In this document: one piece after another, positions 1 through 27,525 of the stretch
Numbering within the stretch: the stretch's first letter is position 1
How the letters are laid out: every line of letters starts with the position of its first letter
Virus record (IMG/VR): IMGVR_UViG_3300005512_000266
Location: 1 to 27,525 of that record
DNA length: 27,525 nucleotides
Direction: 5' to 3' (one strand)
Origin: a virus
Taxonomy: Duplodnaviria; Caudoviricetes
The notes under the pieces: generated by a model
The model's database searches: none
Told to the model about the DNA's origin: nothing
What the model saw: only the letters and a program-made list of their open reading frames with translations
Translations under genes and position numbers: made by a program

Positions 1-1
1 A

Positions 2-46
2 CAAAAGACCGGGGCAGGGTCTTGGCAAGAAAAGTTTGTTTCATAG
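2..46 (+). CDS. 3' end of upstream gene (possibly terminase large subunit), partial
   Basis: Open frame QKTGAGSWQEKFVS ends at TAG 44-46, which overlaps the SD (AGGAGG) of the next gene. Identity is inferred only from its position upstream of the portal. Confidence 0.3.
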   Translation, partial: QKTGAGSWQEKFVS

Positions 47-58
47 GAGGAAACGCAC

Positions 59-571
59 ATGAGTTATTGGAATGACATACGTGAAGCGCGGAACGATCCG
101 TACTTCGCATACTACACGGAAGAAATGGCAATGTTTCTTCGCAATCATGTTGTTGAGGGCGGCTTCGTGTCGAACGGAGGCACGGCACACGCTGACGGTG
201 CGGGCGTCGACGTAGACCTTGACATCACCGCAACGAAGACCGTTGTCGATGGCGTGTATGGTGAACTCTCCGCTGTCACCGATTCTGCGCACACGGGGCC
301 CACGCTGTCTGCCGGAGCGCCGGATGCGTATGTAGCGGTTGTCATCAAGAAATCCGCCGCGGACGCATTTGCATTTGACTACGTGAACGGCGCCGCCGCC
401 GCTTCAGGAGCCGCTGCCGTGCCAACTGTTTCAGAGATTGACACCGAAGTCGGCCACGAGGACTGGATCCGCATTGCGGATGTCAAGTTTGTACGAACAG
501 GCGCCGCTGCCGTGACTGTCACTCTCGACAACACGGTTCGTCCTGTGTTCGACGCGGCGAGCCATAGCTGA
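59..571 (+). CDS. Ala/Val/Thr-rich putative virion structural protein (decoration-like)
   Basis: 170-aa ORF with strong SD AGGAGG; composition suggests a beta-rich virion protein; lies in the head module. Confidence 0.55.
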   Translation: MSYWNDIREARNDPYFAYYTEEMAMFLRNHVVEGGFVSNGGTAHADGAGVDVDLDITATKTVVDGVYGELSAVTDSAHTGPTLSAGAPDAYVAVVIKKSAADAFAFDYVNGAAAASGAAAVPTVSEIDTEVGHEDWIRIADVKFVRTGAAAVTVTLDNTVRPVFDAASHS

Positions 572-765
572 TGGACGACCGGGCTTTCATAAAACTGCTG
601 CAAATGCTCCCTCCGACTCATCTGGAGCGGCTGATGCAGGACCAGACGAGAGCCCGGTCTCTTTCCGAGCCTGGGGTGTTCAGGGCCACACCGGACCAGA
701 TACCTCAGGCCACACCTTCTACAATGCAGCCAACAGGCGTGTACAAGAGGAATATTTATGGCTGA
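571..765 (+). CDS. small hypothetical protein
   Basis: 64 aa; TGATG overlap with the previous stop, and its end overlaps the portal start. Confidence 0.55.
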   Translation: MDDRAFIKLLQMLPPTHLERLMQDQTRARSLSEPGVFRATPDQIPQATPSTMQPTGVYKRNIYG

Positions 766-2536
766 TGTAACCGTCGAGAAGCTCAAGGAGACCGTCGATC
801 GCGTGTACAATTCCGACACATACGTTCGGAGGCGATCGAAGTGGCGGCGCTTTCTCAAGCGTTACATGAACGAGTTCTGGGATGATGCGGCTATCGCTCC
901 AGCGGACAGCCGGGTTTCCTATAATCTCATCTTCTCGACTGTCGAGGCAAATACTCCATTATTGACCGACAACAAGCCGATCTGGACAGTAATGAGCCGA
1001 TGGCCGCACCAGCAGTCCATCGCCGACAATCTCACCAAAGCATCAAGGGCGATATGGGACATACTCGATATGGATAAACGCCTGTTTGATGCGGTAAAGG
1101 ATTCGCAATTATTCGGTACGGGGATATTCAAAGTCTATTTTGACCCCATTGCCGACGATATTCGCGTTGAGGTTATAGACCCATCCACATTCGTGATCGC
1201 ACCTGGATATGAGGATCCGTGGGAGGCCCCATGGTGCGGGCAGATTCTCAGGAAACCGCTCTCGTGGGCGAAGTCGGCCTATCCGGACAAAGCGAAAGAG
1301 CTTGAATCGTCAGAGGCGACAAACGGAGCGGATGAAACCCTCTGGGATCGGCAGGACATCGAGCTTGAAGAGGATTTCGTGACCGTCTACGAGATATGGA
1401 TGCGCGATGATTCGACAGTGGAAGAGGTTATGACCGACGATGAGACAGGTGAAGAGGAAAAAGTAACGAAAGCGGCCTATCCGAATGGCCGTATCATCAC
1501 CTTCACCGACGATGAAATAGTCCTTGATGATATCCCTTCACAATTTGAGCACGGAAAGCCGCCCTACATTCCGCTGTATGACTACACAGTACCGCACCAG
1601 TTCTGGGGCCAAGGCGAACCGGATCAGATAGAAGCATTGGTGCTGGAAATTAACGTCAGACTCCAGCAGCTTGTTGAACTCGTTCGAAAGTATTCCAAGA
1701 AGAACTTTATCATATCCGATCAGATGGGAATAAAAGCGGACAAGTTCAAGGAAATGCTTATTGCCGGTGACGAGGTGCTCGTTGCAAAGGGAGATGTTCA
1801 CCGGGACATGGTTATCGAGGTCAATTCTGAACAGGTGAACACATCGCTGCCGAAAATAATCGAGTTGCTCAAGGATATGGTTGAGGAAGTATCTGGGGTA
1901 ACCGATATCACCAAGGGGCAGATCGGAAAGAAGAGCCGCCAGAGCGCGAGTGAAGTCTCAATTCTCGTCGAATCGAGTTACACACGGACCCGGCAGCGTG
2001 TTCGGAATACGGAATGGAGCCTCAGGCGCCTTCTGACCGTATTTATCCACCTTATGCAGCAGTATTACACCGAACCGCGGCCATTCTCATCGCGGCAAGA
2101 TGAAGGTGTGCAGTACGGATATATTTCGAATGACCCATCGTTCGTTCTTGAGCAGAACAAGCCGAAAACTCCTGACGTCCCTGTAGAAAAACTGCACCCG
2201 GAAGACCAGCAAGCGGTACAGGACTACCAGAAGCTCGTTGAGGATTTTGCAATAAAGGATACGGTCTATATCGACTTCGAAATACAAATTGATACGAACT
2301 CCACACTCCCACTGGACAAACAGAGCCAGGCAAACCTTGCAGTTCGCCTTGCGGAAATGAAAACGCTGCCACCTGAAGCGCTACTGGAGATTCTACGCAT
2401 ACCGAATGCGGCGCGATATATCCGCATGCTGAAGGAGAAAGAGGAAAAGGCAATGCAGATGAAACAGCAACAGGCAAGCGCGCCGGGAGCTACGCCGGTA
2501 AAGCAGGGCATGATGCAGCCTCAGGGAGGCAGATAA
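758..2536 (+). CDS. portal protein (P22-like)
   Basis: 592 aa; motifs typical of podoviral portals (YNLIFSTVE, GTGIFKVYFD, PYIPLYDYTVPHQFWGQG, EEVSGVTDITKG, SASEVSIL..R, LMQQYYTEPR) and a Q-rich C-terminal tail; SD GAGGA. Confidence 0.88.
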   Translation: MADVTVEKLKETVDRVYNSDTYVRRRSKWRRFLKRYMNEFWDDAAIAPADSRVSYNLIFSTVEANTPLLTDNKPIWTVMSRWPHQQSIADNLTKASRAIWDILDMDKRLFDAVKDSQLFGTGIFKVYFDPIADDIRVEVIDPSTFVIAPGYEDPWEAPWCGQILRKPLSWAKSAYPDKAKELESSEATNGADETLWDRQDIELEEDFVTVYEIWMRDDSTVEEVMTDDETGEEEKVTKAAYPNGRIITFTDDEIVLDDIPSQFEHGKPPYIPLYDYTVPHQFWGQGEPDQIEALVLEINVRLQQLVELVRKYSKKNFIISDQMGIKADKFKEMLIAGDEVLVAKGDVHRDMVIEVNSEQVNTSLPKIIELLKDMVEEVSGVTDITKGQIGKKSRQSASEVSILVESSYTRTRQRVRNTEWSLRRLLTVFIHLMQQYYTEPRPFSSRQDEGVQYGYISNDPSFVLEQNKPKTPDVPVEKLHPEDQQAVQDYQKLVEDFAIKDTVYIDFEIQIDTNSTLPLDKQSQANLAVRLAEMKTLPPEALLEILRIPNAARYIRMLKEKEEKAMQMKQQQASAPGATPVKQGMMQPQGGR

Positions 2537-2567
2537 TGCCATATCGACACACACAAAGGAGAATGAA

Positions 2568-2984
2568 ATGAATCCACAGCAAAATATGGGTATGCCGCAG
2601 GGCGGTATGCAAGGTGGCCCTCCGGCAGATCAAGTGATGAAACAGATGCGCAGCCCGATGAACCCGACTGATATCGCCGCGATGGGGCAGGAACAGCCAG
2701 TAGACATGCAGAACATGACTCTCGGTCAGTTCCTTAAGACGCGTGGCCTTGATGTGAATGGGCCAGTCTCGCAGCTTGTACAGTTTGTGCAGCAATCGCA
2801 GCAGAATGCCAACGTCGGGAACAAGATGAAGGCAATGTCACAGGCAAGCCCCGCTGAGGACCCGCTCGCGGGGCAAGCGCAAGCAATGGGCGGGCCACGG
2901 AACGCAATGCCACAGCAAGGATCAATGCCTCGCGGCCAAGGAGGGAGCATTGAAGATTTGATGCGGATGAAGTCGGGAATGTAA
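2568..2984 (+). CDS. low-complexity Gln/Met/Pro/Gly-rich protein
   Basis: 138 aa; SD AAGGAG; stop overlaps the next start (TAATG). Confidence 0.7.
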   Translation: MNPQQNMGMPQGGMQGGPPADQVMKQMRSPMNPTDIAAMGQEQPVDMQNMTLGQFLKTRGLDVNGPVSQLVQFVQQSQQNANVGNKMKAMSQASPAEDPLAGQAQAMGGPRNAMPQQGSMPRGQGGSIEDLMRMKSGM

Positions 2985-3313
2985 TGAAAGGGCTCGACGA
3001 GCTGTTTGGCACCGGTGCTTACGCAACCAATCGGCAGACTGGTAACCAGCACGGGGAGGATGTCGGAAACGCCATTAACAAAGGCGTTAATTCCGACAGG
3101 CGCGATGATGGTAACCGTGGTTCCGGTGAAGGTAACCGCGATTCCGACGCGCAGCTCAGGTACCGGATAATGGAACTCCAGAGGGCGTTTGGCCTTCCGG
3201 AGCCTGGATATATGGATACCGACACACGGCTCGGTATGAACTTCGATAACCTGGACGCGGCACAGGCACGCGCATGGCGCGATTACCAGGAAATGACACA
3301 GCAAAGGAGATAA
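2984..3313 (+). CDS. hypothetical protein
   Basis: 109 aa; coupled to the upstream gene, and its end carries the scaffold SD. Confidence 0.65.
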   Translation: MKGLDELFGTGAYATNRQTGNQHGEDVGNAINKGVNSDRRDDGNRGSGEGNRDSDAQLRYRIMELQRAFGLPEPGYMDTDTRLGMNFDNLDAAQARAWRDYQEMTQQRR

Positions 3314-3315
3314 AC

Positions 3316-4146
3316 ATGGTTGAAGATCGTATCATGCTGGCACCCGACGATGGCGGACAAGCCGGCAGCGGCGGAACCTCTATCGATTCTGGCGGAAGTA
3401 TCTCTGGTACATCTGGCATTACCGGCGGAGGAGAATCGCTCGATACCGGAGGAATGGGCGGATCCCCTGCCCCATTCTTTGAGATCGAGGACTCGAAGGG
3501 GAAAAAGTACTCGTTCAAGGATGCTGAAGATCTGAAACAGCAGTTTTCACGTTTCGGGATGCTTCAGTCAGACTACTCGCGCAAGACAGCGGAACACGCA
3601 CGAACCGTGGAAGAATTCACTGCGCAGAGGAAGAAGGCTGAAGAATCATGGGAACGCATCAACAAGATGAACAACTTCCTCAGTGAAAACCCGCACGTTT
3701 ATAGACAACTACAACAGGCCATGCAACGTGGTACTACCGGAGATGTTGCTGTCGAAAAGGCTCGCGCAATGATGCAGGAAGGCAACAAAGAGCTTGTGAG
3801 CCAGATCGAGGAGCTGCGGAAATGGAAAGAAAAGCAGGAGTTTTCTGAACGTCGCAACGCAATTTACGAAAATATGAAGCGCCGGTACGGAGATTTCGAT
3901 CCGCAGCACATCCAGCAGATGATGGATGGAATCGACCCGAATGATATGGAAAGTATCGTTGATCTTCTGTATCACGCGAATCGCGGGAAGATGACACCGG
4001 AACAACGAGCGCGCATGGCAGACGCGCAGCGTATGAAGCAGCAGAGCCGCATGGTATCAAACTCCGGTGGGGGTGCGGTACCTGTCAAATCGGCGAAGTC
4101 GCTCGACGAAGCGTATGAAATGGCAATGCGTGAAGTTGGATCATGA
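3316..4146 (+). CDS. capsid scaffolding protein
   Basis: Start moved to ATG 3316 (SD AAGGAG). Gly-rich disordered N-terminus, QSDYSRKT motif common in scaffolds, coiled coils, C-terminal helix SLDEAYEMAMRE; directly upstream of the capsid gene. Confidence 0.78.
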   Translation: MVEDRIMLAPDDGGQAGSGGTSIDSGGSISGTSGITGGGESLDTGGMGGSPAPFFEIEDSKGKKYSFKDAEDLKQQFSRFGMLQSDYSRKTAEHARTVEEFTAQRKKAEESWERINKMNNFLSENPHVYRQLQQAMQRGTTGDVAVEKARAMMQEGNKELVSQIEELRKWKEKQEFSERRNAIYENMKRRYGDFDPQHIQQMMDGIDPNDMESIVDLLYHANRGKMTPEQRARMADAQRMKQQSRMVSNSGGGAVPVKSAKSLDEAYEMAMREVGS

Positions 4147-4168
4147 AACACTATGGAGGTAATACACC

Positions 4169-5161
4169 ATGGCTGATTACAGCGCGCCTATAGAGGCAAT
4201 GCAGGAACAAGCAAACGCGATAAGTTCCCACTATTTTGACAACACGCTCCGCAAGGTCGTGTACCAGGAATCTGTTCTTCTGAAGCGACTGCTCTCGAAG
4301 AACAAGGTTAAAATCAAGGGCGGAGACCTGATCCAATGGCCCGTCCGCGTCAAGAAGCTCAATACCGCGAAGGCGGTAGATCCACGCGCCGCGGTAAACT
4401 GGGAAACCAGAGATACTCGTGTAGCTGCACAGCTTGGCTGGAAATACTACATGGGTACAACGCTCATCCAGTGGGATGAACTTCGCCAGAACAAGGGGAA
4501 GGCGAAACTCATTGACCTCATCAAGGACAAGAGCGAGGAAATCCGCGAAGACATGATCGACAAACTCCTGACTGACATGTATGCAACGAGCGACGGCACC
4601 AACTCGATCGCGTCCCTCAACACGCTGATTGGAACAGGAACTTTTGCCGGTATCGTTCCCACGGAGCTGGAGGATGCAACCCGCTGGCAGTCGATCGTCG
4701 AAGATGCCGCAAGTCATACGCTGTATTTCTACGAGGACGACGCGACCGACTATTCACTCGCTGGGGCTATCAATGCCGCGACCTTCAACAATCAGCGCCC
4801 GACGCTCATCATCACGACTGATGACATCTATACCGGGATTGAGCGGTATCAAGAAGAAAAGCGCCAGATTACCAAGGACGGTGGGCTCATCGACATGGGA
4901 TACGACAACGTAAAGTTCAAAGGTATTCCGATCGTTGCCGACAAACGTTGCCCGGACGGGTACATGTTCGGTATCGACGAAGACGCCCTTGAACTCGTGG
5001 TAGACCCTGACTACGACATGGCGCTCACCAAGTGGGAGAAGCATGAGAAGTATCCGAATGCCCTGTTCAAAGCAATGTCTTGGGCCGGTAACTTCAAGAT
5101 GGCCTATCGCCACACCAGCTTCAAATTCACCGACATCGACGCGATAGAGTCGGCGTCCTGA
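4169..5161 (+). CDS. major capsid protein (HK97 fold)
   Basis: 330 aa; SD GGAGGT; motifs GGDLIQWPV, WDELRQNKG..KLIDLIK, PTLIITT, GYDNVKFKGIPIVADKRCP resemble podoviral capsid proteins. Confidence 0.88.
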   Translation: MADYSAPIEAMQEQANAISSHYFDNTLRKVVYQESVLLKRLLSKNKVKIKGGDLIQWPVRVKKLNTAKAVDPRAAVNWETRDTRVAAQLGWKYYMGTTLIQWDELRQNKGKAKLIDLIKDKSEEIREDMIDKLLTDMYATSDGTNSIASLNTLIGTGTFAGIVPTELEDATRWQSIVEDAASHTLYFYEDDATDYSLAGAINAATFNNQRPTLIITTDDIYTGIERYQEEKRQITKDGGLIDMGYDNVKFKGIPIVADKRCPDGYMFGIDEDALELVVDPDYDMALTKWEKHEKYPNALFKAMSWAGNFKMAYRHTSFKFTDIDAIESAS

Positions 5162-5171
5162 GGGTAGCCTG

Positions 5172-5603
5172 ATGGTCATAGACCTTGATGCGACGCATCA
5201 GACCTTTGAGCCTCTGTATGACAAAAACGGGACGGTGCATGTATTGAGCCGCCTTTCATTCGAGGCGAATCCCGGTGATCTGTGTCGTGTCATCTATGGG
5301 CCGTCAGGCTATATCGCAATACCCTTCGAAACCGCTGCCCCGGTATTCTTTGTTGGGTATATCAAAAATCAATGCTATGCCGGTGGCCTCCAGTGGATCC
5401 ACATTGGAGGTCACATTCAGAGCATCCTGTTGGGCATGGAAGCTGAGGGGGCCAGATTTGTAGAGATACGAGACGGTCATATTTCCTATGCAAACGACAG
5501 GTTTGGATCGAGATACGCCTTTGCTGCGATCAATCATGTAGATGGTTCAGGAATGGCTGACATAACGATGTTCCCCAGGGAGATATGCGATGACGCTTGC
5601 TGA
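5172..5603 (+). CDS. putative capsid cement/decoration protein
   Basis: 143 aa, directly after the capsid gene; AGGLQWIHIGG resembles decoration-protein motifs; stop overlaps the adaptor gene. Confidence 0.45.
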   Translation: MVIDLDATHQTFEPLYDKNGTVHVLSRLSFEANPGDLCRVIYGPSGYIAIPFETAAPVFFVGYIKNQCYAGGLQWIHIGGHIQSILLGMEAEGARFVEIRDGHISYANDRFGSRYAFAAINHVDGSGMADITMFPREICDDAC

Positions 5604-6576
5604 AATGATCGTTGAAGCGAGAAACAAGAGCCGGGTTCACTCGGCAGATCAGAATGATACAACAGTCGTCGGGTATCTCAATGACGGAATCCGGGCATTC
5701 ACGACTGATGTAGACGGACAGATTGAAGACGAATACCTACTTGTTGCTCCGTCTTTCGACATACCGATAACATACGCGATAGATGTGGTAACCGATCTGC
5801 ATCCGCTGACGACCGTGCAGCTCACTTCAACAGCCCAGGAGAATATCAGCGGATCAACTGTGGCACATAGCATCCAGACAGCTCTACGGACAGAGCTATC
5901 TGACGAGACTATCACCGTTGAGTTCGACACCGATGAATGGTCGTTCACGTTCACTTTCCCCGGCACAAGCACAATTACCGTCTCGGAGCCAACAGGGAAT
6001 TATCTTGACGGAACCGCGCTATTCAGTGGTTCCTTTTCTGCTACTGGCTCTTCTTATGAAGCGTCGGCCCCCGCCGGTTCATCTTCAGATACCTCCTTAC
6101 CAGCAGGATTTGTAACCATGCTGACTGTTTCATGGGACGGGAACATTCTTGCGCCGGGGAGTTTTCAAGCTATGGATATCACGGAAAGCGGGACACCGCT
6201 TCTCTATGCCGTGTATGGTACGGCGCTCCGTCTCATGCCGGCCCCATCCAGTCGCAGGGAACTGCGAATACTGTACAAAAAGTCGTTCGCCGAGTTTTCG
6301 CTTGCGGGCGCCACATATGTCGCGGTAACAGACGGCACTCTGGAAACGGATATCGCGGAAGAATGGCAAAAAGCGATCACCTATTACGCCGCATCCCAGA
6401 TGGCGGAGAACAGATTTGAATACGAAACGGCGTCACGGATGTACGGCCAGTATATGCGTATCATGAATGACTATTTGCGGCGCGAAGCGAACAACAATCC
6501 GAAGATTGGATTTCGCACAGGATCCACCGCAACTGCAGGTGTTGACTCTCCATTCCGGGGGTATGTAATTACATGA
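5590..6576 (+). CDS. head-tail adaptor (P22 gp4/T7 gp11-like) with inserted domain
   Basis: N-terminus MTLAEMIVEAR..YLNDG and C-terminal GTPLLYAVYG..LRLMPAP..ILY..WQKAITYYAA are adaptor hallmarks. Confidence 0.7.
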   Translation: MTLAEMIVEARNKSRVHSADQNDTTVVGYLNDGIRAFTTDVDGQIEDEYLLVAPSFDIPITYAIDVVTDLHPLTTVQLTSTAQENISGSTVAHSIQTALRTELSDETITVEFDTDEWSFTFTFPGTSTITVSEPTGNYLDGTALFSGSFSATGSSYEASAPAGSSSDTSLPAGFVTMLTVSWDGNILAPGSFQAMDITESGTPLLYAVYGTALRLMPAPSSRRELRILYKKSFAEFSLAGATYVAVTDGTLETDIAEEWQKAITYYAASQMAENRFEYETASRMYGQYMRIMNDYLRREANNNPKIGFRTGSTATAGVDSPFRGYVIT

Positions 6577-8441
6577 GCATCCAGTCTCTATATGACTTCA
6601 GTGGGGGATACGCCTCGAATATCCCTAACCCGCTGATGAATGCGAACGAACTCATCTCTGCGCTTAACTGCAAATGGGATAACGGGCTGGTTCAGCGCAA
6701 TGGGTTTGCAAAATACAGCGTAGACGCCACAGACATCGACAGCAACACAATTGTTGGCGCGGTGCGCACGGATATATCCGGGACTGTAGAAATGATTCTT
6801 GCGGTTAATGAAAGCGGGACTGGCATCACGTTCTGGCACGGAGAGACTACATTCACGGAGATAATCGGGTTTACTTGGAGTGTATCAACAAATGTCCGGT
6901 TTGCAACGCTTGGCGGATATCTTGTTGCGGTAAACGGAACGGGGCCGCCCGTTGTGTTGACGTACGACAGCGGGTATAGCGTTGAAACGTTAGACAGCGT
7001 TGATGAGCGGGTGCGTGATGATGGCGACTGGCACGCCGTCCTTTATGACGATTCCGAATCAGTGTATACAAATGCGACTTCCGATGCGCAGGATCCTTCA
7101 TCTCCATTCACCATTACGGCCGGAGATGGCGGAGACGGAATTGTCATAAGCTGCGATTTACTGTTCAACAAAGTCTTGATAAACGGCGTCACGAATGGCG
7201 GAAGTACAACGGCGACATACGAATACTCAACCAGTACAGGATGGGTTGAGTTTACCCCGACAGCGGCCCCTGTGTGGACAACAGACGGCGACAAGGAATT
7301 ACGCTTTGACATGCTTGAAGACGGGCTCATGGATGCGGATGTAATCCTGTGGCAGCCATACCTCGAAACCGCTTCGTACGTGACGGAACGATATGCAATA
7401 CGGATAACCTTCACGGCAAATGCGGGTATCGACGCAACGGATATTGCAGTCTCCATGGACCAGTACCTTTCGGTTATCATGGGTGGGGAATTCCCTACCG
7501 ATGTCGCTGTGTACTCAAGCAGATTGGTGCTGGCGTCCGGCAACATTCTGAACTTTGCTCCTGTCAATGCTGTTTCCGGGTGGCGGAGCGATGAAGTTGA
7601 ATATTTCCAGGATGGCGGCAGCAGCATACGCAGAATTCTCCCGTTTCCGGAGATGCTTGTTGTGATGAAAGAGAATGTCATTTACGCACTTACCGGGAAC
7701 TCATATCAGACGTATGCAAAGCGTATTGTAAGCTATGACGGTGTATACGCGCCGAATTCTGTTGTCACCATTGACCAAGAGGTTTATTTTCTGGCCCGTG
7801 ACGGAATACGGGGATGGAACGGGATGCAGAATCTCATCATATCAAAGCACATCGCCGGAGACATTCCGCTGGACTCAGGGGCTGTTGCAGTAAACTACAA
7901 AGGAAACTATCTCATTACGTTCCCCGAAACGGGGATGGCACTGAGATTTGATCCGGACACGGGTAGGAAGCGGGAAAACGGTGACGCCTGTGTAAGTTTC
8001 TATCGGTATACAAATCATGCATTTACATCATTGATCTACGGCAAGGGCAATACAGATACCGGATACCTGTACGGGATACACACTTCTCTTGGCGGCGTGT
8101 ACCGTCTGGACTACGGGACGACTGATAACGGTACAAGTGTAACGATGGAAATGCAGACGCTGTACTATACGTTCCGAAGCGGTGGAGAAGCAAAGCTGTA
8201 CGGGAGAATCAAGCCTGAGCTTACTCCTGCCGGCACATATACCCTGACGATTTACGCCGAAGATGGAAGCCAGACTGAGGAAATATCCATTGAAACGGGG
8301 ACGACTGGCATTGTGTATACAGAAGATATTTCACTCCCATATCACCTGGATGGAAAGAATATCTCATTCAAGATAACACACACCGGGGACAGCGGCGGTA
8401 TAAGGGCAATTCACGTTGCGTATAACAAAAGGGGATATTGA
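6573..8441 (+). CDS. tail nozzle/stabilisation protein (P22 gp10/T7 gp12-like beta-propeller)
   Basis: 622 aa; DFSGG start, LVQRNG, LVVMKENVIYALTG, GVYAPNSVV..VYFLARDGIR repeats typical of nozzle propellers; ATGA coupling. Confidence 0.78.
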   Translation: MSIQSLYDFSGGYASNIPNPLMNANELISALNCKWDNGLVQRNGFAKYSVDATDIDSNTIVGAVRTDISGTVEMILAVNESGTGITFWHGETTFTEIIGFTWSVSTNVRFATLGGYLVAVNGTGPPVVLTYDSGYSVETLDSVDERVRDDGDWHAVLYDDSESVYTNATSDAQDPSSPFTITAGDGGDGIVISCDLLFNKVLINGVTNGGSTTATYEYSTSTGWVEFTPTAAPVWTTDGDKELRFDMLEDGLMDADVILWQPYLETASYVTERYAIRITFTANAGIDATDIAVSMDQYLSVIMGGEFPTDVAVYSSRLVLASGNILNFAPVNAVSGWRSDEVEYFQDGGSSIRRILPFPEMLVVMKENVIYALTGNSYQTYAKRIVSYDGVYAPNSVVTIDQEVYFLARDGIRGWNGMQNLIISKHIAGDIPLDSGAVAVNYKGNYLITFPETGMALRFDPDTGRKRENGDACVSFYRYTNHAFTSLIYGKGNTDTGYLYGIHTSLGGVYRLDYGTTDNGTSVTMEMQTLYYTFRSGGEAKLYGRIKPELTPAGTYTLTIYAEDGSQTEEISIETGTTGIVYTEDISLPYHLDGKNISFKITHTGDSGGIRAIHVAYNKRGY

Positions 8442-9757
8442 TGGCTACAAATCCATATGATGTAGAGACAGCAGAAGAAGATTATGAAAGCGCCCAGACC
8501 GATGCAGAAAATTCGCAAACTGCGGCGGATACCGCGATAACGGAACTAGAAAACGCAATAAAAGAAAACAAAACCCGCACCTCATATGACGAGAATGGGC
8601 ACGCATACATTGAACAGTGGGATCCGGACCTTGAAGGGGGTGGCGGCTGGGTCAGAGTGAAGGATTTTGAAGACGAGTATAATTTGCTTCAAGATCTTGA
8701 GGATATGTCGTGGGACTCAATGGAGGATTGGGCCGCTAAAAATGCGACTATCGACGGCGGGAATCTTTATGATTTGTATTGGGAAGGCATGAATGATTCG
8801 GCCGAGAACATGGGTGTCATGACTGATGCAGACATAAATAATGCGAGAAAATATGGGGCGCAACAACTCGGATTTGCTGATTGGGACGCGATGAACACCG
8901 CCATGAAGACCATGGCGGAGAGTCTTATGGGTGGTGTTTCAGGGCAGGAAGGAATGTCCACCAAAGAAATGGCGTTATACGAGGACGCAAACCGGCGCAA
9001 TATCAGGGCAATGGAAAATGATATCAACCGCCAGCTTGATGCGATAAATGCGAATGGCTCAACCATGACATATCTTGCTGCTGCGGACGAGGCGCGATCG
9101 CAGATGTCTGATGCGCGGGTCGCGGGAGAAGTATCAATCCTCCAGGAAAACTTTGAACGGCAGCAGGTCAATTATGAGTATAAGCAGCAGATGTATGGAT
9201 ATATGGTTGAAACGGGAAACGCAACACAGGCTCAGTATCTTCAGGCTCTTCAAGCAGATCGCGTAAACTCGTTCATGGCCTATGCACAGGGTATGCAAAC
9301 GCTTCAGGCACAGCGGCAGATAGATCTACAAACGCAACAGGCCCACGCAGACGCGATCTACAATCAGATCAATGCATCCCTTGGTATTTCCGAGTCGGCG
9401 ATAACACAGGCGAATGAATTGTATGTACAGGGTGTACAGCCATACATTGACAGCATGGAAGCAGCATTGGTTGAGGCGGATCTCGATTTGAAGGTTCTTA
9501 GTCAGGAGTTTGCAGAGTACTCATGGACGTCCCAAATGTCTACCCAATGGGAAGACGAGAACAAAAAAGATACGAAAAAGGGAATCTGGGGAGCGTTCAA
9601 AGCCGTTGCCGGTGTAGCGCTCTCTGTTGTTGGTGTTGTTGCTATTGTTAGCACTGGCGGCCTCGGTGTTGGTCCAGGTGCTCTACTCTTGGGAGCTGGG
9701 TCATATTTGACATCCAGCGGTGAAGAAACATTTGATGAAAGCAATGTCTGGTGGTAG
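8441..9757 (+). CDS. internal virion/DNA-ejection protein with C-terminal hydrophobic segment
   Basis: Acidic helical Q/A-rich protein after the nozzle; C-terminal GIWGAFKAVAGVALSVVGVVAIVSTGGLGVGPGALLLGAG. Confidence 0.62.
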   Translation: MATNPYDVETAEEDYESAQTDAENSQTAADTAITELENAIKENKTRTSYDENGHAYIEQWDPDLEGGGGWVRVKDFEDEYNLLQDLEDMSWDSMEDWAAKNATIDGGNLYDLYWEGMNDSAENMGVMTDADINNARKYGAQQLGFADWDAMNTAMKTMAESLMGGVSGQEGMSTKEMALYEDANRRNIRAMENDINRQLDAINANGSTMTYLAAADEARSQMSDARVAGEVSILQENFERQQVNYEYKQQMYGYMVETGNATQAQYLQALQADRVNSFMAYAQGMQTLQAQRQIDLQTQQAHADAIYNQINASLGISESAITQANELYVQGVQPYIDSMEAALVEADLDLKVLSQEFAEYSWTSQMSTQWEDENKKDTKKGIWGAFKAVAGVALSVVGVVAIVSTGGLGVGPGALLLGAGSYLTSSGEETFDESNVWW

Positions 9758-9767
9758 GAGGTAGACA

Positions 9768-10082
9768 ATGGCAGATTTCAGTGATGTAGCAAACATGCTT
9801 GCGGTTCTCGGGCAGAGTAGCGGGAATTATATCAGCGCAATGGACAGTGCGGCGAAACGATCATTCGATGCGGCTGAAAATGAAAAAGATCGTGAACAGG
9901 CAAGGAAGAATGCGAATAAACAGCTTGCCGGGTCGATCGGTGGCGCAATAATTGCACCGTACGCGCAAGAGATGGCCGGTGATTTTGGTTTGCTTACAGG
10001 GGCTCTCGGTAAAAAAAAGAAACCACCGCTTGACGAACTCGCAACCGTAGCTCCACGGTCACCCGGGCATTGGGATCATTAA
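9768..10082 (+). CDS. small putative ejection protein
   Basis: 104 aa; SD AGGAGGT; Ala/Gly-rich and helical; position among ejection genes. Confidence 0.55.
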   Translation: MADFSDVANMLAVLGQSSGNYISAMDSAAKRSFDAAENEKDREQARKNANKQLAGSIGGAIIAPYAQEMAGDFGLLTGALGKKKKPPLDELATVAPRSPGHWDH

Positions 10083-10131
10083 AAAAACTATTGATTTTGC
10101 CGGCTCAGCCCGTTTCACAGGAGGCGCAAAG

Positions 10132-11802
10132 ATGAACGACGTAAGAACAAATCTACATCTACAAAATATCATGCAAGGCGTGCAAACATTACAAGACCTT
10201 GGGATTGATAAACTACCTCCGGAAGAACAGGAGAAAGCCCTCGAAGCCATAACGACGCCAATGCACGGAGGTGGTATCGATAACTACCGCCAGAGAAGTG
10301 GCAGGGTTACTCCGAAACTTCAGAGCGAGGAAACCTCGAGTGTCCAGAACGGTAGTGATGCCACCCCTCGAAGATGGTTTGGAAATGCCAGGAATCACGG
10401 CAATACCAGAGAAAGGCTTGAAAAGATCGAGGATCGTGGACGGGATTTCTATACAGGCGTTGGTGATACGCTTGGCATGCTTGTTGGAATCGCACCGTCA
10501 TACACCGAAGAATCGCTTCAGGGGAGATTCCCGGTATTTGAACAAAGAAATGGAAGGCCCCCGTCAACGAGATCAGAGATCGAACAGGCTCTATACATGG
10601 AGACGGTACTCACCGATACAAACGCGGCGAAAGATGTAAATCGTGACAGGATTGGTGCGGAAACAACCTCTGCGATAGATGTAGACCGTAACAGGATTGA
10701 TGCGGAAACAACCTCTGCGATAGATGTAGACCGTAACAGGATTGATGCGGAAACAGCCTCCACGAAGGAAGTGATGTCTCATGAAACGGGCGAACTAAGA
10801 ACAAGAGGAGACGAACAGACCGAAGATCAAGCTGTGTTGCATAGTGCAAGACAAGCTGCTGATGCACGTATTCTACAGAGCAATCCATCATTACAGTCTT
10901 CGGGATCGATCGCGAAATTTAGTTCAGAAGATGAACGATCGGGCACATTGCCCGGTGGATGGGCGGATGATATTTTCGATCGGGTCGTAACGGATCAGTT
11001 CATATCACTGAAAGCCCCATCAATCAGCCAGCAGATTACGCAATATACCGATGGCGGCATGCAGATAACAGAGGCCATGACAAACCTTGACCCTGAAGCG
11101 TTAAAAGAAGCGTTTTACCAGATCATCGAAAACATGGGATGGGACCAATCCACGGTAACCGCAGCGAAAGTTGAAGCAGAAGGAATGAATCAGTCGCAGA
11201 TCGTGAATGTGATTATGGGCCTCGCGTCAATGGATGATCGCGTAATTGCCCGATACAAGCAGGAAGTGGAAGCGCGAATAAATACCGCTGACGAAGGGAA
11301 TGCTGAGCTGTATAACCAAATTGCTACTACAGCACTTGAAGGGAAGCAGAGATATAGTGAATGGCAGCCAAGTACGGCGCGGAATCCATCGGATGGTGTG
11401 TACCTTAGAGGCGATGAGCTTTCCAAAACCGCAGGGAAGATACGCAGGAATTTTGATGAGTATTTTACCGGGCTCCCTGACGTTGCGCCGGAAGAGTACG
11501 AACGGGGCCAAGAGGATGCGTATAACCTTATCAGAAATATGTTGAACGAGTTCAGCGAAAAAGAACTTCAACAAGCCGACACGTCTTCTGAAGAACTGGA
11601 AGCAGAACTTGAACAGCTTTCTGAATATGGGTGGCGTGAACACCAATACTGGGATATGCAAGGGCGTGAGGCGCTAACAAGACCGCAGTTTGTTGATATT
11701 CCAAACAGCGATATTGATAGGCTTATAGAAATCCAGAAAAGGCTAGATCAGATGCGGTCGGCAGAAATAGATTTGTGGACTCAGTACAGTGGTAACCAAT
11801 GA
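10132..11802 (+). CDS. putative internal virion/ejection protein
   Basis: 556 aa; SD AGGAGG; helical and acidic; ATGA-coupled to the large internal protein. Confidence 0.6.
   Translation: MNDVRTNLHLQNIMQGVQTLQDLGIDKLPPEEQEKALEAITTPMHGGGIDNYRQRSGRVTPKLQSEETSSVQNGSDATPRRWFGNARNHGNTRERLEKIEDRGRDFYTGVGDTLGMLVGIAPSYTEESLQGRFPVFEQRNGRPPSTRSEIEQALYMETVLTDTNAAKDVNRDRIGAETTSAIDVDRNRIDAETTSAIDVDRNRIDAETASTKEVMSHETGELRTRGDEQTEDQAVLHSARQAADARILQSNPSLQSSGSIAKFSSEDERSGTLPGGWADDIFDRVVTDQFISLKAPSISQQITQYTDGGMQITEAMTNLDPEALKEAFYQIIENMGWDQSTVTAAKVEAEGMNQSQIVNVIMGLASMDDRVIARYKQEVEARINTADEGNAELYNQIATTALEGKQRYSEWQPSTARNPSDGVYLRGDELSKTAGKIRRNFDEYFTGLPDVAPEEYERGQEDAYNLIRNMLNEFSEKELQQADTSSEELEAELEQLSEYGWREHQYWDMQGREALTRPQFVDIPNSDIDRLIEIQKRLDQMRSAEIDLWTQYSGNQ
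10633..10767 (+). repeat. 3 x 45-bp in-frame tandem repeat (15 aa, DV(N/D)R(D/N)RI(G/D)AETTSAI)
   Basis: Units start at 10633, 10678 and 10723; units 2 and 3 are identical over most of their length. Confidence 0.95.
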
Positions 11803-14800
11803 GTAATTACCTTTCGCCCGCTGTGCGTAATGCCGCAAGAACGATATATGATACGGAAGCGCTGGATATCAGAACACCGAGCAACAACATTGAAATGTGG
11901 AGCGTTGCTCAAGAACTCAATAAAAGGGACGTTGAAGATCGGGAAAGAAAACGTCCGGTAGAATGGTTGTTCGATCGGCTATCTACCGGGAATTATCTTG
12001 CGGCAAATATCGTTGACCAGGCACTCTCTGGCGGCTCTGCGGCAGACTGGGGCCGCGCATTGTGGGGCTCGATTACCGGAGAGGCTGACACAACATTTGG
12101 TGACGTGCTCCGGAAACATGCCCCAGGGCTTGACCAGCCGATATTCAAGAAAAGGGCTGAAGAAGGCCGGGCGTTCGGTAATATTGACCCCGCCGGTGTA
12201 TTTGGGTTTGCGCTCGACCTCCTTCTCGACCCGCTCAACTATGTTACGTTCGGTTCAACAAAACTGGCAAAGAGTGCTGCGCGATCGTTTGCGGATGATT
12301 CAGTAAAGCATGCGTTTCTCAATGCAAATATCCTTGAAGACGCAGCAAAAGCGCTGAATAAATCTGAAGATGCTGTTCGCGCGATGTTCAATAAGGCGCC
12401 CATGAAACTCGCAAGTCAGTTGCGTAAAGTTGGCGCTCCAAGCGAAACGATGAAATCGTTTTCCATGCAAATGGATAATTTGTGGAGGAATAAATACCGG
12501 GAAGGGCTCCGGATGAACAGCGATGAAATGAATCGCGCCATGCTCGGTATGATGGGAGAGGCACAGACACGAAAGAAAGCCGGTTTTATTTCGAATGTCG
12601 TGGGAGATTACACAAGCAGGCGCACTGAGCCATACCGGAAATATTTTGAGGGCACCGGAGATCTATCGGTGGGCGCTTTGAAAGAAATGGATCCGAAGAT
12701 AGCCGCTGTCCTGAAGGCGATAGAGGAATCCGGTATGCCGATTCGTGATGTTGCTGCATCCCCGCAGATCTTTGATGAGGTTTCTCCACAGGCGTTCTAT
12801 AAGTCCATACTTGAGCATTATGAAGGCGCAGAAACGCAGGATGCGATTTACAAAATGGTTGATAACCTGCTTAATGGGAGGACAAGACTAGAAGATTTGG
12901 ATGAAACACTCATTAGCGCGATAGAAACCCAAGCGAAAAAAAGCGGACTGATTGGAGACGCTGACACGTTGTTTGACATGCCTCCAAACGGCATGTACGG
13001 GAGCCCGGGGCGGCTTGAAACAACCTATGGGACCCCGGCTTCATCTCTAAATGATCCCATGAATATCCCGCCGGGGAGCTTGCTTGAGAAGCTCATGCGG
13101 CTTGACGCGAGCCAGGTAGAAAGAGCTGCTGACGTATCGCAGGGTGCGGGGAAAGCCGGGGTGAACGTGTTGCAATCATTCTTGGATGAGCCACTATTTA
13201 TGCACGACAGGAAAGCGAATCCGCTTCTCAATGGATATGACTCTTTCAAGAAGAAGTTGTCGGGAAGCTACCAAGGGACCCGTTTTCAGGATGCGGTCTG
13301 GTCAATGATAAACCGCGGCCCCGTTGGTGCGTTAAAGCGGACCTTTGGTGTCAGAACCCCGTACCAGAAAACTCTGCGTGTCGCAGAGCGGTCACAGGAA
13401 AGCAACTACCGATACAACATGCAAAAGATGGGGAAAGAAATCAGCGATGTCATGGACAGCCTTGATCTAGATGACCAGATTAAAGCTGATTACGTTATGT
13501 ACCGTTCTCTTGCGCAGGATATGATGAAGCCGATCGAAGAACGTGCGGACCTGTATGCGCGAGCGAAAGTCGGTCTCGGCGAGTTCTATGCGGATATACC
13601 CTCTCCGAGAGCGGGGGAACGTGTTGTCAGCGGAATTGATGACATGGGCATCGATGATTTTGATGCCAGGGTTTCTGTTACCCCGGAAAGCATTACGCTC
13701 GATGGGATCAATATAAATCGTCAGATGGAAATGGATATTCCGGTATACAGCGCCGGCAAGTATGCGAGCGCAAAACGTGAGTATCTGGAATACCATAATG
13801 TCTATGCGAGTGATATCGCTCGTGAAATACGTCACAGACAGAGGATCAGCGAAGTCGGTCATGGGTTCCCGGATTATTCTCTTGTTGATCCGACAAACAA
13901 GAAACGGCCCACAATCTTTCCTGAAGGGTTTACCGAAGAAGATATCGCATACGTACAGAAGATCGACCAGATAGATCAAAAGGTATCTGAGATCCTCAGC
14001 CGATGGGATCTTGAGGAAAATGAATGGATGGCTCAAGGGGCCATGCAGTTCCGTGAGACGATGAACAATTACATCCCGCTGATCATGAAAACAAGCCGTA
14101 TCAAAGCGGGAGGAAAAAGCGGAAGAAAAGTAATGGATGCGTCAGTACTTGAGCAGAGCCTTGGACCGTATAAAGCAATGCTAAATGAAGAGGCATCGAT
14201 TCGTTCCATGTATAACCTGACACAAGAAGAGGCGTCGGCGATCGTGCGGGAGCACGGCCTTACAGGCATTACAACCGATCTTCACGAACTGCTGCTTGCT
14301 CGCGGGGCCCACCATGAGGTTATGCGCAAACAGGTAAATTCCATGCTCCAGTTTCGGGAGTTTGGCTTCAACCGATTCGAGAAAGGGTTGGATATTACGG
14401 AAGAAGCACTTGAAATTTTAGGTAATGAATCATCATTGAACAAACTTGGGTTGGTGAAAATATCGGGTCCTATGGCGGGCGTATTCAGTCGCTCCGGGCC
14501 GAAGGGATATGACTATGTGTTTGATACTGACGTTGCGGGGACGATAGAACGGATGGCTGAAGTCATGGCCGATCCTGTCAACGCGAACAATATCTTTTCT
14601 CGATACACGCGCTGGTGGCGTGGCGCGACAACAGCCACTCCTGGATTCCACATGAGGAACGTTATCTCAAATACAACGATGCTGTATACCGAGTTCGGGC
14701 CTAAGACGTTTGCACCAAAGAATATGTACGATGGGATGGTTGGTGCGGCGTATGGGCTTAAACGATTCAACCCGAAGGCAGGAGAAATCCCCGCGGCGGT

Positions 14801-16130
14801 CCGGCTCCGCCTACAGGCGAAACGTGGCGCGTGGACCCTTGAAGAGTTGTCTGATGAGGCGTTGAGACGTGGTGTTATCAGCGAATCAACGATGGCGAAT
14901 CTGGCTGACGATCCAATCATACAGCTTATGGGGAAGACAGATCGCTCGAAGATGCAGAATGCATTCAATAAATACTCCCCTACATCCGGAGACAACTGGC
15001 TTTTTACCGCCAGCAGAGATATTGGTTCATTCGCGGAATCGTCTGCACGATTCCAGGCATTCATCATGGATATCGATCGGCTTACCCGCATGGGTGGCGT
15101 TGCAACAAAGAGTGAACACATTCTTGATGTTGCGGCTGGAAACGCAAAGAAACTTCTGCTCGATTATGGCGACCTCACGAAAATAGAGCAGAAATGGTTT
15201 CGCTCAATAATGCCGTTTTACAGATGGCTGAGAAAGAACCTGGCAAACCAGGTTTCGATGATTGGAGATCCTCAGTATTGGGCGAGGCTTTCGGTTGCCC
15301 CGAAAACGATTAACATGATGAAGTCTGAAGACCAGGTAGATGTTAATACGATGCCGGAATACATGCGTGAGGCGGGATATTTTCAGACAGGCACGACTCC
15401 TGAAGGCGACGCACGCCTATTCTGGCCGAACATTCCGATCCTTGATTTGAACAAGCTTCCGTTCAGTTTCGGGACGGGGAACGAGTTTGCAAACGTCTCT
15501 TTTGATGGGCTTGACCTGAAGAATGAGATCCTCGATATGTCACACCCGCTTCTGAAGATGTTCGTTCAGGGAGTAACAGGGTATGACACATTCCGTGAGC
15601 GCGAAATACGTCCAACCGAAGAGGGCGGAAGAATGTACGGGCTTATTGCGAGCCATCCGACAGTTATCGCATTGCTTGATGTAGTGGCGAAAGCCGGCGG
15701 GAAGAAAAATGGGATTATTGCAGGGGTTGATCCTGAAGGGCGCGTACAGATGGATGGAACGATGCTCCGCGGTATAGAGACTACCCTGCCGCTGATCAAT
15801 AATATCAGCAGATATATAGATACGGTTGAGGAAGCTGAAGGGTTGCTATTCCGGTCGAATGTAATTGAAAATGCCGTTGATGCGTTCCTTGGAGCCAGTG
15901 ATCCGGCTGAAGGGACGCAGGAAGCGCTGCGTACGATGTCGTTTGCACTTGGGTTGAAATTTGACGTGCTGGATGAGCGTGAGGCCCGCATATGGAGGGC
16001 TAGCGATCTATACGATCAGGCTCTTGATGTGCGAAAAGCGAAACAGGAAATGGATCCGAATCGTGCGTTTCGGAAAATGCAGTGGCAGAATCGGCAACTT
16101 GGTATGTACCGGAGGTTGGGAATCTACTAA
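11799..16130 (+). CDS. large internal virion protein (ejectosome, T7 gp16/polyvalent-protein-like)
   Basis: 1443 aa; GFALDLLLDPLNYV, PGFHMRNVISN, LLDYGDLTKIEQKWFRSIMPFYRWLRKNL, HPLLK..TGYDTF are typical of large podoviral ejection proteins. Confidence 0.75.
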   Translation: MSNYLSPAVRNAARTIYDTEALDIRTPSNNIEMWSVAQELNKRDVEDRERKRPVEWLFDRLSTGNYLAANIVDQALSGGSAADWGRALWGSITGEADTTFGDVLRKHAPGLDQPIFKKRAEEGRAFGNIDPAGVFGFALDLLLDPLNYVTFGSTKLAKSAARSFADDSVKHAFLNANILEDAAKALNKSEDAVRAMFNKAPMKLASQLRKVGAPSETMKSFSMQMDNLWRNKYREGLRMNSDEMNRAMLGMMGEAQTRKKAGFISNVVGDYTSRRTEPYRKYFEGTGDLSVGALKEMDPKIAAVLKAIEESGMPIRDVAASPQIFDEVSPQAFYKSILEHYEGAETQDAIYKMVDNLLNGRTRLEDLDETLISAIETQAKKSGLIGDADTLFDMPPNGMYGSPGRLETTYGTPASSLNDPMNIPPGSLLEKLMRLDASQVERAADVSQGAGKAGVNVLQSFLDEPLFMHDRKANPLLNGYDSFKKKLSGSYQGTRFQDAVWSMINRGPVGALKRTFGVRTPYQKTLRVAERSQESNYRYNMQKMGKEISDVMDSLDLDDQIKADYVMYRSLAQDMMKPIEERADLYARAKVGLGEFYADIPSPRAGERVVSGIDDMGIDDFDARVSVTPESITLDGININRQMEMDIPVYSAGKYASAKREYLEYHNVYASDIAREIRHRQRISEVGHGFPDYSLVDPTNKKRPTIFPEGFTEEDIAYVQKIDQIDQKVSEILSRWDLEENEWMAQGAMQFRETMNNYIPLIMKTSRIKAGGKSGRKVMDASVLEQSLGPYKAMLNEEASIRSMYNLTQEEASAIVREHGLTGITTDLHELLLARGAHHEVMRKQVNSMLQFREFGFNRFEKGLDITEEALEILGNESSLNKLGLVKISGPMAGVFSRSGPKGYDYVFDTDVAGTIERMAEVMADPVNANNIFSRYTRWWRGATTATPGFHMRNVISNTTMLYTEFGPKTFAPKNMYDGMVGAAYGLKRFNPKAGEIPAAVRLRLQAKRGAWTLEELSDEALRRGVISESTMANLADDPIIQLMGKTDRSKMQNAFNKYSPTSGDNWLFTASRDIGSFAESSARFQAFIMDIDRLTRMGGVATKSEHILDVAAGNAKKLLLDYGDLTKIEQKWFRSIMPFYRWLRKNLANQVSMIGDPQYWARLSVAPKTINMMKSEDQVDVNTMPEYMREAGYFQTGTTPEGDARLFWPNIPILDLNKLPFSFGTGNEFANVSFDGLDLKNEILDMSHPLLKMFVQGVTGYDTFREREIRPTEEGGRMYGLIASHPTVIALLDVVAKAGGKKNGIIAGVDPEGRVQMDGTMLRGIETTLPLINNISRYIDTVEEAEGLLFRSNVIENAVDAFLGASDPAEGTQEALRTMSFALGLKFDVLDEREARIWRASDLYDQALDVRKAKQEMDPNRAFRKMQWQNRQLGMYRRLGIY

Positions 16131-18853
16131 TGAGAGACGCTGAAGATATCAGGCTTGCAAAACTACAAACAAACCTTGACGGGTTTAATGCGGATGTGGA
16201 ATCACTTCCTCCTGGGTATATATCCGGATACGAACTTGAAACGCAGGATAACGGTAAATTACCTCTGATTGGGCCAGGAGTTGCCAACGTACGTGGCCGG
16301 GTCGTAAAAAAGACCGTCACCATGCAGATTGACAGATCCATGTTTGTAGTCCAGCCGTTGCCGGAATCAATTCGGTATATATATCTCGGCAGTGACGGAA
16401 AGTTTGTCATTGATACGAAAGAACCGGAGTTTGATCATGGCCTTTTTGGAGACTATCATCCAATATTGGGGCACCGATATATCGGTGGCATACAGTTTGA
16501 CGCAACAAATTATGAAGTCAGAGAACTTCTCACTAGAAACAAGGTTTACATCGACGATATTTCGATTTCTACATTGACTGCAATTACAGCGCAGGTACAA
16601 GACCAAATAGTTGTCTCAAGCGATTCCCTGATAACGGAATCTGTGCTTGGTGATCTACGAACGGTAATTTCTGATGGAAAGGTTTCTATACAGGAATACG
16701 GTGGAACGTCATGGGAAGATCGTGCGTGGTTCGGGTCTGAGTCAGGGAATTATATCGGTTTATATGCGCACTTCCGGGGGCTTGTATCGCCGCAATATAA
16801 TGGGACTCTTGGATTCGGGAATCTGTTGCCAAATACTGGGTCCCGCTATTTCTCGTGTGATAACATACTTCTCAGCTCCGACGGCGCGACATCATTAATT
16901 CCATCGTGGACGAGTGAATATGATGGGACAGACAAGCAATACGGTTCCGCATCACTGAAGAGCAGATATCCAACTACGGTTAATGAGACTACTAGCAACC
17001 GGAGTGTTTTTGTTGGATCTCCGCAGCTCGTGAGCAGTGGCTTTGCTGCTGGCGGCTGGCTGAAATTCAAACAGGCAAAATATCCGGGATCGGGTATGTT
17101 AGATTTTATTGGCTATGAAGGTACGCTTGATAATGGATATATGATAAGCGTTTATTGGCAAAGGTATCCGACAGACACGGAAGCCGCTGGTTATTACGAT
17201 GAATCAACAACTGGCATCCCAGAAGGAATATGGGCGATAGTTCTTAGTGTATATGGGGAAGCAACAGGCTCAAAGATAACAAGCACGTATACGTTTGCAG
17301 CAGAAGGCGTTGACCCAAATCAACTGACCGGGTTTTACACTGCTCCCCAGGGGAGTGCTACTGTATATACGGAAGCGTTCCCGGCCGGGATCGGGTTGTC
17401 TGGCTGGTTTGGCATTGCAATTTCATATAATGGAGCAGCGGAATGCACGTTCCATTTTTTTGACAATGCAACAAGCAATATGTTTACGTATACAACAATT
17501 CCTCATTGGGTCAGCACGGTATCATTACAGCCAAAGTTTATAATGGATGCAGCGGAACTGAATCTTTCCATTGATCCTGATTGGTATGACGATATGTGGG
17601 CCAATATGGGGTTTGGTGATATAGAAGAGCAGATTTACCTATTTGATGGGCTGTTCAACATTACTACAGCCATAAGCGTTTCTGAAATTGAGACGTATTA
17701 CACGTCACGGCTTCCCTGGATACTATATGGGAGTGTATCAGTAGTAGATCCTGATGATGTTGTTATCGGGCTTGGTGATACCGGAGGCTTGAAAATACTA
17801 TCCGGGGATACCGAACGCCTCGGCATCGACTCGTCGGGCACCGTGACTGTAAACGCTAATACTATTGCTCTCTCGACGGGAGGCACAGAACGCCTCCGCA
17901 TCGACTCGTCGGGGAATGTGTTACTTGGCCCAACTAGCGGTAAGATGTTTATTGGGGATGTCGGGCATGGGAGTACTTATGCATCGTTAGCCCATCAAGA
18001 CTATGCAACAACAGGTGGATATGCGTTTCTTGCTGGTAATAATGGCTATGTATTTATCAATAAACAAGATGTTGCATCAAGTTACATTGGGTTCAGAAAA
18101 AACAATGCAGATCTAATGGTAATAAACAATGACGGCTATGTGGGGATTGGCACCGCCAGCCCTGCGGCAAAACTTCATGTTTCCGGCGGGGATACAAGTA
18201 ATGTGCTAGTTGTTGAAGGAACCAATAATACAGGAATTGAGCTGAGAAGTGGGGGGGTTGCTAAAAACTATCTATGGTATAACCCAGGTGGGTATGCCGC
18301 TGTAGGGCCGGGATCAGGAGCAAACTCGTTATTCTTCTTCAAGAATCCTAGTTACCCAAATCGTAACATTGCCGCATTTGGATCTTATGAGGCTCTTACC
18401 ATTAATAGAGGCGCTACTGGCGGTGTTGAGACATTGTTAGATATTGTGAGTGGTGGGATTGCATCTTTTAACCTAAGGTCAAAAGGGTCTACTAACGGAG
18501 AGTGGCTGATTTATTCTTATGGCAATCTCGCATTTTACAATTATGGGACAAGTGCTGCGCCCCTTACAATGACACCATCAGGCAACGTCGGCATCGGCAC
18601 CTCGTCGCCAGCGCAAAAACTACATGTGGCGGGAAATATTTATGCTACTGGTTTCGTGTATGCAGCCGGTAACTATGCGTATGACGGATCGCAAACAAGG
18701 TACTCGTCAATTGGTAGCGCAGCGTCGGCCATTTTAGGCTCTGCTTCTGCCGGGAGAGTAGCCGGGATAAACTTCAAAGACAGTGGCGGTACTACTAGGT
18801 ACGCTATTGTTGTCGCAAACGGCTATAGTTGGAAAGGCACCTATGTTAGTTAA
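16130..18853 (+). CDS. tail fibre/receptor-binding protein with LamG/ConA-like domain
   Basis: Start set at ATG 16130 (TAATG overlap). Central KQYGSASL..FAAGGWLK..WFGIAISYNG..SVSEIETYY is LamG-like; distal ERLRIDSSGNV and GNVGIGTSSPAQKLHVAG are fibre repeats. Confidence 0.82.
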   Translation: MRDAEDIRLAKLQTNLDGFNADVESLPPGYISGYELETQDNGKLPLIGPGVANVRGRVVKKTVTMQIDRSMFVVQPLPESIRYIYLGSDGKFVIDTKEPEFDHGLFGDYHPILGHRYIGGIQFDATNYEVRELLTRNKVYIDDISISTLTAITAQVQDQIVVSSDSLITESVLGDLRTVISDGKVSIQEYGGTSWEDRAWFGSESGNYIGLYAHFRGLVSPQYNGTLGFGNLLPNTGSRYFSCDNILLSSDGATSLIPSWTSEYDGTDKQYGSASLKSRYPTTVNETTSNRSVFVGSPQLVSSGFAAGGWLKFKQAKYPGSGMLDFIGYEGTLDNGYMISVYWQRYPTDTEAAGYYDESTTGIPEGIWAIVLSVYGEATGSKITSTYTFAAEGVDPNQLTGFYTAPQGSATVYTEAFPAGIGLSGWFGIAISYNGAAECTFHFFDNATSNMFTYTTIPHWVSTVSLQPKFIMDAAELNLSIDPDWYDDMWANMGFGDIEEQIYLFDGLFNITTAISVSEIETYYTSRLPWILYGSVSVVDPDDVVIGLGDTGGLKILSGDTERLGIDSSGTVTVNANTIALSTGGTERLRIDSSGNVLLGPTSGKMFIGDVGHGSTYASLAHQDYATTGGYAFLAGNNGYVFINKQDVASSYIGFRKNNADLMVINNDGYVGIGTASPAAKLHVSGGDTSNVLVVEGTNNTGIELRSGGVAKNYLWYNPGGYAAVGPGSGANSLFFFKNPSYPNRNIAAFGSYEALTINRGATGGVETLLDIVSGGIASFNLRSKGSTNGEWLIYSYGNLAFYNYGTSAAPLTMTPSGNVGIGTSSPAQKLHVAGNIYATGFVYAAGNYAYDGSQTRYSSIGSAASAILGSASAGRVAGINFKDSGGTTRYAIVVANGYSWKGTYVS
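17813..17913 (+). repeat. 26-bp direct repeat pair within tail fibre (25/26 identical)
   Basis: GAACGCCTC(G/C)GCATCGACTCGTCGGG at 17813-17838 and 17888-17913. Confidence 0.9.
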
Positions 18854-18865
18854 AGGAGGACGGAA

Positions 18866-19222
18866 ATGGCACTAACTAAACCAATCGAGCAACCAAGCTC
18901 GATCACAACCGAGTACCACCGGATCAAGCAGGTCATAAGCCTTGCATGGGATGGCGAAACACCACGGGTGGAACTCTGGGGAGAGACCTACGCAACAGAA
19001 CAGGCTCGCAAGGACGGGAAGGCACCTGTTGACGGTGGGATGCGCTATGACTGCGATCTTGATCCTGTTGAAGCAGCAGTGATAAAGGCGATCCTCTATC
19101 AGGCCGTTAAACGGGCATATATGTCAGACGCTACAGACCATGTGGCGAAAGAAGATGTTGACGTCGCTGAAGTGATCGCAGCGACAGAAGCGTTGATACA
19201 AATACCAAAGGAGACGGAATGA
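18866..19222 (+). CDS. tail fibre-associated protein (assembly chaperone-like)
   Basis: 118 aa; SD AGGAGG; MAL..I..EYHRI..ETYATEQAR pattern often seen after fibre genes. Confidence 0.55.
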   Translation: MALTKPIEQPSSITTEYHRIKQVISLAWDGETPRVELWGETYATEQARKDGKAPVDGGMRYDCDLDPVEAAVIKAILYQAVKRAYMSDATDHVAKEDVDVAEVIAATEALIQIPKETE

Positions 19223-19566
19223 AAATTATCGATCTATTGAACGCAAAGGACGCGGTGACAACCCTATACAAGGTACCCGTGGACGGAGCAACAGCGCTGA
19301 AAATCCGTAAGGCCGTCAGGCAGATGAACGAACCGCTCCAAGACTATGAAGAAGCACTCAAGGCGTGGGTGGAGGAGAATGATATTAACGGGAAACAGAT
19401 ATCGGACCTCACTCCGGAGCAGCAGTTGCACTGGTCTCAGATGGTGTCGGTCGATGTTGAGCGGGAGTGGGAGCCGGTTTTCGGTCCTGACGCGCTGGAA
19501 AGTATAGAATTATCTGCGTTGCATTTGAATGCTTTGATTGAGGTTGGGCTGGTACAGGACGTATAA
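19219..19566 (+). CDS. hypothetical protein (fibre-adjacent helical family)
   Basis: 115 aa; SD AAGGAG; ATGA coupling. Confidence 0.65.
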   Translation: MKIIDLLNAKDAVTTLYKVPVDGATALKIRKAVRQMNEPLQDYEEALKAWVEENDINGKQISDLTPEQQLHWSQMVSVDVEREWEPVFGPDALESIELSALHLNALIEVGLVQDV

Positions 19567-19596
19567 TTTGTATCGGGGAAAGAGAGGAGTACTTGC

Positions 19597-19974
19597 ATGG
19601 ACGACATCACCGAATTGGCACAACAAGTAGCAACAATAGCGAGCAAAATGGAAGATATTCACAGAGTGTTTTACCGGAACGGCTTTAAGACAAGGGTTGA
19701 TAGCATAGAAAAAGCCGTAACAGAATTCAATCTTACCAGGGAAGCGACATGCCCAGTGAAAAAAATAGAACAAGACGAGAGAACCGTAAACGAGAAAAAG
19801 CGGTTCCGTAGGATTGAAATATACATAGCCGTATTTATGGTGATTATTACGATTGTTGTGGGGATCCCTTCATGGGTAAACATGTACAACAACAACCAGC
19901 GGGAAAAAATTTTGGGTTTAGAATCCTATTCAGGCGATAAGGTGATATATGGAATCTCCAATACTACAAACTGA
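19597..19974 (+). CDS. coiled-coil single-TM membrane protein (XhlA/holin-like)
   Basis: SD AGGAG; N-terminal coiled coil, basic KKRFRR, then TM IEIYIAVFMVIITIVVGIP; first gene of the lysis cassette. Confidence 0.55.
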   Translation: MDDITELAQQVATIASKMEDIHRVFYRNGFKTRVDSIEKAVTEFNLTREATCPVKKIEQDERTVNEKKRFRRIEIYIAVFMVIITIVVGIPSWVNMYNNNQREKILGLESYSGDKVIYGISNTTN

Positions 19975-20446
19975 TGACCGATTATCCAAATATCCGGAGA
20001 TCGCAAGGGCCGGATGTCTTGTCAGATCGCTTCTCGCTATTGCTGAGGCTGATACTGGTATACTTCTTTCTGCGAAACAGATTCTTGATGCCTATGAATA
20101 TCTGCGTGAGATCAATGATGTAGATCCGTATAGGGGTGTAGAAAAAGACTGTTATGTAATGGGACATACGGATGCCATTGATATTGGTTTGCAATTACTT
20201 GGGTCCAAAAAGCAGTCATATTATATTGAGAGCCAATCGAAAAACGCCAAAGTCCGCGGCTTCAAAAGTGCAATTCCAATGTACCCGAATTACTATATCA
20301 ATCATTACAAATACTTGACCAAAGAAGGAAGAGCTGTCGGCCACTTCGTATTAGCGTCGAAGAATGGTGATACGTTATTCGATCCGTATTTCCCATGGCA
20401 CCCGCCAAAGACCTTTATGTCTTTTCGTATGTATGCCGTAGAGTAG
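19949..20446 (+). CDS. DUF261-like papain/C39-fold cysteine peptidase, candidate endolysin
   Basis: Q7..PEIARAGC23, GHFVL and LFDP give a Gln/Cys/His/Asp order; recalled similarity to the Borrelia DUF261 pattern; sits at the endolysin position; SD AAGGTG. Confidence 0.6.
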   Translation: MESPILQTDDRLSKYPEIARAGCLVRSLLAIAEADTGILLSAKQILDAYEYLREINDVDPYRGVEKDCYVMGHTDAIDIGLQLLGSKKQSYYIESQSKNAKVRGFKSAIPMYPNYYINHYKYLTKEGRAVGHFVLASKNGDTLFDPYFPWHPPKTFMSFRMYAVE

Positions 20447-20454
20447 GAGGAGGT

Positions 20455-20793
20455 ATGCGGAATGAAGCTGCGAGGAGCGCAATCTTGGCTATTGTGTTGT
20501 TTGCTTCTGGTTTTATATTCGGGACAACTTACCGCGCAGACAGCGCCAGCGCGACTATTTCAGACCTTGAAGACAGACTTGGTATCTCTACGCAGCGAAG
20601 TGAAGAGCTTGCTTCTGCAAATAGAAACCTTAGAGAGCGACAACAGGACGCTCTCGGAATCATTGAGAGAACAACAGATAATCTCGCGGCAGCAGGAGCT
20701 ACGGTCGGAAGAATTGACGACATTCTTGACCGAATCATTGGAACTGTCGCAGACCTTGAACAGGTCTATAACCTCCTTGAAGCGCCAGAATAG
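20455..20793 (+). CDS. N-terminally anchored coiled-coil protein (i-spanin-like), overlapping gene A
   Basis: Start ATG 20455 after GGAGG; MRNEAAR + TM SAILAIVLFASGFIFG + heptad coiled coil; 112 aa. Confidence 0.68.
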   Translation: MRNEAARSAILAIVLFASGFIFGTTYRADSASATISDLEDRLGISTQRSEELASANRNLRERQQDALGIIERTTDNLAAAGATVGRIDDILDRIIGTVADLEQVYNLLEAPE

Positions 20794-20884
20794 TATAAGC
20801 AGTTTGGTGTGGAAGATTGGTATCCCGACAGGGTTTCTTCTTGGAGTCGGATTAGGAGTTCGGATAAATGAGTCCTGTCGATGA
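20462..20884 (+). CDS. signal-peptide coiled-coil protein with C-terminal TM, overlapping gene B (+1 frame)
   Basis: ATG 20462 lies 7 nt after AGGAGGT; MKLR + hydrophobic core + LTA|Q; long Leu heptads; C-terminal WKIGIPTGFLLGVGLGV; 140 aa. Confidence 0.7.
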   Translation: MKLRGAQSWLLCCLLLVLYSGQLTAQTAPARLFQTLKTDLVSLRSEVKSLLLQIETLESDNRTLSESLREQQIISRQQELRSEELTTFLTESLELSQTLNRSITSLKRQNSISSLVWKIGIPTGFLLGVGLGVRINESCR

Positions 20885-21146
20885 TGGCATGCATCAGATC
20901 TATCGTGACAAGGACGGTATATTCCGGAATGAGCGCGGTCTACTTTCGATGCCGCATGTAACTGCATTCATTGCGTCGGTAATGGGTTGCGCTGTTGGAG
21001 CCTCTGGTTTGGTTGCATTTTTTCTTGGATATCAAGATTCGGTCACGCTCGTTACGACGGCATTGGGCCTTGTTGGTGCGGGGGCCGGTCTTGAGGGGTG
21101 GCAGACACACATTGAAGGGCGCAACCAGAGATACGGGGACCAGTAG
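20868..21146 (+). CDS. holin-like protein (2 TM)
   Basis: 92 aa; SD AGGAG; two hydrophobic helices and a charged C-tail; last gene of the late operon. Confidence 0.62.
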   Translation: MSPVDDGMHQIYRDKDGIFRNERGLLSMPHVTAFIASVMGCAVGASGLVAFFLGYQDSVTLVTTALGLVGAGAGLEGWQTHIEGRNQRYGDQ

Positions 21147-21274
21147 TGGTATCAGTATTGGTATCAGAATTATGAATCTGCATATGCTTTATATGCCATT
21201 TATCACTTTGCGAGCACTATTTTGATGTTGCAAATGATCTATATGCAATATATGAGCGACGTTTATACGATTCT

Positions 21275-21320
21275 CAAGCTTCCCAAGCTTGAGACGCGGG
21301 TTCGACTCCCGTCGGCCGCT
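21275..21320 (+). tRNA. 3' half of tRNA-Gly(CCC) (att core; not a complete tRNA)
   Basis: Anticodon arm CAAGC-TTCCCAA-GCTTG, variable loop AGAC, T arm GCGGG-TTCGACT-CCCGT, acceptor 3' strand CGGCCGC-T. No D arm or 5' acceptor strand upstream and no CCA. Confidence 0.9.
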
Positions 21321-21332
21321 CTCCTAAATAAC

Positions 21333-21376
21333 GGCTACATAACAACTTACAAGCAGTCGTTATGCAGCCTTTTTTT
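21333..21376 (+). terminator. rho-independent terminator after att core
   Basis: GGCTACATAAC...GTTATGCAGCC stem (one mismatch) followed by T7. Confidence 0.6.
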
Positions 21377-21416
21377 ATCTGGTATCAGAATTGATATCAG
21401 AATTCAGCATTGTGTA

Positions 21417-21731
21417 TTAGGCTTCAACAACCATGTCGTGGAAGTGCTCTTGTACCGTTTCGGTATCGAGGTTTCGGGAGGCCCATTCTAATGCTTCGTC
21501 GATTGTTAGCGGGTAGATATCGCTACCCCATGATCGCGTCCCACCTGAAGAATGATAGGCATACTTGGTATTCCCGTGACCTTCTCCCGCGAGGAAGTAA
21601 GAACCCTTCTTCGTCACGTACAGAGATTCCCGGTAATAGTTGAAGTCATTGACTGACCCTCCGGTATCATAATCGCCAATTTTTGTTGCTGTGTCTGTGT
21701 TGTACAGCTTTCCATCAATTACGCTTTTCAT
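21417..21731 (-). CDS. conserved mobile-element hypothetical protein
   Basis: Start set at ATG 21731 (SD AAGGAG); 104 aa; IDGKLYNTDTA..ESLYVTKKGSYFLAGEG..IYPLTIDEALEW is a pattern I recall from phage/ICE hypotheticals. Confidence 0.75.
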   Translation of the reverse strand: MKSVIDGKLYNTDTATKIGDYDTGGSVNDFNYYRESLYVTKKGSYFLAGEGHGNTKYAYHSSGGTRSWGSDIYPLTIDEALEWASRNLDTETVQEHFHDMVVEA

Positions 21732-21823
21732 ACACTCTCCTTGTGGTTTTTGTATCATGCGCTGTTTCAATTCCTGAAACAGATTTATTACCGAATTTGG
21801 CTATTACCATGTATGATTCTATC

Positions 21824-22957
21824 ATGGCTCGCTATCGGGAACCATTCTCAATTTTCAGATTCAGCAACGGATACTGGTATTTCTGGTACTACGACCGCAA
21901 CGGGGTGCGCAGAAAGAAGTCAACCGGCAAGAAACGCAAGTCATCAGCGATGACGTATGCGTATCGGTATGTGTCGGCGCTCCCGGCTTCCGGGACATTG
22001 CGTGGTTATACTAACGGATGGTTTCAGCGTGATAGCTGTCCATGGACACGCATGCGAAGCGAATCCGGAAGCGTCCCGTCTGATGCGTATCTTGCATTAC
22101 GATACGGATATCTGAACAACTATATTCTCGTCGCGTTCGGGTCGCGCATCATGTCGGATGTGACAACGCAGGAGGTCCAGTCATGGCTATACTCACTGGA
22201 TCGTTCTGCGCAGACGAAAAAGCATATCAGGAAGTGCCTGTTCGACATCTACGAATACGCACTACGGTATGACAATTCCGTACCGTCGAATCCTGTAGGT
22301 GCGGTTCCGATTCCATCTGGCGTATCTGTAAGGTACGATATTCTTACCGATGAGGAAACTGAGAGCGTTGTAAACGCCGCGCTCCGCGAGGATCCGCGCC
22401 GCGGGATTGCGCTGTACATTCTTTGGCAGACGGGTATCAGGAGCGGCGAGTTGCTTGGGCTCCGCCCGATAGACCTGATTGTTGATCCACCGTCGATCAT
22501 GGTGCGTCAGAACGTGCGTGACGCCGGGGTTGCGCGACCGAAGAGCAAGGCGTCTGTGAGAGCGACCCCTATTACTGCTGATTTACTTGCTGTTGTTCAA
22601 TTATGCATTATTGATCTGAAGGAGGCGGATCGGATTTTTCCTGAGACGCGCCGGACTCTGAGTCGTTGGTTGAACGATGCCATTGCTGCGAGTCAGGTAT
22701 CACTGCGTGGACGCCGTATCGTGATACATTCCTTTCGTAACGAACATAATTCACGTTTCCTCGGGAAAATTGATGGCGATATACTCCGGACGTCAATGGG
22801 TCATGTGTCTGAGAGGATGACAGATCGGTACGATCGGAGGTTCCTTGAGACGTTAGTTGCGATGCTTGATCCGATGCGCGCTTTTTTGCCCGTGGCGCAA
22901 CACTTCGATCGTCAGCATACGGAGCGACAATCAGGAAAAACCCGAGAAGCACCATGA
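21824..22957 (+). CDS. int: tyrosine integrase
   Basis: Arm-binding-like N-terminus (WYFWYYDRNGVRRKKSTG); catalytic R (TGIRSGE), K (PKS), HxxR (HSFR), H (MGH), Y (MTDRY). Start is ATG 21824 or 21809. Confidence 0.93.
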   Translation: MARYREPFSIFRFSNGYWYFWYYDRNGVRRKKSTGKKRKSSAMTYAYRYVSALPASGTLRGYTNGWFQRDSCPWTRMRSESGSVPSDAYLALRYGYLNNYILVAFGSRIMSDVTTQEVQSWLYSLDRSAQTKKHIRKCLFDIYEYALRYDNSVPSNPVGAVPIPSGVSVRYDILTDEETESVVNAALREDPRRGIALYILWQTGIRSGELLGLRPIDLIVDPPSIMVRQNVRDAGVARPKSKASVRATPITADLLAVVQLCIIDLKEADRIFPETRRTLSRWLNDAIAASQVSLRGRRIVIHSFRNEHNSRFLGKIDGDILRTSMGHVSERMTDRYDRRFLETLVAMLDPMRAFLPVAQHFDRQHTERQSGKTREAP

Positions 22958-23426
22958 ATGCGATAGCAAGTGACGGTCCGGTTGTGAGTTCTGAATTAAC
23001 GGTAGCTGTCTTTACATACCCAGAGTTCATCAGAACCGCCGCTTCAATGACATCAAAGAAATGAACCCACGTCAGTGTCCCCCATATCTGTGGGATAACC
23101 GGGAGCGCCGGGAGAGCCCCCCAGATCCCCTGGGTAAGTGAAAGCTGGTTTATGACGATAGCGGCAACAAGTCCGACAATGGACATTGCCACGAGCACCT
23201 TCTCTTCTGCGCGTATGCCGGCAAGGGCGCCGTCGAGCGTTTTACGCTGGACCCACACGGAATTGTATGATGAGCGATAGTTCTGGATCCCCTGCGCGGT
23301 ATATTCTTTCATGTGCCCACGCTCATGAATCTCTATGCGCACGGCAAAATACAGGCACCCAAACAACATAACAGCGAGATATGATAATGCAACCGCCTTC
23401 CAGTATTTCCTATTCTGGATCGCCAA
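22608..23426 (-). CDS. membrane protein with HExxH motif (M50-like metallopeptidase)
   Basis: TM-IHERGH..ALAG-TM layout with several hydrophobic segments; TTG start after GGGGAG; C-terminal part overlaps int antisense. Confidence 0.55.
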   Translation of the reverse strand: MAIQNRKYWKAVALSYLAVMLFGCLYFAVRIEIHERGHMKEYTAQGIQNYRSSYNSVWVQRKTLDGALAGIRAEEKVLVAMSIVGLVAAIVINQLSLTQGIWGALPALPVIPQIWGTLTWVHFFDVIEAAVLMNSGYVKTATVNSELTTGPSLAIAFMVLLGFFLIVAPYADDRSVAPRAKKRASDQASQLTSQGTSDRTDLSSSQTHDPLTSGVYRHQFSRGNVNYVRYERNVSRYGVHAVIPDSQQWHRSTNDSESGASQEKSDPPPSDQ

Positions 23427-23748
23427 TATGCTCCCCCATTTCTCGGGCTACCGCGTGAAGATCTTTAGAGTGTACAATGATCCATACACCTGGTCTCCCC
23501 TTTTCTGCAAGGATGACGACTGGTGTTTTCTGCTCTTTCAATGCGAGTTCTTTCGTTGCGTCCCAGAGTGTGATAACAGAGTGTTTGGCTTTTGCTTTGA
23601 TCTCTATGAACAGTCGAGTGTGAAGCGTATCGGACCTTGTGATTTTCGAGTTCCCACCGGAGAGTGGCGTTCGTTCGACACCGAACAGCTTGCCTACGCG
23701 CCGCTCGATGCTTTTCCACCAGTTGCGATTGGCTGCCGCACTGCTCAT
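23410..23748 (-). CDS. Holliday junction resolvase (Hjc-like PD-(D/E)XK)
   Basis: WKSIERRVGKLF..RTPLSG..SD..FIEIK..KTPVVI; ATGA-coupled start at 23748. Confidence 0.75.
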   Translation of the reverse strand: MSSAAANRNWWKSIERRVGKLFGVERTPLSGGNSKITRSDTLHTRLFIEIKAKAKHSVITLWDATKELALKEQKTPVVILAEKGRPGVWIIVHSKDLHAVAREMGEHIGDPE

Positions 23749-24506
23749 GTGGATATCCTGTGTGACGGCCAGATGAACGGCACGATGATGGCTGTCTGCT
23801 GGAAGCGGTCCCATAGACGGTTGTAACCGTCGAAGTCGATGAACTTCTTGAAGGAGTCTTCATCGAAGTTTGTTATGATAATTGTTGGTCTGCTGTATTT
23901 GTATCTTCCGTCCAGCAAATCGAACAGATGGATTTTCTCGGCGTTTGTATCAAAGGAGACCCCGATCTCCTCGATGATAAGTAGTTCTGTATTGATGTAA
24001 CTGTTCATGATTGCACGTTCTGTTTGGTTTTTGAACGTGTAGCTTGCTTTGATTTCCTGCATGATATGCAGGAAAGGCGTAGCAATCACTTCAATGCCTA
24101 ACTCGACAGCTTTCTTCCCTATTGCGTAGGCAAGGTGATTTTTCCCTGTCCCCGGCAGTCCGGCAAGGATTAGCGTATTGCGTTTGGCTTCGCGGATCCG
24201 CGAGAGGTTCTGCGCGAATACTCTGCATGTCTGGAGCGCGCTTTCCTGTTCATGCCCGGCATAAACTGTATAGTTGTCGAATGTTGAATCAAGAAAGCGC
24301 GGCCCGAAGAGTCGGTTTATGGTTGTCTTGTTTGTGTATTTTTTTAGGTTTTCCGGGGTTTCCGGTTCCGCGTCCTGCCATATCAGATCCCTTTTCCCCT
24401 CTTCGATTGCGAGAAGGCTGCGCGGGTCTGTAAGCATTGACTCAATTATACTGCTAGCATTTCGTGGACCCATTTCTCCTGTGACATTGATTCGCTGACT
24501 TTCCAA
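23745..24506 (-). CDS. DnaC/IstB-like AAA+ helicase loader
   Basis: RFLDSTFDNY, Walker A GLPGTGKNH, Walker B LLIIEEIG, RY..RPTIIITN, RLWDRF. Confidence 0.9.
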   Translation of the reverse strand: MESQRINVTGEMGPRNASSIIESMLTDPRSLLAIEEGKRDLIWQDAEPETPENLKKYTNKTTINRLFGPRFLDSTFDNYTVYAGHEQESALQTCRVFAQNLSRIREAKRNTLILAGLPGTGKNHLAYAIGKKAVELGIEVIATPFLHIMQEIKASYTFKNQTERAIMNSYINTELLIIEEIGVSFDTNAEKIHLFDLLDGRYKYSRPTIIITNFDEDSFKKFIDFDGYNRLWDRFQQTAIIVPFIWPSHRIST

Positions 24507-24778
24507 TGATAGTTCCTCTTCATGACAAACTCATGACTGAACGCCACAAGCATGTCGATAAGGCCGGGTGTAAACAGGTACGCAAGATTGTATTTGTCTG
24601 GCGACCCGTATTTTTCATTCTGGTACGCATACTCAAGCGCATATTTGATTCTTTGTAACGTATACGTTTGAACCGCTTCGGAAATCTTTACCTTTGTTTC
24701 GTCGGAAAGATTAACTCGCTGCTTCGGTATTCCCGTTATCCGTGAATACGTTTCCACCACTTCCATCAATGTTGTCAT
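24446..24778 (-). CDS. small replication protein resembling the C-terminal domain of phage initiators
   Basis: 110 aa; SD GAGGTG; YTLQRIKYALE..LAYLFTP; directly upstream of the DnaC-like gene. Confidence 0.5.
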   Translation of the reverse strand: MTTLMEVVETYSRITGIPKQRVNLSDETKVKISEAVQTYTLQRIKYALEYAYQNEKYGSPDKYNLAYLFTPGLIDMLVAFSHEFVMKRNYHWKVSESMSQEKWVHEMLAV

Positions 24779-25610
24779 TATACACCTCGTTTAATAATGT
24801 AGTTCCTGTTTTCGCGCGTTGTTTGTGCGGGAAACGATGGAGCAACCGATAAAGATTAAGTAATGCGGTAAAAACCTTGAAAGCTGTTTCTATATCCATG
24901 TATCGGGCATGGGTATATGGCCATAACTTCAGTTTTGTACCAGGTATATCAGGGTTTGAGGATATGAGAAGATTCCGGCATGAAATATTGTCATACGACG
25001 AAAGAATATCTGTTTGCATTATTGCGTATCTGTATGCAGATAGCTGGAATGCATGTTCCTGATATGTAACGAATTTTGGAATACCCGACACGAGGTGATC
25101 TTTTGCAAACTGGGTCTTGAAGTCAAGTATTACAGGCCGTTCATTCATATGTCCAATAAAATCTATCCGTCCCCCATATCCGTAATCATGATTTGCGAAC
25201 GAAACTTCTGAATACCCAACGAGAGAATTGTCGTTGAGAAACGACACGACTGACGCGACAACAGCGGCGTACTGCGCGGGAAGATGTGGATCGAAAGGCT
25301 CCCGTGTAACAAGGTGCCGCTCGATACTGTCATGGATGATTGTTCCGATTTCGGCCGCTCGGCCTGATGCTGCTCCAGCATCCTCGATGATCCGATCTGT
25401 GTATGATTCGTCAGTTTCTCCGAATCTCCGCGGAAGTGTGAGCGCGGACATGAGAACCTGCCTTGCGTACCAGTCGCGCAGCCCCTTCTTGTCCAGTATA
25501 CGCTCGATTGTCGTTACGCTCGGGTAGTTTCCGTCTTTTTTTGCGGCCACAAGCCCGCCCTCATGGGCGGGAGTGGCGTCCGGTGTGTAGAAATGACCGG
25601 CCATTACCAA
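24711..25610 (-). CDS. PD-(D/E)XK exonuclease
   Basis: YPSVTTI, GTIIHDSIE, E..GYGGRIDF..ILDFKT, QLSAY motifs. Confidence 0.85.
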   Translation of the reverse strand: MVMAGHFYTPDATPAHEGGLVAAKKDGNYPSVTTIERILDKKGLRDWYARQVLMSALTLPRRFGETDESYTDRIIEDAGAASGRAAEIGTIIHDSIERHLVTREPFDPHLPAQYAAVVASVVSFLNDNSLVGYSEVSFANHDYGYGGRIDFIGHMNERPVILDFKTQFAKDHLVSGIPKFVTYQEHAFQLSAYRYAIMQTDILSSYDNISCRNLLISSNPDIPGTKLKLWPYTHARYMDIETAFKVFTALLNLYRLLHRFPHKQRAKTGTTLLNEVYNDNIDGSGGNVFTDNGNTEAAS

Positions 25611-26005
25611 GGGATGTTGTCATTAAATGACGCGAGAGCGCTATCGGTTTGTACGTTTTCAGATACACCGACATTGCCGTTCTTGCTATCGAGAAGCTCA
25701 ATGTTGTCAGCAAGGAAGTAGACTTTTGACCGTGCCTTCCTTGTTTCCTTGTCTTCCCAACGATCCTGCCGTGGCGTGGCTTCTATGGCAACGCGCTTTC
25801 CCTTTTCAAGATACTGGGTGATTCGGGAATTGATGTGTTCAATGTCGAAATACGACACCTGTTCTACCCATTCGTCCCCAATCTTTTTTACATAGTTACA
25901 TGCAATGGAGAACTTTGTTATCGAGAATTTCTCAGTGATTGGGGTGAGTTCTGCGTCTCTGGTGAGTCGGCCTACCAGGAATGTCTTTGTGATGTCACGC
26001 GCCAT
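25604..26005 (-). CDS. ssb: single-stranded DNA-binding protein
   Basis: LVGRLTRDAEL, FSIACN, YLEKGKRVAIE, acidic tail DNIPW; SD AGGAG. Confidence 0.93.
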   Translation of the reverse strand: MARDITKTFLVGRLTRDAELTPITEKFSITKFSIACNYVKKIGDEWVEQVSYFDIEHINSRITQYLEKGKRVAIEATPRQDRWEDKETRKARSKVYFLADNIELLDSKNGNVGVSENVQTDSALASFNDNIPW

Positions 26006-26987
26006 GGTCGTCTTTCTCCTCTATTGTTTGGGATGTAATCAATTCGGTGATTTTTTGTATCGCCGTATCGATATCCTTGATCAGTTTTTTTGCTTGGGGT
26101 TCTGAAGATGCGTCCATCTGAAGAAGTGTTTCGATGTACGTTTTCTTTTCGTCCGACAGGATATGCGGCAACGTCTCTTTGTTGGCTACAACCAGCGCCG
26201 TAAGCCGGGCTTTTGCGTTCTTGATCTCCACCTGATAGTCATTGATACCCTTGAGATCTTCAGGGATTTCTTTGACGATGCCGTGACGCCATAGCCTATC
26301 CTTGCCGTATCGCTGTTCAAGCACAGAAAAGTCCCATTCAAAAACTTCCTGATCCCGGAACATTTCAGGCATGCGTGTTTTTGCAACGCGCGCCCACCGT
26401 TTCCCGGAAGCGTCACGCTTGAGTTCAAAGCCGAGGTCAAAGAGGCGGTCGAGGTATTTGCCGCCGTCGAACGTGTAACCGTCAGTGACAGCCTCTCCAT
26501 TCTTGTCCTTGACCTTCCGCTCTTTCATGTGTGCCGTGAACACAACATTCATGTCGAGATTCTTGATAAGGTTTATGAATCGTTTCTCGTATTTGTATGC
26601 CTCTCCGTAATGTCGGCCATGGCCTGCGCCGACGCGATCTTCGGCGTTCTGGAGTGTTTCCTCAAACAGGGCTGTATACGGATCAATGACGAGGGTGAGA
26701 AAATCGTGGTCCTCAGTCATGAGCATCTTGATTTCATCCATGACCTCTTCCGGATTCGGTACACGGGTATGAGTCTTCCCATTGACGGCATATTCGATAC
26801 GGTCAAATACGACTCCTCCGACGCGCTCGATGGTATCAGAGTAGTGATCAGTTCCGCCGTCAAGATCGATGACGTACGGACGCGGCATGTTGATCGCCGC
26901 GGTAGTTTTCCCGACACCAGGGTCTGAAATCAGATAGAATTTCAGTCTGCTGGTGCGTGAAGATGGTGTTTTTCCATGTAAAGGCAT
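25995..26987 (-). CDS. Sak4/AAA_24-like ATPase (single-strand annealing recombinase)
   Basis: Start set at ATG 26987 (SD AAGGAG); PGVGKTT, VIDLDGG, TLVIDP, NVVFTAH, AKTR; next to ssb and the exonuclease. Confidence 0.82.
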   Translation of the reverse strand: MPLHGKTPSSRTSRLKFYLISDPGVGKTTAAINMPRPYVIDLDGGTDHYSDTIERVGGVVFDRIEYAVNGKTHTRVPNPEEVMDEIKMLMTEDHDFLTLVIDPYTALFEETLQNAEDRVGAGHGRHYGEAYKYEKRFINLIKNLDMNVVFTAHMKERKVKDKNGEAVTDGYTFDGGKYLDRLFDLGFELKRDASGKRWARVAKTRMPEMFRDQEVFEWDFSVLEQRYGKDRLWRHGIVKEIPEDLKGINDYQVEIKNAKARLTALVVANKETLPHILSDEKKTYIETLLQMDASSEPQAKKLIKDIDTAIQKITELITSQTIEEKDDHGA

Positions 26988-26988
26988 A

Positions 26989-27285
26989 TCAGTCTCCTTT
27001 TCTTGTTTGTTTGTGACGGCGGTATAGATCATCGTCCGTCATCAATATCCATTCCTTGATTGTCTCTGGCCTCCAATGGTCCTTTCCGTTCAGAACTGCG
27101 TCGGGTTCCCCTCCTTTTGGCCTCCGCCATTTATACATGTTGCTTGAAAGTGAGTTGTAATTGATGCCTTTCATAACACAGGCACGTTTCAGATTGATCC
27201 ATGGATCCGGCCATGTAGAAATACCGGATATGATCTCGTACAAGCGGGCTACCTTTGTTTCTAGCTCTGCAATCTTTCTTTCCAT
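26989..27285 (-). CDS. Xis/Cox-like winged HTH DNA-binding protein
   Basis: WINLKRACVMKGINYNSL..RP..G...WRPETIKEW matches the excisionase/AlpA-like pattern; first gene of the early operon. Confidence 0.65.
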   Translation of the reverse strand: MERKIAELETKVARLYEIISGISTWPDPWINLKRACVMKGINYNSLSSNMYKWRRPKGGEPDAVLNGKDHWRPETIKEWILMTDDDLYRRHKQTRKGD

Positions 27286-27289
27286 ATTC

Positions 27290-27318
27290 TTGACACCACG
27301 GTTACAATGGCATATTGT
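27290..27318 (+). promoter_or_regulatory. sigma70-type promoter for repressor gene
   Basis: TTGACA (27290-95), 17 bp, TATTGT (27313-18). Confidence 0.55.
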
Positions 27319-27320
27319 AA
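27302..27320. promoter_or_regulatory. palindromic operator candidate
   Basis: TTACAAT-GGCAT-ATTGTAA, a perfect 7-bp inverted repeat covering the rightward -10 and the leftward transcript start region. Confidence 0.6.
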
Positions 27321-27329
27321 ATATAGAGC

Positions 27330-27358
27330 ATCATATTATAAACATCACATCTAGTCAA
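27330..27358 (-). promoter_or_regulatory. sigma70-type early lytic promoter
   Basis: On the - strand: TTGACT (27358-53), 17 bp, TATGAT (27335-30). Confidence 0.65.
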
Positions 27359-27395
27359 GTTTATCCGCAATAAATGATGCATTCAGGAGTTGAGT

Positions 27396-27525
27396 ATGAA
27401 AGAGAAAAATGACTTCCTTCAAAACATTGGTATGTTACTTGCAAAAATGGGGCGTGATAGGGTTTGGCTATCAAAGGTGTCGGGAGTTAAAGTCAATACA
27501 ATAAACTCGATTTTCATCAACAATC
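27396..27525 (+). CDS. XRE-family HTH repressor (cI-like), partial
   Basis: Not in the ORF track. SD AGGAG; MKEKNDFLQNIGMLLAKMGRDRVWLSKVSGVKVNTINSIF is open to the window end and divergent from the early operon. Confidence 0.72.
   Translation, partial: MKEKNDFLQNIGMLLAKMGRDRVWLSKVSGVKVNTINSIFINN

Follow-up and report, generated by a model that had tools for sequence, protein, structure and literature searches.

Introduction

In the late region of a phage genome, two genes on the same strand start 7 nt apart and share nearly all of their DNA in different frames. This arrangement raises the question of whether both frames are genes and, if so, whether their products, termed A and B, act as a spanin, i.e., a system for the fusion of inner and outer membrane at the end of lysis. 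According to the available text of Kongari et al. 2018 (PMC6139136), a lipoprotein is required in both spanin classes, an embedded o-spanin starts at ~0.4-0.5 of the i-spanin length, and type I inner-membrane i-spanins are named only as an unsurveyed possibility. The window studied here is the whole linear virus record of 27,525 bases (completeness 71%). As judged from sequence, A and B are a real, selected, fully overprinted and co-initiated pair of predicted membrane-anchored coiled coils, which is widespread in spirochaete phages and occurs repeatedly in host chromosomes.

Results

A dual-frame gene pair at the end of the late genes

The plus strand of the window carries a P22-like portal, a major head protein, an adaptor and a tail fibre, and the minus strand carries replication and recombination genes. 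Downstream of the tail fibre, the A/B pair lies behind a holin-like gene and a 165-aa gene; after the pair come a second holin-like gene, a 47-bp stretch shared with a tRNA gene and an integrase.

19597..19974, + strand: holin-like gene (putative role), 125 aa, ORF after the tail fibre genes; N-terminal coil and one C-terminal hydrophobic helix
19949..20446, + strand: putative endolysin, papain/DUF261-like, 165 aa; alignment motifs Q7, G22-C23, H132-F133 and D145-P146
20444..20454, + strand: compound Shine-Dalgarno (SD) sequence TAGGAGGAGGT for both starts; AGGAGG 4 nt ahead of the ATG of A, GGAGGT 7 nt ahead of the ATG of B
20455..20793, + strand: gene A, 112 aa; N-terminal hydrophobic helix (residues ~9-25), then coiled coil and amphipathic C-terminal helix; no Cys anywhere
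20462..20884, + strand: gene B, 140 aa, +1 frame; predicted cleavable signal (residues 1-25, LTA-Q, cut before Q), coiled coil (33-112), basic/Trp belt, Gly-rich C-terminal helix (115-133) and 7-residue tail
20462..20793, + strand: dual-coded segment, 332 nt; 332 of the 339 nt of A are also read as B
20868..21146, + strand: second holin-like gene (putative role), 92 aa, two hydrophobic helices; start inside the last codons of B
21275..21321, + strand: 47-bp stretch, likely the attP core; same sequence as the 3' part of tRNA-Gly(CCC) in a Spirochaetaceae MAG
21809..22957, + strand: tyrosine integrase (family matches)

In a genome scan, the tRNA-Gly(CCC) of the Spirochaetaceae MAG was the only match to the 47-bp stretch. 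Together with the integrase, this identity points to a spirochaete host and a temperate phage; the window phage is thus likely a temperate podophage of a Spirochaetaceae host. In the integrated prophage the lysis cassette would stand at the very end, a position which favours the pair staying behind in the chromosome. Three related podophage contigs, found via the portal, gave no match to the B profile, and one of them, for which ORFs were listed, stops short of the lysis region. Elsewhere in the window, a 556-aa late protein (10132-11802, + strand) has a short tandem repeat, AETTSAIDVDRNRID-like and in ~3 copies, noted at 10591-10782 (- strand).

For the genes around the pair we infer lysis functions. 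The holin-like gene at 19597..19974 matched no family above cut-off. The Q, GC, HF and DP motifs of the 165-aa protein align without change to four proteins encoded upstream of the pair in homologous loci; three of the four were scanned, and all three match DUF261. Pairwise BLAST of the 165-aa protein against DUF261-type proteins was not significant (E 0.11), and it had no Pfam match; the motifs argue for a putative papain-like endolysin. DUF261 proteins occupy the endolysin slot of several treponemal prophages with the same papain-like Q/C/H/D motifs, and the sequences suggest that DUF261 is a peptidase endolysin family.

The initial annotation had placed the two starts at 20455 and 20462, in the +1 frame and behind one compound SD, with 332 of 339 nt shared, and these coordinates and frames were reproduced. 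TAGGAGGAGGT opens with the TAG stop of the upstream putative endolysin gene, and the pair lies between this gene and a holin-like gene. An alternative start of A at the in-frame ATG 20395 was rejected, as both the 82%-identical relative P0003 and the homologue on contig L006 start at the 20455 position. The SD of the second holin-like gene falls within the TM-coding region of B, so that four genes are chained (window 20868-20884); the layout on L006 is alike, with a similar gene start after the pair.

A heptad-like helix behind an N-terminal hydrophobic helix was seen in both frames, as had been proposed, and the signal, coiled coil and Gly-rich C-terminal helix claimed for B were found at the residues listed above. 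AlphaFold models A and B each as a near-continuous helix (mean pLDDT 89.6 and 91.1), while the TM assignment for A comes from hydropathy only. Because the proteins share their DNA, a paired A+B alignment would carry false covariation. Neither A nor B matched a Pfam, PHROG or NCBIfam model above cut-off, the A of the window had weak PHROG Rz-like matches only (E 0.012), and a search of solved structures returned generic coiled coils only. A lipoprotein scan over all frames of the window found no SD-led lipobox ORF on the late strand.

When the B protein was held fixed and synonymous codons were resampled, the A frame was open in 0.13% of 1,500 trials; with the A protein fixed, the B frame was open in 1.7% of trials. 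Across the late genes of the window, only 2/455 and 1/455 110-codon windows had an open alternative frame. Most of the pair is also found, gap-free, on a contig from a different sample (run X1), which has no stop in either frame at 16 listed differences within the pair; its depth is 3.4, so errors are possible, and the compared region holds 17 further differences beyond these 16. Among the sequencing runs listed as carrying the locus there was no RNA run.

Both frames are kept open in related loci

Profile searches of Spirochaetota genomes (overlapping samples of 151, 401, 218, 201 and 401) and of IMG/VR yielded 52 related loci in Spirochaetota genomes and phage contigs, i.e., 53 with the window. 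The pair is present in only a minority of the Spirochaetota genomes searched, and some genomes hold several copies (L084 and L108 in G239; L042 and L064 in G551; L040, L065 and L066 in G076). An exhaustive search with B found nine full-length relatives and one repeat-rich false match. One of the nine lies on contig L006, where the A frame is open in register and 49% identical, with the start of B 5 nt ahead of that of A. A word-index protein search with A found one relative among 48 candidates; with B alone, none of 50 candidates reached E<=0.01. Scans of IMG/VR with the queries A, A2 and A3 and a genome-contig scan with A3 found none, and neither the putative endolysin nor any of five B proteins had a match among INPHARED phages by tblastn. 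Look-alikes of B in the atlas (0.93) are leads only; they lie in unnamed clusters, in which Spirochaetota, Uroviricota and Bacillota are commonest.

In all 46 loci with assignable starts, the window included, B lies in the +1 frame of A, and the starts are at most 19 nt apart, where the start of A was picked by us as the NTG nearest to that of B. Start offsets were -4 in 21 loci (NTG-N-ATG), +2 in 12 (ATG-TG), -7 in six and -13 in three, with four single cases of up to 19 nt. Of the remaining seven loci, three run off the end of their contig while both frames are still open, and four are apparently decayed.

Among loci sorted by architecture, 46 were testable over a fixed range of B; in 45 of them the A frame was open, and the lone stop was the terminator of A itself (L108); L060 offered no testable range. 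The third frame was closed in all 46 tested loci, with 364 stops. As controls we used 29 unrelated coiled-coil matches, i.e., the 35 'other' matches minus six true members removed by inspection (L067, L071, L109 and L111-L113), and in none of them was either alternative frame open. Dual coding of signal or anchor plus coiled coil in both frames was kept at 12-45% identity. At L015 (1473-2291), A lacks its usual stop and reads in frame into the next phage gene, giving a 272-aa fusion.

Substitution patterns indicate selection on both proteins

The selection test compared 302 isolated substitutions, taken from 18 spanning-tree edges that join close loci, with a matched null; the pair of the window is too divergent to contribute edges. 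Changes silent in A numbered 110 of 302 against a null of 87.9+/-7.9 (P 0.006) and those silent in B 137 of 302 against 94.3+/-7.8, while only 63 of 302 altered both frames against 122+/-8. No stops were created, compared to null values of 7.2 and 10.6, and replacements were more conservative than the null in both frames. If B alone mattered, silent-in-A changes would be depleted; the excess seen therefore shows that both A and B are under purifying selection. Synonymous resampling gave median P values of ~0 and 0.0007 for the other frame staying open. Chance overlap of A and B was rejected on the basis of the resampling and the selection test. A first, crude whole-codon count had looked near neutral (320 of 600 altered both frames), but multiple hits distorted it, and the isolated-site test took its place. 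The initial annotation had made its proposal depend on homologues that keep both frames open under selection, and the open-frame counts and isolated substitutions bear this out.

Predicted membrane anchors of A and B

The anchors are at opposite ends, at the N-terminus of A and the C-terminus of B. By a simple rule, 34 of 45 B proteins have an SPase I-like site before Gln after the hydrophobic N-region; the coiled coil is followed by the basic/Trp belt (median +3), the C-terminal helix and a tail with a median of 2 residues. In agreement with the initial annotation, which saw no canonical lipobox in the B of the window, none of 44 B proteins has one after the hydrophobic region. Residues 11-45 lack Cys in eight of the 44, TP0222 of Treponema pallidum among them, and where Cys occurs its place within the hydrophobic region varies; the LLCC of the window is thus not a conserved lipidation site. 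Among the A proteins, residues 11-45 are free of Cys in 16 of 44, including that of the window, and a mid-helix (L/F)AGC occurs in several others. The amphipathic C-terminal helix is the best-kept part of A.

In seven loci (L084, L086, L106, L108, L109, L112 and L113), A has a lipobox (LSSC, FTGC, FSGC, FTSC or FTNC) followed by polar residues. These loci mostly share the same ATGAATG start pair, and one such A is named 'Lipoprotein' by its source (AAS11624.1, Treponema denticola). In exactly these seven, the C-terminal helix of B is far more hydrophobic (median -2.3 vs +1.3 elsewhere, on scale values fit for relative use only), and the tail of B is basic (+3 vs +1) and longer, like an ordinary inner-membrane stop-transfer. 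Elsewhere the helix is weak and nearly tail-less, and that of the window is the weakest of 45. The seven loci form one clade (support 90/63), so the switch of anchors was approximately one event. The kinship of this clade with the other loci rests on coiled-coil-rich profile matches, of B (97% in hhalign) and, weakly, of A (65% over 37 columns), together with the same start pair and gene layout. The clade, which the initial annotation did not cover, ties the system to two-component spanins and suggests, at the level of sequence, that the anchors can swap membranes.

The pair accompanies unrelated endolysins in phage genomes

We read the flanks of 32 of the 53 loci as phage context, and here the pair mostly follows an endolysin directly. 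The adjoining hydrolases are Amidase_2 (L006, L063), CHAP (L015, L057), M15_4 (L041), a pesticin-like lysozyme (L049), DUF261 (L050, L070, L073) and M23 (L109), so that the pair adjoins five or more unrelated endolysin families. The phages are of several types, among them the podophage of the window, a lambda-type-portal prophage and Mu-like prophages, in which the pair sits between endolysin/holin and Gp27/terminase. A constant pair next to exchanged endolysins is expected of a host-envelope-specific lysis function. On L006, a 236-aa gene (1192-1902) with no Pfam match lies between the amidase and the pair.

Chromosomal copies and TP0222 of Treponema pallidum

The other 21 loci (~20) have no phage gene in their mostly short flanks; they stand among housekeeping genes, with neither endolysin nor holin. 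In the five with 8-20 kb of context, the 46 neighbouring proteins belong to cellular families only. One chromosomal clade comprises 12 rows, the chromosomal positions are not syntenic, and four copies (L044, L045, L052 and L060) are apparently decayed. At L045, a short 5' deletion sets the start of A on the frame of B and leaves A without a start; an assembly error is possible.

By source names, the B protein of L068 (G256) is identical to TP_0222 of T. pallidum. The gene (L068, 10123-10569) stands immediately downstream of one for a VanY/M15 D,D-carboxypeptidase, in surroundings free of phage genes (rplQ, grpE, dnaK, aminotransferase), and it holds an intact, unannotated A frame with a GTG start 2 nt after the ATG of B. 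Two versions of this A frame are absent from a collection of 15 billion proteins. TP0222, i.e., B, was detected in vivo by mass spectrometry with 4 peptides, as stated in the available part of PMC10600179. The search database of that study (1,261 entries), in the form available, contains B and neither of two queried A peptides, so A could not have been detected there. The accessible text of PMC10013896 handles TP0222 as a hypothetical protein. Annotation keeps one frame, B in T. pallidum and A in one T. denticola record. TP0222 clusters with Mu-like prophage copies (95/98-level support, 11-row set), and this grouping suggests capture from a phage.

Discussion

Relation to known spanins

Judged by the available text of PMC6139136, the pair resembles lambda Rz/Rz1, the T7 spanins and P2 LysB/LysC in that two genes, one in the +1 frame of the other, share DNA and close a lysis cassette, here one with putative endolysin and holins. 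As in embedded and overlapped two-component spanins, A is type II-like, with an N-terminal TM and a coiled coil, and one clade has a lipoprotein partner. Hydropathy and the AlphaFold model together give A the single N-terminal hydrophobic helix and helical remainder of an i-spanin. In contrast to embedded spanins, as the same source describes them, the starts are 2-19 nt apart behind one SD and not at 0.4-0.5 of the i-spanin length; with at most 19 nt between starts in 46 of 46 loci, the arrangement is neither embedded, overlapped nor separated. Unlike the two-component spanins covered there, the window pair contains no lipoprotein (no Cys in A, no lipobox in 44 B proteins), and in the +1-frame B a long coiled coil is flanked by a cleavable signal and a C-terminal TM. 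Where a lipoprotein is present, i.e., in the seven-locus clade, it is A, the otherwise i-spanin-like frame.

Nor is B a unimolecular spanin, as it has a C-terminal helix and no conserved lipobox. The lipoprotein-A clade shares an N-terminal lipid anchor and a C-terminal TM with the u-spanin T1 gp11 as described in the available text of PMC6139136, whereas A/B splits the anchors over two overprinted proteins with an all-helical coiled-coil bridge, and the window pair has no lipobox. Among spanin family models there were scattered weak PHROG Rz-like matches, in at most 4 of 35 members per model, and a TIGR03495 match of 21 bits against a cut-off of 93. The earlier proposal of a topology unlike both known spanin classes is supported, as is the position in a lysis cassette.

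SH3_and_anchor proteins (TIGR04211) are like B in signal peptide, coiled coil and C-terminal TM, with a weak match below cut-off; unlike them, B has no SH3 domain, is overprinted and occurs in lysis cassettes. SNARE complexes are a further analogy, with a predicted zipper of membrane-anchored helices and, in B, a C-terminal TM that has a tiny tail and is preceded by a basic/aromatic belt. The opposite-terminus anchors of A and B would, however, need an antiparallel bundle, and we claim no sequence relationship.

In the open literature we found no description of such an A/B pair. Standard spanins are predicted in Leptospira prophages according to the available text of PMC8705779; the accessible text of bioRxiv 10.1101/606087 never mentions spanins. 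Two further hits, PMC13474147 and PMC13125913, proved in the parts available to be word matches only, not concerned with the A/B pair, and were discarded.

A probable lipid-free spanin variant and its alternatives

The pair falls outside both spanin classes yet likely works like a two-component spanin. We consider it reasonably probable that A/B is a lipid-free variant of two-component spanins, which by antiparallel zipping would fuse inner and outer membrane at the end of lysis. A would be held in the inner membrane via its uncleaved N-terminal helix, as an i-spanin-like signal-anchor. B would be exported by Sec and its signal cut at LTA-Q, and its weak Gly-rich C-terminal helix would end in the outer membrane. 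One SD would couple the synthesis of the two proteins, whose free tips, the C-end of A and the N-end of B, would meet in the periplasm. Upon removal of peptidoglycan by holin and endolysin, A and B would zip as an antiparallel coiled coil, bringing both anchors to one end so that the membranes merge. The assignment of the anchors to the two membranes in the window phage is the weakest step and could go either way: default Sec routing, which speaks against this reading, would leave both in the inner membrane and none in the outer. Antiparallel geometry is indifferent to which anchor is in which membrane, and this would explain the lipoprotein-A clade, which may represent a u-spanin topology split over two genes, with the lipid anchor outside and the TM inside.

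A bolder version, to which we give rather less credence, makes the pair a third spanin class, a fully overprinted, co-initiated, symmetric SNARE-like fusogen free of lipoprotein. Its anchors would have been swapped and hosts would repeatedly have domesticated it, with T. pallidum using TP0222 and the protein hidden in it to remodel its own envelope.

The main rival, unlikely though worth weighing, leaves both A and B in the inner membrane. There they would form a heteromeric rod in cis that aids lysis without fusion in trans; its distal amphipathic tip would destabilise the LPS-poor outer membrane of spirochaetes, or the rod would tune the timing of holin and endolysin. This is the default topology for a signal-anchor protein and for a protein of signal peptide, coil and C-terminal TM, and B has a weak similarity, short of the cut-off, to the coil and anchor of TIGR04211 (E 1.5e-6 for TP0222). 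Conservation of the amphipathic C-terminal helix of A points the same way. Holin/antiholin pairs with dual starts exist, and the co-initiation of A and B resembles them, although the cassette already holds separate holin-like genes. Against the rod, the B helix in the 38 non-lipoprotein pairs is more basic on its exported side than on its 2-residue tail and makes a poor stop-transfer, and the lipoprotein-A clade points to an arrangement across two membranes.

A pure lysis role would leave the ~20 housekeeping-context copies unexplained, since these have neither endolysin nor holin. The pair could instead be a module of the spirochaete envelope, with a role in tethering, vesiculation, division or superinfection exclusion; phages would carry it at the end of their late operon without needing it for lysis. 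A role in the host envelope accounts better for the phage-free chromosomal copies, the cellular families around five of them, the 12-row chromosomal clade, and TP0222, which is expressed in vivo according to the available part of PMC10600179 and adjoins the VanY/M15 carboxypeptidase gene; it may hold for those copies in addition. As an account of the whole family we think it improbable, given that most loci have phage surroundings, usually with an endolysin immediately ahead of the pair, that TP0222 groups with Mu-like prophage copies, suggesting phage capture, and that the chromosomal copies are not syntenic, are partly decayed and occur in a minority of the genomes searched.

It is very improbable that one frame only makes protein and the other is open by chance or codon bias: annotators keep a single frame and the detection at protein level is of B only, yet synonymous resampling, the excess of silent changes in both frames and the closed third frame all speak against it. 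Least probable of all is an ordinary spanin pair, in which A is the i-spanin and B a lipidated o-spanin whose spirochaetal lipobox is degenerate (LLCC), as Cys12-Cys13 in the B of the window and the weak PHROG Rz-like matches of A might suggest; the missing lipobox, the B proteins without Cys in residues 11-45 (including TP0222), the wandering Cys positions, the SPase I-like sites, the C-terminal TM of B and the lack of any PHROG, Pfam or NCBIfam match above cut-off led us to reject B as a lipoprotein.

Implications

The dual coding is unusually complete, with signal or anchor and coiled coil in both frames. If true, the lipoprotein-free pair would explain in concrete terms how phages of spirochaetes get past the outer membrane, and similar systems could be sought in other hosts by the same pattern. 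With only two helices it would, moreover, represent a minimal fusion machine, and its natural variants with swapped anchors directly test the fusion model. For T. pallidum, our analysis predicts an unannotated, selected protein inside TP0222, which could be confirmed from existing spectra.
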